IMG/VR virus record: IMGVR_UViG_3300049740_000832
Reading direction: 5' to 3' (one strand)
Source of the DNA: a virus
DNA length: 64,000 nucleotides
The notes under the pieces are model-generated. The model was not told the DNA's origin and did not search any database. It saw only the letters and a program-made list of their open reading frames with translations. Of the stretch, positions 1 to 64,000 are shown piece after piece (within the stretch, counting starts at the first letter, position 1; every line of letters starts with the position of its first letter). Position numbers and translations under genes: made by a program.

Positions 1-2
1 AC

Positions 3-2186
3 GAAATTAAATATGTCCGTGATGATATCATCGTATCGACTATTGATATTGAAGTTCAGTCAGATGAAGGTTTCCCTGAACCTGACAAAGCAGACTATCC
101 TGTTATCTCTATCTGTATCAAATCTAGTAAGGAAGACTTCTTTCGTGTCTGGGGTCTGGGTGACTACCAAGCACCTGATGGGGTATACTTCATTCAATGC
201 GAAGACGAGTTGGAACTCATCTCTCGTTTCATTGACTACTGGTCGCAACACGGTATGCCTGATGTGGTGACAGGTTGGAACAGTAAAGGTTTTGACCTTC
301 CATATCTAATCAATCGCACTCGTAAAGTAATCGGTGAGGAGTCTATCAAGAAGTTCTCTCCGTGGGGTGTGGTCAATAAGAAGACTGCTCGCGCAAACAA
401 GTTCGGTATGAAAGAAACAAATACCTATGACATCATGGGTGTCGCGCAGTTGGACTACTACAATCTATTTCAAAAGTTCACTTACAATACTCTAGGTCAA
501 CAAGAGTCCTATCGACTTGACCACATTGCGTTTGTCGTTCTGGGTGAACGTAAACTATCCTATGAAGAGTATGGTAATCTGTATACTCTCTATAAGGAAG
601 ACTATCAGAAGTTCATCGACTATAATATTCGAGACGTTGAACTGGTAGACAAACTGGATGAGAAGTTGGGTCTCCTTGACCTTGCGTTTACCCTTGCATA
701 TAAAGGCGGGGTGAACTATGAAGAGGTTCTTGGAACGACTACTATCTGGGACACAATCATCTATCGGATTCTCAATCAACAGAAGATTACAGTTCCCGCA
801 AAGGTTGAAAAACCAAAGGGCGACTATGCGGGTGGTTATGTAAAAGAACCGCAAGTCGGGTCACATGATTGGGTTACTTCCTTTGACCTCAATTCTCTAT
901 ATCCTAATATTATTGTGCAATACAATATGTCTCCCGAAACTGTGGTGGACGGTATCACTCACACTTCGGTTGAACATATGTTGCGAGGGGTTACCGATAC
1001 AGACCCCGAATATGCACTCGCACCTTCAGGTGTCCGTTTCAGACGAGACAGAGAAGGTATCATTCCTAGTGTCATTAAACAGTATTACTCTGAACGCCGT
1101 GTCATCAAGAATCAGATGTTAGAGGCGCAACAAGAGTATGAACAAACTCCCACCAAAACACTTGCAAACAAAATCGCAACAATGGACAATCAACAGATGG
1201 CGATTAAAATCCTCATGAACAGTTTGTATGGTGCGTTGGGTAACCGATGGTTTCGTTACTTTGACCAAAGAGTTGCGGAGTCCATCACCCTTGCGGGTCA
1301 GTTGTCAATCAAGTGGGCAGAACGTGCAGTCAATAAAGAGATGAATACTCTTCTCAAGACTGATGACTCTGACTATGTGATTGCGATTGACACTGACTCG
1401 CTCTATATTAATATGAGTAAGATTGTTAATCAGTTCAACCCCAAAGACCCTGTGAAGTTTCTTGACAAGATTTGTCGTGACCACTTCGAGACTGTTCTGG
1501 AAAAGTCCTATCAGGAACTTGCAGACTACACCAACGCATACGTCAATCGTATGGAGATGGGTCGTGAGGTGATTGCAGACCGTGGTATCTGGGTTGCAAA
1601 GAAACGATACATTCTCAATGTTCATAACTCTGAGGGTGTGCAGTATGCAGAACCTAAACTCAAGATGATGGGTATCGAGGCAATCAAGTCATCTACTCCC
1701 CAAGTCGTGCGCGATAAGATGAAAGAAATGTTTCGTATATTGGTCAAGGGTTCAGAATCAGAAACACAATCTTTCATTCGCGACTTCCGAAATAAGTTCA
1801 CTGGTCTACCCGCCGAGGACATCTCATTTCCTCGTGGGGTGTCAGACATAGATAAGTGGTCTGACCGTAAGACTATTTACAAAAAGTCTACACCAATTCA
1901 TGTTCGTGGTGCATTACTATATAATCATTATACAAAACAGATGCCTCGTTATGAGACAGTCAAGAATGGTGAGAAGGTAAAGTTCATCTACTTGAAGACA
2001 CCAAACCCAATCAAGGAGAATGTCATATCCTATCCTGTCAACCTACCACGCGAACTTGCACTCGCAAAATATGTGGACTACGACAAGATGTTTGAGAAGA
2101 CTTTCCTTGACCCGCTTGAACCAATCCTTGATGCGGTTGGTTGGAGCGCAGAACCTAAAGCACAGTTGGATATGTTCTTTGCATGA
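3..2186 (+). CDS. 43: Family B DNA polymerase (T4 gp43-like), 5' end outside window
   Basis: Frame open from nt 3 (ExoI motif TIDIE); [35 protein letters not shown]; C-terminal clamp-binding-like QLDMFF. Confidence 0.97.
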
Positions 2187-2187
2187 T

Positions 2188-2649
2188 TTGAATATACATG
2201 ATGATTTTCTTGATGACTTCTGGGAGATTCGTAGAGAAGCAGAAAAGGTTCAGTATCAGACATTAAGTTCGTCAAACTTTTTGATGAATGTAAAAGAAGG
2301 GTGGACAGGACTCCGCACGCTTGATATCAAAACAAAATATCCTGAAGTCACTCGCAAGATTGAAGAGACAACGGGTAAGATAGTTGACCGACTTCACTTT
2401 TATCGTATAGACGGAAAAGAGAAAGAATGGTTACAGAGTAATCCAGATAGAGCATTAACACCACATACAGATAGGTATCCGTGGGCGGGTGTCATCTATC
2501 TCTGGGGTAATACGGGAACATACTACAACGGAGAACTCGTAGAATTTAAGAAGAATCGATTTGTCTGGTATAATGGACAAGAGTTACACATGCCCGAACT
2601 GGTTGACCAAGACCGTTGTGTGATTGTTGTATTCATGCTTGACAAATGA
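2188..2649 (+). CDS. Small 2OG-Fe(II) oxygenase-like protein
   Basis: PHTD..WAGVIYL..GT..NR..Y..H pattern; TTG start inferred just after the gp43 stop. Confidence 0.6.
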   Translation: MNIHDDFLDDFWEIRREAEKVQYQTLSSSNFLMNVKEGWTGLRTLDIKTKYPEVTRKIEETTGKIVDRLHFYRIDGKEKEWLQSNPDRALTPHTDRYPWAGVIYLWGNTGTYYNGELVEFKKNRFVWYNGQELHMPELVDQDRCVIVVFMLDK

Positions 2650-2667
2650 TGAAGGGTATGATATAGT
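2639..2667 (+). promoter_or_regulatory. sigma70-type promoter
   Basis: TTGACA-17nt-TATAGT with extended -10 TG; ATG begins 7 nt after the -10 box. Confidence 0.8.
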
Positions 2668-2673
2668 TACATA

Positions 2674-3606
2674 ATGAATTATTCTTTGACAATATTCAAG
2701 AATACGTTTGACAACAAGACTCACCGTGTTCAAGAGTTCGACTCTTGGGACGGTCTTGAGTCTTTGTTATATTCGTTATCAAAACAGAAAGGTGAAAAAG
2801 GTGGAAGTAATTCTTCTCCTCTTATTAGTCCTGCTCGTTATATTTCCGATACTACGAGGTCTAATAAGAATGTTGATGTATGGGGTGGTTGGGCTGCTCT
2901 TGATGTTGACGATTTCGTGGTGGTTGGTGACCTAGAGTCTGTATTGCAAGAGAAGTTTGGTGAGTATTACTACATCTGTTATTCGACTGCATCATCCACA
3001 TTAGAACAACCAAAGTTTCGATTGGTCTTTCCGTTGACCCGTGAGGTTCATAGTAAAGACCTACCGCACTTCTGGTTTGCGATGAACAAAGAGTTTGATG
3101 AGTTGGGAGATGAACAGACCAAAGACCTGTCGCGCATGTATTATGTTCCCGCGCAGTATCCTAGTGCATACAACTTCATCTTCACCAACAAGGGTGTCAA
3201 GATTGACCCTGACATGTTGATGAACAAACACTCATATGTGGAGACACAGGGTAAGACTTTCATGGACAGACTGCCTCCTGAACTACAGAAGGCGGTAATC
3301 GAACATCGTAAAAACTCCCTAGATAATATTGACATAAACTGGACATCATATCGTGACTGTCCTTTCTTTCCTAAACGGTTGGAACAAGAGTATCGTGCAA
3401 TCACGGGAACAGGTTGGTATCACAAGATGTATCAGATTATGATTGCGATTGCTGGTAACGCAGTATCTAAAGGTTATCCAATCAGTGCGAGTCAGATATC
3501 ACAGTTATGTTCTGAGTTAGACCGTGAGACTGGTAACTGGTATGAGAACCGTCCTCTTGACAAAGAGGCAGACAGAGCATTGGAGTATATTTACAGAAAT
3601 GGTTAA
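2674..3606 (+). CDS. AEP-superfamily primase/polymerase-like protein
   Basis: ALDVDD, YSTASS..PKFRLVFPL and DLSRMYYVP motifs; helical C-terminal domain. Confidence 0.6.
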   Translation: MNYSLTIFKNTFDNKTHRVQEFDSWDGLESLLYSLSKQKGEKGGSNSSPLISPARYISDTTRSNKNVDVWGGWAALDVDDFVVVGDLESVLQEKFGEYYYICYSTASSTLEQPKFRLVFPLTREVHSKDLPHFWFAMNKEFDELGDEQTKDLSRMYYVPAQYPSAYNFIFTNKGVKIDPDMLMNKHSYVETQGKTFMDRLPPELQKAVIEHRKNSLDNIDINWTSYRDCPFFPKRLEQEYRAITGTGWYHKMYQIMIAIAGNAVSKGYPISASQISQLCSELDRETGNWYENRPLDKEADRALEYIYRNG

Positions 3607-3874
3607 GAAGTTTGAAATAGTTCAGGGTAGAAAATCTGAAAAAGATAAGATACTCAAGTATAATGGCAAGGCAGTTGCATTTGAAGATGTGGCCATGATG
3701 TGTATTTTTTTCATGGGTAATGAAGATAATTTGTATCCACCATCGCGGGGTTACAAAGGTGCAGAAATGTTCAAAGATTATATCAAAGAAGTTCTAGAGA
3801 CGAGACGTATTCCAAAAGACAGTAAATATGCAATAAGAAAAAATCATGGAGTTGTTAAAGTATGCGAATACTAA
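3599..3874 (+). CDS. Hypothetical protein
   Basis: ORF overlapping both neighbours; ATG at 3599. Confidence 0.6.
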   Translation: MVKKFEIVQGRKSEKDKILKYNGKAVAFEDVAMMCIFFMGNEDNLYPPSRGYKGAEMFKDYIKEVLETRRIPKDSKYAIRKNHGVVKVCEY

Positions 3875-4800
3875 TAACTGGTGCTGCGGGTTTCATCGCT
3901 AGTCATCTTGCAGATTCGCTTTTGGAAGATGGGTTTGATGTTGTCGGTCTGGACAACTACAATACATTCTATGACCCTGCACTCAAAAAGAATCGTGTAG
4001 AATACTTTGGACATGAAGTCTATGAGTGTGACCTCAAGGATTTTGATGACCTTGACCAAGCGTTCAATACGCTCAAACCGCATATGGTTGTCCATCTTGC
4101 CGCTCGTGCAAATGTGCGTGACTCGTTTGGTAAAGAACAAATCTATCATCAGGATAATATTGATGCAACACAAAACCTGATTGAAGTATGTAAGATGTAT
4201 AATGTTCAGAAGATTGTGTATGCATCAACCAGTTCTGTCTATGGGGGAACGCCCATACCGCCTACAGGTTGGGTAGAAGACCAAGTGACTGGTCATCAGT
4301 TGAACGCATATGCATATACCAAGTGGGTGAATGAATGTCAATTCAAAATCTCTGGTCTGAACAATGTGGGTCTTCGGTTCTTTACCGTATATGGCCCGTG
4401 GGGTAGACCAGATATGGCACTATTTCAATTCACTGATAATATCGTGAAGGGTAAACCAATTCAGGCATTCAACTATGGTGAAATGAAAAGAGACTTCACC
4501 TATGTCGGTGATATTGTCAATGGTATCAAGACGATATTGTTTGAAGATGTCCCATCCAATGAAATCTTCAACATTGGTCGAGGTAAACAAGTAGAACTGA
4601 TGCACTTTATTAAGTGTATAAGTAAAGAGTTAGGTAGGGAAGCAGACATTGAACTCGCTCCCCGTCATCCAGCGGATACGTTGGAAACTTGGAGTAACAC
4701 TGGGAAACTCCGAGAACTGGGTTACAAACCCAAAGTGAATATCGAACAAGGCGTTGAAGCATTTGTTCGTTGGTATAAAGAGTATTACGGAGTAAATTAA
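3862..4800 (+). CDS. NAD-dependent epimerase (UDP-glucuronate 4-epimerase/WcaG-like)
   Basis: ITGAAGFIA, ASTSSVYG, YAYTK, RFFTVYGPWGRPDM. Confidence 0.92.
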   Translation: MRILITGAAGFIASHLADSLLEDGFDVVGLDNYNTFYDPALKKNRVEYFGHEVYECDLKDFDDLDQAFNTLKPHMVVHLAARANVRDSFGKEQIYHQDNIDATQNLIEVCKMYNVQKIVYASTSSVYGGTPIPPTGWVEDQVTGHQLNAYAYTKWVNECQFKISGLNNVGLRFFTVYGPWGRPDMALFQFTDNIVKGKPIQAFNYGEMKRDFTYVGDIVNGIKTILFEDVPSNEIFNIGRGKQVELMHFIKCISKELGREADIELAPRHPADTLETWSNTGKLRELGYKPKVNIEQGVEAFVRWYKEYYGVN

Positions 4801-5699
4801 TGAGTGAAGAAGTTAAAAAAATGCGTATGGGTGTTGTTGGACATGGGTTTGTCGGCAGTGCAGTTGATTATGCATTTACCCATGATGAAATTGAAAAGTT
4901 TTATGTTGACCCAAAACATAATACAACAATTGACCAATTGATAGATTGGAATCCACATGTAACTTTTATTTGTGCGCCGACACCAATGGCGGATAGTGGG
5001 TTCGTAGATGCATCAATTGTTGAAGATGCTGTTTTGAAATTATTGGAACATACCGAAGGTGGTGTTGTTGTAAAATCAACTATACCGCCTGATGTCGTTG
5101 ACCGAATCGTAGGGTCTGTCTTTGAAGATGATATCAAACGATTGACCTTTAATCCAGAATTCCTCACAGAGTCCAGTGCAAAAGAAGCATTTGTTCTTGC
5201 AGACTATCATATTATTGGTGGTCATCCTGACGCATGTAAAGGTCTTGCACAACTGTATGACATCTATAGTCTCTGCACAGCGAAAGAGTTTTTGTTTATG
5301 TCTGCTGCTGAGGCCTCATTTGTTAAATATGGCGTGAACTCATTCCTTGCAACGAAGGTTACTTTCTTTAATCAACTCTATGATTCAATTCAAAGATTTG
5401 GATGCAACTTCCCAACTATTGTGAATGCAATTGGTAGAGATGAACGTATCGGTGTTGGTCACACTCGCGTGCCAGGTTATGATGGCAAGCGTGGGTTTGG
5501 CGGCGCATGTTTTCCCAAAGACACAAAAGCATTTACAATGTTTGATAAAGACTTGACATTAGTTGACAAATGTGTTAGTATAAACAATGAATATCGTAAA
5601 CAGTATGAATTAGATGAACGTGAGGAATCAAACAATGTCGATTATGGACAAACTGAAGAAGAACTCGAAAATCAAGACGACAGAGGTTCTGTCGAATAG
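4800..5699 (+). CDS. ugd: UDP-glucose/GDP-mannose dehydrogenase family protein
   Basis: GHGFVG, KSTIPP, FNPEFL, GFGGACFPKD. Confidence 0.88.
   Translation: MSEEVKKMRMGVVGHGFVGSAVDYAFTHDEIEKFYVDPKHNTTIDQLIDWNPHVTFICAPTPMADSGFVDASIVEDAVLKLLEHTEGGVVVKSTIPPDVVDRIVGSVFEDDIKRLTFNPEFLTESSAKEAFVLADYHIIGGHPDACKGLAQLYDIYSLCTAKEFLFMSAAEASFVKYGVNSFLATKVTFFNQLYDSIQRFGCNFPTIVNAIGRDERIGVGHTRVPGYDGKRGFGGACFPKDTKAFTMFDKDLTLVDKCVSINNEYRKQYELDEREESNNVDYGQTEEELENQDDRGSVE
5553..5581 (+). promoter_or_regulatory. sigma70-type promoter inside ugd, upstream of uvsX
   Basis: TTGACA-17nt-TAGTAT. Confidence 0.55.
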
Positions 5700-6666
5700 T
5701 AAGTTCTTCACTGAACAAGATATGGTGCCAACCAATGTTCCAATGGTGAACGTTGCGTTGAGCGGAAGTATTGACGGTGGTGTCACGCCAGGACTTACAG
5801 TCCTCGCAGGCCCAAGCAAGCACTTCAAGACCTCTTTCGCCCTGCTGATGGCGGGTGCATACCTGAAAGAGAAAGAAGATGCAGTTCTGCTCTTTTATGA
5901 TAGTGAGTTTGGTTCGCCCCAATCTTACTTCGAGCAGTTCGGGATTGACACTAGCCGAGTTCTGCATACGCCGATTGCGAATGTAGAGGAACTCAAGTTT
6001 GATTTGATTGGTCAACTTGAGGAACTGACACGAGAAGATAATGTCATCGTTGTCATCGACTCCATTGGTAACCTTGCATCTAAGAAAGAACTCGAAGATG
6101 CAATCAATGAAAAGTCGGTTGCAGATATGTCTCGTGCTAAAGCATTGAAAGGTCTGTTCCGTATGGTAACTCCCTACCTGACCATGAAGAACATTCCAAT
6201 GCTTGCCGTCAACCATACATATAAAGAGATTGGTCTCTTCCCGAAAGACATCGTAGGTGGTGGCACAGGTATCTACTATAGTGCCGATAACATTTGGATT
6301 CTTGGTCGCCAACAAGACAAACAAGGCACAGAGATTAAAGGTTACCACTTCATCATTAATGTAGAGAAGTCACGTTATGTTAAAGAGAAAAGTAAAATCC
6401 CTATCTCTGTTTCTTGGGAAGGTGGTGTCCAGCAGTTTAGTGGTCTCCTTGATGTTGCTTTGGCTGGTGGTTACGTTGTTAAGCCTTCTAATGGATGGTA
6501 TAGTGTCGCTGGTGATGAGAAGAAAGTTCGTCAGACAGAAACACTCACGAAGGAATTTTGGACTCCAATCTTCGAAGGAACAGACTTCGCAGAGTTCATC
6601 AAGTCCCAATACTCAATCGGACTCGCACAAAAAGTAGACATGGATGAGATTGTAGATGCCGAATGA
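5635..6666 (+). CDS. uvsX: RecA-like recombinase UvsX
   Basis: AGPSKHFKT Walker A, FYDSEFG, IDSIGNLASKKE. Confidence 0.95.
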   Translation: MSIMDKLKKNSKIKTTEVLSNSKFFTEQDMVPTNVPMVNVALSGSIDGGVTPGLTVLAGPSKHFKTSFALLMAGAYLKEKEDAVLLFYDSEFGSPQSYFEQFGIDTSRVLHTPIANVEELKFDLIGQLEELTREDNVIVVIDSIGNLASKKELEDAINEKSVADMSRAKALKGLFRMVTPYLTMKNIPMLAVNHTYKEIGLFPKDIVGGGTGIYYSADNIWILGRQQDKQGTEIKGYHFIINVEKSRYVKEKSKIPISVSWEGGVQQFSGLLDVALAGGYVVKPSNGWYSVAGDEKKVRQTETLTKEFWTPIFEGTDFAEFIKSQYSIGLAQKVDMDEIVDAE

Positions 6667-7075
6667 TATCGAAGAAAAATTAAGTGAGGATGTCCACTAT
6701 AAGATAATTCCTCAATCAGACGCCGCTGACGGTTGGGATGTTCGTCTTCTTGAAGAATATCCTGAGACAGTAATTAGATATGGCAGTGTTAAGATTGTTG
6801 AAGAAGGTGATGACGGATATCTCAAATATGATATGGAAATTGTATTCACACCTGACCCCGATTTAGATATAGACGAAGACTTGCCATTTCAGATATATTG
6901 TGGTAGAATACTATCTTCAATAATCGAACAGTCCATCCACGATGGGTCTATGATTGCATCTGATGATAAAACAGGTGAAATGTATGCCGCTGATGAAATG
7001 CACGAACAAGTAAAGGAACTTATTGAAGATGAATATCAATCTGGAACAGACAGTATTGAGGAACTTACTGACTAA
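6656..7075 (+). CDS. Acidic hypothetical protein in the gp40 position
   Basis: Lies between uvsX and 41, as T4 gene 40 does; no motif confirmation. Confidence 0.5.
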   Translation: MPNDIEEKLSEDVHYKIIPQSDAADGWDVRLLEEYPETVIRYGSVKIVEEGDDGYLKYDMEIVFTPDPDLDIDEDLPFQIYCGRILSSIIEQSIHDGSMIASDDKTGEMYAADEMHEQVKELIEDEYQSGTDSIEELTD

Positions 7076-8402
7076 TGAAGAGTATATGCGTAAAGTTCTT
7101 CCGTTCATTGCGCCTGATTATTTCGAGGGTGTATACCGTGGTCTCTTTAAGGAGATTGCAAAGTTTGTTGCGGATTACAATAAACTTCCGACTCTCGAAG
7201 CATTCAAGATTGAGATAGACCAGAACAATCGTCTGGGTGAAGATGACTATCGCATCGCACTTGAACTCCTACCAAATATCTTCACACCCGAACCCGAAAA
7301 CCTAGAGTGGTTGATTGAACGCACAGAGAAGTGGTGTCAAGACCGTGCAGTATTCAACGCAGTGATGGAGAGTATCTCTATCATCGATGGTAAACATGCA
7401 ACCCTACAAAAGAATGCAATACCTGATGTCTTGAGTAAAGCATTGGGTGTTACCTTCGATACCAATATCGGTCACGACTATCTTGAGAATGTAGATGGTC
7501 GTTATGACTTCTATCATGAACAGGAAGAACGTATTCCGTTTGACCTAGAACATTTCAATATGATTACTAAGGGTGGTCTGCCTAACAAGACATTGAACAT
7601 CGCACTTGCGGGGACTGGTGTTGGTAAGTCATTGTTCATGTGTCATGCCGCTGCATCGGGTCTCTCACAGGGACGTAATGTATTGTATATTACTATGGAG
7701 ATGGCAGAGGAACGCATCGCAGAACGGATTGACGCGAACTTGTTGAATGTTCCGATTGACCAGTTGGAGAACCTGTCGAAAGATATGTTCACTGACAAGG
7801 TATCACAGATTGCTGCCAAGACACAGGGTAAACTTATTATCAAAGAATATCCTACAGGTCAGGCAAATACATCGCACTTCCGTGCGTTGTTGAACGAACT
7901 GAAACTCAAGAAGAACTTTGTTCCAGAGATTATATTTATTGATTATCTAAATATATGTGCGTCATCACGAATGAAAGGAATGGGCGGTGCTATCAACTCA
8001 TATTCATACATTAAAAGTATTGCAGAAGAAATTAGAGGACTCGCAGTCGAGTTCAACGTTCCGATTGTATCTGCAACGCAGACGACTCGTTCAGGTTATT
8101 CTAATGACGATGTTGGGCTTGAAGACACATCCGAATCTTTTGGACTACCCGCTACCGCAGACCTCATGTTCGCACTCATCTCAAACGATGAACTAAATAA
8201 TCTGGGTAAGATACTGGTCAAACAGTTGAAGAACAGATACAACGACCCGACCAAATATAATAGATTTACTGTGAAGGTTGACCGTTCTAAGATGCGTCTA
8301 TCAGATGATGATGATGGTGATGATAATAATGTCATTGATGCTCGACCAGTATTCGATAAATCAGAAGCCGCAGAACGATTCAAGAATTTTAAGTTGGAGT
8401 AA
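7029..8402 (+). CDS. 41: Replicative DnaB-like helicase gp41
   Basis: AGTGVGKS, ITMEMAEE, IFIDYLN, SATQTTR, SESFGLPATAD. Confidence 0.96.
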   Translation: MNINLEQTVLRNLLTNEEYMRKVLPFIAPDYFEGVYRGLFKEIAKFVADYNKLPTLEAFKIEIDQNNRLGEDDYRIALELLPNIFTPEPENLEWLIERTEKWCQDRAVFNAVMESISIIDGKHATLQKNAIPDVLSKALGVTFDTNIGHDYLENVDGRYDFYHEQEERIPFDLEHFNMITKGGLPNKTLNIALAGTGVGKSLFMCHAAASGLSQGRNVLYITMEMAEERIAERIDANLLNVPIDQLENLSKDMFTDKVSQIAAKTQGKLIIKEYPTGQANTSHFRALLNELKLKKNFVPEIIFIDYLNICASSRMKGMGGAINSYSYIKSIAEEIRGLAVEFNVPIVSATQTTRSGYSNDDVGLEDTSESFGLPATADLMFALISNDELNNLGKILVKQLKNRYNDPTKYNRFTVKVDRSKMRLSDDDDGDDNNVIDARPVFDKSEAAERFKNFKLE

Positions 8403-8404
8403 AC

Positions 8405-8629
8405 ATGGACGCATTATTACATACAATCATTGTCCTATTGACAATATTCTTTTCCTTCTGGTTTGGTCTCTTTCGTGGTTATATGCGTGGACTTGACGAG
8501 GGAGTCGCAGAGGGTTCTGCAATCGCATTGAAACAAACGCTTGAATATATGCGTAGTAAACACGACATACATATCACAGACTATGATATCAAATTGGCAT
8601 CAGAGTATATAAGAAATGACAGAAGTTAA
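8405..8629 (+). CDS. Small membrane-anchored hypothetical protein
   Basis: GGAG RBS; N-terminal hydrophobic helix. Confidence 0.6.
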   Translation: MDALLHTIIVLLTIFFSFWFGLFRGYMRGLDEGVAEGSAIALKQTLEYMRSKHDIHITDYDIKLASEYIRNDRS

Positions 8630-9175
8630 TCTTATCGAAGTTAACGAACCTTGGAAACATTACATAGTTGAAAATTTCCTAGAAGTTGATGATTTCAAAG
8701 AACTGGAAAAATGGGTAGATAGTCTTCCAAATGCCGAACCTAAAGACCGATACAATAAATGGGTTACCGATTCATCAAAGGTTGTTAAGGCAAAAGAAAG
8801 ATTTGAAAACTTATTATCAGAAATAAATTTTGTTCCAAGAATACCATACAGGATTGAAGTTGAGTATAATAGTGTAGGTCAGGATTATGATTACCCAATA
8901 CATACTGACTCCCCAGATAAATTTGTTACTTTGGTATTATATGTTTCCCCAGAGGATAATCAAGGCACTCGCATTCATAATTCCGATAAGACTTTTCATT
9001 CGGAAGTAAAGTGGAAAAAGAATTCTGGACTATTATTTGAGATAAAAGATGATACTTTTCATACATACAAATCAAAATTTTCATCTAGAAAGACAATAAA
9101 TATTATCTGTCTAGAAGAGAAGAATCAAAAACTAGGTGGTCGGAGATATTAAAAAATGACAGAAGTTAATCTTAT
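8614..9175 (+). repeat. 22-bp direct repeat AAATGACAGAAGTTAATCTTAT at 8614-8635 and 9154-9175
   Basis: Exact match; both genes begin MTEVNLI. Confidence 0.9.
8616..9152 (+). CDS. 2OG-Fe(II) oxygenase-like protein
   Basis: IHTD..LVLY..GT..H..R facial-triad pattern. Confidence 0.7.
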   Translation: MTEVNLIEVNEPWKHYIVENFLEVDDFKELEKWVDSLPNAEPKDRYNKWVTDSSKVVKAKERFENLLSEINFVPRIPYRIEVEYNSVGQDYDYPIHTDSPDKFVTLVLYVSPEDNQGTRIHNSDKTFHSEVKWKKNSGLLFEIKDDTFHTYKSKFSSRKTINIICLEEKNQKLGGRRY

Positions 9176-9809
9176 AGCGTTGAGTAAACCGTCTGCAATA
9201 ACGGACTGTAAGACTGCCGCTGAATTGATTGCGTATACCGCACGAGTAAGTAATCCAACAAATCAAAACAACACCGCAACTGCGCCAAAACTGTTGAGGT
9301 ATTTGATTAAGGAAAATCATTGGTCACCATTTGAGATGGTGCATATGACTCTTGAAATCAAAACGACTCGTGATATCGCACGACAAATGTTACGACATCG
9401 CTCGTTCTCGTTTCAAGAGTTTTCTCAACGATATGCAGAGGCGACTGAATGGCAGAAACGTGATGCAAGACTTCAGGACTTGAAGAACCGTCAGAACTCT
9501 ATGCCAACAGATGATGAAGAACTGCGCGAAATGTGGGATACAGTTCAGGAAAAATTGATTAAGAATGCAGAAGACGCATATAAATGGGCATTAGAAAGAG
9601 GGATTGCAAAGGAACAAGCGAGAGCAGTTCTACCCGAAGGTAATACAATGTCCACTCTCTATATGTCTGGAACTTTGCGTAGTTGGATTCACTATTGTCA
9701 ACTTCGCCGTGGTCATGGAACTCAACTTGAACATATCGAAATCGCAGACATGTGTTGGGACATTATCGGTGTCCACTTCCCTGATATCATAGAAGCACTC
9801 AATGACTGA
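9156..9809 (+). CDS. thyX: Flavin-dependent thymidylate synthase
   Basis: HWSPFE, RHRSFSFQEFSQRY, EQARAVLP. Confidence 0.96.
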   Translation: MTEVNLIALSKPSAITDCKTAAELIAYTARVSNPTNQNNTATAPKLLRYLIKENHWSPFEMVHMTLEIKTTRDIARQMLRHRSFSFQEFSQRYAEATEWQKRDARLQDLKNRQNSMPTDDEELREMWDTVQEKLIKNAEDAYKWALERGIAKEQARAVLPEGNTMSTLYMSGTLRSWIHYCQLRRGHGTQLEHIEIADMCWDIIGVHFPDIIEALND

Positions 9810-10464
9810 GATTGTAATCCGTAATAAAGAGTTTCTCAAAACTCTGGATGACACACTTGATAGATTTCTACCACACACCGACAAGATGATAGAACTTAGT
9901 TCGCATCTCGGCCCTGCTCCAATCGGAGAGGGTGAACAGTATTGTAAACCTGACCATCTGTGGGAAGTTATGGAACGAGACCACATTGGATTTCCTGAAG
10001 AGGGATATGGGTTTCAGGTGTCGCATGGTGCATCTGTTCTTCCCGAAATATTTGAACCACTCAAACTATGGACAAAGAATGAACTGGTTCGTATCTTCGG
10101 TGCGAACAATAACTCTTTAACATCATACTATCCGCCCAAAGGGTTTGTCGGTTGGCACACAAACTGGAATGCCTTTGGATATCAACTCATTCTCACATGG
10201 AGTGAGGGTGGTGATGGATACTTTACTTATTATGATAAGAAGAATGATGAGTTTGTCAAACACGAAGATGTCAAAGGATGGCAGGCTCGGTGGTATCGAT
10301 TTGGTCGCTGGGACGAAGAAGAACACCACTGTTGGCACGCTGCATGGACTGAATGTCCCCGTTTCACTCTTGCGTTTAAGTTTCCTTATGGAAACCTCAC
10401 AGAGAAACACGACCAAGCATATGACGCAATCCAAGACTTAATATATGATATAGAAAATGGTTGA
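9802..10464 (+). CDS. Cupin/2OG-oxygenase-like hypothetical protein
   Basis: YYPP.GFVGWHTN ... WH ... R pattern. Confidence 0.5.
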   Translation: MTEIVIRNKEFLKTLDDTLDRFLPHTDKMIELSSHLGPAPIGEGEQYCKPDHLWEVMERDHIGFPEEGYGFQVSHGASVLPEIFEPLKLWTKNELVRIFGANNNSLTSYYPPKGFVGWHTNWNAFGYQLILTWSEGGDGYFTYYDKKNDEFVKHEDVKGWQARWYRFGRWDEEEHHCWHAAWTECPRFTLAFKFPYGNLTEKHDQAYDAIQDLIYDIENG

Positions 10465-10489
10465 CAAACCTGTCTGGTTTTGATATAAT
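10461..10489 (+). promoter_or_regulatory. sigma70-type promoter
   Basis: TTGACA-17nt-TATAAT with extended -10 TG. Confidence 0.85.
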
Positions 10490-10495
10490 ATGAAA

Positions 10496-11092
10496 ATGAA
10501 AAATGAAACTATTACAAGGATTGCCCTAGTAGGTCTACTAGCGTTTTCTGTATTCAGTGTTATAAACATTGCAGTTAATATATTTTTAACTGAGAAAGAA
10601 GTTTTGGTTCAACATGTTATGAGTGAACCTAAAACTCTAATCATTGAAGAACTGCCTCACACACAAGATGATTTGGAATGTCTTGCACTTAATCTTTATC
10701 ATGAAGCTCGAAACGAATTAGATGCGGGACTATATGCAGTTGCGGATGTAACACAAAATCGTGTTGCAGACCCTAGATGGCCTAATACAATATGTGATGT
10801 TGTGTATGAGGCACAAATGTATACTGGGGTCAGTGGTAAAGAGTTTCCTAAACGTAATCAGTGTCAATTCTCTTGGTATTGTGATGGTCGTGATGACGAA
10901 CCCCGTCAAGGTAGGTCATGGGAAAAATCCAAATACATTGCAAGAATGTTCTTGACACACGATGAGTTTCGTGGTATAACAGAAGGTGCGACACACTATC
11001 ATGCAACCTATGTGAGTCCTCGTTGGGCAACTGCAAAGGGTATGCATATGGTGGGTCAGATTGGTGAACATATATTTTATAGGTGGAAGTAA
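10496..11092 (+). CDS. Cell wall hydrolase (SleB/Hydrolase_2), membrane-anchored
   Basis: CLALNLYHEAR, NRV..WPNTICDVV, CQFSWYCDG, GATHYHA, IGEHIFY. Confidence 0.9.
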   Translation: MKNETITRIALVGLLAFSVFSVINIAVNIFLTEKEVLVQHVMSEPKTLIIEELPHTQDDLECLALNLYHEARNELDAGLYAVADVTQNRVADPRWPNTICDVVYEAQMYTGVSGKEFPKRNQCQFSWYCDGRDDEPRQGRSWEKSKYIARMFLTHDEFRGITEGATHYHATYVSPRWATAKGMHMVGQIGEHIFYRWK

Positions 11093-11379
11093 TGATGATT
11101 CAATACAAATACGATGAAGACATGTATCTTGACGAGTTGACTGCATATGTCGATGCAACATATGGCGAACACTACTCACAGAACAAATATCAAGCAACCG
11201 AATTTATTATTGACGGTGGTCATGGTGACGGTTTCTGTATCGGTAATATTCTAAAGTATGCACAACGATATGGTAACAAAGATGGTTACAATCGTAAAGA
11301 CCTGTTGAAAGTGTTGCACTATGCACTCATTCAACTTCACGTTCATGATGCTTATGGGAGAGACGACAATGAATCGTAA
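11092..11379 (+). CDS. DUF3310-like protein
   Basis: HY..GFCIGNILKYAQRYG.K..KDL.K..HY. Confidence 0.7.
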   Translation: MMIQYKYDEDMYLDELTAYVDATYGEHYSQNKYQATEFIIDGGHGDGFCIGNILKYAQRYGNKDGYNRKDLLKVLHYALIQLHVHDAYGRDDNES

Positions 11380-11599
11380 ATTAAAACGCACAACAGATGT
11401 TGCAATTAAGGGCGTCAAGTATATTGACGCAGAAATGAATATGTGGGCAGACAAGTATTCTGGTGGTGGTGCAATACCTAAATCGGTTAAAAGAAGAGTC
11501 GCTCGTCTGGTTGAGGCTCGAAAAGTTGCTGTTGAAAAAGAAAACACTACACCCGAACCTTTGAATGAAATCGAACAAAAAATTCAAGAAATGGCTTGA
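11369..11599 (+). CDS. Hypothetical protein
   Basis: GGAG RBS; ORF. Confidence 0.55.
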   Translation: MNRKLKRTTDVAIKGVKYIDAEMNMWADKYSGGGAIPKSVKRRVARLVEARKVAVEKENTTPEPLNEIEQKIQEMA

Positions 11600-11624
11600 C
11601 AATTTCTTTTTGTTATGATATTAT
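11596..11624 (+). promoter_or_regulatory. sigma70-type promoter
   Basis: TTGACA-17nt-TATTAT with extended -10 TG. Confidence 0.7.
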
Positions 11625-11748
11625 AAGTTATCATCGGAATTAAGGATGGTTGGCTACAGTAAAGTTCCTCGATTGAGGTGTAGGGTGCGTGTTTCCAATG
11701 ATATTTTATAATGTTGTTTTGAATATGAAATTCACGAAAGGAAAAGTT

Positions 11749-12027
11749 ATGAATTTTGTTACTGGTAATTTTGATATTGTAGGAACACATCTACAAGGAA
11801 CAATCAACACATCATACAATCGTTTGGTTGATGTGTTTGGTAAACCCACAGAGTTTGCATCTGATGATGGTAAAGTCCAAGCAGAATGGGCAATCAAGTT
11901 CAATGATGGAACTCTCGCCACAGTCTATGACTGGAAAGAAGATAAGTCAATGTATGAGGTTCGTGAATGGCACATTGGTGGTTATTCAGATGCCGCTGTT
12001 ATGAATGTTGTGGATGAAGTGATATGA
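11749..12027 (+). CDS. Hypothetical phage protein
   Basis: AAGGA RBS; ORF with YDWK/WHIGG. Confidence 0.65.
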   Translation: MNFVTGNFDIVGTHLQGTINTSYNRLVDVFGKPTEFASDDGKVQAEWAIKFNDGTLATVYDWKEDKSMYEVREWHIGGYSDAAVMNVVDEVI

Positions 12028-12230
12028 AGTTTCTTCTGATTGTCGCTTCAATGAATATGGAAATATTGTATCCGTCAGAAGAGATGTGTGATTTGGCGGC
12101 AATAAAGTTCCGTGAACTCTACAAGGAGGCAATCTGTGTTCCTGCTGGGATACAAGAAGAAGACCAGATGGTCAAGATGTTTAGATTGATGAAGGAGTTT
12201 GTTGAAAATGTCGAACCAAAGAGCCGCTAA
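12024..12230 (+). CDS. Hypothetical protein
   Basis: ATGA overlap with the upstream stop. Confidence 0.5.
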   Translation: MKFLLIVASMNMEILYPSEEMCDLAAIKFRELYKEAICVPAGIQEEDQMVKMFRLMKEFVENVEPKSR

Positions 12231-12414
12231 AAAATCCAAACCTATGGGTGACGGAAACCTGATGAAGACTATGTTGTTCTTCAAGGCATGTAAAGAAGTT
12301 CTTGAAGAGTATGGTCATGATGATGCTGCATTCTACTTTGAACAGTTAGAAACGCACATGCGAGATGGTGGCACTCTTGACCAGAACAAAGCGGGAAATA
12401 TTCTTGGAGTATAA
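12208..12414 (+). CDS. Hypothetical protein
   Basis: AAGGAG RBS; ORF. Confidence 0.55.
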   Translation: MSNQRAAKKSKPMGDGNLMKTMLFFKACKEVLEEYGHDDAAFYFEQLETHMRDGGTLDQNKAGNILGV

Positions 12415-12417
12415 ATA
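12410..12417 (+). promoter_or_regulatory. T4-type late promoter upstream of tmRNA
   Basis: TATAAATA. Confidence 0.7.
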
Positions 12418-12423
12418 ATGGTG

Positions 12424-12716
12424 TTAATTCATAGATTTTTATCGTATTCGTTGAAGCAAACTGAAAGATAGACTGGACGGGGGTGCGATACCCCCCGCCT
12501 CCACCAAACCCCCTCTGAGGGGGCGAAATAGGTTCGACAGGTATCAAGTAGGAATGTGGAGAATAGGTGCGGAAGCCACCTGTGAGTCGGACGGGCAATC
12601 CCATCCGCAAGAGCGCAACAAACTCGTAAGTGCAAACGATAATTACGCACATGAGGATTACGCCCTCGCGGCATAATCTTCGGGGTCAGGGGACGCCTAG
12701 CAACAGAAGTCCCCAC
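12424..12716 (+). ncRNA. ssrA: Circularly permuted (two-piece) tmRNA; tag (A)ANDNYAHEDYALAA
   Basis: T-arm plus CGCCTCC-A-CCA ends at 12506 and precedes the 5' half GGGGGCG at 12519 (acceptor stem with G3-U70); tag ORF 12632-12676; 3' hairpin with GCAACAGAA; outer ends approximate. Confidence 0.92.
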
Positions 12717-12735
12717 TTTTATATTAGGAGATATC

Positions 12736-13173
12736 ATGATTAGATTTATTACATTATTTGTGGCGTTAGTATTCACTACGCCAGCATATGCAGAAGAAAC
12801 AATTGTTGAAATGTTGAATAAACGAGACGATGGCGCTCGTATGGTATATTCAGAAGATGTTACATACATCAATGCAGGCGACACAATCAAATGGTTGCCG
12901 ACTGATAAAGGTCATAATGTTGAGTTTATTGCAGGGCCAGAAGGTTATGAATTACCCAAACGTTCTAAGTTCAACAAAGAAGTCTCATTGACATTCGATG
13001 TGCCGGGCGTATATTTGTATCAATGCACACCTCATAAGGGTATGGGTATGATTGCACTTGTTGTTGTTGGTAATGATACATCGAATTTGGCACAAGTTGC
13101 GGCGACTAAAGTATTTGGTGGTAGTAAGAAGAAGTTACAAACTCTTGCTGCTGGAGTATCTTTAGGTAAATAA
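12736..13173 (+). CDS. Pseudoazurin (type-1 blue copper protein), exported
   Basis: Signal peptide; GHNV and YQCTPH.GMGM copper ligands. Confidence 0.88.
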   Translation: MIRFITLFVALVFTTPAYAEETIVEMLNKRDDGARMVYSEDVTYINAGDTIKWLPTDKGHNVEFIAGPEGYELPKRSKFNKEVSLTFDVPGVYLYQCTPHKGMGMIALVVVGNDTSNLAQVAATKVFGGSKKKLQTLAAGVSLGK

Positions 13174-13174
13174 A

Positions 13175-13270
13175 ATGGATAAGTTTGGATTTATTATTGA
13201 TAAAGTAAGCGTTAAAGTTATTTTACTATTACTTGCCTATGTTGGTATTTTATTTTGGAGTGTAAAATGA
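13175..13270 (+). CDS. 31-aa membrane peptide
   Basis: MDKFGFIIDKVSVKVILLLLAYVGILFWSVK; ATGA overlap with the next gene. Confidence 0.45.
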   Translation: MDKFGFIIDKVSVKVILLLLAYVGILFWSVK

Positions 13271-13584
13271 GAAAATTTATTTATGATAGTTGGAATACAA
13301 TCTTCGACCACAATATGAGCCCCTTGAAAAATATTCCTGATGTCCATGTAAGACATATGGTTTTACAAGTGCTCGCTTATATGTGGGTTATTGCATTTAG
13401 TGTTGCAATCGGTAGTTGGTCTGGATTTCTTTGGTCGATGTTGGGTCACATTGCACTGCTTACCGCAATCACAGTAACAGTAGCAACATATAAGGTTGCA
13501 GAAATAAGACCAAATACGTTTTTGGAATGGGGTTACAATCCTTCACCAAATCCAGGCAGAAGAGTTGATGGAGAACACGAATAA
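13267..13584 (+). CDS. Membrane protein (2 TM)
   Basis: GGAG RBS; two hydrophobic segments. Confidence 0.65.
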   Translation: MRKFIYDSWNTIFDHNMSPLKNIPDVHVRHMVLQVLAYMWVIAFSVAIGSWSGFLWSMLGHIALLTAITVTVATYKVAEIRPNTFLEWGYNPSPNPGRRVDGEHE

Positions 13585-13590
13585 TCCTAA

Positions 13591-13667
13591 CGGGGTTTAG
13601 CACAGTCTGGTAGTGCGCTCGCTTTGGGAGCGAGAGGTCGGAAGTTCGAATCTTCCAACCCCGACCA
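13591..13667 (+). tRNA. tRNA-Pro(UGG)
   Basis: Full cloverleaf; anticodon TGG at 13625-13627; TTCGAAT T-loop; encoded CCA. Confidence 0.96.
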
Positions 13668-13688
13668 ACAAATAGGATATATAGTTGT

Positions 13689-14717
13689 ATGAAAGTAAGA
13701 ACTCTAAAAAACAACGCAGTCGAAGCTTATGACTTTGATATCTACTCTGACGAGAATATCGCAGACTTGGGTAGACTTGTCGCGAATGAGTCTGTCGTTC
13801 TGGTAGACCAGAAACTAGACCAGAAGAGAACCTATGATGTTCAGATGCAGTGGGGTAGTCCCGCACACTCAATCGTTCACCTTGCCACATCGGTAGGGAC
13901 AATGAAGGGTGTTCATTGGAATAGTCTTCGACTGAATATTCTTAACGGTTCATCAGAGATTGAACCAGACTATCGCAACACCATGTCGGTTGTTACCTAT
14001 CAGAGAAATAAGAAAGGTAGACCGAAGGGTGTTTTTGCGAATGGCATATTGGGTTGGCACAGTGACCAAGTTGCCCTCAATGATGGAGACCGTATCATTG
14101 GTTTGGTTTCGGTTGAACATACCGAAGGGTCACAGACTGCATTTCTTTGCACCAAAGAAGCATATAACAAACTGAATCACGAAGACAGAACGATGGTTGA
14201 TGAACTCCAGAGTGTGTATCGTTGGAACAGAAAAAACTTTACGGGTAATCTGATTGACGAACAGAAACAGATGGTCAGATATAATCAAGTCCCTGTCGAT
14301 GGTATGATGTGTAAACTACAACAGTCAACACCGTCTGGTGTGAAGGGTATTCACTTCCCTGGCACTCTCTTCCATAAGTTCGATGGTATGACCGAAGAAG
14401 AAAGTCTGAAGTTCAAGGAATATCTCTGGGAGAAAATCAATCGGCCTGAATACATCTACACTCACGACTGGAAGGACGGTCAGGTTGTCTACATGGAACA
14501 GAACATCACTCTACACGCCCGTCCAACCGATATCATAGATGGTAATATGCGTAAGTTGTGGCGTAATATTTCATATATGGACAAACTATATTCAGGCGAG
14601 GGTCACAAAGATGAGTATACGGTGGACGGTAAAGTAATGGACGGTTCTGAATTCTTAACTTTGGTTGATGATATTCGAAGAGAAGAGTATGAGTCTGGAA
14701 GAAAAATTGCTGTCTAA
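13689..14717 (+). CDS. TauD/TfdA-family dioxygenase
   Basis: GWHSD, HDW..G.V...Q...TLHAR. Confidence 0.8.
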
Positions 14718-15150
14718 CATCGATACTCTTCTAACAGACTATCGTGTAGTAAAAGACAAATCAAAGAGAATACCAAATAAAGAACAGAACTCGTTTGGTA
14801 AGGGATGGGATACTGTCATACTAAAATACGGTAGACCTTCTAAAATCAGTTATCTGATACCAAATACTTTTGAACTATTATTAGATGAGAGAATACGAGC
14901 CGCGCACTTTATAACTCTCTATCCTAAATCGTTTGTTCCCGCCAACACAAAAATCAAATACTATGATGATGCAGTGGTTCATCATATACCTTTGATTATT
15001 CCAGAAGGTGAAACTGGAATGATATTTTCAGATAATTATGAACTCAAGAAGTGGAAGATGGGTGAAACACTCACCTATGATGGAAGTAGAACATATGCGG
15101 GGTATAACTTTACTGACGAGGAACGAGTTATACTTCATATAGTTCAATAG
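14689..15150 (+). CDS. Asp/Asn beta-hydroxylase-like protein, metal ligands degenerate
   Basis: HIPLIIP..W..G....D......N.TDEERVIL scaffold, but HxD and the distal His are absent. Confidence 0.55.
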   Translation: MSLEEKLLSNIDTLLTDYRVVKDKSKRIPNKEQNSFGKGWDTVILKYGRPSKISYLIPNTFELLLDERIRAAHFITLYPKSFVPANTKIKYYDDAVVHHIPLIIPEGETGMIFSDNYELKKWKMGETLTYDGSRTYAGYNFTDEERVILHIVQ

Positions 15151-15177
15151 ATACGGTTGGTCGCGAAATAGACCCGC

Positions 15178-15208
15178 GAGACGCCCACGGTTAGCGTCTC
15201 ATTTTTTT
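15178..15208 (+). terminator. Intrinsic terminator
   Basis: GAGACGC-9nt loop-GCGTCTC followed by A and T7. Confidence 0.75.
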
Positions 15209-15229
15209 GTCCATTAAGACCTCTTTGCG

Positions 15230-15237
15230 TATAAATA
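15230..15237 (+). promoter_or_regulatory. T4-type late promoter heading the csg/FecR/cyclase operon
   Basis: TATAAATA followed by a GAGGT RBS. Confidence 0.75.
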
Positions 15238-15253
15238 GGCATGAGGTAAGTAA

Positions 15254-15535
15254 ATGGAACAAGTGTTCACAATCATTGCTGAACTGGGTTTCCCTATTGC
15301 TGCCGCCTTAATTGGTGGTTTTTTTATGTTTCTGACCCTACGATATATCATGGATGGTGTTATCGGTCAGGTGAAGGGAATACACGGTATCGTATCAGCA
15401 CTCGATAATCGAGTAAAGACGATGAATCATGACCTGATTCGTCTCGATACAACTATGTGTGTCGTTTTAGGAATAAGACCAGACCTGAATCGTATCTCCC
15501 GCGCAGACGGTAAAAACGATGCGAGGAGAGACTGA
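15254..15535 (+). CDS. Small membrane protein (GFPI motif, YvrJ/holin-like)
   Basis: ELGFPIAAA, one TM, coiled-coil tail. Confidence 0.6.
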   Translation: MEQVFTIIAELGFPIAAALIGGFFMFLTLRYIMDGVIGQVKGIHGIVSALDNRVKTMNHDLIRLDTTMCVVLGIRPDLNRISRADGKNDARRD

Positions 15536-15783
15536 TGGATGTTATAACCGCAATTAAAGATTTCGGTTTTCCTATTGTAGCGGCGGTTGGTATGTTGTAT
15601 ATGATTTATTTCGTCTGGAAAACAATTACAGAGAAGATTGAAGTCTTTCTATCTGAAACTCAAACTACACTGGTTGGTTTGATTGACCGTGTTCGTATGT
15701 TGGACAATGATATCATTCGTCTACAACAAAAACTTGATACAGCGATTGAAGTAAAGAGAAGAGAAGATGAATCAAAAGAATAG
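15535..15783 (+). CDS. Small membrane protein, paralogue of the upstream gene
   Basis: DFGFPIVAA; DRVRMLDNDIIRL versus NRVKTMNHDLIRL. Confidence 0.6.
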   Translation: MDVITAIKDFGFPIVAAVGMLYMIYFVWKTITEKIEVFLSETQTTLVGLIDRVRMLDNDIIRLQQKLDTAIEVKRREDESKE

Positions 15784-16294
15784 AGATATGTTTCGTAAAT
15801 CTATTGGGCCAAATATCTGGTCAGGAGCAGATTTATGGAAAGCATTTATCGTTGGCGTAGTGGTTGGTATAATAGTGTTCTGGACAACAGATGCGATAGG
15901 CGCACCAATCGAATACAGTTTCAAGTCGCCATCATTCAATGGTGTCAATCAGTCATCACACTATCTGACGATTGAGAATCAAGAAACATCACGCAAAGAA
16001 GCAATAAAACAAGAATTAGAAGACTTACAAAAACAATTAGAACGAGACGCAAAGAATACGACACTTGCTAAGTTTATACGAAATGTAGAAAGTCGAATTT
16101 ACTCTACACTGTCCAGACAACTTGTGGAAGAGATGTTCGGTGAGAACCCATCAGATTCAGGTGAATTTGAGATTGAAGGCGCGGGTATCTCATATGTAAA
16201 AGATGATTTAGAAAACGAAGTGGAGTTAACGGTAACTGATGAAGATGGTAGCCAGACTGTCATTGTTATTCCTATCGGCGATTTTGGTTTCTAG
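15767..16294 (+). CDS. csgF: Curli assembly protein CsgF-like
   Basis: Hydrophobic leader then YSFKSPSFNG.N...LTIENQ and F.RN.ESRI...LSRQL; directly upstream of csgG. Confidence 0.75.
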   Translation: MNQKNRDMFRKSIGPNIWSGADLWKAFIVGVVVGIIVFWTTDAIGAPIEYSFKSPSFNGVNQSSHYLTIENQETSRKEAIKQELEDLQKQLERDAKNTTLAKFIRNVESRIYSTLSRQLVEEMFGENPSDSGEFEIEGAGISYVKDDLENEVELTVTDEDGSQTVIVIPIGDFGF

Positions 16295-17042
16295 TTGCAC
16301 GACCCACAAATGGGATGTCCCCTCGCAACCAGAATCAGCAAAAGTTCAAGTGGCTCTTCTGACAGAAGAATTACAGAATATTGAACCTCCGATACGAAGA
16401 CCAACGGTGGCGTTATATGCGTTCACCGACCAAACAGGACAGAAGAAACAAAACGCAAACGGCGGAACATCATTTAGTTCTGCGGTTACCCAAGCACCAG
16501 AAGTTTATCTGATTCGTGCTTTGACTCGTGCGGCTAACGGTCAGTTCTTTAAGGTGGTTGATAGGTCTGCACTAGATTGGTTAACGAGAGAGAGACAACT
16601 CATAAGACAGACACGAAGTTCTTATGAAGGTGATGGTGCAAAAAAATTACCGGCATTGACCTTTGCTGGTATGATAATTGCAGGCGGTATAGTAGGATAT
16701 GACCACTCTACCGAAAGCGGAGGTGCGGGTGCGAGATATCTCGGCATCGGCTCTTCCAGAGAGTTTAGTCGTGACACAGTGACAATCAACATGAGGTTGA
16801 TAAGTGTTGCGACTGGCGAGGTTTTACTTGATGTCATAACAAGTAAGACCATACTATCTGTCGCGTTTGGCGGAGACGTATTTCGTTATGTGGAACAGGG
16901 CACTCGACTCGTTGAGATTGAGTCTGGGACTGCCCGAAACGAAAGCGTTTCGATTGCCACTCAACGAGCGATTGAAACAGGTGTCTTAGAACTTATAAAA
17001 CTCGGAAATAGAAAAAAGTTCTGGACATTCAAAGGAGAGTAA
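16245..17042 (+). CDS. csgG: Curli secretion channel lipoprotein CsgG
   Basis: Lipobox VSSC; FTDQTGQ.K, FSSAVTQ, LTRERQLIR, GGIVGYD, GGAGARYLGIG. Confidence 0.9.
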   Translation: MVARLSLLFLSAILVSSCTTHKWDVPSQPESAKVQVALLTEELQNIEPPIRRPTVALYAFTDQTGQKKQNANGGTSFSSAVTQAPEVYLIRALTRAANGQFFKVVDRSALDWLTRERQLIRQTRSSYEGDGAKKLPALTFAGMIIAGGIVGYDHSTESGGAGARYLGIGSSREFSRDTVTINMRLISVATGEVLLDVITSKTILSVAFGGDVFRYVEQGTRLVEIESGTARNESVSIATQRAIETGVLELIKLGNRKKFWTFKGE

Positions 17043-17043
17043 G

Positions 17044-17781
17044 ATGAACACTTTACAAAGAATTTTTGTGATGTTGTTCCTAGTAAACGCAGGGACATCG
17101 CCCGTATGGGCTGATAATGCGGTCTACATTGACCAAGTAGGGTCAGGTGTAGATATCGATGTTACTCAAGACGGTAGTGGAAACACAATTAGTAACAATG
17201 CTAATGACACAACCAAAATGAAGGTTGATGGCGATGACATCAATTTGAGTATCGATACCGTTGGTGATACCAACAAAGTTCTTGGTGCTATTATAGGTGA
17301 CAACAGTGATGTTGATTTAGACATCGATGGCGACACCAATACAGTCACAATCGACATTGATGGAACTGACACCTATGGTGCTGGTAACGGCAATGTGGTA
17401 ATCGATTTGGACGGCGGTAATAACACACTGGACTTGAGCATTGGTAACAACGACCAAGCAACGGGCGCAGATGTTGACTGGATTGTTGACGGTGACTATA
17501 ACAGTGTAACTGCTGATATTGACATCAACAACGCAACAAATAGCATTGACTTCGCTGGAGACAATGTAACAATCGATTATGATGGTGACGGATATGATGG
17601 TCACTCTGTAACAATCGATGGCGTTGGAACAACAAACTACTGGGATATTCAAATAGACCAACAGTCAACGTTACAGTCTGATACATTGAGCATTGAAATC
17701 GAGGGTTCAGGTGACACGACTACAGATAATACCTTATGTGTTTCTCAGTCTGATTCTGGCACCGCTACCGGCTGTCAGTAA
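17044..17781 (+). CDS. Curlin-like secreted beta-repeat protein
   Basis: Signal peptide; NAVYIDQVG and IDVTQDGSGN, then ~22-aa D/N/G-rich repeats (I.G..N); terminal Cys pair. Confidence 0.7.
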   Translation: MNTLQRIFVMLFLVNAGTSPVWADNAVYIDQVGSGVDIDVTQDGSGNTISNNANDTTKMKVDGDDINLSIDTVGDTNKVLGAIIGDNSDVDLDIDGDTNTVTIDIDGTDTYGAGNGNVVIDLDGGNNTLDLSIGNNDQATGADVDWIVDGDYNSVTADIDINNATNSIDFAGDNVTIDYDGDGYDGHSVTIDGVGTTNYWDIQIDQQSTLQSDTLSIEIEGSGDTTTDNTLCVSQSDSGTATGCQ

Positions 17782-18817
17782 GGATGTCGGTCTCATAGAC
17801 CGTGCAGTCGGCTGGAGACAAGTAGTTAGAGACACAAATGAAATCGAACCTGAAAAGGGGTTTGATATAATAGCAAAAGACGACCTTCGCACAGGCGAGG
17901 GGCGTATGCAAGTGAAGTTCGTTGATGATTCGAAACTTCGCATGACCGAACACACACGCATTGTGATTGACAATGTGGTGTTTGATGATGACCCAAGTAA
18001 GTCTGACCTTGCAATGACATTCGCGCAGGGAACTGCTCGTTTCATTACGGGTAAACTTGGGACGATTGAGAAAGAGAATATTAGATTGAGAACACCGACT
18101 GCCTCAATCGGTATTCGCGGCACAGACTTTACTGTGACCGTAGACGAGTTTGGTCGCACACTTGTAGTATTATTACCTGATGTGAATGGTATATCATCGG
18201 GTGAGATTATTGTTTCGACAATGACTGGTGAGGTAGTGTTGAACAAACCGTTTCAATCCACCACAACCTCTGTGACTGAGGCGCCTCCCAGCAATCCTGC
18301 CATTCTAGACTTGACTCTAGATATGTTGGATAATATCTTGATTATCAATCCACCCAAAGAGAGAATGACAGAACAAGAGTTCTATACGTCTGTGGACAGT
18401 CGTAAGAATATCAATCCTCTTGATATTGACTTTCTCGATGAACAACTATTAGATAACGAGGAGTTTGAACGTGACTATCTGGAATTTACTGAACTTGATA
18501 TCAATTTCCTTGATGTGGAACTCCTCGAAAACCTATTAGATAGTTACTCTGACCTAGATGCAGAATTGTTGAAAGAGAAAGAGGATAAGAGTGATACTGT
18601 CGTAGAAGGGACGAGTGAGGGCTTTGACACGGTGACTCAAATCAGCACCGTTGTTGAGGGCGATAAGATTACGATGATTCGTAATGTTCAATCTATCGTG
18701 GAGATATCTGTTTCGAACAGCGAAGAGACATCTATAAATCTAGATGTTGATGGAAAGGAACTTGACCCCATTACGGTCAATGGTGGCGGTAATACCACTA
18801 TAAGTATTAAACAATGA
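17711..18817 (+). CDS. Exported FecR-domain protein with acidic C-terminal region
   Basis: D.LRTG.GR..V.F.D.S......T, G.ARF..G, RTPTASIGIRGTDF; GTG start after GAGGG. Confidence 0.8.
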   Translation: MTRLQIIPYVFLSLILAPLPAVSKDVGLIDRAVGWRQVVRDTNEIEPEKGFDIIAKDDLRTGEGRMQVKFVDDSKLRMTEHTRIVIDNVVFDDDPSKSDLAMTFAQGTARFITGKLGTIEKENIRLRTPTASIGIRGTDFTVTVDEFGRTLVVLLPDVNGISSGEIIVSTMTGEVVLNKPFQSTTTSVTEAPPSNPAILDLTLDMLDNILIINPPKERMTEQEFYTSVDSRKNINPLDIDFLDEQLLDNEEFERDYLEFTELDINFLDVELLENLLDSYSDLDAELLKEKEDKSDTVVEGTSEGFDTVTQISTVVEGDKITMIRNVQSIVEISVSNSEETSINLDVDGKELDPITVNGGGNTTISIKQ

Positions 18818-20646
18818 AAACATGGCATGTCCTTATTACACTGGGGTTGATGATAACCCTGAGACTGCTCGACCCCTTTCTCCTTGAAAGTGCGAGACTG
18901 TCTTTCTTTGACTCGATGCAAAGAGGACAGGAATCAAAACAATCTGAACAGATTGTCCTTATTGATATTGACGAATCGACCCTAGAGAAGTTCGGTCAGT
19001 ATCCAATCCCCCGCGAAACAATGGCAGACGAGTTGGCAAAACTTGGCAATCAGTCAGTGTTAGGTATCAATATCTTATTATCAGAACCAGACAGGTTCGG
19101 AGGGGATGACGCATTTTCAAATATGTTGTTTGAAATGGAAGCGGTAATTGCTATTGCACCAAGCGATAAGACAAACACAGACTCCCGACCAACACCTGTA
19201 GGTGTGGCAACATTCGGTGACCGCGATGCGGTAGAGTTTCGACCTGAACTAGATGGGATGTTATTTGCACTACCTGACTTCATGACAACTGCAATGGGTC
19301 ATGGAACAATCTCTGCAACACAGGATATCGATGGTATCACACGGAGAGTTCCTCTGATTGAGAACTTCGAGGGTCGCATGTATCCTGCCTTTGCACTGGA
19401 TATCCTTCGCGTGGCTGCGGGTGACATATCATATCAAATCAAGACAGACGATTACGGAATACGATTTGTTCGCATACCGAAGTTTGATGTAGTGCAGACA
19501 GACGATAATAGTAATGTGCGTATCGCATTCTGGAATGAGTTCAAGAGATATTCTTTCACAGAGATAGACCAGATACCAAGCGGAAGTATTGCGATACTGG
19601 GTGCGACCTTTAAGGGGACATCTGTCGTATCAACTCCTGTCGGTGCGATGTATCCGCATGACATTCAGGCGAACCTGTTGAAGACGATGATTGATGGTGT
19701 GACTATCATACGGATGCCAGAGTTCAAGTTTTATGAACTTTTCGCAACGATTTTAGTGTCAATAATGATACTATTCATGTTATCTAAACTCTCTATCGTC
19801 ATTTCGGGGGTATTTTTCCTGATTATCAGTTCAAGTTTCGTGAATGGTGCATCACTGATATTCGACAATACCTTTATGCTTCTTGACCCCATTTTCCCTG
19901 TTATAACATTTGTTATAATCTTTGCACATGGTTCGTTTGTCCAGTTCTATACACAATTCAAAGCGAAACAAATGATTAAGGGTCAGTTCGGAACGTATCT
20001 AAGTCCTGACATGGTTGACATGCTTGCTAACGACCCGTCACTGATGAAACTGGGCGGTGAACGCAAAGAGATGACATTCTTGTTCATGGACATCTGTGGA
20101 TTCACCCCGATATCAGAACACTACAAAAACAACGATGACCCCGAAGGATTAGTTAATCTAATCAACGAATACCTGAACGAGATGACCAACATCATTCTAC
20201 ACAACGGTGGAACTATAGATAAGTATATGGGCGATTGTATTATGGCGTTTTGGAACGCCCCTCTACCATGTGAGAATCATGCAGAGATGGCAGTGAAGTC
20301 TGCTATCGAGATAGAGGAGAAGACAAATGAACTTAAAAAGAAATATGAGTCTCGCGGTCTCCCGCCTATTAATGTGGGGACTGGCATTAATACTGGCGAT
20401 TGTATTGTTGGAAACATGGGCTCTGAAAGCAGATTCGACTATTCGGTCATTGGAGATGCCGTCAACCTTGCCGCAAGACTCGAAGCGACTGCCGCAAGAG
20501 AAGACTATGTTGATTTCAAAACAATCTATTCCAGTCACACAATGGAACAACTCACCGATATCAAGTCAAGACCTATAGGTAAAATCAAGGTCAAGGGTAA
20601 AGATGAATTGATTGAGATATACACACATGATACAGATAATCGATAA
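18814..20646 (+). CDS. CHASE2-domain class III adenylate cyclase
   Basis: IVLIDIDE...FGQYPIPR and DIDGITRR (CHASE2); three TMs after CHASE2; FMDICGF, DKYMGDCIMAFW, GDAVNLAARLE. Confidence 0.93.
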   Translation: MKTWHVLITLGLMITLRLLDPFLLESARLSFFDSMQRGQESKQSEQIVLIDIDESTLEKFGQYPIPRETMADELAKLGNQSVLGINILLSEPDRFGGDDAFSNMLFEMEAVIAIAPSDKTNTDSRPTPVGVATFGDRDAVEFRPELDGMLFALPDFMTTAMGHGTISATQDIDGITRRVPLIENFEGRMYPAFALDILRVAAGDISYQIKTDDYGIRFVRIPKFDVVQTDDNSNVRIAFWNEFKRYSFTEIDQIPSGSIAILGATFKGTSVVSTPVGAMYPHDIQANLLKTMIDGVTIIRMPEFKFYELFATILVSIMILFMLSKLSIVISGVFFLIISSSFVNGASLIFDNTFMLLDPIFPVITFVIIFAHGSFVQFYTQFKAKQMIKGQFGTYLSPDMVDMLANDPSLMKLGGERKEMTFLFMDICGFTPISEHYKNNDDPEGLVNLINEYLNEMTNIILHNGGTIDKYMGDCIMAFWNAPLPCENHAEMAVKSAIEIEEKTNELKKKYESRGLPPINVGTGINTGDCIVGNMGSESRFDYSVIGDAVNLAARLEATAAREDYVDFKTIYSSHTMEQLTDIKSRPIGKIKVKGKDELIEIYTHDTDNR

Positions 20647-21118
20647 TTTCCTAGATGAAGAACTCTGGGATGAACTGATTGAAGACTATCATCGATGTCG
20701 TATGTATAGTGCATATGAATATGGTGAGAGACTAGGCAGTGAGTATTATAGAGTTCAGTCTTGGGTGGGGTGTTATCGTAGTGATAATCTGACAGACATT
20801 TATTCAGAAGTGACAGAGAAAATAAAAGGCGAACTGGGTATTGAAGTTCAAAAGATGACCTTCTTCAAACATCCTAAAGAGAGTTTTCCCGAACCGATGA
20901 CATACGGCATGAATATTCCTCAACACATCGATGCGAATTTCGAAAGGTCGGGGGTTCTCTACATGGTAGGAAAAGAAGGTATGGGGACAACTATCAAGGA
21001 TGAATATGTAGAGTGGCAACCAAATCGTGCAATTGCATTTGACGCACAGACTTATCATAATCCAAACTTTGGTGGAAAAGATAGGATTTCTTTAACTTTT
21101 TTTGGAAAAAAGACTTGA
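20627..21118 (+). CDS. Small 2OG-Fe(II) oxygenase-like protein
   Basis: IIDNFL..QHID..SGVLY..GT..PNR..FD...H...R. Confidence 0.65.
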   Translation: MIQIIDNFLDEELWDELIEDYHRCRMYSAYEYGERLGSEYYRVQSWVGCYRSDNLTDIYSEVTEKIKGELGIEVQKMTFFKHPKESFPEPMTYGMNIPQHIDANFERSGVLYMVGKEGMGTTIKDEYVEWQPNRAIAFDAQTYHNPNFGGKDRISLTFFGKKT

Positions 21119-21143
21119 CATTTTATTCTTGTTGTGATAATAT
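21115..21143 (+). promoter_or_regulatory. sigma70-type promoter
   Basis: A-tract then TTGACA-17nt-TAATAT with extended -10 TG; AAGGAG RBS downstream. Confidence 0.75.
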
Positions 21144-21177
21144 AAGAACATAATCACAAACTAGAAGGAGATTGATT

Positions 21178-22128
21178 ATGGCACATGCAGTAGAAACAAT
21201 GGCGTATGCGGGAGAAGTTCCGTGGCACGGACTTGGTGTTCCTGTATCGAATGACCTGACTCCCCGTCAGATGATGGATAAGGCTGGTCTGGACTGGACG
21301 GTTGAGAAGGAAGACCTTGTAACATCGTCTGGCGCAACAGTGGAAGGCAAACAAGCACTTGTGCGTTCCTCTGACAACAAGGTTCTGGATGTCATCGGTA
21401 AAGGATGGAATCCTGTTCAGAATGAAGAAGCATTTGAGTTCTTCTCTGAGTATGTCCTTGCGGGTGACATGGAAATGCACACCGCTGGTTCACTCAAAGA
21501 CGGTAACATGGTGTGGGGTCTTGCAAAGGTGAAAGATACCTTTGATATTCTTGGTGGTGACCAAGTTGACTCATATCTCTTGTTTTCCAATCCACACCAG
21601 TATGGTAAGTCAATCGACATTCGGTTCACACCGATTCGTGTAGTGTGCAATAACACATTGTCACTCTCACTTGGTCAGAAGGTTGCAAACTCGGTGTCTC
21701 TGAACCACCGCACTACATTCAATCCTGACTCAGTAAAAGAGACTTTGGGTATTGCATCTGAAAAGTTTGCACAATACAAAGAGACCGCAGAGTTTCTTTC
21801 ATCCAAACGTTTTGGTATTAGCGAATTGATTCAATACTACAACGAAGTATTCCCTCGCACCTATCAAGGTAAGAAGGAAGTCAATGTCAAGACTGTTGGA
21901 GACCTGACTACCAATGCTCAAAAAGCATACGAGGTTCTGGAAACTCAGCCTGGCGCAGAGTTCGGTGAAGGAACATGGTGGCAGGCACTGAACAGTGTGA
22001 CCTACCTGACCGACCACCAGATGGGTCGTGAGGCAGACACACGTTTGACTTCTGCATGGTTTGGTTCAAACCAGACACGCAAAGTCCGTGCTGTAGAAAA
22101 AGCGGTGGAGTATGCACTCGCCGCTTAA
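21178..22128 (+). CDS. DUF932/DUF945 family protein
   Basis: PWHGLG, AGLDWTV, PVQN.EAF, TAGSL, TPIRVVCNNTL, GTWW.ALN.VT. Confidence 0.85.
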   Translation: MAHAVETMAYAGEVPWHGLGVPVSNDLTPRQMMDKAGLDWTVEKEDLVTSSGATVEGKQALVRSSDNKVLDVIGKGWNPVQNEEAFEFFSEYVLAGDMEMHTAGSLKDGNMVWGLAKVKDTFDILGGDQVDSYLLFSNPHQYGKSIDIRFTPIRVVCNNTLSLSLGQKVANSVSLNHRTTFNPDSVKETLGIASEKFAQYKETAEFLSSKRFGISELIQYYNEVFPRTYQGKKEVNVKTVGDLTTNAQKAYEVLETQPGAEFGEGTWWQALNSVTYLTDHQMGREADTRLTSAWFGSNQTRKVRAVEKAVEYALAA

Positions 22129-22756
22129 AAATATCAAAGTCTTGGGAGAGGTTGACGTAATCACTTACGTCAATCTCTTTTCAAATATCGATGATAGAGA
22201 TTGGATGGGTGAATTCAATAAATTCACTAAACATTATATTCCAGGCTTCCAAGAACTTGAAATACTCCCTATGTTATATTCTCTCAAGAAGACACATGTA
22301 ACTAAATTTAGAGACGATTATACTGTTGAGGAAGCCGCAAGTAATTGGTCGATTGATAACGCAGTGGACTATAGAACAGGCGGTGGTCTTGGCGAAGATT
22401 ATGTTACCTTGAAAGGTAGGTTGTATGAAAAGTTTTATGATGAAAGATTACTGACCGATATAAAAAAATTACTATCCGATAAATTCGGTGACGGAACAAT
22501 CAGTATGTTTTTGTTAAACCTTATGAATCCACATTCAAATATTGAACCACATGTTGATGATACAACAGGAAACAAAAGGCGTATACACATACCACTCGTA
22601 ACACACCCTGATATTAAATTTCGTAACGGTAATGATGAGATACATATGGAAGTTGGTAAGGTTTATTTGTTTGACCATGAAAAAGAACACTCAGTCATAA
22701 ATCCAACAGATTATGAACGTATTCATCTGATAATGGATTGGAGACCAAATGATTAA
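22112..22756 (+). CDS. Asp/Asn beta-hydroxylase-like oxygenase
   Basis: IEPHVD..RIHIPL..H.EVG..H...N....RIHLI.D. Confidence 0.75.
   Translation: MHSPLKNIKVLGEVDVITYVNLFSNIDDRDWMGEFNKFTKHYIPGFQELEILPMLYSLKKTHVTKFRDDYTVEEAASNWSIDNAVDYRTGGGLGEDYVTLKGRLYEKFYDERLLTDIKKLLSDKFGDGTISMFLLNLMNPHSNIEPHVDDTTGNKRRIHIPLVTHPDIKFRNGNDEIHMEVGKVYLFDHEKEHSVINPTDYERIHLIMDWRPND
22147..22182 (+). terminator. Terminator-like hairpin inside the next CDS
   Basis: 14-bp stem AGAGGTTGACGTAA/TTACGTCAATCTCT with one G-U, TCAC loop, short T run. Confidence 0.6.
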
Positions 22757-23372
22757 AGTTCTTGGTGAAGTTGATGTAAGTTATTATATTAATCTCTTCT
22801 CTAATATTGATGATGCAGACTGGATAGATGAATTTTCAAAATTCAGTAAAAAATATATTCCTTTCTTTCGAGAATTGGATAGACTGCCACTTTTGTTAAA
22901 TATGAGAAAAGACTATGAAAATAACTATGAAAGTATTGAAGAGATTATTACTACTTCAGACGTTGGTAATAATCATGATGTTGTTGAGTTTCTAAATGAA
23001 GGCGACTTAAATGATGACATAACCATTAAAGGCAAATTCTACGAAAAATATTACAACAAAAAGTTTTTCGATGAACTTTTCGAAGTTGTCAGAAATGAGT
23101 TCGGTGATGGACAATGTATGACATTGATTTTTAATTTAATGAATCCTCACTCTAGGATTTATCCACACGCAGACGAGAGAACTGGTAATAAGAAACGTAT
23201 ACATATTCCTATCATTACACATCCTGATATTAAGTTTCGTAACGGTAATGATGAGATACATATGGAAGTTGGTAAAGTATACAAAATAGAACATTCTATA
23301 GAACACTCTGTTGATAATCCGACAGATTGTGAACGTATTCATTTAGTGATTGATTGGAAGATTAATGATTAA
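22749..23372 (+). CDS. Asp/Asn beta-hydroxylase-like oxygenase, tandem paralogue
   Basis: IYPHAD..RIHIPI; 41-bp exact DNA match with the upstream gene. Confidence 0.75.
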   Translation: MIKVLGEVDVSYYINLFSNIDDADWIDEFSKFSKKYIPFFRELDRLPLLLNMRKDYENNYESIEEIITTSDVGNNHDVVEFLNEGDLNDDITIKGKFYEKYYNKKFFDELFEVVRNEFGDGQCMTLIFNLMNPHSRIYPHADERTGNKKRIHIPIITHPDIKFRNGNDEIHMEVGKVYKIEHSIEHSVDNPTDCERIHLVIDWKIND

Positions 23373-23526
23373 ATTATTAAACTGGATTGGTAGAGTTTTC
23401 TCTACTCAAGATATCGACTATGAGGAAACTCTAGGCGAGGAAGCTCGTCCTCATTGGGTGAAAAACGATGATGACGAATATATTGAAGCAATGTTAAATA
23501 GTGAAAAGGTTATAACAGATGATTAA
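23365..23526 (+). CDS. 53-aa hypothetical protein
   Basis: MIKLLNWIGRVFS...; fills the gap with 8-nt overlaps at both ends. Confidence 0.5.
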   Translation: MIKLLNWIGRVFSTQDIDYEETLGEEARPHWVKNDDDEYIEAMLNSEKVITDD

Positions 23527-24088
23527 AGGTGTAACATTACCTCAAGTAACATTTCCAACCCGTGTTCGTAATGATGAACTGGGTGGAGACAACCCATTTG
23601 AATGGCGGAACGTGAGCAGTTCGTTTCTGTTCGGTAGTCAAGATTTGAAAAAACGTGTGGTGGTGTTCTCACTGCCAGGCGCATTTACTCCAACATGTTC
23701 GACATATCAATTACCTGACTTTGAGAAACTCGTGGCAGAAGGTGAGTTTGGGAAGTATGGTATCGATGATATTTACTGCGTATCAGTGAATGACACATTT
23801 GTAATGAACTGTTGGGCAAAAGACCAGAACCTCGAACATGTCAAAGTCGTGCCAGATGGCACGGGTGAGTTCACTCGCAAGATGGGTATGTTGGTTGACA
23901 AGTCGAATATCGGATTTGGTATGCGGTCATGGCGTTATGCGATGATTGTCAAAAACGGTGTGGTTGAGGAATTCTTACCAGAGCCAGGGTTTGCAGACAA
24001 TCATGGTGAAGACCCATATGGCGAATCATCTCCACAGAATGTTCTAAAAGTTCTTGAAGGACTCGAAGTTTCGGGCGCCCCTGTCTAA
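23519..24088 (+). CDS. Peroxiredoxin (PRX5/redoxin type)
   Basis: LPGAFTPTCS, SVND.FVM, GFGMRSWRYAM. Confidence 0.93.
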   Translation: MIKGVTLPQVTFPTRVRNDELGGDNPFEWRNVSSSFLFGSQDLKKRVVVFSLPGAFTPTCSTYQLPDFEKLVAEGEFGKYGIDDIYCVSVNDTFVMNCWAKDQNLEHVKVVPDGTGEFTRKMGMLVDKSNIGFGMRSWRYAMIVKNGVVEEFLPEPGFADNHGEDPYGESSPQNVLKVLEGLEVSGAPV

Positions 24089-24117
24089 GTCATTGATATT
24101 ATTGTGAAACAAAGTTC

Positions 24118-24146
24118 TTGACAATTTCTGCCGAGGCCTTTAATAT
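24118..24146 (+). promoter_or_regulatory. sigma70-type promoter
   Basis: TTGACA-17nt-TAATAT. Confidence 0.7.
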
Positions 24147-24173
24147 AAAGGTATAGTGAGAAGAGAGGTTGTT

Positions 24174-24620
24174 ATGGAAATTTACTTGGAAGACAATGGA
24201 TATGACGTTGAGGATTACATCAACGCTGTAGCCGCTGTTCTTGTCCTTGACCAATATGAAGGTGACCTTCGCATCGAACTCAAAAGAAAATGTGATGCAG
24301 ATGCTGGTGGTTACTGTTATGGTGACGAGGATGATATTGATATCGAGATTGCTACGCACGTTCAAGGCGAAGCGCTCGATATCGATACCATCAAAGTGAA
24401 TATCGCTCATGAGATGGTTCATGCTCAACAGATTGCAAGTGGTCGTTTGAAAGACCACGGTATCAAGATTATCGATGACCGTCTGGTCAAAGTTGCAGAG
24501 TGGGATGGTGAGTATCATACGAATACGAAGTATGATGACCAACCGTGGGAAATCGATGCGTATGGTCGTGAAGCACAAGTAGCACAAGAAGCAAAGGAGA
24601 TGCTGGCACAATGGATGTAA
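24174..24620 (+). CDS. HExxH zinc metallopeptidase-like protein
   Basis: IAHEMVHAQQ ... QPWEIDAY. Confidence 0.7.
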   Translation: MEIYLEDNGYDVEDYINAVAAVLVLDQYEGDLRIELKRKCDADAGGYCYGDEDDIDIEIATHVQGEALDIDTIKVNIAHEMVHAQQIASGRLKDHGIKIIDDRLVKVAEWDGEYHTNTKYDDQPWEIDAYGREAQVAQEAKEMLAQWM

Positions 24621-25201
24621 ACTTGAAACAGGCGTATAATGAATATCTGCGAAAGCATCGGTTCAAACAGAATCGTGGTGCTAATGGTCGTAATGATACT
24701 GAAAAGTCCAAGACCTATCAGGCAGAGTTTGCTTTCCAGAGACGATACAAAGTCAAAGACTTCAAGACTATTGAGGAAGCACAGAAACGTGCGAAACAAA
24801 TCTACAAGACCAAAAAGTGGCAGAAGGTTTGGAAACTAGAAAGTCGCACAGACCGTGACCTTATAAAACAACCCGCAGTCGTTCTCAAAGAACGTAACAC
24901 AGGTAGAGGTTTTGCTGGTTGGACTGATGGTTGGGCAGTAGTCCTAGATAGTAAAGCAGGGTTGGATGAATACACTCTGTTGCATGAGTTGACACACTGT
25001 TTGGGTCACATGCATCATGGTCGTTCTTTCCGCCGTGCTTTGTTGGAACTAGTCGGTGCATTCATCGGTGCAGATGCCAAGAAGATACTCAAGGAAGAGT
25101 TTACCAAACGCAAACTCAAGTATGGTGTAGCTCGTCAACCATTGACCTACACTCAGTGGAATGCCGCACGAAAGAAAATGGAAAAGATACGAAATGTTTA
25201 A
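24611..25201 (+). CDS. SprT-like HExxH protein
   Basis: LLHELTHC...HHGRSF. Confidence 0.65.
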   Translation: MDVNLKQAYNEYLRKHRFKQNRGANGRNDTEKSKTYQAEFAFQRRYKVKDFKTIEEAQKRAKQIYKTKKWQKVWKLESRTDRDLIKQPAVVLKERNTGRGFAGWTDGWAVVLDSKAGLDEYTLLHELTHCLGHMHHGRSFRRALLELVGAFIGADAKKILKEEFTKRKLKYGVARQPLTYTQWNAARKKMEKIRNV

Positions 25202-25874
25202 TCATCAACCTACACAACTCAATGAAATGGAATCGGTCACCACGGAGAAGGGTCGCAAGTATAAGACCCCCGAAGGGATTGACCTTCCGTCTATTACTAC
25301 TGTCCTGTCTATTCTTTCGCGGGATAGTATCGCCGCATGGCGTAAACGGGTTGGTGAGGAAGAAGCAAATCGTATCTCCCACCGTGCATCGTCACGGGGA
25401 ACAAAGGTTCATGAAATCATCGAGAAGTATGTTGACAACGATGAAAATTACAAAGAGGGTTATACCCCCGATGTGATTGAGTCGTTTCTTATTATGAAAC
25501 CAATTCTCGATGGTTTTATCGGCACAGTCTACGCACAGGAAGCACCTCTCTATTCAACTCACTTAGGCGTTGCTGGTCGCGTAGACTGTGTTGCCGAATT
25601 CGATGGACAACTATCTATCATCGACTTTAAGACCAGTCGCAAAAAGAAAAAGAAAGACTGGGTGAAGAATTATTTCATGCAAGAGGCTGCATATGCGGTC
25701 ATGTGGGAAGAACGCACGGGACAACCTATCACCCAACTCGTTACACTTATCAGTGTTGACGGTGAAGACAAACCACAAATCTTTGTCGAACATCGAGACA
25801 ATTGGATTAATTCTTTGCGTGATACCATCAAAAAGTATAATGAAGAACAAGATTCGACTTCCATTTTATTATAA
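25194..25874 (+). CDS. PD-(D/E)xK exonuclease
   Basis: PSITTVL, RGTKVH, AGRVD, IIDFKTS, Q.AAY. Confidence 0.85.
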   Translation: MFNHQPTQLNEMESVTTEKGRKYKTPEGIDLPSITTVLSILSRDSIAAWRKRVGEEEANRISHRASSRGTKVHEIIEKYVDNDENYKEGYTPDVIESFLIMKPILDGFIGTVYAQEAPLYSTHLGVAGRVDCVAEFDGQLSIIDFKTSRKKKKKDWVKNYFMQEAAYAVMWEERTGQPITQLVTLISVDGEDKPQIFVEHRDNWINSLRDTIKKYNEEQDSTSILL

Positions 25875-25877
25875 ATA
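25870..25877 (+). promoter_or_regulatory. T4-type late promoter
   Basis: TATAAATA. Confidence 0.7.
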
Positions 25878-25911
25878 GTGGTATAATACTATTTGTGTAA
25901 ATAGGAAATCG

Positions 25912-26979
25912 ATGCAAAAGTTTGACAATTTCATTACAGAAGCACTGAAGGCTGAGGACTATGAGGCAGCGATTGTCATGGGGTTCTATGAACTCACTGG
26001 CAAACCGATGACTAGTGCAGACCACGGCATCTCTGATAAAGTTTTCAAAGCAATTCAAGAAAACCCTCAAGCACAAGAGGCGGGTCGTAAGATTGCTCAA
26101 TCAGTTCTAAATAAGTATCCAAAACTCAAGAAGGGAAAGGCAGAACAGTATGGTCGTGCGAAAGCATCTCTAACTTCTTTTTGGAAATCTTATGGTGCAA
26201 GTGATATTACACCCAAAACAGATGTTCTCATAGGTGATATGAGATTCTCTGTTAAAATTGGTCTGGCACAATTGATGTCGGGTGGTAAATCAGAGTCAAC
26301 TGCAACATTCGAAGCCGCCATCAAAAATTCTAATCCAGACCTTGTAAAATCTCCACAATATGAAAAAACCACCGAAGTTCTTGAAGGGTTTGTAAAAAAT
26401 ACTCTTGCACCATCTCAACTAAGACCGATAATCAAAGCAGGAACGAATGAAGTAGTCAATCGTGCAGAGAAGGCGCATAAGGATGCAATGTCAGAACTAG
26501 GTGCGATGTTTGATGAATCCAAATCTTTCAAAGTTGAATTTGCACGAGAGGCGATGTCTGGGTTTGAAAAGTTTGGTGAAAACTCTAATGCGGCCGCAGA
26601 GTTTATGTTGGTTGCATCGGCTGACGGCGATAAGGTTGTTATTCATTCTGTTTATGATGATGACTATTGTCTCAAAATTGCGAATGCAATGAAATTGCAG
26701 GCGAGGTTCAAAACCTCATCTCGTAAGATAAAGGGAAAGAAAACTGGTGAGTATAATTTCTGGTCAGTGATATCCTTAATTGTAGATTCGATGCAAGAGG
26801 GTTATGAACATGACCAAGAAGAACTTTTGATAGAAGTATCCATTATGAGAAAAATTGGTAACTTTGTGAGAGGGACTTGGAGTAAGGTCTCATCATATTT
26901 CAAGAAAGGTGCGAGTAAACTCTATAAGTTTCTCGGCGCAACCCCAATAATTTCAACAAAGAAAAATATTAGGTTTTAG
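25912..26979 (+). CDS. Hypothetical late protein, probably capsid-internal
   Basis: N-terminus MQKFDNFITEA; KTD...SVK suggests a PD-(D/E)xK-like core. Confidence 0.55.
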   Translation: MQKFDNFITEALKAEDYEAAIVMGFYELTGKPMTSADHGISDKVFKAIQENPQAQEAGRKIAQSVLNKYPKLKKGKAEQYGRAKASLTSFWKSYGASDITPKTDVLIGDMRFSVKIGLAQLMSGGKSESTATFEAAIKNSNPDLVKSPQYEKTTEVLEGFVKNTLAPSQLRPIIKAGTNEVVNRAEKAHKDAMSELGAMFDESKSFKVEFAREAMSGFEKFGENSNAAAEFMLVASADGDKVVIHSVYDDDYCLKIANAMKLQARFKTSSRKIKGKKTGEYNFWSVISLIVDSMQEGYEHDQEELLIEVSIMRKIGNFVRGTWSKVSSYFKKGASKLYKFLGATPIISTKKNIRF

Positions 26980-26981
26980 TA

Positions 26982-28214
26982 ATGACAACGATACTTCATA
27001 TCCCAGATTTTCTTTACGAACAAAAGAATACTCACATGACTCATATTGAGGACAAGGTTCTCTATGGTGGTGTGAACGGGACTCGTCAGGCAATCAATGC
27101 ATTGCGTGAACTTCGTGACATGCTTGCGGGTGAGACTAGTTCCAAACTGTCGGTCAAGTGGGACGGTGCGCCTGCAATCTTCTGTGGTCAAGACCCACGC
27201 GATGGTGAGTTCTTTGTTGCGAAGAAAGGTATCTTTGCCAAGAACCCGAAGGTTTACAAGACTAATGACGAGATTGACGCAGACATGTCAGGCGACCTTG
27301 CAGATAAGATGAAAGCCGCACTACGTTACCTTCCTGAACTGGGCATCAAAGGTGTCATTCAGGGAGACTTCTTGTTCTCAAAAGGAGACTTAAAGAATGA
27401 AGATATTGAGGGTCAACGCTATACAACCTTCCACCCCAACACAATCATATACGCAATCCCATACGAACAGGCAGAAGCAGTTCGCAAAGCGCAAATCGGA
27501 ATCGTCTGGCACACAACCTACAACGGAAAAGACTTTGAAAGCATGAAGGCATCCTACGGTGTCGATGTATCGAAGTTCAAGTCTTCAAAGAACGTATACT
27601 CTGCTGATGCGATGTTACGCGAAACTGGTGGTGCGACAATGAATGCAAAAGAGACTGCCGCTGTCACTAAACACCTATCAGATGCGGGTAAGATATTCAA
27701 TAAGATTTCTGGTTCGACTTTGCGTGAGTTAGAAGGTAATCCAGACCTTGCACAACTCATCGAACAATATAACAATACATATGTGCGTGAAGGACAGATG
27801 ATTCCAAACAGTCGTAGTCATGTGACGGGTCTTATTAGATGGATTAATACAAAGTTCAAAGCAGAGATGGACAAGCGTAAATCAGAGAAGGGACGCATGG
27901 TTCAACAGGCAAAGTTGGACGAAATCATGAAGTTCTTCTCCACAAAAAACAAAAAGTCGCTGATAAACATGTTTGAACTACAGAAAAATATTGTATTAGC
28001 AAAACTAAAACTTATAAATAAACTTAATAGTATTGCAAAGTATGATGCATTTGTGCAAACTAAAAAAGGATACAAGGTTCGCACCGGCGCAGAAGGTTTT
28101 GTCGCTATTGATAAATTAGGTGGTGATGCGGTCAAGTTGGTTGACCGCCTTGAGTTTTCGTATAACAACTTCAGTCCAGATATACTGAAGGGATGGGAAA
28201 AACCAAAGAGGTAG
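26982..28214 (+). CDS. Conserved T4-like protein with ligase-type KxDG motif (DUF6267-like)
   Basis: KNTHMTHIED, SVKWDGAPA, QGDFLF, EGFVA, VKLVDRLEFS. Confidence 0.65.
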   Translation: MTTILHIPDFLYEQKNTHMTHIEDKVLYGGVNGTRQAINALRELRDMLAGETSSKLSVKWDGAPAIFCGQDPRDGEFFVAKKGIFAKNPKVYKTNDEIDADMSGDLADKMKAALRYLPELGIKGVIQGDFLFSKGDLKNEDIEGQRYTTFHPNTIIYAIPYEQAEAVRKAQIGIVWHTTYNGKDFESMKASYGVDVSKFKSSKNVYSADAMLRETGGATMNAKETAAVTKHLSDAGKIFNKISGSTLRELEGNPDLAQLIEQYNNTYVREGQMIPNSRSHVTGLIRWINTKFKAEMDKRKSEKGRMVQQAKLDEIMKFFSTKNKKSLINMFELQKNIVLAKLKLINKLNSIAKYDAFVQTKKGYKVRTGAEGFVAIDKLGGDAVKLVDRLEFSYNNFSPDILKGWEKPKR

Positions 28215-28218
28215 TAAG

Positions 28219-28665
28219 ATGGCTAAACCAATGAGCCTGAAAACATTTTTGAATGTGGACTACACCCAAACGGGTGATGAGTTCCAAGCAACCAACGCGA
28301 AGAAAAGAAAACGCGATTCTGGTGAAGGCACTCACGAAGCACTCAGTATGCAACAACGCCTAAAACTCGCGCGCTCTCTCAAGAAAAATAAAGCAAAAAT
28401 TGCAATGGGTCGCAAACGTGCTGCCCGTAAAGTTGCATCTACTGATAAATTGAAAACAAGAGCGCAGAAACAAGCACGAAATACCTTCCTCAAGAAAATG
28501 ACTAAAGGTGTTGAAAAAGGTGAACTCTCAATGGCTCGTAGACAGGGACTTGAGAAACGCCTAGATAAACTGAAACCAAAGATTGATAAACTAGCGAGAA
28601 AACTTCTTCCGAAGGTTCGTAAAGCAGAAATCGCGAAGAAACGAGGAAATCAACAAAGTGATTAA
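28219..28665 (+). CDS. Highly basic hypothetical protein
   Basis: Lys/Arg-rich ORF in the late block. Confidence 0.6.
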   Translation: MAKPMSLKTFLNVDYTQTGDEFQATNAKKRKRDSGEGTHEALSMQQRLKLARSLKKNKAKIAMGRKRAARKVASTDKLKTRAQKQARNTFLKKMTKGVEKGELSMARRQGLEKRLDKLKPKIDKLARKLLPKVRKAEIAKKRGNQQSD

Positions 28666-30175
28666 GAATTTCCAACAATACTTGGTCGAAGAAGAACGTG
28701 AGGTATTTTTCACGTTTGGTCGGATGAATCCGCCAACGATTGGTCATGGCAAAGTTATTGACACTATTGTCAAGAAGTCAAAGGGGTCTGACTATAAAAT
28801 CTTTTTGTCCCAATCACAGGGCGCAAAAGACCCACTGTCGTATTCTGACAAAGTAAAACATATGCGTAAGATGTTCCCAAAACATGGTCGTAACATCATC
28901 GTAGATAAAAAAGTAAAGAATGTATTTGATGTCGCTTCTAAACTGTATGACATGGGTTACAAGAAAATCACGATGGTGGTCGGTGAAGACCGTTTGCGTG
29001 AGTTCGATGTCCTGTTGAATAAATACAACGGTAAGAAAGCAAAACACGGTTTCTATAACTTCGAATCAATCAATATCGTATCTGCGGGTCAACGCGACCC
29101 TGACGCAGAAGGTGTAGAGGGAATGTCTGCATCTAAACAACGTGCAAACGCAAAGGAAAATGACTATCAATCATTTAGTCAAGGTGTCCCGTCAAGTATG
29201 TCAGACCGCGACACTCGCAAACTCTTCAACGATGTTCGCACGGGATTGGGACTAAAAGAAGAACGCTCCTTCAAACGACACATTGACTTGGGTAAACTGG
29301 ATGACACTCGCGAGGCATATGTCGAAGGTAAACTATTTGAATTGGGTGACACTGTTGTTATCAAAGAAAGTGATGAAGTCGGTATCATATCTGTTCTGGG
29401 TGCGAACTATGTCATCGTTGAATGTGGTAATAAGAGACTCCGTAAATGGTTGAATGCAATAGAACTGGTCGAGAAGAAATCACGCCAAGACACAGAGATT
29501 GGTAAGGATGTCAAGGGGACGCAACCCGCAAAGTATTATGCGAAGGATGCTGAAGGCGATGACATGTCAAAGTCAACCAAGAAGAAACGTGCCGCACATT
29601 TCAAGAAAGGTGCTGCAAAAGACGATGATGACCCGTCTGCATACAAACCAGCGCCAGGTGACAAGGATGCAAAGACGAAACCGTCTAAGTATACCAAAGC
29701 ATTCAAGGACATGTATGAAGAGTCAGAACTTGACGAAAGAGTATTTGGTAAGACTGGCCCATTTGGTGGTAAGGGTGGTTCAATAGTTTTACTCCCTGAT
29801 TTGGATAAGAAACTTGACCAAATTATTAACAAAAAAGACTACAGGGATGCGGTTCGTGCGTATCTAAACTTTAGAAGAAAAAACAAATCTGACCCTAAAA
29901 AACAGGGTAGGAGTAGAGAGAATATTGCATTTGACTTTTTCAAAAGTTATGGATTGAGTAGTCCTAGACAAATGATTAAGTATATTGATGGTCTTGTTCA
30001 GAAGGGTAAACTGCCGAAACAATTAGCGATTGCAGAAGTAAGTGAAGACGCAGTAAAACAGGCGAAAGACCGTATCAAATCAGAGAAAGAACGTGATAAA
30101 CAAAAACACGATACCATGTTAGACCGTGCAAGAATCGCACGAGCAAAAGCAAAAAACAAGGCGACAAGACCATGA
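28658..30175 (+). CDS. Cytidylyltransferase-like (HIGH) domain protein with long C-terminal extension
   Basis: FTFGRMNPPTIGH, MVVGEDR, SAGQRDPDAEG..GMSASK. Confidence 0.8.
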   Translation: MIKNFQQYLVEEEREVFFTFGRMNPPTIGHGKVIDTIVKKSKGSDYKIFLSQSQGAKDPLSYSDKVKHMRKMFPKHGRNIIVDKKVKNVFDVASKLYDMGYKKITMVVGEDRLREFDVLLNKYNGKKAKHGFYNFESINIVSAGQRDPDAEGVEGMSASKQRANAKENDYQSFSQGVPSSMSDRDTRKLFNDVRTGLGLKEERSFKRHIDLGKLDDTREAYVEGKLFELGDTVVIKESDEVGIISVLGANYVIVECGNKRLRKWLNAIELVEKKSRQDTEIGKDVKGTQPAKYYAKDAEGDDMSKSTKKKRAAHFKKGAAKDDDDPSAYKPAPGDKDAKTKPSKYTKAFKDMYEESELDERVFGKTGPFGGKGGSIVLLPDLDKKLDQIINKKDYRDAVRAYLNFRRKNKSDPKKQGRSRENIAFDFFKSYGLSSPRQMIKYIDGLVQKGKLPKQLAIAEVSEDAVKQAKDRIKSEKERDKQKHDTMLDRARIARAKAKNKATRP

Positions 30176-30405
30176 ACAGTTTCACTCAATTCATCACTGA
30201 GGCAGATAAAGCACTCACAAAGAAAGCAGAGAAGTCTGGTATCTCATATGGCACACTGAAGAAGGTCTATGACCGTGGTGTTGCCGCATGGAGAACTGGA
30301 CACAGGCCAGGCACCACTCCATCACAGTGGGGATATGCACGGGTCAATGCTTTTATCGTTAAAAAGAAAAAGGGTGGGTTGAACCACGATAAGGATTTAG
30401 CATAA
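30172..30405 (+). CDS. Small basic protein (DUF5824-like)
   Basis: VYDRG.AAW..GHRPG..P.QW.YARVN. Confidence 0.6.
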   Translation: MNSFTQFITEADKALTKKAEKSGISYGTLKKVYDRGVAAWRTGHRPGTTPSQWGYARVNAFIVKKKKGGLNHDKDLA

Positions 30406-31640
30406 TGTCACTCTGGGATAATATCAACAAGAAGAGACAACGAATCAAACAGGGTTCGGGTGAGAAGATGAGAAAAAAAGGTGACAAGGGCGCACCGACT
30501 CCAGACCAAATAAAAAGAGCAAAAGGCGAAGAGATGGAAGAAGGTAAAATGAAACAGGCGATGATGCGCCGACAAGACATGGCGAAACTTGCGAGTCTGT
30601 ATTCCAAAGCAATGAAAGCAATGCCAGGTTCACCCGCACAGAAAAAAATAAAAGCACAAATTGACCAGTATCGTAAGGAGTTAGGTATGAACGAATCTAC
30701 AGAATCTCTAGAAGAAGCCACCGATTTATACAATAAAGGCGGTATACAAATAGTAAGGTTTGCGGCTGGTAAAGGAAAACTAGGAGTTGAGATAACTGTC
30801 AAAAAAGGCACAAGCGCAAGCGAAATTGGTGGCCAAATTATCTTATCTGATGCTCAGTTCAAAAATCTTCAAAGAGCATTACCTAAAATCAAACTTAAAC
30901 AAGGTTTAGGTGAAGCAGTCTCTCCTGCTCAACAAGCTGCGATTGCAATCTCAAAGAAAGAACGTGGTGAGAAACCAAAGAACGAATGTGCATCTGAAGA
31001 TGATTTCAAACCGCATATGATGTATGACCCAAAGACGGGTAAAGGTTACATGGCAAAGAAGTATGAAGACCATGTTCGTATGGACAAGATGGGTTACACT
31101 CACGAGAAACCAGAAGTCAAAGAAGGTAAAGATGACCTCTTCCAAGTAAATGTCAAAGGTGAAGGTGGTGCAACTGTCAGAGCAACAAGTGAAAAAGATG
31201 CAATCAACAAGGCATTTAGAAAACTTGGTATAGCAACAAGGTTTACTCGTGATAGACGATTCATGACCAAAGTTCAAGTTGTCCCTGCTGAGTCTGTCGA
31301 AGAAGTCAAGGAGTCTCGCGCATATCGTGATGCCATGCGTAATATGAGCGCTCGCGGTGCAACCAAAGGTATGGCACGAACTAAAAAAGATAGAGATATC
31401 GAAGCAACCGATGATGACCGTAAGGCAGCATCAAAGAATATTATTATGCAGTTGCGTAAAGCGGCTGATTTACCAACAGGAGCAAACATTGAATTTGACA
31501 GAGGAAAAGGAAAAGTTACTCGCGACCAAGCGAAAACGGCACTGGCGCGTTTTAATGCATTATCAAAACCAAATGAAAAAGAGAAATTCCAAAAGAGCAT
31601 CAAATCTCTTGCAGACATCAAAAAACTTTTAGGTAGGTAA
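30405..31640 (+). CDS. Modular basic protein, probably capsid-internal
   Basis: Short basic modules separated by Glu-rich linkers. Confidence 0.6.
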   Translation: MSLWDNINKKRQRIKQGSGEKMRKKGDKGAPTPDQIKRAKGEEMEEGKMKQAMMRRQDMAKLASLYSKAMKAMPGSPAQKKIKAQIDQYRKELGMNESTESLEEATDLYNKGGIQIVRFAAGKGKLGVEITVKKGTSASEIGGQIILSDAQFKNLQRALPKIKLKQGLGEAVSPAQQAAIAISKKERGEKPKNECASEDDFKPHMMYDPKTGKGYMAKKYEDHVRMDKMGYTHEKPEVKEGKDDLFQVNVKGEGGATVRATSEKDAINKAFRKLGIATRFTRDRRFMTKVQVVPAESVEEVKESRAYRDAMRNMSARGATKGMARTKKDRDIEATDDDRKAASKNIIMQLRKAADLPTGANIEFDRGKGKVTRDQAKTALARFNALSKPNEKEKFQKSIKSLADIKKLLGR

Positions 31641-32174
31641 ATGCAAAGATTCACAGAACACACAGATTGTGGAACTGACGAGTGTTGTGGGACTTGTTCG
31701 TCTCTTATTGAAAACAACATTTTTCGGGTCGGGTCAGAAAAGTATTATGAATACTTCCGTGAAGCACGGGAACAATACTATGCGGGTAATCTCGAACTGG
31801 ATGCCGCAGATGTAGATATCATGGAGTCTAACTTAGGTGAGTTTGCACAATGGCGTGGTGAACACGTTGCACTAGACTGCATCTTTGAAGAAGACAAACA
31901 AGATGTGCCTCTGAATCAACCGAAGAGAGGTGGGCCGAAAAAATACTATGTATATGTTCGTGACCCTTCAACTGGTAATGTTAAGAAAGTATCATGGGGT
32001 GATACCACAGGACTGAAGGTTAAACTCAATGACCCTAAGGCGCGTAAGTCATTCGCTGCCCGTCATAAGTGTGACCAACAGAACGATAAAACTAAGGCTG
32101 CATACTGGGCATGTCGTTTGCCTAGATATGCGAAACAACTTGGTCTATCAGGAGGAGGCAGTTTCTTTTGGTAA
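31641..32174 (+). CDS. Conserved hypothetical protein
   Basis: KKYYVYV...VKKVSWG...RKSFAARHKC...YWAC. Confidence 0.65.
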   Translation: MQRFTEHTDCGTDECCGTCSSLIENNIFRVGSEKYYEYFREAREQYYAGNLELDAADVDIMESNLGEFAQWRGEHVALDCIFEEDKQDVPLNQPKRGGPKKYYVYVRDPSTGNVKKVSWGDTTGLKVKLNDPKARKSFAARHKCDQQNDKTKAAYWACRLPRYAKQLGLSGGGSFFW

Positions 32175-32446
32175 AACCCTATACGGATATCTTCAGTCCT
32201 GACAAATGTGAAAGAGTCAGAACTTTTGGGGAAGATATCCAAGAAATGGATTTGATATGGCATCGTGACTCCTGTAATCGTGAGGTTACTGTTCTCGATG
32301 GTGATAACTGGAAATTGCAACTAGACAATCAGTTGCCTTTTATTATGGAAAAGGGTCGATTGTATCGCATACCGAAGATGGTCTATCACAGAATCATCAA
32401 AGGTAAAGGAGACTTGAGACTGAGAATTTGGGATGAAGTTAATTAA
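32168..32446 (+). CDS. Small cupin-like protein
   Basis: WHRD ... HRIIKG. Confidence 0.5.
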   Translation: MVKPYTDIFSPDKCERVRTFGEDIQEMDLIWHRDSCNREVTVLDGDNWKLQLDNQLPFIMEKGRLYRIPKMVYHRIIKGKGDLRLRIWDEVN

Positions 32447-33113
32447 TGTTCTCTATCGCGGTGGCGGTGGAGGTGAGTTTCTGGGAAGTCTTCTGACGGA
32501 ACACAGTGATGTTGTTACAAAGAAGGTGGAACATGATGAATCAGTTGAGAGATGGTTTCTAGAGAGAAACGATGAAATCTCTCAATATTATATGGATGGT
32601 AGTCAACCTGTATCGGGTAAAGATTGGGATGACACTCTTTGGAACATACGACTAGACCACGGGTATGGTTTTCATGTTCACAAAGAATACTATCGAGACT
32701 ATCTTTGGAATGATTGGAGCGAAACAAAGACTATCTTGCTCCAGTCAAGAACAGAGAAGAGTGTTAAATACATAGACCAACTTGCGAGAGCAAAACTTGG
32801 TCTAGGACAGAATAATCCTGATGGTCACTGGTTGATTCAGAATGGATTTGATGTTGATAAGTTTTGGAATCGTCCGTGGGAGTCGTGTCAAGAACTGACC
32901 GAACTATACAAGAATATGATTCCAGAGGGACATGATTGGATTGGGGTTGACCCATACGATTTGTTCCATAATGATGAAGAGTGGTCAGAGAATGTTCTCT
33001 ATACCATTATAAATTATTTAGGACTGGATGACTCTTTATTTGATGAATGGTCGGTAAAAATAGAAAAATATCGAATAAAGAACAAACAACTTATAAATAG
33101 AACTATAGTTTAA
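32433..33113 (+). CDS. Hypothetical protein with N-terminal Gly-rich loop
   Basis: YRGGGGGEFL (sulfotransferase/P-loop-like). Confidence 0.5.
   Translation: MKLINVLYRGGGGGEFLGSLLTEHSDVVTKKVEHDESVERWFLERNDEISQYYMDGSQPVSGKDWDDTLWNIRLDHGYGFHVHKEYYRDYLWNDWSETKTILLQSRTEKSVKYIDQLARAKLGLGQNNPDGHWLIQNGFDVDKFWNRPWESCQELTELYKNMIPEGHDWIGVDPYDLFHNDEEWSENVLYTIINYLGLDDSLFDEWSVKIEKYRIKNKQLINRTIV
33092..33099 (+). promoter_or_regulatory. T4-type late promoter
   Basis: TATAAATA. Confidence 0.7.
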
Positions 33114-33122
33114 TGGGAAGAC

Positions 33123-33437
33123 ATGGCTAAGGAAACACAATTAGAACGCCTCGCAAGGATTGAGACAGAATCCTCTGTAAGATTTGACCGTCTTGAAGAT
33201 AAGATAGACAAACTTGCGGATGCATTGATTTCTCTTGCTCGTGTGGAAGAGAAATTATCTAATCTTGAAAGTAATAATCAGAATAATTTCGAGCGCATGA
33301 ATAAATTTTCTAAGAAACTAGACGAGATTGAGAAAAAGGTAGACGATAATGCTCGAACCGTCTCAATCATTAACAAGGTAGTATACCTTATCAGTGCAGC
33401 GATAATCGCTGGTCTGGTTAAATTTATGTGGATGTAA
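33123..33437 (+). CDS. Coiled-coil protein with C-terminal TM
   Basis: Heptad pattern; hydrophobic C-terminus. Confidence 0.6.
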   Translation: MAKETQLERLARIETESSVRFDRLEDKIDKLADALISLARVEEKLSNLESNNQNNFERMNKFSKKLDEIEKKVDDNARTVSIINKVVYLISAAIIAGLVKFMWM

Positions 33438-33449
33438 ACGGAGATAACA

Positions 33450-34652
33450 ATGAGAACATCAGATATGAAAAGATTGGGTGAAGCGTGGGCATCCGTGACA
33501 TCCAAGAAACAACAAGGTTACACAGAAGAAGAAATTCGTGAACTGTGTCATTCAAAAGACCACAACTGTGCAATCACAGTCAACCACCCTGAATGGGGTC
33601 TTGGAAAACCTGTCTATGAATCACACGCGATTCCTACAGACGATGGTTTTGTTGAGTGGTATGATGTCCAGTTCAAACATGGTATCGAGGAACGTGTCCC
33701 TGTCGCCGACATGGAAGTCATCGAAGAATCCAGTCATACGAAGAAAGATAAAAAGAAAACTGATGAAGGTAATGCCTTCACAGCAGCATTGCAAGCCGCC
33801 AAAGAAAAAGGTGATGATACATTTGTTGTTGCCGGTAAAAAATATGATGTGAAAACAGAAGAAGCAAGACTTGCAAAAGAAGACGCTTCTAATGATAAGT
33901 CAGATGACGGTGATGGTCTTGATAAGGCCGACCCAAAGGCTGCTAAGAAGAAATTCAAAGACCGTAAAGACAAAGACATCGACAATGATGGCGATGTTGA
34001 TGACTCTGATGAATTCTTACACAAACGCCGTAAAGCAATCGGTAAAGCGATGGCAAAAGATGAAGAAAACGGCGAAGAAGAGAATGGTGGCGAAGAAGAC
34101 GGCGAAGAAAAGAAAGATATGCCAAAGGTCGCTGGTAAAAAAGATGACAAGAAGAAAGTTGCATCTAACGCCAAGACTGCGGAAATCAGTAAAATCGGTG
34201 AGTCAACTGAACAGTTGATTGCGATGCTTGAGACTGCTGCAAAACAACAGAAGTCCAATGCCACCAAACCAGAAGGTATGATGGACAAGGAATCTGGAAA
34301 GTCTAAAGAATTTGCGAATGCTCATAACAAGTCTGACAAGAAAATGGAAGACGATGTAGAAGACGCTAAAGACAAGACTACCAAAGCTGGTCAAGCAACC
34401 AAACCAAAATCTGGTAAACGCCCACAGGACAATGCATCAGGTGATACAAATGTTGTGAAGTCAACCGAAGCGCCTGTCAAAGAAGATACCGCTGATGAAC
34501 TTGTAGCAAAAGCACAAGACATAATCTCTGGTAAGACAATGAGTGAAATTGCTGAACTGGGTCAAAAAGAAAAGAATCCACATGATGCAAGAACAAGAGA
34601 AGCAAGAAAGTTTCTCGAAAGAATGGCAAAACGCCGTGGTTATGTAAAATAA
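33450..34652 (+). CDS. Charged low-complexity late protein with EF-hand-like loop
   Basis: DIDNDGDVDDSD; K/D/E-rich. Confidence 0.6.
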   Translation: MRTSDMKRLGEAWASVTSKKQQGYTEEEIRELCHSKDHNCAITVNHPEWGLGKPVYESHAIPTDDGFVEWYDVQFKHGIEERVPVADMEVIEESSHTKKDKKKTDEGNAFTAALQAAKEKGDDTFVVAGKKYDVKTEEARLAKEDASNDKSDDGDGLDKADPKAAKKKFKDRKDKDIDNDGDVDDSDEFLHKRRKAIGKAMAKDEENGEEENGGEEDGEEKKDMPKVAGKKDDKKKVASNAKTAEISKIGESTEQLIAMLETAAKQQKSNATKPEGMMDKESGKSKEFANAHNKSDKKMEDDVEDAKDKTTKAGQATKPKSGKRPQDNASGDTNVVKSTEAPVKEDTADELVAKAQDIISGKTMSEIAELGQKEKNPHDARTREARKFLERMAKRRGYVK

Positions 34653-34663
34653 GGATGATAAAG

Positions 34664-34990
34664 ATGACAATTAAAGCCCCTGCTTGGTGTGAAAACGCTA
34701 TCCCTACTGCCCGTGGATGGGAAGACCCTGACACTGGTGAATTGTATGCATCTGGTGGTTTCACCCAAGAACAGATTGATGAGTTCTTTGGTGTTACACC
34801 AGTTGTAGAACAAGTTGAAGTCCCTGTGGAAGTTCAGACATTGACCGAAGCACCTGTTGGTGATAAGTCACTTGATGATATGTCAAAGGTTGAACTTGAA
34901 GCATTGGGTCGCCAACATGGCGTAGAACTTGACCGCCGTAAAAAGAAGTCAACCCTTGTTGAAAGAATGACTGGCATACTGAAAGACTAG
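34664..34990 (+). CDS. Hypothetical protein with Rho-N-like C-terminal motif
   Basis: MSKVELEALGRQHGVELDRRKKK. Confidence 0.55.
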   Translation: MTIKAPAWCENAIPTARGWEDPDTGELYASGGFTQEQIDEFFGVTPVVEQVEVPVEVQTLTEAPVGDKSLDDMSKVELEALGRQHGVELDRRKKKSTLVERMTGILKD

Positions 34991-35026
34991 ATAGAGGTAA
35001 TATACCCTCTGTTTGGATTTTTCATA

Positions 35027-35383
35027 ATGCAATTAACAAAAGATAATTTAATAGTATACGCTGCGAAGCACTATTATAATCCTAAATGTATCGACAGTGA
35101 GGAGTTTTTTGAGGACTTAAAAAGATTTAAGTATATCAAAAGACTTCTCAATCGATACAAAACTACAGGTGAGTTGTCTGAAAGACTCATCATTAATCAT
35201 CTCATAGTAATTTTCAACGTATTTGGTCATGAGGCAGGACTAGACATCCTCGAACTCAAGATTGAACTCGACCATTGGGAAACACTCAAACCATTTCTTA
35301 TCTTTCTCAAGGCAATCAAAAACGATATGTATACCAATATTGAAATGGATAAATTAGTCATTGAAAGACTTCGAAACATATAA
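35027..35383 (+). CDS. Conserved T4-like hypothetical protein
   Basis: Y.NP.C...EF.EDLKRFKYIKRLL. Confidence 0.65.
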   Translation: MQLTKDNLIVYAAKHYYNPKCIDSEEFFEDLKRFKYIKRLLNRYKTTGELSERLIINHLIVIFNVFGHEAGLDILELKIELDHWETLKPFLIFLKAIKNDMYTNIEMDKLVIERLRNI

Positions 35384-35386
35384 ATA
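35379..35386 (+). promoter_or_regulatory. T4-type late promoter
   Basis: TATAAATA, 5 nt upstream of the ATG at 35392. Confidence 0.65.
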
Positions 35387-35391
35387 GAACT

Positions 35392-35991
35392 ATGGGTATA
35401 TTAAAGTCAGCAGCAGACCTCGTTTATACGATTCGATTCCTGAAACTTCTCGTAACACCATTCGAGAAGATGGGTGCGTATAAGGCAGGCATCATCGATG
35501 CAGATGGTAAGAAGAATCCAGACTTCAACACTTTGAAGACTGATGACCGTGAGGCATATAGAACACACTATACTCCCTTCATCAGACTTGTTATCAATCT
35601 AAAAAGAATAATGGCAAAGGCGCCAGGCGGTCAATCTGTCATTGCACGTTATGGTGCAGCACTCGCACTCATACGAGAACATGGTGAATTATCAGATGAT
35701 AGAGTGATGCAAATTCACGAAGAAACGGGGATTGATATTCTAGATGTTCTGGTTGAGGACTCCCAGTGGTTTGTGATTGATAATAATGAACTATCGCCAG
35801 GCATATACCGAATGAGATACGATACACTAACTGTTCAATGTGAAGATGTCGTAAAGAAGGATGATAAGATTCGTGTTGTTGAGACCGATGCATCTCCGAT
35901 TGATGAAATTTTAGGTATCAACATATACAAGGGTATCCACGAAAACTCTAAACAGTGGGTATACTTTTCGACAGGGGAGATTACCCGATGA
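35392..35991 (+). CDS. Conserved T4-like hypothetical protein
   Basis: RFLKLLVTPF...AYK.GIID..G. Confidence 0.65.
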   Translation: MGILKSAADLVYTIRFLKLLVTPFEKMGAYKAGIIDADGKKNPDFNTLKTDDREAYRTHYTPFIRLVINLKRIMAKAPGGQSVIARYGAALALIREHGELSDDRVMQIHEETGIDILDVLVEDSQWFVIDNNELSPGIYRMRYDTLTVQCEDVVKKDDKIRVVETDASPIDEILGINIYKGIHENSKQWVYFSTGEITR

Positions 35992-36155
35992 AGAGTTTTA
36001 GAGAATTTATGGGCACATCTGCGGTTGCGGGTGCGGGAGAAAATCCAGAAAAGATTGTCCCTGTCCATATGAAAAAGAAAAAGAAGAAGGATATTGAAGT
36101 CCTCAAAAGATTTATAGATAAACGTGAAGAAAGTAAAACATATTGGAGTAAATAA
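35988..36155 (+). CDS. Small basic protein
   Basis: MKSFREF start; GGAG RBS. Confidence 0.55.
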   Translation: MKSFREFMGTSAVAGAGENPEKIVPVHMKKKKKKDIEVLKRFIDKREESKTYWSK

Positions 36156-36613
36156 TGTTAAGTGGATTATTAGGTAGTGTGTTAGGGTTTGGTGGTTCGG
36201 TTGTCCCTGCTATCACAGACCATTTCAAACAAAAAGGTCAACAGAAGTTTGAACTAGAAAAAATGAAAACTATGGCAGAACTGCGTAAAGCAGGGTTCGA
36301 CCATGAGTTAAGGGCATGGGAAGCACAGGCCGCAGATAATGAACATGATAGGTTAATTCAACATGATATCTCTATTAATCAAGGCACAGGGTTTATTGCT
36401 GGTTTACAGAAGTCAGTTCGCCCTATTATCACATACTGTTTTTTTGGGTTGTTTGCTGTTATTGAGATAACACTCCTAATGGAGGCATTAGAGAAGGGAA
36501 CAGACTTCGCTGATGCAATTAATATTCTCTGGGATGACGATACAAAAGCAATCTTCGCTGCCATTATCTCGTTCTGGTTTGGTTCTCGTGCGATTGATAA
36601 GGCTCGTAGATAA
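36155..36613 (+). CDS. Holin-like protein (3-TM GTA-holin type)
   Basis: SVRPIITY ... IISFWFGSR. Confidence 0.7.
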   Translation: MLSGLLGSVLGFGGSVVPAITDHFKQKGQQKFELEKMKTMAELRKAGFDHELRAWEAQAADNEHDRLIQHDISINQGTGFIAGLQKSVRPIITYCFFGLFAVIEITLLMEALEKGTDFADAINILWDDDTKAIFAAIISFWFGSRAIDKARR

Positions 36614-37293
36614 TGAATAAAATATTCTTAGTTTTATTAACAACACTGGTTACTGCTTGTGTTGTTTGGTCAGGGCCTGCATTCGGTAAGAACTATATCA
36701 AACTTGGTTACAAAGTAGAAGATAGTAATACCAAGAGTTTCAATCTACATCAAAAGTTTATATGGGAGCCTGAAGGTAAAGACTTTCAGATTGAAACTGA
36801 AACCAATGTCTATAAAACTTCAGTGAATGGTGAAGACCTTACTGACCGCGCAGATGGTGAGTATGAGTTTATTCTTAATTTCACACCAAGACATTATGGT
36901 ATTGCAAACTTTGGTTTTAACTACAATGCCAATCGTTTGATGGCAGAGTTCCGGCCGCATACAGGTGTGGGATGGGGATATAAGTTCTTCCGCAACGATA
37001 AATGGAAGATGTCTCATGAGTTCACCATCACACAGATGGGAACTGAGGACTATACAGAACTCGTTTGGCGAAACTCTACTTGGATTAGATACAAACACCC
37101 TGACTCTCCTATCAGTATCACTAACAAGTATTTGTGGGAAAATGGTGACTATCATGAGTTGACCAAGAATCAGTTCAGTATCGATTACCATGTCAGTAAG
37201 AATTTAATGTTCTCTCTCAACGACCTTTATATCAGCGATGATTCCGAAGAAGAATATAGTGTGACCTATATTTCACTTGGTTACAATTTTTGA
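36613..37293 (+). CDS. Outer-membrane beta-barrel protein (DUF481-like)
   Basis: Signal peptide; amphipathic strands; GVGWGYKF; C-terminal SLGYNF beta-signal. Confidence 0.7.
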   Translation: MNKIFLVLLTTLVTACVVWSGPAFGKNYIKLGYKVEDSNTKSFNLHQKFIWEPEGKDFQIETETNVYKTSVNGEDLTDRADGEYEFILNFTPRHYGIANFGFNYNANRLMAEFRPHTGVGWGYKFFRNDKWKMSHEFTITQMGTEDYTELVWRNSTWIRYKHPDSPISITNKYLWENGDYHELTKNQFSIDYHVSKNLMFSLNDLYISDDSEEEYSVTYISLGYNF

Positions 37294-37303
37294 TAAAAAA
37301 AGT

Positions 37304-37332
37304 TTGACTTTTCCGCCCATTTAGGGTATAAT
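37304..37332 (+). promoter_or_regulatory. sigma70-type promoter
   Basis: TTGACT-17nt-TATAAT. Confidence 0.75.
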
Positions 37333-37408
37333 ACTATAATCTGAAAACTCGTCTGGGTATAGATATAACTATCCCCAAACAAAACCTTTGACTCTAAGGA
37401 CACCCTCA

Positions 37409-39394
37409 ATGCCCGTAAAGATTGACCGAAACAAAGATGACATCCTTGCAGAATACGCTGTCGGAATGTTAAAAGATTTCTACCTACTAGATTATGAAGA
37501 TTCACCACAGGAAGGTTTTGCAAGAGCAGCAAGGGCGTGGTCAAAATATAGAGAGGAAATAGATGATGCACTCGCACAACGTCTATATGATTATGTTAGT
37601 AATAAGCATTTTATGTTTGCTAGTCCAGTATTATCTAACGCTCCCAACGGAAAGAAAAAAGACAAAGGGATGCCTATCTCTTGTTTCCTCACATATGTCC
37701 CCGATACTCTTGAGGGTCTTATTAGCCATTCTAGTGAGCTTCGGTGGCTTTCTGTTTACGGTGGCGGTGTTGGCGGACATTGGTCTAGTGTGCGAACGGT
37801 CAGTGACATTGCGCCAGGGCCAATCCCATTTCTGCATACGGTAGATGCAGACATGATTGCTTACCGTCAGGGTAAGACACGCAAGGGTTCTTATGCCGCA
37901 TATATGGATATCTCACATCCTGACGTTGTAGAATTTATGAACATGAGAATTCCTACAGGTGATGTGCAAAGAAAGGCGTTGAACCTTCATAACGCTATAA
38001 ATATAACTGATGAGTTCATGGAGTGTGTCAGAGAAGACAAAGACTTTGACCTTCGTGACCCAAAGAATAGTGAAGTAAAAGAAACAGTTAATGCTCGTAA
38101 GTTGTGGGAACGTCTCCTTGAGATTCGTTTTCGAACAGGTGAACCTTATCTTAACTTCATAGATACGGCAAACAATGCGTTACCGCAACCGTTAAAAGAT
38201 AAAGGACTAAAGATTCACGGGTCAAACCTGTGTAATGAGATTCACCTACCAACCAGCGCAGACAGAACTGCGGTGTGTTGCCTGTCATCTCTGAATTTAG
38301 AATACTACGATGAATGGAAAGATACAACTATTGTGCGTGACCTTGTTAGGATGCTCGATAATGTCTTGCAATACTTTATCGACAACGCACCCGACACCAT
38401 TGCCAGAGCAAAATACAGTGCAGCAAGAGAACGGTCAATCGGACTTGGAGCAATGGGATTCCACAGTCTCCTCCAAAAACATGGAGTCGCATGGGAGTCC
38501 GAAGCCGCAAGAGAAATCAACCGAACCGTGTTTGACCACATTAAATCAGAAGCAGTTGCAGAAACTGAACTCCTTGCCCAAGAACGTGGTGAATATCCTG
38601 ATGGCGATGGGTCTGGAAGGCGCAACTCACACTTGCTTGCCATTGCGCCCAACGCAAGTTCAGGAATAATTCTATCAACAAGTCCTTCTATCGAACCGCT
38701 GAAGGCAAATGCATATACTCATCGAACTCGTGCGGGTTCATTCTTGGTAAAGAACAAATACCTCGAACAACTGCTTGATGAGAGAAGTGAGAACACCGAA
38801 TCCACTTGGACATCTATTATTACCAAGAAAGGTTCTGTTCAACATCTACCGTTCCTTACCGAAGGTGAGAAGGCAGTATTCAAGACCGCAGATGAACTTG
38901 ACCAGATGTGGGTGGTGCAACACTCCGCAGAACGTCAACAGTTTGTTTGTCAAGGTCAATCTGTGAACCTGTTCTTCCCGTCTGGTGCGGATAAGTCTTA
39001 TGTAAACAAGGTTCACTATAGTGCATGGGCGAAAGGATTGAAAGGTCTCTATTACCTACGCACCGAATCAAAACAACGGGCAGAGAACGTGTCTGAGAAG
39101 GTAGAACGTGTCGCACTACAAGGTGATATGCGTTCTATCGTCTATGGTAAGTCCGACTGTCCATTCTGTTCTATGGCAAAGGAAGAACTCCGCTTGAGGG
39201 GTATTCCTTTTGATTACATCGACCTGAAAGAGATAGGTAAGACCGCTCGTGAAGTGACAGGCCGAGATGTCAAAACAGTCCCACAGATTTATCTGGAAGG
39301 AGAATATGTGGGCGGATATGAAGAACTTATGGAATACCTAAACAAATCATTAGAAACACAAGAAGACGATGAATGTCGTGCTTGCGAGGGATAA
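37409..39394 (+). CDS. nrdA: Class I ribonucleotide reductase alpha subunit with fused glutaredoxin
   Basis: PISCFL, GSNLCNEI, VCCLSSLN, IAPNASS, GLYYLR; Grx CPFC..TVPQI..GGY; terminal CRAC. Confidence 0.95.
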   Translation: MPVKIDRNKDDILAEYAVGMLKDFYLLDYEDSPQEGFARAARAWSKYREEIDDALAQRLYDYVSNKHFMFASPVLSNAPNGKKKDKGMPISCFLTYVPDTLEGLISHSSELRWLSVYGGGVGGHWSSVRTVSDIAPGPIPFLHTVDADMIAYRQGKTRKGSYAAYMDISHPDVVEFMNMRIPTGDVQRKALNLHNAINITDEFMECVREDKDFDLRDPKNSEVKETVNARKLWERLLEIRFRTGEPYLNFIDTANNALPQPLKDKGLKIHGSNLCNEIHLPTSADRTAVCCLSSLNLEYYDEWKDTTIVRDLVRMLDNVLQYFIDNAPDTIARAKYSAARERSIGLGAMGFHSLLQKHGVAWESEAAREINRTVFDHIKSEAVAETELLAQERGEYPDGDGSGRRNSHLLAIAPNASSGIILSTSPSIEPLKANAYTHRTRAGSFLVKNKYLEQLLDERSENTESTWTSIITKKGSVQHLPFLTEGEKAVFKTADELDQMWVVQHSAERQQFVCQGQSVNLFFPSGADKSYVNKVHYSAWAKGLKGLYYLRTESKQRAENVSEKVERVALQGDMRSIVYGKSDCPFCSMAKEELRLRGIPFDYIDLKEIGKTAREVTGRDVKTVPQIYLEGEYVGGYEELMEYLNKSLETQEDDECRACEG

Positions 39395-39398
39395 AAAA

Positions 39399-40361
39399 AT
39401 GTCATTACTAGATTTTTCAAAAACATACCGGCCGTTCCTCTACCCGTGGGCAGTGGAACTATCAAAGAAACACGAAGAGATACACTGGATTGAAGACGAA
39501 GCAGAACTGTCCGAAGACGTTCAGGATTGGAAGACTAAACTGAGTGAACCAGAGAAGAACTTTATCACACAGGTTCTCCGTCTGTTTACACAATCAGATG
39601 TTCAAGTTGGTGAGAACTACCACGAACTTCTGATTCCAAAGTTCAAGAATAATGAAGTCCGTAATATGTTATCATCGTTTGCGGGTCGAGAAGCAGTTCA
39701 CCAACGTGCATATGCATTGTTGAATGATACTCTGGGTCTGCCTGATGAGGACTTCCATATGTTCCTCGAATACAAAGAGATGTCCGACAAGATTGACTTC
39801 ATGAAACAGGGTGACATCAACAGTCATACGGGTCTGGCATTGGCCCTCGCACAGTCTGTATTCAACGAAGGTCTGTCAGTGTTCGCATCGTTTGTGATGT
39901 TGTTGAACTTCCAACGGTATGGTAAGATGAAGGGTATGGGAACAATTGTTGAGTGGTCTATTCGTGACGAGACTCTGCATGTTCAGGGTAACGCGAAACT
40001 ATTCCGTGAGTTCTGTGAAGAACATCCGCGCATCGTGAACGATGAACTGAAATCTAAAATCTATCAGATGGCAAAAGATGTAGTCAAACTCGAAGACCGT
40101 TTCATCAAACTTGCTTTTGATGGTATGGAGATGGAAGGTCTGACCGAAGAGGATGTCAAACAATATATCCGTCACATCGCAGACCGTAGACTCCTACAAC
40201 TTGGTATGAAACCAAAGTTTGGTGTCAAGGATAATCCCCTACCGTGGTTAGACTGGGTATTAAATGGTGCATCGCATGACAACTTCTTCGAGAAACGTGT
40301 TACCGAATACTCTGTAAATGGTATGGAAGGTGACTGGGGTTGGGATGAAGTTGCAGCATAA
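39399..40361 (+). CDS. nrdB: Ribonucleotide reductase beta subunit
   Basis: FTQSD, EAVHQRAY, RDETLH, NFFE.RVTEY. Confidence 0.95.
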   Translation: MSLLDFSKTYRPFLYPWAVELSKKHEEIHWIEDEAELSEDVQDWKTKLSEPEKNFITQVLRLFTQSDVQVGENYHELLIPKFKNNEVRNMLSSFAGREAVHQRAYALLNDTLGLPDEDFHMFLEYKEMSDKIDFMKQGDINSHTGLALALAQSVFNEGLSVFASFVMLLNFQRYGKMKGMGTIVEWSIRDETLHVQGNAKLFREFCEEHPRIVNDELKSKIYQMAKDVVKLEDRFIKLAFDGMEMEGLTEEDVKQYIRHIADRRLLQLGMKPKFGVKDNPLPWLDWVLNGASHDNFFEKRVTEYSVNGMEGDWGWDEVAA

Positions 40362-40477
40362 TGGACGAATCGTATGAACTCGAATGTGAAGTTTGTGACC
40401 ATCGAACTGAAGTCCTAGTTTACGATAGCGAGGAAGAGCCCTCATTCTGCCCTATGTGCGGAACACCAATATCATAA
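40361..40477 (+). CDS. 38-aa zinc-ribbon protein
   Basis: CEVC...FCPMCG; TAATG overlap with nrdB. Confidence 0.65.
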   Translation: MDESYELECEVCDHRTEVLVYDSEEEPSFCPMCGTPIS

Positions 40478-40491
40478 CCATATATACATTC

Positions 40492-40896
40492 ATGTGGATG
40501 TATGAAAATAAAGTATTTGAACCAGTAGACGAATTCCTTGAAGAATATCAGGGGTTCGTCTACTGTATTACAAATCTACAGAACGGTAAAAAGTATATTG
40601 GTAAAAAGTTTTTCTGGAAACCCAAAGTGTTACCCAAGACAAAAACCAGAAAGAGAAAAGTGAGGACAAGAGTCCAGTCTGATTGGCAAAGTTACCACGG
40701 GTCTTCTGGCGCCGTTCTAGACCTATTAGAACAGGGTGTTTCCTTCAATCGAGAGATACTACGACTTTGTAAGACTAAAGGTGAATGTTCTTACTATGAG
40801 GCAAAACTGCAATTTGAAAATGACGTATTGTTAAATGATGACTACTACAATGAATTCATCGGGTGTAAAATACACTCAAGACATCTTAAATCGTGA
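40492..40896 (+). CDS. GIY-YIG-like nuclease
   Basis: GFVYCITN..NGKKYIGKK ... YYN. Confidence 0.7.
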   Translation: MWMYENKVFEPVDEFLEEYQGFVYCITNLQNGKKYIGKKFFWKPKVLPKTKTRKRKVRTRVQSDWQSYHGSSGAVLDLLEQGVSFNREILRLCKTKGECSYYEAKLQFENDVLLNDDYYNEFIGCKIHSRHLKS

Positions 40897-42103
40897 TATA
40901 ATCAATAGAGAGATTTGGTGGTCTGACCATCAAAACCAACCAGAACCTAGAGAATCACGCGAATATTTTATTCGACTAATCAATAGATGGAAACATCTAT
41001 TAGAACTTAGTGGTGTAGTAAAAGGCAATCTCGTAACAATTTCACTCCTAAGTGTTGATACTATGCATGTCTCTGCAATCATCGCATGTGCAGAGATGGG
41101 TCTAAAGATTATATTGTTAGACAGTCCCGCGACAGAAGAATCTCTTCCATACACCAAACTTGCGCTACATGGGCCATCTGATTTTTATCTACATTTTAGT
41201 CATGAGGGTGATGGTGTGTATGGTGGTCTCCACGGTGAGATGATGAGACGATATGGGGGACAATCGATAGATGCGGTAAAACTGCCAGAAATGTCAACTG
41301 AAGATACAACGTTTAATTATGAAATTTCTCCTGATGACCCTCTATTGATGAGTTCTACTTCTGGAACAACTAAACCATCTAGACCAGTTTACTTCTCTCA
41401 TCGAGAAGTTATGACAATCTCCCGTAGGAATGTGGATATATTTAAGTTTGATGAGAACTCAAAGGTTGTTCACTCAAGAAACCTACATCATGCTTCTGCA
41501 ATGTTGACATCTCTCATTCCATCTCTAATGGTTGCAAATAGACATCTGACTCTTCCAATAAGTCACGATACAAACCTAGATGTGAATGGTGCGAATGAGA
41601 GTTCATGGCAGATGATTTATAATGACGAGTTTACTCATGTTATGATAGCAAACGAAAAGTCGTTGAGACTATTTCTCGATAAATTTGATAAACCATTTAA
41701 GAAACCCCTGAACATCAATATGTGTGGGTTCACTCTTAATGAGACTTTCGTAGACCTCGCACGAGAATATAATGTGAAGTTTCATTCTCACTACGGGTCT
41801 ATTGATACTGCAATCCCTTTACTGATAAACTTTGTTGACGAGGATAGTGTGGTCAAAGAAAATGGTCTGGGTGTGTTGGCAGATGACTTCTATCAGTTCG
41901 ATGGTAAAGAGATTCGGTGTGAACTCTGGGACGAACCACGATATATCGAGGACACGTTATATCTGATTGACGGTCATTTCTTTATCGAACCAAGAGAACT
42001 ACCCGAAGTTCCAGATGATGTTGACCTAGAACCCTTCTTTCAAGATACGAAGATAAACTTCGAACAACTTCGTGGATATCTAAATGAACGCAATAAGTCG
42101 TGA
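40835..42103 (+). CDS. ANL-superfamily (AMP-binding) adenylation-like protein
   Basis: SSTSGTTKPSRPV P-loop, LHH, HYGSID; start uncertain. Confidence 0.65.
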   Translation: MMTTTMNSSGVKYTQDILNRDIINREIWWSDHQNQPEPRESREYFIRLINRWKHLLELSGVVKGNLVTISLLSVDTMHVSAIIACAEMGLKIILLDSPATEESLPYTKLALHGPSDFYLHFSHEGDGVYGGLHGEMMRRYGGQSIDAVKLPEMSTEDTTFNYEISPDDPLLMSSTSGTTKPSRPVYFSHREVMTISRRNVDIFKFDENSKVVHSRNLHHASAMLTSLIPSLMVANRHLTLPISHDTNLDVNGANESSWQMIYNDEFTHVMIANEKSLRLFLDKFDKPFKKPLNINMCGFTLNETFVDLAREYNVKFHSHYGSIDTAIPLLINFVDEDSVVKENGLGVLADDFYQFDGKEIRCELWDEPRYIEDTLYLIDGHFFIEPRELPEVPDDVDLEPFFQDTKINFEQLRGYLNERNKS

Positions 42104-43043
42104 GATTATTCGGAAAGACCTCCTAATCGATGATGTCGATTATGAGAATCTATGTCTTTCTATCAACCAACACAAACGTTTCTTTCTGTCAAAGGGTATG
42201 GAGAAGGGTGATGTCGTATGTCTCAACCTTCCGCCTGATGGTGTATCATATATTGCATCCTATATCGCATGTCTTGAACTGGGACTACCACTATTCATAT
42301 GGGATGACTTTCTCTGGGATATCACAAATGACGAACACATACATGGCGGCGCGAAAGATTTTGTAAAGAGAAGTGATAGGGTCATTGACAATATCACCAA
42401 CTGGACATCTAAGTTTAATACCAATCGTCATTTCATTCAACATACGATATTTGATGAAGACCTAAACTATGAGTTGTTTCCTTACTGGGCAAAGGCAATG
42501 GATGCTCTCAGGGAGACTGGATTTAGACATTCGTATGAGGGTGTAAAGGGTATGCCGACAGATGATATCCAACCGTGGTGGGTCAGTAAAGAAGATGTTG
42601 CAATCGTGGTGAACTATAATCTGGATTCGGACGAACCTAAATTCAAAGATGTTACCCATCAAGAACTTCTATCTGGATTGAAAGACTTTCCGAAGGATGA
42701 GGTGTTTGGATTCAGCACATCACTTCACCACCATGACATTCTACAAAAAGGTATCCTACCCGCATTGATGAACTCAAAAAGATTGGTGTATCTGTTCACT
42801 CCGTCTCCTAAACTATATGGTGAGAGAGTGAAAGTGTTTCTTCGTAGAACAACACGCAAAATGAAACGATACGGTGTCAATGCGATGTATACGGATGGGC
42901 CTGATAGTATGAGTAATTTGTTTGAAATAATGGGAGATGATGACTTTCTTGAGACTATCAGGATTATAATTACCGAAGAAAGAGGAGAATTCCACGATTA
43001 TTGGGAGGCAGAAAAAAATATTATTTTCGAAAAAAGTGCTTGA
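42084..43043 (+). CDS. Degenerate ANL-like paralogue
   Basis: Shares I.R.II, G..KG..V, AC.E.GL, TH.E and SLHH, but lacks TSGTT. Confidence 0.5.
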   Translation: MNAISREIIRKDLLIDDVDYENLCLSINQHKRFFLSKGMEKGDVVCLNLPPDGVSYIASYIACLELGLPLFIWDDFLWDITNDEHIHGGAKDFVKRSDRVIDNITNWTSKFNTNRHFIQHTIFDEDLNYELFPYWAKAMDALRETGFRHSYEGVKGMPTDDIQPWWVSKEDVAIVVNYNLDSDEPKFKDVTHQELLSGLKDFPKDEVFGFSTSLHHHDILQKGILPALMNSKRLVYLFTPSPKLYGERVKVFLRRTTRKMKRYGVNAMYTDGPDSMSNLFEIMGDDDFLETIRIIITEERGEFHDYWEAEKNIIFEKSA

Positions 43044-43068
43044 CATATCATGTTCTTTTTGTTATAGT
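43040..43068 (+). promoter_or_regulatory. sigma70-type promoter
   Basis: TTGACA-17nt-TATAGT with extended -10 TG. Confidence 0.8.
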
Positions 43069-43097
43069 AAGATATAGTTGAGAAAAGGAGAGAAACT

Positions 43098-43526
43098 ATG
43101 GCTTATGTAACACAAGAGATGAAAAAAGAGTTGGCGCCTGGCATCAAGGCGGTTCTCAAGAAGTATGGTATGAAAGGTTCTATCAGTATCAACAACTATA
43201 GTTCTTTGGTTGTGACCCTGAAAGAAGGGCCTTTGTCTTTTACTGGTGTTGACCGGCGTGGTGAGAATATTTACTACCCTGCTACTGATGGCAATATCCA
43301 CAGTCAAGTCAATACATACCACGTTGATAAATTTTACACTGGAGAGACTGCTGACTTTCTGAATGAGTTGGTTGCCGCCATGAAAGGTGTAACGAGTCGT
43401 GGTGAGTGGTATGACAAGACCGATATCATGACTGACTACTTTGACATCGCATACTATGTAAACGTCAATGTTGGTAAGTTTGATAAAGGTTACATCCAAA
43501 CGGGTGTGGAGTCGCTCGCCGCATAA
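43098..43526 (+). CDS. Hypothetical early protein ending in LAA
   Basis: AAGGAG RBS; own promoter and terminator. Confidence 0.7.
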   Translation: MAYVTQEMKKELAPGIKAVLKKYGMKGSISINNYSSLVVTLKEGPLSFTGVDRRGENIYYPATDGNIHSQVNTYHVDKFYTGETADFLNELVAAMKGVTSRGEWYDKTDIMTDYFDIAYYVNVNVGKFDKGYIQTGVESLAA

Positions 43527-43590
43527 ATAGGAATACGGGACATCCCCGTTATAAGTGCGAAACCTATCTCTGCGGAGTAGGGAGTAGGGT

Positions 43591-43624
43591 AAAGGGGGCG
43601 GTGTCAGACTGCCCCTTTTATTTT
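43591..43624 (+). terminator. Intrinsic terminator
   Basis: AAAGGGGGCGGT-GTCAG-ACTGCCCCTTTT, then ATTTT. Confidence 0.8.
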
Positions 43625-43628
43625 GTGC

Positions 43629-43657
43629 TTGACAAAAGTTGGAAAATATGTTAGTAT
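43629..43657 (+). promoter_or_regulatory. sigma70-type promoter
   Basis: TTGACA-17nt-TAGTAT with extended -10 TG. Confidence 0.7.
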
Positions 43658-43681
43658 ACATATGATGAAAGGAATATTGTT

Positions 43682-43870
43682 ATGAAACTAAATCTTGACC
43701 CAGAAATTTTGCAGAAGAGGTATGCAATCAAAGGGTTTCTAGAGTCGGCTGAAAATGACCTAGAGAAGGCACAGAAGCGTGGAAACAAGGAATCTGTGGC
43801 AACTTATACATATCTTGTAGGTGAATATCAGATAATGTTAGAAGAATTTGATGAATATTACGACCTGTAG
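43682..43870 (+). CDS. Hypothetical protein
   Basis: AAGGA RBS. Confidence 0.6.
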   Translation: MKLNLDPEILQKRYAIKGFLESAENDLEKAQKRGNKESVATYTYLVGEYQIMLEEFDEYYDL

Positions 43871-43908
43871 AGAACCCTAAAACACTATATAATATATACG
43901 GAGAAATA

Positions 43909-44328
43909 ATGGAACTTGAAGTTTTTGAAATTTTTCACCAGTTTTCGCAAATGAAAACTCGAAAAGATAAGATTGCTTTTCTAAAAGAAAAAGGCAATAT
44001 CCCCGCAGTCAAGGATGTCATTCGCGGTGCATTTGATGACCGACTACAATTCATCCTTCCCGCAGGCAAACCCCCATACACCCCTAATCGACCAGAGAGT
44101 GTTCCCTCAACTTTGAGAAAGAAACACCGTGAGTTTGGCGACTATGTGAAAGGCGCTCGTTCTGCACAGTTGAAACAGTTCCAAATCGAAAAACAATTCA
44201 TTCAAATGTTAGAAGCAATTCATCCAGAAGATGCACTTATCGTTCTGGACATGGTGAACAAGAAGTCACCAGTTAAAGGTTTGACTAAAAAGATTGCAGA
44301 GGAGGCATTCCCGAATCTGATATCTTAA
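43909..44328 (+). CDS. Conserved T4-like protein (DUF6433-like)
   Basis: LP.G.PPY.PN ... FIQMLE.IHP.DA. Confidence 0.7.
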   Translation: MELEVFEIFHQFSQMKTRKDKIAFLKEKGNIPAVKDVIRGAFDDRLQFILPAGKPPYTPNRPESVPSTLRKKHREFGDYVKGARSAQLKQFQIEKQFIQMLEAIHPEDALIVLDMVNKKSPVKGLTKKIAEEAFPNLIS

Positions 44329-44372
44329 CTTTTCGTTATGTTTTCTTTCAACTCTAACAACAAGGAGCAATT

Positions 44373-44540
44373 ATGCCAAGAACGCAAATAGAGAGATTGA
44401 AAAACGACAGTAGAGAACTCGATAACTATATCCACCGTCTCAAGAAAAAGGGAAGAGACAACCTTGCTCATAGGTTATCGAAAAAACAAAGTTTTCTCAA
44501 TCAGACTATTGCCGAATACGAAAGTTCAATTCTAGCATAA
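44373..44540 (+). CDS. 55-aa hypothetical protein
   Basis: AAGGAG RBS; MPRTQIERLK...SSILA. Confidence 0.6.
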   Translation: MPRTQIERLKNDSRELDNYIHRLKKKGRDNLAHRLSKKQSFLNQTIAEYESSILA

Positions 44541-44602
44541 AGGTAGGTGGTCAAGTATCTCGTTGGGGGTGCTAGCCACCCTCAACGTTACTTGGAGACA
44601 AA

Positions 44603-44836
44603 ATGCCAACATATACAATGATGCATAAAGAGACTGAAGAAGAGAAAGATATCTTCTGTTCTTATGATGAGTCTCAAAAATTTCTTGAAGAAAACCCTGA
44701 TTGGTGTCGAGTAATCGGTGCGCCTGCACTGGTGACACAAACAGGCAATGTAATCAACAAAACATCAGGTGATTGGAAAAACTTGATGGAGAATGTCAAA
44801 AAAGGTTCGGGTAAAGGGAATACTATCAAGACATGA
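44603..44836 (+). CDS. FmdB-like small protein
   Basis: MPTY N-terminus; position upstream of phoH. Confidence 0.55.
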   Translation: MPTYTMMHKETEEEKDIFCSYDESQKFLEENPDWCRVIGAPALVTQTGNVINKTSGDWKNLMENVKKGSGKGNTIKT

Positions 44837-45519
44837 CTATGAAACGTCTCAAGATAGACCACCTGTTAACCTACGAAGCAATCACACAAAATCAAAGAAT
44901 AGCATACGACTCGTGGGATGACAGAGACCATTTGGTTCTCTGTGGTTCGGCAGGAACGGGTAAGACCTTTATCGGAATGTATCTCGCACTCGCGGATGTT
45001 CTAGATAAATCGTATGAACAAGACAAACTTGTTATCGTAAGGAGCGTTGTTCCGACACGGGAGATGGGGTATCTGCCTGGCTCAATCGAGGAGAAGGTTG
45101 ATGCATATACCGCACCGTATCGGTCAATCGCAACCGAACTATTCAATGAGAAACTCGCATATGATATGCTTGAGACACAGGGTGCAATCTCGTTTATGTC
45201 CACTTCATTCATTCGGGGACAGACAATCGATGACGCAATCATTCTGGTTGATGAGATGCAGAACCTTACATACCACGAACTGGATAGTATTATCACTCGT
45301 GTGGGACGCAATACACGCATCATCTTCAGTGGAGACTACTATCAATCAGACCTAAATAAAGAGACTGACAAGAACGGTATTCTGGACTTTATGAACATCA
45401 TGGAAGTCATGAACAACTTTACAACCGTAGAATTCGGATGGGCAGATATTGTAAGGTCAGACTTTGTTCGAGACTATATCATGACCAAAGAAATGGTCGA
45501 AAGAGGAAAACTAAATTGA
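44833..45519 (+). CDS. phoH: PhoH-family ATPase
   Basis: GSAGTGKT, GYLPG, FIRGQT, DEMQN, GDYYQSD, DIVRS. Confidence 0.93.
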   Translation: MTMKRLKIDHLLTYEAITQNQRIAYDSWDDRDHLVLCGSAGTGKTFIGMYLALADVLDKSYEQDKLVIVRSVVPTREMGYLPGSIEEKVDAYTAPYRSIATELFNEKLAYDMLETQGAISFMSTSFIRGQTIDDAIILVDEMQNLTYHELDSIITRVGRNTRIIFSGDYYQSDLNKETDKNGILDFMNIMEVMNNFTTVEFGWADIVRSDFVRDYIMTKEMVERGKLN

Positions 45520-45977
45520 GACTATCACCAAACTTCACCTTGAGTGAATTTACCAAGTCCCAGACTGCTCTGCGACAAGGTATCGACAACACACCGAATG
45601 AAGAACACTTGGTTGCGGCACAGGCGTTGTTCCTGATGGTCGTTCAACCTGTTCGAGATAACTTTGGTGTTACCGTAATCAACTCTGGATACCGTGGCCC
45701 TGCACTGAATGAAGCGGTTGGCGGTTCGTCAAAGTCCCAACATTGTAAGGGTGAGGCAGTGGACATCGAATGTCCAGGCACATCTAACTACGAAGTCGCA
45801 AAGTGGATTGAAGACAATCTGGACTTTGACCAACTCATCCTTGAGTTCTATACGCCTGGCATTCCTGACTCTGGTTGGGTTCATGTGTCGTATAAGGTGG
45901 AAGGTAATCGTAAATCAGTATTGACCGCAATGAGAGAAGATGGCAAGACAGTCTATAAGACTGGACTAATTGAATGA
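45516..45977 (+). CDS. Peptidase M15 endolysin-like protein
   Basis: LSPNFTLSEF, INSGYR, SQH..GEAVD, WVHVS. Confidence 0.85.
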   Translation: MRLSPNFTLSEFTKSQTALRQGIDNTPNEEHLVAAQALFLMVVQPVRDNFGVTVINSGYRGPALNEAVGGSSKSQHCKGEAVDIECPGTSNYEVAKWIEDNLDFDQLILEFYTPGIPDSGWVHVSYKVEGNRKSVLTAMREDGKTVYKTGLIE

Positions 45978-46819
45978 AAAATATCATCTATCAATATATG
46001 ATAATTGATGAAGATACTAACAAACGGGGTAAAGTTCCTCAGTATCCTCAAGGCACTCGCGCAGAACTATATCAAAAAACCGCAGACCTCTCTGCGGAAT
46101 CATTTCGCACCTATGCAAATAAGATAGGCGCAATACACCATTATACGAATAATAAGGTGTTTACTAAAGGTAAATCTGGGACTACTGTTCCTTTGTTTGA
46201 AGTTCTACGATTAGTTTACGACCCTCTCTATGATGACTTTGATAAGTTGTTGTTTGTCGATACGGATATTATTGCAAATACTGAAGAGAACATCTTTGAC
46301 ATAGAAGACTGTGATGTTTATGGTGTGTTTGAGTCTGATATTCGGACAACCAAAGGGGGTGGATATAATAGTTGGGATTATAGTCAAAAAAAATATCAAG
46401 AAGTTGCAACAAGATTTAATAGAACGGGTGTCCCTATCGTTGAGAACCGATGGGGTAAAGAACCATCAAGTATAACCTGTTTCAATACTGGTGTCATGGT
46501 TTGGTCAAGAGATGCACGACTCAAAGCACGAGAGTGTTTTGATGACTGGTATGAATACATGATGGCAGGAGAGGGTAAGGATGCGTTTTGGGTAAACAAT
46601 GACCAGTTCTTCATCTCTGGTCAATTGACCAAACACGGATTTGACATCAAGGGTATTGACCAGACTTGGAATGATACACCCACCCATTGGGAAGATGACC
46701 GTGGATATGATATGAATTTTCTGCACTACACGGGTGGCGGTAATAAAGTTATCATGCTTGATGATTATACAAATAATAAATTCAAATACTTAAAAAAATT
46801 CAAATATGTAAAGGCATAA
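45974..46819 (+). CDS. GT-A glycosyltransferase
   Basis: FVDTD, FNTGV, NDQ, FLHY. Confidence 0.7.
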   Translation: MKNIIYQYMIIDEDTNKRGKVPQYPQGTRAELYQKTADLSAESFRTYANKIGAIHHYTNNKVFTKGKSGTTVPLFEVLRLVYDPLYDDFDKLLFVDTDIIANTEENIFDIEDCDVYGVFESDIRTTKGGGYNSWDYSQKKYQEVATRFNRTGVPIVENRWGKEPSSITCFNTGVMVWSRDARLKARECFDDWYEYMMAGEGKDAFWVNNDQFFISGQLTKHGFDIKGIDQTWNDTPTHWEDDRGYDMNFLHYTGGGNKVIMLDDYTNNKFKYLKKFKYVKA

Positions 46820-46840
46820 AAAGGGCAAATTCAAATACTT
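46778..46840 (+). repeat. Three copies of AAATTCAAATA
   Basis: At 46778, 46796 and 46827; the outer two extend to AAATTCAAATACTT. Confidence 0.75.
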
Positions 46841-47050
46841 GAAACCGTAAAGATTGAAGACCGCACTTACGCAATCGTGCAGATACTCAACTTTAATTTT
46901 ATGAATACTTACGAGATTATCTGTTCGGATGAATATTATAGTGATGTTGTCGCAGGCCCGTATCTTTCTATAGAGGAAGCGGTCAAAGACTTACTGTCTG
47001 TTGCCGAGATGCATGAAAAAATACATGCACGACCCACAAAAAACGCTTGA
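46826..47050 (+). CDS. Small ORF with no clear start codon
   Basis: Open frame QIQILETVK...PTKNA; first GTG/ATG are internal. Confidence 0.35.
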   Translation, partial: QIQILETVKIEDRTYAIVQILNFNFMNTYEIICSDEYYSDVVAGPYLSIEEAVKDLLSVAEMHEKIHARPTKNA

Positions 47051-47075
47051 CAAACTGTGCCCTTTCTTGTATTAT
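47047..47075 (+). promoter_or_regulatory. sigma70-type promoter
   Basis: TTGACA-17nt-TATTAT. Confidence 0.7.
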
Positions 47076-47098
47076 AATAGTATAAGAAAGGAAAATAT

Positions 47099-47674
47099 AT
47101 GAAAAAATATCACAAAGTAGTTCTTACCGACATTGATGGTGTTGTCCTTAACTGGGGATATGCCTTTGATATCTGGATGCAAGAAAAGGGTTATGTTGTT
47201 AAAGACCCCGATTCCTATGATATAGGTAAGGTCTATGGACTTGAACCTTCTGAATCAAAAGAAATGGTTCGGTTGTTCAACGAAAGTGCTGCGATTGGTT
47301 TTCTACCACCTCTCCGCGATGCAATGCACTATATCAAGAAACTCCATGAAGAACATGGGTATGTCTTTCACGCAATCACAAGTTTGAGTAAAGACTTTAA
47401 CGCACAGAAACTTCGGACACAGAACCTTCAGAAGTTGTTTGGTGAAACTGTGTTTGAGAAGTTTATCTATCTTGATACTGGGGCTGACAAAGACCAAGAG
47501 TTAAGTCAGTATGAAGGTAAAGATTATGTCTGGGTTGAAGACAAGATTGAGAATGCCCAGTGTGGTGCAAGTTTTGGTCTTGACTCTATTCTCATGGAAC
47601 ACAGTTTCAACATGGATAATACAGAGTTTCCCCTGATGAAAAACTGGAAAGATATATACGAATATTTAACTTGA
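47099..47674 (+). CDS. HAD-superfamily phosphatase (T4 30.2-like)
   Basis: TDIDGVV, ITS, WVEDK..NA. Confidence 0.75.
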   Translation: MKKYHKVVLTDIDGVVLNWGYAFDIWMQEKGYVVKDPDSYDIGKVYGLEPSESKEMVRLFNESAAIGFLPPLRDAMHYIKKLHEEHGYVFHAITSLSKDFNAQKLRTQNLQKLFGETVFEKFIYLDTGADKDQELSQYEGKDYVWVEDKIENAQCGASFGLDSILMEHSFNMDNTEFPLMKNWKDIYEYLT

Positions 47675-47685
47675 TATATACTCCT

Positions 47686-49188
47686 ATGAGATATGTTGGT
47701 TATTCAGAATACTTTCACGATGCGGCATTGGCTATCGTCAATCCCGATGGTAAAGTCGCATATGCGTCACAATCAGAACGATATAGTAAAATAAAAAACG
47801 ATGAATTGATATTCCCTGAGATGTGGAATTTTGTCAATGATGATGACCACGTTACCTTTTATGAAGATATAAATTTGCGTAAAAAAATGATGGGCGGTTA
47901 TCGCACATTTGGTGCCCCTAAATTTAGGAATCAAAAAGAAGAACAAACAGCGCCAATTAGTAATTCATACCTGTATGATGATTTTAATCTACATCATGAA
48001 AGTCATTGTGCTCTCGCATTTTTCACTCGGCCGTGGCAATCAAAAGAAGACACAGTTTGTGTTTCAGTAGATGGTTCGGGTGAACTTGAATCGGTTGCAA
48101 TTCATGACCACAATCTAAAACCCATAAAAAAAGTTATGTGGCCACAATCTCTTGGAATGTTATATGGGACTGTGACTGGAGCAATAGGTTTGAAATCTCT
48201 TAGAGATGAATATATCGTCATGGGACTTTCTTCGTATGGTGAGGTTGACAAAAAACTTTACGACATATTATATAACGGTTATTATTGGTTTGAAAGTGAA
48301 CAGGGATTATACGAGAAAATGATTGTAGATTTTGAACAAACTTCAATCGCAGAAAGTTCCCTAAGCGCTAAATTTGTTGTATATGAAACAAGAATAAAAA
48401 ATAGGTGCAAGGAGATATCTATGGAGGATGCCGCTGCAACTGTTCAAAATTTCTTTGAGGTCGAAGTTCTTAAAATTATGAAGGAAGCAAGAAAGTATGG
48501 GTCTAAACTTGTCTATGGTGGTGGTTGTGCCCAAAATGTTATTGCAAACTCTATGATACGCGAACTCTTTGATGACATGCATATTGCAATCGCACCTAAT
48601 GATGCAGGCAATGCTCTAGGGTGTGCAGCATACACATGGCATAAAAACACGGGGGGAACACATCTAGACTGGTCTCCATATTTGGGTCATAATATTGACC
48701 GTGATATCAATCCAAAAGAAGTTGCAAAGTATCTCGTTGAAAATCGAGTCTGTGGTATTGCAAATGGTCGAGCAGAGTATGGCCCTCGTGCATTGGGTAA
48801 TCGGTCTCTGATTGCAGATGTTCGTTATGATGTCAAGGATACCGTTAATGAAATAAAAAAGAGACACAAGTTCAGACCTTTTGGCCCTGCAATTCTGTCA
48901 GAATTTCAAGACCACTATTTTGATGGTCATAAAAATGAATATATGCAGTATGCTGCAATTGCAAAACATCCTTATGACTCTGTAACACATATAGATAATA
49001 CTGCAAGGGTGCAAGTAGTAAAACCTGATTGCAAATCTGTTCTTAGACAGATATTAGAAGAATATTTTGAACTTACACAAGTCCCAATGTTACTAAATAC
49101 TTCTTTGAACATAAGAAATCAACCTATGGTAAATACCATTGAGGACGCTATAGAATGGGAAAAAAAATATAACGTAAGAGTATTCTAA
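47686..49188 (+). CDS. Carbamoyltransferase (NodU/CmcH)
   Basis: HDAA, HHESH, DGSGE, MGLSSYG, GGCAQN, EYGPRALGNRS, FRPF, LNTSLN. Confidence 0.92.
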   Translation: MRYVGYSEYFHDAALAIVNPDGKVAYASQSERYSKIKNDELIFPEMWNFVNDDDHVTFYEDINLRKKMMGGYRTFGAPKFRNQKEEQTAPISNSYLYDDFNLHHESHCALAFFTRPWQSKEDTVCVSVDGSGELESVAIHDHNLKPIKKVMWPQSLGMLYGTVTGAIGLKSLRDEYIVMGLSSYGEVDKKLYDILYNGYYWFESEQGLYEKMIVDFEQTSIAESSLSAKFVVYETRIKNRCKEISMEDAAATVQNFFEVEVLKIMKEARKYGSKLVYGGGCAQNVIANSMIRELFDDMHIAIAPNDAGNALGCAAYTWHKNTGGTHLDWSPYLGHNIDRDINPKEVAKYLVENRVCGIANGRAEYGPRALGNRSLIADVRYDVKDTVNEIKKRHKFRPFGPAILSEFQDHYFDGHKNEYMQYAAIAKHPYDSVTHIDNTARVQVVKPDCKSVLRQILEEYFELTQVPMLLNTSLNIRNQPMVNTIEDAIEWEKKYNVRVF

Positions 49189-49517
49189 TGGCAAAAAAAC
49201 AAAAACAATTACAAGAACAATCAATTTATGATAAGTATGATTTAGATGGGGATGGAACAGTGACAGATGAAGAACTCGCTCGAGCCGAAGAGATGCGTAG
49301 ATTTGATAATGAAGATGCGAAGGCAGACGCACAACGTAAGATGGCGTGGTTTGCTCTGTGGGGTATGTTGTTATATCCACCTAGTATTGGTGTAGCAAGT
49401 ATATTTGGATTAGATATTGCAGCATCTTTGATTGCAGATATCGCATCTGTTTATTTCGTATCGGTTGCAGCAATCGTTGCAGCATTCTTCGGGGCATCTG
49501 CACTGAACAAAAAGTAA
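49188..49517 (+). CDS. EF-hand-like 2-TM membrane protein
   Basis: DLDGDGTVTDEE followed by two TMs. Confidence 0.6.
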   Translation: MAKKQKQLQEQSIYDKYDLDGDGTVTDEELARAEEMRRFDNEDAKADAQRKMAWFALWGMLLYPPSIGVASIFGLDIAASLIADIASVYFVSVAAIVAAFFGASALNKK

Positions 49518-50356
49518 TGAAAATAAGATGGCGTGGAACTTGGGGTGTTGGTGACTTCATGCAAGCACTCAACGCCTCTCATAATTATTGTTTCAAAAAT
49601 AAGACAACAGTAAATCTTGAGATGCACTGGCGACATGATGAAGACTACCTTCATCATCCTAAAGACCCAGAAACAATCATTCAAAGAATGGATTGGCTAC
49701 ACACACAATATCATCGTCAGGATGATGTGACAGTCACGCATGTTTTTAATTCTCAACTATTTCCGTATAATAACCTCGATACATCAGCCAATAAAACCCG
49801 ATGTTATTTTGATGACAAGCCTGTTGCATCTCCAAAAAATGACTGGATATTCAAACCAGAGTCATTTGTTCCCAAAAGAAAAAAGATAGTTATCTGGACA
49901 CCTACATACAATAGTCAAGCACCAAGAACTTGGAAAAACTTCTTGACAAGTGATGATTGGTATGATATAATTAAGCTACTTTCTTGGGAGGGTTGGATAC
50001 TAGTAGAATTAACTTATCGAACTCCTATTAGTGTTGCATTCAAACAAATATCAGAGGCAGATTTTATTGTATGTTATGATGGTATGTGGCACTTGATTGC
50101 AAGAAATTTTGGTAAACCTATGTTCATACCATCTTGGGAAGGTATCACTGAATACAACACACCACAGGCAATAAGAAGACCTATTTTAGATTTATCTAAA
50201 TATAAAGACAATCCCTCTGGGGCGACAGCTGTTGGTCGCAAGGATGTTAAGAAATTTTTTGGTGATGGTAATAAAAAGTTTGAACCTAATCTTACTAAAA
50301 TGAAAACAAAAGCAAAAGTTTATTTGAAAAATCTAAAAAAATATCATGAAGATTGA
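49517..50356 (+). CDS. GT9/GT-B-like protein
   Basis: GVGD; ADFIVCYDGMWHLIA...KP. Confidence 0.55.
   Translation: MKIRWRGTWGVGDFMQALNASHNYCFKNKTTVNLEMHWRHDEDYLHHPKDPETIIQRMDWLHTQYHRQDDVTVTHVFNSQLFPYNNLDTSANKTRCYFDDKPVASPKNDWIFKPESFVPKRKKIVIWTPTYNSQAPRTWKNFLTSDDWYDIIKLLSWEGWILVELTYRTPISVAFKQISEADFIVCYDGMWHLIARNFGKPMFIPSWEGITEYNTPQAIRRPILDLSKYKDNPSGATAVGRKDVKKFFGDGNKKFEPNLTKMKTKAKVYLKNLKKYHED
49943..49971 (+). promoter_or_regulatory. Intragenic perfect-consensus sigma70 promoter
   Basis: TTGACA-17nt-TATAAT with extended -10 TG. Confidence 0.7.
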
Positions 50357-51305
50357 TAGAGCAGTAATTGAAGTCTATGGTGGATGTAACTACTCATGTA
50401 GTATGTGTCCTCAAGATATGCGAACAGGTGGTCGGGATAAACGATTCAAGGGTAAGATGACTCTTGAAGAGTTTGAACAGAACGTAGCAGATTGTGCTCA
50501 ACATGGTCTACGAGTCGTAAACCTTGATGGTAGTGGTGAGGCAACCGCAGTCAATAACCTACCCGATTATATCAGGATTGTCAAGAAATATAATGCACAG
50601 GCTGTTATCTTTTCTAATGGGTTCAAGATGCATGGTCAATACATGAAGGACTGTGTTGATGCGGGTCTTGACTTCTATCGGTTCTCATTCATTGGGTCAA
50701 ACCATGATAAATACGATGAGTGGATGTATAATAAAGTCGGTGGGACATACGAAAAAATTATTCAGAACATCCGCGAAATGAAGGCGTATGTAGAAGAGAC
50801 CGAATCAAAATGTGTAGTTGCGACATATCATCTGATTACTGACAATGACAATCTACAGAATGAACTAGACGAATACAAAGCATTGGTCGAAGACCTAGGC
50901 GTCAGAACAGAGATTTGGAAACTACATAACTGGAGTGGTGTGTATGACCCGTCTTATAAACGCGAAGGTGAGGTAAAGACCTGTGGGCGACCTTTTAGTC
51001 CAGACGTTGTTATTCGTGTTGGTGGCCTTGATGGTAAAAGAGGTGCTGTCGCTCCTTGTTGCCAAGTCTTGGGTAGAGACGAGGAAGCAGTTCTCGGTCA
51101 CACATCTGAAAACACAATTGAAGAAATCTGGTTCGGTGATGCGTATAGTCAACTCCGTGATGACCATACTACTGGAAATTATCCTGATTACTGCCGTGGG
51201 TGCGACTTTCTTCTTGATGACCCCGAAGTTCTAATTTATACAAATCACAATCGCGACCTCCACCACATGTATGGCACGGAGTTTGACCTCAATGATTTCC
51301 GATAA
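50346..51305 (+). CDS. Radical SAM protein with SPASM/twitch domain
   Basis: CNYSCSMC; C.RPF, PCC, CRGC. Confidence 0.88.
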   Translation: MKIDRAVIEVYGGCNYSCSMCPQDMRTGGRDKRFKGKMTLEEFEQNVADCAQHGLRVVNLDGSGEATAVNNLPDYIRIVKKYNAQAVIFSNGFKMHGQYMKDCVDAGLDFYRFSFIGSNHDKYDEWMYNKVGGTYEKIIQNIREMKAYVEETESKCVVATYHLITDNDNLQNELDEYKALVEDLGVRTEIWKLHNWSGVYDPSYKREGEVKTCGRPFSPDVVIRVGGLDGKRGAVAPCCQVLGRDEEAVLGHTSENTIEEIWFGDAYSQLRDDHTTGNYPDYCRGCDFLLDDPEVLIYTNHNRDLHHMYGTEFDLNDFR

Positions 51306-51891
51306 CATTTGGATGATACAGATACCTGATAACGAGGTATCACAATATTATGTGAATAGGGTTTTACCTTCGTGGAATAATCATAAGGTAAATATGTTTG
51401 ATGCATATACACCAGACCATATGCCTGACCATCTGAACTTCGGAAAGTTTTGGAACTTTCGAGACTTCAGTCAATCAGAGAAGGCGGGGTTCTATAGTCA
51501 TTTAGAACTGTGGAAAAAATGTTTTGAAGAGGATGAACCTATCGCAATCATTGAACACGATGTGATGTGCATCAAAGATGATATGCCTATCATAGATAAT
51601 TTCTTTGCCTTCTGCGATTTTGACTCTGAACAGAGTCATGAAAACTATGCCACAAGATTTAGAGGTCATCCCTATTGGGGGACGGGAGAGATGTTCTGTC
51701 CAGTCACTCATGCATATTACATGACACCTGATGTGGCAGAGACGATGTATTATAATCTTATAGATACAAAACTGAATAAATTTGTTGATGATTACATGTG
51801 GGAATTCATGGGTAAGGATACAAACAAAATTGTAAATTACACAAATCCTCTGTATGACAAAGAAGTTGGAGCAACGATGATTCATGAATAG
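51292..51891 (+). CDS. GT25-like glycosyltransferase
   Basis: FYSH..LW.KC....IIEHD; HAY..TP. Confidence 0.65.
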   Translation: MISDNIWMIQIPDNEVSQYYVNRVLPSWNNHKVNMFDAYTPDHMPDHLNFGKFWNFRDFSQSEKAGFYSHLELWKKCFEEDEPIAIIEHDVMCIKDDMPIIDNFFAFCDFDSEQSHENYATRFRGHPYWGTGEMFCPVTHAYYMTPDVAETMYYNLIDTKLNKFVDDYMWEFMGKDTNKIVNYTNPLYDKEVGATMIHE

Positions 51892-52672
51892 AATGATTTT
51901 CCAAGTGGCGGTAGGTAAACCGTCCAAACTATATGAACACTGCATTGAAAGTGTTGCACAATACTGTGAGAAATATAATATTAAACATGTCGTATTGACT
52001 CAACCCAAACTGCGTATCAAACCTGACATCTTTACCAGTGGACGAAGTGAGGAATCCTATATGAAGTATGGGGGATATCTGCCTATCTATGAGAAGGAGA
52101 ATGCGTTTGAGTATCTGGATGACTATGACCAGATTGCAATCGTAGATGCAGACATCTATATCCGACCAGACGCACCAAATATCTTTGAAGACTTTGGAAC
52201 AGAACATGCGTTTGGTGCGGTATGTGAACGCGAGATGAATATTCAGGATTGGTATAAAAACAAGATTATCAACTACTCGCGTATGCAATACAATCCGCTT
52301 CATCGGAATACCCTTGATTTCAAACCAAACAATCTGGGGTTTGAGTTCTTTAACATGGGTCTCATTCTGTTGAACAGTAAACTCTTCAAACCATACCTCA
52401 AAGGCCAAGACCCACATAGTTTTATCAATCGTATGGAGTTTAAGGACTTTGTTGATGGTGTGGGTGCATGGAAGTGGTCTACCGACCAGACACTACTGAA
52501 CTACTTTCTCAAGAGATATAACATTCCAACTAAACATATGAACGGTAAATGGAATGGTCTGTATAGTGCAGTCGATAATCTGAAGGATTGTCACTTCATT
52601 CATTTCTTCCTAAAAGACAAACTTCCCAATGCTGGTGAGAATGTTGGAGAGTTGATGAAACAAATCGTATAA
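51884..52672 (+). CDS. GT8-like glycosyltransferase
   Basis: IVDAD, FNMG, DQTLLN, KWN, IHF. Confidence 0.7.
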   Translation: MNRMIFQVAVGKPSKLYEHCIESVAQYCEKYNIKHVVLTQPKLRIKPDIFTSGRSEESYMKYGGYLPIYEKENAFEYLDDYDQIAIVDADIYIRPDAPNIFEDFGTEHAFGAVCEREMNIQDWYKNKIINYSRMQYNPLHRNTLDFKPNNLGFEFFNMGLILLNSKLFKPYLKGQDPHSFINRMEFKDFVDGVGAWKWSTDQTLLNYFLKRYNIPTKHMNGKWNGLYSAVDNLKDCHFIHFFLKDKLPNAGENVGELMKQIV

Positions 52673-52675
52673 ATA
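52668..52675 (+). promoter_or_regulatory. T4-type late promoter
   Basis: TATAAATA; AAGGA RBS downstream. Confidence 0.7.
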
Positions 52676-52709
52676 ATGTTATTGTCAATAGAGTGAATAA
52701 GGAACTAAC

Positions 52710-53408
52710 ATGTTAAACCCACAAGAGTTTGTGAAGAAAATTCGCAACGAAAATCAAGCATTGTTCGAAGCATCCAAGATGAACGTCAAGGCATACTTCG
52801 AAGGCGACCTTTCTAAAGAGGAAATGGTTGACCACTTCATTGGTCGCATGGTCAATGAACGTATGAACATGTCTGAAATCTCCGCACAAATCGCAAGTGC
52901 AGACGATGATGCAGACCCAAGAGAATTAGAATTACTTTCAAAACAAGCAGCAGATGAAGCAAAACACTATCGTATGGTCAAGGAAGTTATTGAACATATC
53001 ACTGGTGAAGAAGTAGATGCTGCAAGTGCGATTGCAAAAGAACGCGAAATGGATACTGCCAAAGGTGCATCTCTGTTAGAAAAGTATGACGCAGAGAATG
53101 ACGAGGCAGTCCTCGCCGCATATCAGTTGGTTGCGGAAGGTCGTGCAGAAGCGGTATGGAATCAGATGGCAGATACTATCGAAGATAGTTTCATTTCTGG
53201 TCGTTATCGCGAGATTGCAAAGGACGAAGGTTTCCACAGTGGTATCGGTGCATACAAGTTACGCAAAGTTGCAACCGATGAGAAAACACAGAGTCGTGTT
53301 CTTCGTATTATCGAAGCAATGCGTAAAGACCTGTTTGAAATCTCGTGTGCAAATACAGTCGAAGCAAAAGGTTCACGCGAACTTGTGAACACAGTCTACG
53401 GTTGGTAA
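52710..53408 (+). CDS. Ferritin-like di-iron protein
   Basis: E...DEAKH...E...DEGFH. Confidence 0.75.
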   Translation: MLNPQEFVKKIRNENQALFEASKMNVKAYFEGDLSKEEMVDHFIGRMVNERMNMSEISAQIASADDDADPRELELLSKQAADEAKHYRMVKEVIEHITGEEVDAASAIAKEREMDTAKGASLLEKYDAENDEAVLAAYQLVAEGRAEAVWNQMADTIEDSFISGRYREIAKDEGFHSGIGAYKLRKVATDEKTQSRVLRIIEAMRKDLFEISCANTVEAKGSRELVNTVYGW

Positions 53409-53960
53409 ATGAACGTAGGACTCACACAACGAGTCCTCACGCACAACGGACAAGTTCATGACTCTTTAGACCACAACTGGTATCGGTTGTTGAAGGGTCA
53501 TGAACTTATCCCCATCCCAAATCGTGAAGACTTAGATTATGAATCCCTTGCGGAGTCTCTCGACCTTCTCATCGTCACAGGTGGGGATAACGAAGAGATT
53601 CGTATTATCACAGAAGTATCTCTCATAACCGAAATGTCAAGACTGGGTAAACCCATTCTTGGTATCTGTCATGGTGCGTTTCTCCTAACAGAGATGCTTG
53701 GCGGTAGCACGAAGGAAATCGAAGGTCACTATGATACCGAACATCTTGTATATGGAGATGCACCTACCCACATCCGTGTGAACAGTTTTCATAATATTTC
53801 TATTGACAAACAGCCCCCAAATGGTGTATACTTATATATTGATGGGAATGGTAACATTGAGTCTTGGATGAAAGACAACATATGTGCAATTGTCTGGCAT
53901 CCTGAAAGAATGACCAGACCCTTTATACCTGATGAGATACGGAAGGTGACAGGATTATGA
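53409..53960 (+). CDS. Class I glutamine amidotransferase (peptidase C26-like)
   Basis: TGG, GICHG, VNSFH, WHPE. Confidence 0.85.
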   Translation: MNVGLTQRVLTHNGQVHDSLDHNWYRLLKGHELIPIPNREDLDYESLAESLDLLIVTGGDNEEIRIITEVSLITEMSRLGKPILGICHGAFLLTEMLGGSTKEIEGHYDTEHLVYGDAPTHIRVNSFHNISIDKQPPNGVYLYIDGNGNIESWMKDNICAIVWHPERMTRPFIPDEIRKVTGL

Positions 53961-54637
53961 TGAAACAGATTGATAATGGAGAGACTTATCAGGTTACCGA
54001 TATTTGGAATTATGATATCCAAGTTATAAGGGGTGTCAATACGACTTATATCAATAACAATAACTCGATAGGAACAAGTTATATTATGGGTAAAGACTGT
54101 AGTGTCCATATGAAGAACGGTTGGTCAGTTGAGACTAACAGTTTCGCAGGGCAGACAGACAATGAGTTCACGGTTGAGACACATAATGATACCTCTGTGT
54201 TTGCTCACATCAAGTTCTATGGTCTGCATCTCAACGATGACCGCATGTTCATACCACATGATAATCCAAAAGGCAACCTATCTTACATGGACGGCGGAAC
54301 GAACACCACCGCAGTCAATCCTGGCCGTCTTGGACTTCCCGTCATCAACTATGTCCACTTCCCCGCAGGGATGAAACAGACTCTCCACACTCATCCAAGT
54401 CAACGCATCGGATTAGTCCTGTCTGGTAAAGGTGAGATTGAACTTGATAATGATGTAATGTTCCCTATCAAGGCGGGGGATTGTTGGGTCATGGAGAGAA
54501 ATGTTTTACATAATTTTATGTGTAATAAGGGTGAGGATGTTACATTATTTGTATTCAGTCCTGACTCTGGAACAGGGCCAACAGATGAAATCAACCCATT
54601 GAAAGTGAGAACCTATGTCGGACAACAACGATTATAA
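53957..54637 (+). CDS. Cupin-domain protein
   Basis: HTHPS.R.G.V..G.G ... HNF. Confidence 0.7.
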   Translation: MMKQIDNGETYQVTDIWNYDIQVIRGVNTTYINNNNSIGTSYIMGKDCSVHMKNGWSVETNSFAGQTDNEFTVETHNDTSVFAHIKFYGLHLNDDRMFIPHDNPKGNLSYMDGGTNTTAVNPGRLGLPVINYVHFPAGMKQTLHTHPSQRIGLVLSGKGEIELDNDVMFPIKAGDCWVMERNVLHNFMCNKGEDVTLFVFSPDSGTGPTDEINPLKVRTYVGQQRL

Positions 54638-55253
54638 AAAACTATTAATCATAACAGGCCCACAGGGGTCTGGCAATCATCTATTCAGTAAAGTGTTTAG
54701 TTATCATCCATATGTGAGTGGATGGGATTTTGGTGACAAGTATTGGATACCAAGTGACGAAGAACCCTTTGCAGAATGTTGGGTAGACCCATCAAAGACG
54801 AAGAGTATGTTGAAAAGTTCTGCGGTTGTTGCAAACGTCAGTGTGCCTTTTGTGTATGACGGAGTGAAACAAGTTCCAAAGATACAAGAAGTCATGAAGG
54901 AGGCACAAAACGTAGGGTATGATGTTAAGGTCTGTATTGTAGTTCGAGACCGTAATATAAATATGGAACAACAGTTTAGGGTTAGAAACGAATTCACATT
55001 GCCACAAGCACTAGGATATTATTACAAACTAGATGCCGACTTACAGTTCCTTTCTCATGAGTCGTTATATTTGTATGGTGGTGCGTATCTGAAGTGGTTG
55101 TCAAAGGTTCTTGACTTTCCGATTGCATATAATGATGAACGAATTGAGAAAGATATTGCAAAAGACCAAAATGCAAAATATGTGGAGCCTGTTGACTCTC
55201 ACTGGTTGGATGAACAAGTATGGCAAGGGATAAGACCAAAGAATGAACGGTAA
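54615..55253 (+). CDS. P-loop/sulfotransferase-like protein
   Basis: ITGPQGSGN; IVVRD; LSHE. Confidence 0.55.
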   Translation: MSDNNDYKKLLIITGPQGSGNHLFSKVFSYHPYVSGWDFGDKYWIPSDEEPFAECWVDPSKTKSMLKSSAVVANVSVPFVYDGVKQVPKIQEVMKEAQNVGYDVKVCIVVRDRNINMEQQFRVRNEFTLPQALGYYYKLDADLQFLSHESLYLYGGAYLKWLSKVLDFPIAYNDERIEKDIAKDQNAKYVEPVDSHWLDEQVWQGIRPKNER

Positions 55254-55779
55254 ATACATCTTTGTCACTGGTGCGCCTGGTTCACGATGGAGTGGTTATG
55301 TTGAAGACCACCTATACATTCGTGACGATATAGACAAGAGTGATAGGTCACCTGAACGAGAGTATTGGCATGGTCGTGATGGTTGTAGAGACTTAGTGCA
55401 TAGAGGTGCATACTTTGACCCTGGCATGGAGTTTCGAAATGATGAGAAATATTGGGATAAACCATTTAGTGGTGAAGGTATTCGCATAATCAAGTCTCAT
55501 ACATTTGCTTATCATATATATTGGTTGATGAGATGGAACTGTCCTATTCATCTGGTATATAGAACTAATCAAGAATGTTTTGATTGGTGGCACGAATGTG
55601 GTGGTTGGAATATCAAGTATCCCGACTATAAATGGTATCGAGACGATGACAATATGATAGAACAGATACAAATGCAGAACCTTCTTATCAAAGAATTTGT
55701 TGAAGAAGAAGGTCTTGAAAAACATAATGACGGAAAAAGAGATTATTACATATGGACGCCAAAGACAGAGAATGGTTAA
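55243..55779 (+). CDS. P-loop/sulfotransferase-like protein
   Basis: FVTGAPGSRWS; IIKSH; LVYR. Confidence 0.5.
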   Translation: MNGKYIFVTGAPGSRWSGYVEDHLYIRDDIDKSDRSPEREYWHGRDGCRDLVHRGAYFDPGMEFRNDEKYWDKPFSGEGIRIIKSHTFAYHIYWLMRWNCPIHLVYRTNQECFDWWHECGGWNIKYPDYKWYRDDDNMIEQIQMQNLLIKEFVEEEGLEKHNDGKRDYYIWTPKTENG

Positions 55780-56321
55780 AAGATTACTTTACTTACCATT
55801 GGCCCAGTTCACGCACTGCGGGATTGGATGATTATTATTGGACAGGATGGAGATTGATAGATGAAATACAAGAAGGAGAAACCGTCTTGGATGTCGGTTG
55901 CGGGGTTAATCCGTTTAAGAGACATATTAAAGGATTACATGGCATCGATATTACAGACATTGGGAGTGACGAACAAGTCGCAATCGAGGACTATAGACCA
56001 GAAACTAAATTTGATGTTGCTTTTTGCCTCGGCTCTATTAATTTTGGCGGCTGGTCTGAAGTAGTAGAACAAATCAATTCACTGACACGAAGGTGTCTAA
56101 AAGATGAATGTCGAATTTATTGGAGATGTAATCCAGGCCATCGTGACCATGAGAATGAATTAGTCAACCAAGTTCCCTTCTTTAATTGGAATATAAATCA
56201 TCATATCATGTTGACACAAAATACAGGTTTCAAAGTTACAGAATTTATGCCTGATAATAATAGGATGTATGTGAAATGGGAAAGAAAATCTTCGTCCATA
56301 TCCCCAAAAACGGGGGGATGA
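55752..56321 (+). CDS. Class I SAM methyltransferase
   Basis: VLDVGCG; FDVAFCLGS. Confidence 0.75.
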   Translation: MDAKDREWLKDYFTYHWPSSRTAGLDDYYWTGWRLIDEIQEGETVLDVGCGVNPFKRHIKGLHGIDITDIGSDEQVAIEDYRPETKFDVAFCLGSINFGGWSEVVEQINSLTRRCLKDECRIYWRCNPGHRDHENELVNQVPFFNWNINHHIMLTQNTGFKVTEFMPDNNRMYVKWERKSSSISPKTGG

Positions 56322-56965
56322 CAATCAGGAGAAATCCTGAACTGCGACCAAAAGTATTACTCGCAACACCAGAAAATCATATTAATCGTCAGTATACAGA
56401 AGACCTTTTTCGCGTTATGCAAGAAAACCGCGAACATCACGGTTTTGAACATGCAAGGTGGAGAGACTGGAATCAACAGGTTCGAGAAAATCATCGTGCA
56501 TTTGCAATTGTTCGTAACCCGTGGAGTCGAGTTGTATCGCGATTTGAATTTGCAAAAAAGGTAATCTATAAAGAAGATGGTTCTGACCATTTTGGTAGAA
56601 CAGATTATATTGACTGTTCCTCGTTTGAAGCATTCCTTGAAACTCGACACGAATGGGGTGGTAGAAAGTTCTTCTGGCATCGTGCAATCCGTGGGTGGTA
56701 TCCCGCATTGGATTATGTGACTGATGAAAAAGGTAAACTTAGGTGTGACATTCTTAGGTTTGAACACTATGATGATGACGTAAAATCATATCTGGGTGTC
56801 CTATTCAATCCCGAACCTCGCAATGTGACTGGATATAAACAGTCTACATATACTGATTACTATAACGATAAAACAATTCAGATTGTTGCTGACTGGTATA
56901 AAAAAGATATTGACTATTGGGGATTCGACTTTGATAGTGCTGCACAAAGGAACTATTGGAGATGA
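56276..56965 (+). CDS. Sulfotransferase family 2
   Basis: FVHIPKNGG; VRNPWSRVVS; Y.KD...GF. Confidence 0.8.
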   Translation: MGKKIFVHIPKNGGMTIRRNPELRPKVLLATPENHINRQYTEDLFRVMQENREHHGFEHARWRDWNQQVRENHRAFAIVRNPWSRVVSRFEFAKKVIYKEDGSDHFGRTDYIDCSSFEAFLETRHEWGGRKFFWHRAIRGWYPALDYVTDEKGKLRCDILRFEHYDDDVKSYLGVLFNPEPRNVTGYKQSTYTDYYNDKTIQIVADWYKKDIDYWGFDFDSAAQRNYWR

Positions 56966-57558
56966 TGGGAAGCCCAATAAACAAAGACTCCGTAAATATT
57001 ATGGGGTTGATAGAACCAAACTCGATAGGCGCAGAAGTGGGCGTCTGGTTTGGAAACTCCTCACAGAAATTCTTGGGTCGAGGAGTGAGAGAACTTCATC
57101 TCGTAGATGCATGGAGTATTGAACCATATAAAGAATCTACAGAACATGGCACATATGAAAACTATCTAGAAAGATATTCCAAGATGTGTGGGGGTAATAC
57201 CGAAAAAGATTTCCAAAAATACTATGATAGTGTTTATAGAACAGTGAAGTCAACAATAGGAACAGACCCTCGTGTTACCATTTATCGAATGAACTCTAAT
57301 GAGTGGTTTGATAGTTTTGATAAGAAACTTGATTGGATTTATGTTGACGGTGACCATTCCTACGAGGGGTGTCTTCGTGACTTGAACAATGCACTAAAGG
57401 TTGTCAGAGTTGGCGGTCTTATTCTTGGAGATGATTATAAATGGCCAGATACAAAATTTGGTAAGACTGGTGTCACTCGAGCGGTAGACAAGTTTTGTTA
57501 TAGTAATGGTTTATTGAAAGAACAACACGGACAAGTTCAGTTTAGTATAAAGGTATAA
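56956..57558 (+). CDS. Methyltransferase (Methyltransf_24-like)
   Basis: GAEVGV; DWIYVDGDHSY; GGLILGDDY. Confidence 0.8.
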   Translation: MEMMGSPINKDSVNIMGLIEPNSIGAEVGVWFGNSSQKFLGRGVRELHLVDAWSIEPYKESTEHGTYENYLERYSKMCGGNTEKDFQKYYDSVYRTVKSTIGTDPRVTIYRMNSNEWFDSFDKKLDWIYVDGDHSYEGCLRDLNNALKVVRVGGLILGDDYKWPDTKFGKTGVTRAVDKFCYSNGLLKEQHGQVQFSIKV

Positions 57559-57559
57559 T

Positions 57560-58087
57560 ATGCATCCCTCATCAATCGCAAATATGAAAAGGTGTAGAGA
57601 ACACCTAAATGAAGTTATCGGAAAAGACATCACAGTTTTGGATGTTGGTGGTCGTGCATTGAAAGCAGATAAGGATAGGTCATATCGTCCAATCTGGGAA
57701 GATGTTGCAGAGAAATATCTAATTGCAGACCTTGTGGCAGGATTGAATGTTGACTTACCAATGCCTGGCCCTTATACAATTCCCCTTGAGGACGAGTCTG
57801 TCGATTTGGTTGTGAGTGGTCAAACCCTTGAACATGTCAAGAATCCCTTTCGAAGTGTTACTGAGATGACACGAGTTTTGAAAACGGGTTCACATATTAT
57901 TTTAATTGCACCATCTACTGGCCCTCGACATGATAGTATTGACTGTTGGAGATTTATGGATGACAGTTTCAAGGCAATCGCCGAGGAATGTGGTCTAAAA
58001 GTTGTGTTAGATTATATCGATTTTGGCCCGTGGGAAGAACGGTCTGCAAGATGGAAAGACCATGTTTTCATCGGTAAGAAGAAATGA
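57560..58087 (+). CDS. Class I SAM methyltransferase
   Basis: VLDVGG; DLVVSGQTLEHV; DCWRF. Confidence 0.8.
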   Translation: MHPSSIANMKRCREHLNEVIGKDITVLDVGGRALKADKDRSYRPIWEDVAEKYLIADLVAGLNVDLPMPGPYTIPLEDESVDLVVSGQTLEHVKNPFRSVTEMTRVLKTGSHIILIAPSTGPRHDSIDCWRFMDDSFKAIAEECGLKVVLDYIDFGPWEERSARWKDHVFIGKKK

Positions 58088-59409
58088 TAAAACTTATATT
58101 GTTTGACCTAGATGGAGTTCTGGTCAATACAAAAAATATACATTTTGATGCATTGAATGAGGCGTTGGGTGAACGTGCAGTCACCCGTGACGAACACTTG
58201 TCCTTGTATGATGGTATGACTACCATGAACAAATTACGTTTCATGGGGTTCTCTGAGTCTGAATCCAAGAAAATATTTTATGACAAACAACTCTATACTT
58301 ATCGAAGACTAGACTCACTTGAAAAAAACAATAATATCATTGATTTATTTTTAGAATTAAAGAAAGAAGGATATGAAATTGGAATTTGTTCTAACGCAAT
58401 TAAAAAGACTGTGGTTAAATGTCTATCCAGAGTTGGTATTACTCACCTATGTGATTTTTTTCTCTGTTCTGGTGATGTAACTAATCCAAAACCACACCCC
58501 GAAATATATTGGAAAGCGATGTCAACTATGGGTGTTCTTCCTGAAGAGACTTTGATTGTTGAGGACTCTCATGTTGGTCTGTTGGCAGCGCATCGGTCTA
58601 GTGCAAATGTGATTAGGGTGAACAGTCCTGATGATGTAAATCTTGGTTTAATAGAAAGAATCAAAGGTCAAACTCCAACTCCTCGATGGAAAGATGAGAA
58701 ACTAAACGTAGTCATACCAATGGCAGGCGCGGGTAGTCGTTTTTCAAATGCGGGATATACTTTTCCTAAACCACTGATTGATGTCAATGGGAAACCAATG
58801 ATTCAAAGAGTTGTAGAGAATATCGCGATTGAAGCAAACTATATTTTCATTGTCCAAAAATCACATCGAGAGAAATACAATCTGGATTCGATGTTGAACA
58901 TGATTGCACCAAACTGCAAGATTGTGGAGATTGAAGGTATGACAGAAGGTGCTGCTTGCACAACTCTACTCGCAAAAGAATATATCAATAATGACTCACC
59001 ACTGTTTATTGCAAACTCTGACCAATATGTAAAATGGGATTCATCACACTTCATGTATAAAATGAAGGAACATGATGTTGATGGTGGTATTGTTACTTTC
59101 AAAGCAACACATCCCAAGTGGTCATATGCACAGACAGATGGTCTAGGTAATGTCGTGAAGGTTGCGGAGAAAGACCCAATCAGTGACAATGCGACTGTTG
59201 GGTTTTACTACTGGAAACGTGGTAGAGATTATGTGTCTTTCTGTGAAGACATGATTGCGCTTGACCAGAGAGTAAATGGTGAGTTTTATGTCTGTCCTGT
59301 ATATAATAATGCGATACGCGAAGGAAAAGGTATTAAGATATATGAGGTTGAAGAGATGTGGGGACTAGGAACTCCTGAAGACCTTGAACAATACTTGAGA
59401 GAGAATTGA
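58084..59409 (+). CDS. HAD phosphatase fused to sugar nucleotidyltransferase
   Basis: FDLDGVL, KPHP, VEDS; IPMAGAGSRF..PKPLI; EK; GTPEDL. Confidence 0.88.
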   Translation: MIKLILFDLDGVLVNTKNIHFDALNEALGERAVTRDEHLSLYDGMTTMNKLRFMGFSESESKKIFYDKQLYTYRRLDSLEKNNNIIDLFLELKKEGYEIGICSNAIKKTVVKCLSRVGITHLCDFFLCSGDVTNPKPHPEIYWKAMSTMGVLPEETLIVEDSHVGLLAAHRSSANVIRVNSPDDVNLGLIERIKGQTPTPRWKDEKLNVVIPMAGAGSRFSNAGYTFPKPLIDVNGKPMIQRVVENIAIEANYIFIVQKSHREKYNLDSMLNMIAPNCKIVEIEGMTEGAACTTLLAKEYINNDSPLFIANSDQYVKWDSSHFMYKMKEHDVDGGIVTFKATHPKWSYAQTDGLGNVVKVAEKDPISDNATVGFYYWKRGRDYVSFCEDMIALDQRVNGEFYVCPVYNNAIREGKGIKIYEVEEMWGLGTPEDLEQYLREN

Positions 59410-60143
59410 TGAGAGTCGCATTATGTGTATCTGGTAAGTGGACGGGTGAAGACTATACGAATTTTTTGAGAGAAAGAATTCCACATGATGAGTTTTATAC
59501 TGCAACCTATACTGGTATCGAAATGCCGTTTGAACCAGATTTTCGTATGGATGAACCAGAAAATACTTATCATTCACTATTTGATACACAACCATATCCA
59601 GACAGTGAGTCTGAAGGTCGAAGAGATATTCTTGGAAGAGATGAACATAAAATTTTGTCAGAATATAGAAAATATAAAAAAGCTTCTGAACATTGGCATA
59701 AACAAATATTATTACACGCATGGATATGTGAACAAATAGAAACAGATATCATTATTAGAGCGAGATTTGAAACGATTGTATCAAATCAGATAGATTGGCA
59801 AGAGTGGATTGACAAATGTTATGATGAAGAAATACCTATTGGTTTCAATACAAGAACTGAAGGTGATGCAAATCAATACCATCATGATTTGATGAGAGCA
59901 ACCGAAGTTGGTTTTTATATCAACGATGCACTAATAATTCATCCGAAGAAAGTTTTAGAATGGGATTATGTGAATCATCTATATAAGGAGAAGAAACTAA
60001 GAGGAGCAGAAGAGGGATGGTATCAAGTCCTATCTGAGTCTCAGGGTCATTATCATATGTGTTATCATGGTGGAGCATATTCTATAAAAGATGAGGCAAT
60101 AGTGAAAGATGCTGATGAAAGTATTTATAATTACTCTTCTTGA
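59409..60143 (+). CDS. Glycosyltransferase-like hypothetical protein
   Basis: RVALCVSG; DIIIRARFE. Confidence 0.5.
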   Translation: MRVALCVSGKWTGEDYTNFLRERIPHDEFYTATYTGIEMPFEPDFRMDEPENTYHSLFDTQPYPDSESEGRRDILGRDEHKILSEYRKYKKASEHWHKQILLHAWICEQIETDIIIRARFETIVSNQIDWQEWIDKCYDEEIPIGFNTRTEGDANQYHHDLMRATEVGFYINDALIIHPKKVLEWDYVNHLYKEKKLRGAEEGWYQVLSESQGHYHMCYHGGAYSIKDEAIVKDADESIYNYSS

Positions 60144-60813
60144 TGACCGCAATTCTCGTGATGCATGTAATCGCGTCATTAAGTCTATTGATGACACAGG
60201 TTCAGACCTTGAACCAATAATCTTTCGTGCGACTACACCTGAGTCACTCGAAGAAGATATGTGGTTGAAACTCGATTGGACGTTCCCAACCAATGCAAGT
60301 CAAGACCGTATGGACATGGCGACAGGACTATATCTTCAACATTATCAGACCGCAAACTTACAGAATCGTATTGCCTGTATGGTAAGTCACATGCGTTTAT
60401 GGCAGAGGTCAATCGACCTTGAAGAACCAATTATGGTTCTGGAACACGATGCACTCTTCATTCGCAAGTTTAGATTTTCGGACTTGACAGATGGGTTCAA
60501 AGGTGGTATAGTAGGACTCAATGACCCTCGTGGTGCAACTCGAAAGGCGAGTCTGTTTCATTCAAAGGTCAGTTCGCGTATGGGATTACAACCAGTTCCA
60601 GACCTTGAGGACAACTATCCTCACGGACTCGCTGGAAATTCCGCATATATAATTACACCAAAGGGTGCAAAGAAAGTATTGAAGAAGGTAGGGGAAATAG
60701 GAATGTGGCCCAATGACGCACTTATGAACAAACAGTTCTTTCCGTGGATGCAAGTAGTCTATCCTTACTATACAACTATTCAGAAGGGGTTGGTCTCAAC
60801 CACAACGTCATGA
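60109..60813 (+). CDS. GT25 glycosyltransferase
   Basis: ACMVSH..LW; VLEHDA; SAYIITP.GA. Confidence 0.75.
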   Translation: MLMKVFIITLLDDRNSRDACNRVIKSIDDTGSDLEPIIFRATTPESLEEDMWLKLDWTFPTNASQDRMDMATGLYLQHYQTANLQNRIACMVSHMRLWQRSIDLEEPIMVLEHDALFIRKFRFSDLTDGFKGGIVGLNDPRGATRKASLFHSKVSSRMGLQPVPDLEDNYPHGLAGNSAYIITPKGAKKVLKKVGEIGMWPNDALMNKQFFPWMQVVYPYYTTIQKGLVSTTTS

Positions 60814-61457
60814 AAGCAAAAGTAATTACAATAATGCATAACTCTTCGAGTATCGATGTCGCAGAACGTTGTATCGCGTCAGGTAAAAAACACGGCGTGA
60901 CCGTAAAATGGTTTCGGGCTATTACACCGAATGATGAACCACTTGAACTACTAGAACGTGAGGGTATTCCACCTAGTGCATTTGACGAGAGATACTCTCG
61001 CAATCTGAATTGTATCTCTGCATTCCTATCACACTATTCATTATGGAAAGAGTGTGCATCAGGTGAAGAGACCTATGCAATCTTTGAACACGATGCGGTC
61101 ATCACTGCACCTCTCCCAACTCAACCGTTTCATTATGTAATGAATATTGGTCATCCCTCTTATGGTAACTGGAATACACCAACATTGATAGGAGTTAATC
61201 AGTTAACCACTAAACGATACTTCCCAGGCGCACATGCATACATGGTCACGCCCGCAGGCGCGAAGAAACTTGTAGAGGCCGCGCCTCAACTTGCACGACC
61301 AACAGACATATATCTAAATCTAGATAACTTCCCGTGGTTACAAGAATACTATCCGTTCTGTGCAGAGGCGCAAGATAGTTTTACCACAATTCAAGTAGAA
61401 GAAGGTTGTCTTGCAAAACACAACTGGAAGAAAGGATACAATATAATCGATGCGTGA
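60810..61457 (+). CDS. GT25 glycosyltransferase
   Basis: AFLSHY.LW; IFEHDA; GAHAY.VTP.GA. Confidence 0.75.
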   Translation: MKAKVITIMHNSSSIDVAERCIASGKKHGVTVKWFRAITPNDEPLELLEREGIPPSAFDERYSRNLNCISAFLSHYSLWKECASGEETYAIFEHDAVITAPLPTQPFHYVMNIGHPSYGNWNTPTLIGVNQLTTKRYFPGAHAYMVTPAGAKKLVEAAPQLARPTDIYLNLDNFPWLQEYYPFCAEAQDSFTTIQVEEGCLAKHNWKKGYNIIDA

Positions 61458-62118
61458 GATATTTGTAACAGGTTGTGACGAGAAGACCGAATGGCAACTC
61501 CCGTGGTTCATACAGAAATTCCGTGAACATAATCCAGAGGCGCAACTTGTAATTGCTGACTTTGGTATGAGTGATTATATGTGGCAACAAGTCTATGATG
61601 ACTTTGATGACCACTTTGAAGTGTTGAGTGAAGCAAAGGGGTGGTTCAAAAAACCCCGTGCATTACTTGATGCGTCTCGTTTAGATGATGTGTCGAAGGT
61701 ATGTTGGATTGACACTGATTGTGAAATCAAGGGTAACATTGAACACATCTTTGACCTGTCACAACCACATCGTCTTGGTATGGTTGAAGACCGTCCGTGG
61801 ACTAGACGTAGAAATGAACTGGGTGAATGGTATAACTCTGGTGTTGTTTTGATTGAAGGCACACCAAACATTGTGAAGATGTGGGCAGACGAATGTCTTC
61901 GGAATCCTGTGCAGGGTGACCAAGAAGTATTGTATCTAATGATGGAGGGCGACCCTCTTCAAAAACTTACATATATCCATCCGTTGCCCCACACATATAA
62001 TACTTTACGATTAGACTACATAGATGGTATAAATGTAAGAAACCCAAAGATTGTCCATCATACGGGCAAAAAAGGTAATGACGCAATTAGGAGACAGATA
62101 AATGAATTATTTACTTGA
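61450..62118 (+). CDS. GT8-like glycosyltransferase
   Basis: WIDTD, YNSGV, GDQEVL, HHTG. Confidence 0.7.
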   Translation: MREIFVTGCDEKTEWQLPWFIQKFREHNPEAQLVIADFGMSDYMWQQVYDDFDDHFEVLSEAKGWFKKPRALLDASRLDDVSKVCWIDTDCEIKGNIEHIFDLSQPHRLGMVEDRPWTRRRNELGEWYNSGVVLIEGTPNIVKMWADECLRNPVQGDQEVLYLMMEGDPLQKLTYIHPLPHTYNTLRLDYIDGINVRNPKIVHHTGKKGNDAIRRQINELFT

Positions 62119-62323
62119 AGCATTAGTAACAAAACTTGAAGGTGAAATTGCAATCGCAAGAGCAAACATCAGAGTTTATATGGAAAATTCCGTTGGTATC
62201 GGAGAACATCCCGAAGTGGTGCAAGCAATTGAAACACAAATTGAAAATATCGCAACCGCAGAAGAAAAGATTGGTGTAATCAAAGACCACTTTGGAACGG
62301 GCAGTGATTTAAGGCACAAATAG
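62102..62323 (+). CDS. Hypothetical protein
   Basis: GIGEHP; AGGAG RBS. Confidence 0.6.
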   Translation: MNYLLEALVTKLEGEIAIARANIRVYMENSVGIGEHPEVVQAIETQIENIATAEEKIGVIKDHFGTGSDLRHK

Positions 62324-62325
62324 TA

Positions 62326-62736
62326 ATGTATGAATATAGATGTAATGTCGTCAAAATTATCGATGGTGATACGGTTGACGTTGATATTGATTTAGGGTTT
62401 GGTGTATGGATGCGTAAACAACGCATTCGGATGTATGGTATTGATACACCTGAGTCACGCACACGCGATAAAGAAGAGAAAAAATATGGTCTTGCCGCAA
62501 AAGCATTTCTGACTGGTCTATTGGATGACCCAAATGGCATTGTCTTGAAAACACATAAAGATGGTAAGGGTAAGTTTGGTCGTATTTTAGGTGAGTTGTG
62601 GAGAACCACTGACTTCGCAGACCAATCAATCAATGAGTATATGTGTGAAAAACATCATGCGGTTCGTTATTTCGGACAATCAAAAGACTTGATTGAAGAA
62701 CAACATGTATTGAATAGAGAACTTGTCAAACTATGA
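62326..62736 (+). CDS. Thermonuclease (SNase) family
   Basis: IIDGDT, RIR..GIDTPE, GKFGRILG. Confidence 0.88.
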   Translation: MYEYRCNVVKIIDGDTVDVDIDLGFGVWMRKQRIRMYGIDTPESRTRDKEEKKYGLAAKAFLTGLLDDPNGIVLKTHKDGKGKFGRILGELWRTTDFADQSINEYMCEKHHAVRYFGQSKDLIEEQHVLNRELVKL

Positions 62737-63323
62737 TAATAGTTCCTGACCGTTTGGTCTTTGTTCATGTTCCTAAAACAGCAGGAACAACAATATCAGA
62801 GTTTATTCGTCATCGTTTCGATGAAAGTATTATTGATGTTGCAAATCAATATAAGAGTGATAAAGTATATGGCGGTCATTTACCAAGAGAACAAATGAAT
62901 GTAGACTTTTCTAAATACATGTCTTCATTGCCTATCTTTTCTATATGTCGGCATCCCTATGATAGACTTGTAAGTGGATTTCTTCATTGGATTCGAGACA
63001 GGGGTTATGGTCAGGGTGATTACCCTCAAGGATTTAACTTTGAATCTTGGCTCAAAGGTAAAAATCATGTATGGAAACTACCATTAACAACATGGATTAG
63101 GGAAAATGATATCATTCTTCGATATGAAAATCTATCAAATGATATTATCAAGATGGAAGAAGTGTTAGGAACTAAGATAAAATTACTTAAAAAGAATGTC
63201 GGTATTCATGAACTCTTGGGTTACAATTATCCGACCAGAAATGATATAATCCGTCCTGATATAAAAGAGTATATACAAGAGACCTATAAAGAAGACTTTG
63301 AAAGATTTGGATATGAGAGTTAA
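62733..63323 (+). CDS. Sulfotransferase family 2
   Basis: FVHVPKTAGT; RHPYDRLVS; Y.EDFERFGY. Confidence 0.8.
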   Translation: MIIVPDRLVFVHVPKTAGTTISEFIRHRFDESIIDVANQYKSDKVYGGHLPREQMNVDFSKYMSSLPIFSICRHPYDRLVSGFLHWIRDRGYGQGDYPQGFNFESWLKGKNHVWKLPLTTWIRENDIILRYENLSNDIIKMEEVLGTKIKLLKKNVGIHELLGYNYPTRNDIIRPDIKEYIQETYKEDFERFGYES

Positions 63324-63951
63324 TGTTTTAGGTAATGGTGACCATGCGGGATTATTTGAACGTGGTTTGCCGGGCAAATTACTAATATGTAACATGCCTC
63401 CATTTGAAATCCCTCGCAAGGAAGTGTGGGCAACCTGTATGGTTGACTTCAAAATGATGAAGGCACTTCAAGAGGGTAAGATTCAACTGGACATGTATGA
63501 CTGGATTCTTGGAACTCGTCCTCGTGTTTGGATGGAAGCATCTGGGTCATTCTACCTAAAGTATTCTCATCTCATCAAAGGTTTTTATCAACACATTCCA
63601 GAATATGCTGCACTGCCAGGCCAAAGTCTTGGACAAGCGGCAACCAATTTTAACTGCGGTCACTTTGCGGTGCATTATGCATGTAACAAGATGAAAGCGA
63701 CTGAAGTTCACATCTATGGGTTTGACAGTATCTTTGATATGAATCTAGAGAGTTTTACTGACCTCATTCTGGAAAGTGACCGAAGCACTCAAAACACAGT
63801 AAGGTTGGCGGATAACTGGAGACCTATCTGGACGGAGATGTTCAAAGAATTTTCCGAAGTAGAGTTCAACCTTTATCATTCTCATAACAACATTAAAATA
63901 CCTGTCTCTGATAATGTAAAAATACACGTTGTTACCAAAAAAAAGTCTTGA
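63313..63951 (+). CDS. Hypothetical protein (glycosyltransferase-like)
   Basis: VLGNG, ICN, NCG, IYGFD. Confidence 0.5.
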   Translation: MRVNVLGNGDHAGLFERGLPGKLLICNMPPFEIPRKEVWATCMVDFKMMKALQEGKIQLDMYDWILGTRPRVWMEASGSFYLKYSHLIKGFYQHIPEYAALPGQSLGQAATNFNCGHFAVHYACNKMKATEVHIYGFDSIFDMNLESFTDLILESDRSTQNTVRLADNWRPIWTEMFKEFSEVEFNLYHSHNNIKIPVSDNVKIHVVTKKKS

Positions 63952-63976
63952 CTTTAGACCGTAACTGTGATATGAT
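63948..63976 (+). promoter_or_regulatory. sigma70-type promoter
   Basis: TTGACT-17nt-TATGAT with extended -10 TG. Confidence 0.65.
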
Positions 63977-64000
63977 GTAAATCACAATCAAGGACGCATA

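Follow-up and report, generated by a model that had tools for sequence, protein, structure and literature searches.

The genome of a marine T4-like myophage carries curli-type export genes next to genes for a FecR-domain protein and a CHASE2 cyclase, which raises the question of whether this locus serves fibre export alone or also senses the state of the cell envelope. The window analyzed here is the whole 64,000-nucleotide stretch of virus IMGVR_UViG_3300049740_000832.

The cluster is a member of the viral type VIII secretion (T8SS, curli) cluster described in pelagiphage Podoviridae and Myoviridae by Wittmers et al. (2022, mSystems; PMC9599517), who also presented trees, its occurrence across the globe and evidence from metatranscripts. 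Partial reports had appeared earlier (PMC7029224, PMC9004378), and the annotations of Pelagibacter phage HTVC008M and Methylophilales phage Melnitz include the cluster. Since the published order, "HK"-CsgF-CsgG-CsgA/B-FecR-(CsgA/B)-AC, already includes FecR and the cyclase, the novelty assumed in the original prediction does not hold. The window has the same arrangement as the pelagiphage cluster (one or two small genes, CsgF, CsgG, CsgA/B-like, FecR and adenylate cyclase), and its proteins share 31–51% identity with their HTVC008M and Melnitz counterparts. These two phages and most relatives have a second curlin-like gene between fecR and the cyclase gene, which was lost in the clade of the window.

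Organization of the gene cluster

Seven ORFs on the plus strand (15254–20646) abut or overlap, and encode, in this order, two small membrane paralogs, CsgF, CsgG, a curlin-fold protein, a FecR-domain protein and a CHASE2 class III cyclase (Table 1). All ORFs were present with the coordinates and strand originally given, and each of the five named proteins had a family and/or structural counterpart in the HMM and structure searches. The junctions are −1 nt (sm1/sm2), −17 nt (sm2/csgF), −56 nt (csgF/csgG), +1 nt (csgG/curlin-like), −89 nt (curlin-like/fecR) and −4 nt (fecR/cyclase). Neither CsgE nor CsgD was recognized among the seven ORFs, in agreement with the first reading of the sequence.

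Upstream of sm1 lies TATAAATA, the textbook motif of T4-type late promoters. It occurs 10 times in the window against 2.9 expected, with nine of the copies on the plus strand, and 34 of 52 viral loci related to this one have an exact copy at most 150 nt 5′ of sm1. This enrichment and conservation fit the late-promoter context that had been claimed, the promoter being a predicted one. Given the overlapping or abutting genes and the conserved motif upstream, the seven genes are one predicted late operon; expression of all cluster genes was reported from Pacific metatranscriptomes (PMC9599517).

A terminator had also been proposed upstream of the promoter. The hairpin (15178–15200: GAGACGC, a 9-nt loop and GCGUCUC, then A-U7) folds as predicted, at −18.6 kcal/mol, but with a modest gain over shuffled sequences (z −1.74). 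Several related loci have similar elements, with a GC stem and a T-run, ahead of the promoter motif, and the hairpin would stop the upstream transcript.

The proteins sm1 and sm2 share 24% identity (BLASTP, E 3e-8) and phrog_18771, which confirms their paralogy. Each has one N-terminal hydrophobic helix, at residues 11–29 in sm1, and sm1 has no Pfam match even at E up to 10. Among cultured phages, only HTVC008M and Melnitz have sm1, beside the module; both small genes are peculiar to the phage form and absent from the bacterial module loci. The small genes were labeled "HK", for histidine kinases, in PMC9599517, an identity that is unsupported, as no kinase domain was found in the Pfam search.

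Table 1. Features of the gene cluster and its upstream region in the window.
Feature	Coordinates	Strand	Evidence
Terminator-like hairpin + A-U7	15178-15208	+	sequence, RNA fold
TATAAATA, T4-type late promoter motif (predicted)	15230-15237	+	sequence; 16 nt 5′ of sm1 ATG
sm1, 93-aa bitopic membrane protein (N-terminal TM, C-terminal coil)	15254-15535	+	phrog_18771 1e-31
sm2, 82-aa sm1 paralog	15535-15783	+	phrog_18771 7.6e-24
csgF, N-terminal signal/anchor	15767-16294	+	PF10614 3.6e-13 (Pfam)
csgG, outer-membrane lipoprotein pore	16239-17042	+	PF03783 2.3e-45 (Pfam)
Curlin-fold (CsgA/B-like) secreted beta-solenoid subunit	17044-17781	+	AF2 model, structure comparison
fecR, secreted FecR-domain protein	17693-18817	+	PF04773 1.1e-11, AF2 model
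CHASE2 receptor adenylate cyclase	18814-20646	+	PF05226 1.2e-31, PF00211 (Guanylate_cyc) 1.2e-19

Curli-type export genes

In CsgG, residues 10–264 of 267 align with the E. coli CsgG structures 3x2r/6l7a (1e-37). Its N-terminus ends in a lipobox-like LVSSC, whose Cys is at least 90% conserved across the family, in line with the predicted lipoprotein nature. The CsgF motif F-K-[NS]-P-S-F-x-G is conserved, with F52, P55 and F57 invariant in 54/54 family members, and presumably corresponds to the constriction peptide of E. coli CsgF. A phmmer search of CsgF against the PDB found no CsgF.

A signal-peptide-like N-terminus and a CsgA-like predicted fold support the secreted curlin-like protein of the original prediction. 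The AF2 model (pLDDT 81, pTM 0.79) presents regular strand pairs, and out of 48,161 PDB representatives it matches Pontibacter CsgA best (8c50_A), with a Z of 19.4 that exceeds those of generic beta-helices by about 4 units. Its G-x-x-N and Q positions are invariant. The Pfam Curlin_rpt match is under the cut-off in the phage protein (0.018) and over it in a bacterial homolog (L084:7356-8036). The mature part contains 19% Asp and has a net charge of −42; this extreme acidity, together with the low Gln content, makes amyloid assembly uncertain. Because of the CsgA-like predicted fold, fibre export stays the default reading, and the earlier view of a sensing circuit in place of simple curli export is not supported.

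In relation to E. coli curli, the window has a CsgG that aligns almost end to end, a CsgF with the family match and the N-terminal motif, and a CsgA-like predicted solenoid. It differs in lacking CsgE, CsgC and CsgD, in its single subunit, very acidic and Gln-poor, and in having its genes under a predicted phage late promoter and linked to FecR and a cyclase.

FecR-domain protein and CHASE2 cyclase

The FecR-domain protein consists of a signal peptide, a FecR beta domain (about 33–192) and, in the AF2 model, an acidic low-confidence linker followed by a small C-terminal beta domain (about 303–373). The signal peptide and the PF04773 match agree with the export proposed for it. Foldseek matched it to the periplasmic domains of the anti-sigma regulators BDI_1681 and PupR (E 3e-5 to 8e-5); neither the model nor Foldseek revealed a cytoplasmic anti-sigma part.

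The cyclase presents TM1, a periplasmic CHASE2 domain, a TM cluster (about 312–371) and a cytoplasmic class III domain, which aligns with P. aeruginosa CyaB (3r5g) and Cya2-derived cyclases. The metal Asp, Lys and N/R residues described earlier are in place (D426, K470, D474, D542, N551 and R555), and the catalytic residues are (near-)invariant across 83 phage sequences, down to 45% identity. The K/D adenine pair indicates that the product would be cAMP and not the pyrimidine products of Pycsar. Searches for the cNMP-binding domain PF00027 came up empty for five related phage genomes, namely HTVC008M, Melnitz and three long relatives, for all 38 genomes of one SAR11 genus and for 181 of the 201 Pelagibacteraceae genomes searched (about 90%); a cAMP signal would have no known receiver there.

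Stand-alone CHASE2 cyclase genes directly preceded by a FecR gene in the same orientation occur in Thalassospira, Curvivirga, Rhizobium, a Myxococcaceae assembly and other genomes. Judging by locus tags, the S. meliloti gene smc02177, which encodes a FecR-domain protein, presumably adjoins cyaD1. The cAMP regulator Clr has smc02177 among its targets (PMC5498481). Burkholderia has a "BiofilmReg" pair of LysM-FecR and a CHASE2 histidine kinase, and P. aeruginosa PAO1 a related one (PMC5192318). In these bacterial pairs, as in the window, the gene for a secreted FecR-domain protein lies beside that of a membrane sensor with periplasmic CHASE2, and the S. meliloti CHASE2 output is cAMP, as predicted for the cyclase of the window. 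As the pair is recurrent in bacteria, FecR is probably the periplasmic sensor partner of CHASE2 and not an iron regulator, as which it was treated in PMC9599517. The S. meliloti outer-membrane beta-barrel NsrA, which acts through the CHASE2 cyclases CyaD1/D2/K to cAMP (PMC13001267), is a precedent for an outer-membrane barrel feeding such cyclases. On the other hand, a FecR neighbour within 2.5 kb is missing for 66 of 76 stand-alone CHASE2 cyclases, and ordinary alphaproteobacterial and Bacteroidota curli loci lack both FecR and the cyclase; it is thus synteny that suggests a coupling of the two halves.

Conservation and origin of the module

In a cyclase-anchored scan, sm1-sm2-csgF-csgG-curl-fecR-cyc appeared in order at every viral locus with enough upstream DNA, at cyclase identities of 45–97%. 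A CsgG-anchored scan found the full set in 52 of 79 loci, nearly all of the others being interrupted by the contig end. A few viral variants (L267, L272 and L288) keep FecR and miss the cyclase, as likewise stated in PMC9599517, which means that the curli half is selectable without cAMP output.

Three contiguous chromosomal csgF-csgG-curlin-fecR-cyclase loci were found, all of them in Caulobacterales MAGs (L084/L322, L342 and L085); the flanks inspected, those of L084 and L085, are bacterial housekeeping genes. The five families and their order are those of the window, and the cyclase is 38–41% identical. These loci differ in the absence of sm1/sm2, in a cyclase about 80 residues longer and, in both Caulobacteraceae loci, in two adjacent curlin genes. 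The co-conservation of FecR, cyclase and csgFG thus holds in every myophage-type viral locus with enough flanking DNA and in three bacterial loci, so that the original reading, which a lack of it would have refuted, withstands this check. Immediately 3′ of the cyclase, L084 has a PycTM-domain gene (PF18967, 8.8e-25).

The cyclases of L084, L085 and the phages are united in one clade (100% support), in which the two bacterial sequences are sister to the phage ones. The tree was built with FastTree and rooted at the midpoint, by which the direction of transfer is not proven. Considering the contiguous bacterial block and the sister position of its cyclases, the block was most likely taken whole from an alphaproteobacterium and kept thereafter under purifying selection.

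Functional interpretation

We consider it slightly more probable than not that the window holds a viral curli cluster of the published type, derived from an alphaproteobacterial block, in which FecR and CHASE2 couple the envelope or fibre-export state to cAMP. Trans-envelope sensing is a plausible reading. The proposal of plain curli for aggregation ("sibling capture") or as a superinfection shield, with FecR and the cyclase as mere regulators of expression, as by cAMP-CRP and CsgD in E. coli (PMC9599517, PMC7029224), agrees with the complete alpha-type curli gene set, the world-wide occurrence and expression of the module, and the existence of cyclase-less variants. However, with the conserved late promoter motif of the module itself and no CsgD- or CRP-type receiver in the five related phage genomes, there is no apparent way for cAMP to control transcription; the cyclase, as a CHASE2 receptor, faces the periplasm, the FecR protein has no anti-sigma part, and Melnitz cultures showed no clumping (PMC9004378). 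We regard this proposal as unlikely.

Slightly more doubtful is that the halves are independent, the cyclase flooding the cell with cAMP or draining ATP (so as to reprogram the metabolism of the host or disturb a nucleotide-based defence) and CsgG/CsgF importing cofactors or iron compounds, a role raised in PMC9599517. The strong constraint on the catalytic residues would suit such an enzyme, and the PycTM gene of L084 hints at a link of this cyclase clade with cyclic-nucleotide effector systems. But unrelated functions would hardly account for an order kept across the viral loci and three bacterial genomes, a large periplasmic sensor domain would be of no use to an enzyme that floods the cell constitutively, and the K/D pair speaks for cAMP. 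Least probable, in our judgment, is a function in lysis timing, with CsgG/CsgF as a gated outer-membrane secretin or "pinholin", sm1/sm2 as holin/antiholin-like proteins and the cyclase tuning the envelope breach; Buchholz et al. (2022; PMC9004378), the companion to PMC9599517, argued for lysis timing from structure models and synteny. The TATAAATA context points to late transcription of the operon, sm2 weakly matches holin phrog_4898 (0.005), and in cyclase-less L288 a phage lysozyme gene (PF00959, 4e-48) lies within one gene 3′ of the module. Nevertheless, CsgG belongs to the outer membrane while holins act at the inner one, a curlin-fold substrate together with a conserved CsgF motif suggests ordinary secretion, the bacterial counterpart of the module shares its genes but has no lysis context, and neither sm1 nor sm2 has a significant holin family match.

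To the description in PMC9599517, this work adds the absence of detected cNMP-binding domains, the unsupported "HK", the conserved order, the Caulobacterales blocks and the FecR+CHASE2 pairing. Under the favored coupling to cAMP, CsgG, CsgF, the curlin-like subunit and the FecR protein would be exported late in infection by the Sec pathway. CsgG and CsgF would form an outer-membrane channel, through which the acidic solenoid subunit would be secreted, to assemble on the surface of the infected cell. The FecR-domain protein would be the periplasmic partner of CHASE2, and possibly of the periplasmic face of CsgG, and the cAMP output of the cyclase would then be set by the envelope or fibre-export state.

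Gene organization and transcription of the module

In the 64-kb window, all long ORFs read on the + strand. Their products include T4-type replication proteins, namely a gp43-like DNA polymerase, a DnaB-like helicase and a ribonucleotide reductase, which place the window in a T4-like marine myophage. The module consists of seven genes, which encode two small membrane proteins (sm1 and sm2), CsgF, CsgG, a curlin-like protein, a FecR-domain protein and a CHASE2 adenylate cyclase, in this order. The seven ORFs were recovered at exactly the positions of the original prediction, overlapping or abutting, with junctions of -1, -17, -56, +1, -89 and -4 nt, and the observation is confirmed. The late promoter that had been proposed for them was also found: the motif TATAAATA lies 16 nt ahead of the first ATG, that of sm1. 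With 10 copies in the window, nine of them on the coding strand, it is commoner than the 2.9 expected, and in 34 of 52 related loci an exact copy precedes the start of the first small gene by no more than 150 nt, mostly by 12–16 nt. The terminator placed upstream of the promoter held in part: the proposed hairpin with its U7 tail does fold, with only a modest advantage over shuffled sequence (z -1.74).

Downstream, the sigma-70-like promoter that precedes the DUF932 gene suggests that the late transcript of the module may end, or gain another promoter, about 500 nt past the cyclase. The features of this region are listed in the table.

Features of the module region and of two related loci (positions refer to the window, unless a locus is named)
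Feature	Position	Match	Remark
Plastocyanin/azurin-family copper protein	12736-13173	PF00127, 3e-15	With signal peptide; just upstream of module region
tRNA-Pro(UGG)	13591-13667		Just upstream of module region
PF05118 paralog	14665-15150	6e-11	Just upstream of module
Hairpin	15178-15200		Followed by U7
Late promoter motif	15230-15237	TATAAATA	T4-type
Seven-gene module	15254-20646		+ strand
fecR gene	17693-18817		In module
PF05118 paralog	20612-21118	0.031 (weak)	Just downstream of module
Sigma-70-like promoter	21115-21143	TTGACA, 17 nt, TAATAT, upstream TG	Good match
DUF932 gene	21172-22128	PF06067, 6e-40	Directly after sigma-70-like promoter
PF05118 paralog	22112-22756	2.5e-16	
PF05118 paralog	22749-23372	5e-13	
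PycTM gene	L084:12482-13075	PF18967, 8.8e-25	Bacterial locus; directly after CHASE2 cyclase
Cyclase-less locus	L288:2788-5598	Lysozyme PF00959, 4e-48	Viral locus

Curli components and small membrane proteins

CsgG (PF03783, 2.3e-45) is a CsgG-family outer-membrane lipoprotein pore of type VIII (curli) secretion; its residues 10–264 of 267 align to the solved E. coli CsgG structures (1e-37), and the lipobox cysteine is conserved in the family. CsgF is likewise the CsgF of a curli system (PF10614, 3.6e-13, positions 17–132 of the 132 in the profile). Its signal sequence is followed by the motif F-K-[NS]-P-S-F-x-G, invariant or nearly so in 54 sequences, which we take to be equivalent to the segment by which E. 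coli CsgF enters the CsgG barrel. A phmmer search of CsgF against PDB sequences returned nothing useful and no PDB CsgF.

The AF2 model of the curlin-like protein (pLDDT 81) is a regular beta solenoid with two strands per turn. In a full VIA-align scan of 48,161 PDB representatives, the first match of this model was Pontibacter CsgA (8c50_A), with a Z of 19.4, well above generic beta-helices; Foldseek against the PDB gave no significant match. The Curlin_rpt profile scored 15.4 bits on the window's protein, below the cut-off of 20.7, and 25.5 bits on a bacterial homolog. By its modelled fold the protein is a curlin-repeat subunit (CsgA/B), and by sequence it is borderline. A second curlin-like gene lies between fecR and the cyclase gene in most relatives, including HTVC008M and Melnitz, and has been lost from the clade to which the window belongs. 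The curlin-like and FecR proteins have similar 'I-x-I-x-Q' C-termini, and homology between these was rejected (hhalign probability 0.9%).

The mature curlin-like protein has a net charge of -42, with about 19% Asp and 10% Asn. As a secreted, Asp/Asn-rich protein, it could be a substrate of the flanking PF05118 (aspartyl/asparaginyl beta-hydroxylase-like) proteins, whose adjacency to the module is conserved only in the window's own clade.

The small proteins sm1 (93 aa) and sm2 (82 aa) are paralogs (24% identity, E 3e-8) with a single N-terminal hydrophobic helix apiece, and neither has a Pfam match at E values as high as 10. Among named Atlas clusters, YvrJ comes nearest (0.89) and serves as a lead only. 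In cultured phages, the paralogs occur only together with the module. The label 'histidine kinase' that these genes have received (PMC9599517) was discarded, as proteins of this size and without a Pfam match lack the HisKA/HATPase core.

CHASE2 cyclase and its probable FecR partner

The cyclase combines a CHASE2 domain (PF05226, 1.2e-31, residues 10–315) with a class III catalytic domain (PF00211, 1.2e-19, residues 418–600). Its hydrophobic segments (6–24, 312–330 and 353–371) give the topology of a CHASE2 receptor, that is, a transmembrane segment, a periplasmic CHASE2 domain, a transmembrane cluster and a cytoplasmic catalytic domain. The best alignment is with P. aeruginosa CyaB (3r5g), and the catalytic residues are intact, as had been noted: the metal aspartates D426 and D474, the Lys/Asp pair K470 and D542, N551 and R555 all align with CyaB, and each is conserved in 81 to 83 of 83 phage homologs. 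Production of cAMP is predicted from these residues.

In the Caulobacteraceae locus L084, the gene directly after the cyclase encodes a PycTM (Pycsar effector transmembrane) domain; this arrangement occurs only in that bacterial locus, and at the corresponding position the Henriciella copy of the module carries a 223-aa ORF that lacks annotation. The L084 gene prompted a Pycsar-like reading of the phage cyclase, which was rejected because the effector is missing and the specificity pair (K/D) is of the purine type; a scan of the module's seven genes and of six neighbouring window ORFs found neither a PycTM nor a cNMP-binding gene.

The FecR protein contains a periplasmic FecR domain (PF04773, 1.1e-11); a phmmer search against PDB sequences gave nothing useful. 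In its AF2 model, an N-terminus resembling a signal peptide leads into a beta domain of good confidence, and an acidic linker modelled with low confidence then connects to a small second beta domain at the C-terminus. With Foldseek, the first beta domain matched the periplasmic domains of the anti-sigma regulators PupR (6ovk) and BDI_1681 (4m0h), with E values of 3e-5 to 8e-5. The C-terminal domain (residues ~303–373) gave a weak match to 5ix9 (E 0.02, TM 0.71 on the target), an entry titled 'cell surface anchoring domain'. Assignment as a FecR-type anti-sigma factor was considered and rejected, as only the signal-peptide-like N-terminus precedes the FecR domain and the cytoplasmic anti-sigma part is absent. 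Since there is also neither a sigma factor nor a TonB-dependent receptor among the seven module genes, the product is classed as a FecR-domain protein; it is neither an anti-sigma factor nor an iron regulator.

Stand-alone bacterial relatives of the cyclase (31–38% identity) have a same-strand FecR gene directly upstream in Thalassospira, Curvivirga and Rhizobium genomes, in a Myxococcaceae assembly and in others. A FecR gene lies within 2.5 kb of 10 of 76 stand-alone CHASE2 cyclases and within 6.5 kb of 20, and the FecR gene density near these cyclases is about 2.3 times that of more distant flanks. The pairing is recurrent, not universal. Judging from locus tags, the S. meliloti FecR-domain gene smc02177 presumably sits beside cyaD1. 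The gene smc02177 is a target of the cAMP regulator Clr (PMC5498481), and the CHASE2 cyclases of S. meliloti respond to a protein signal via the outer-membrane barrel NsrA (PMC13001267). In Burkholderiales, a LysM-FecR protein adjoins a CHASE2 histidine kinase, and a related pair is present in P. aeruginosa PAO1 (PMC5192318). The genomic and literature pairs favour the view that the FecR protein of the phage partners the CHASE2 sensor in the periplasm, and argue against an iron regulator. The trans-envelope relay of the original prediction thus has precedents in the FecR/CHASE2 pairs and in NsrA; coupling of the components and the cAMP output are what we infer.

Conservation and bacterial counterparts

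A cyclase-anchored scan of IMG/VR found at least 594 contigs. The order sm1-sm2-csgF-csgG-curlin-fecR-cyclase was present in every locus with enough upstream DNA, over cyclase identities of 45–97%, as expected if FecR and the cyclase are co-conserved with csgFG. In a CsgG-anchored scan, 52 of 79 loci were complete modules and nearly all others ended at a contig edge.

Annotated copies of the cluster exist in two cultured phages, Pelagibacter phage HTVC008M and Methylophilales phage Melnitz. Only csgF/csgG and their neighbours were discussed by Zaragoza-Solas et al. (2020) and by Buchholz et al. (2022; PMC9004378), who mention neither a cyclase nor FecR. The cluster as a whole was reported by Wittmers et al. 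(2022; PMC9599517) from pelagiphages of the Podoviridae and Myoviridae; it starts with one or two genes labelled 'histidine kinase', followed by CsgF, CsgG, CsgA/B, FecR, in many cases another CsgA/B, and adenylate cyclase. They also present trees, report an alphaproteobacterial origin and transfer between viral families, and find the cluster at all 65 GOV2.0 stations and its transcripts in Pacific metatranscriptomes. The gene cluster itself was therefore already known; CHASE2, promoters and Caulobacterales loci are not mentioned in that article.

Among species-representative genomes, three chromosomal loci hold a contiguous csgF-csgG-curlin(s)-fecR-cyclase block without the small paralogs, in two Caulobacteraceae MAGs and one Henriciella MAG. 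In the two loci whose flanks were checked (L084 and L085), these contain housekeeping and TonB-dependent receptor genes. Other candidate bacterial modules (L164, L168, L170, L174, L178, L203 and others) carry sm1/sm2; they were rejected as phage contigs binned into MAGs and left out of the count. In the cyclase tree (FastTree, 48 rows, SH-like support, midpoint root), the phage sequences group with L084 and L085 in a single clade of full support, in which these two bacterial sequences are sister to all phage ones. This topology fits a single capture of the whole block, of which the midpoint root does not prove the direction.

Possible roles of the module

What the parts are, and that they are conserved together, is well established. 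Most likely, the module has two parts: a late-expressed alpha-type curli apparatus would decorate the infected cell with an acidic solenoid fibre, and the FecR/CHASE2 cyclase would use cAMP to report on the periplasm or on export. A search of HTVC008M, Melnitz and three long IMG/VR relatives for the cNMP-binding domain PF00027 found none. The Pelagibacteraceae genome sets searched are samples with many incomplete genomes; in these, neither the domain nor a class III cyclase was found in 38 of 38 genomes in the genus of one Pelagibacter MAG, and a search of 201 genomes of the family found no such domain in 181. Thus, no canonical cAMP signalling was seen in most SAR11 genomes searched. cNMP-binding domains do occur in some marine Alphaproteobacteria that have a CHASE2 cyclase of their own. 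Even so, for the known hosts no canonical path is visible by which cAMP would reach gene expression.

The extreme acidity of the curlin-like subunit makes its polymerisation into an extracellular amyloid uncertain. Plain aggregation or shielding of infected cells is regarded as an improbable role. Functional independence of the curli and cyclase halves is similarly improbable. Three viral loci with enough room keep FecR and have no cyclase, namely L267 and L272, with none within more than 6 kb, and L288, in which FecR and a second curlin-like gene are followed first by a 162-aa ORF and then by a phage lysozyme. Neither FecR nor a cyclase lies near the ordinary curli loci of Rhizobium, Hyphomonas, Henriciella and Bacteroidota, and the two halves stand together in the complete phage modules and in the three bacterial loci. 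Lysis timing as the role of the module is likewise improbable. The small protein sm2 matches the holin phrog_4898 at E 0.005 only, with no stretch passing alone; no lysozyme adjoins the module in the window, and that of L288 lies two genes after its module.

A further reading was also given a low probability. The phage would put a self-contained trans-envelope receptor into hosts without cAMP signalling, with the acidic curlin-like fibre on the surface as antenna and the FecR protein linking the CsgG/CsgF pore to the CHASE2 cyclase; cAMP would then act on a non-canonical, phage-specific target, possibly the sm1/sm2 pair, delaying or triggering lysis on cell contact or superinfection. If true, this would be a functional analogue of T4 lysis inhibition, made from bacterial curli and cyclase parts.

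A cluster that fills about 4% of a genome of roughly 140 kb and is present at every global ocean virome station examined (PMC9599517) plainly pays its way. A virus-made second messenger would be puzzling in SAR11, as most of the genomes searched are without a canonical cAMP receiver. The reading as a CHASE2 receptor with a FecR partner, together with the Caulobacterales block, makes the vague annotation 'curli plus regulators' experimentally testable, in phages whose hosts include some of the ocean's most abundant bacteria.
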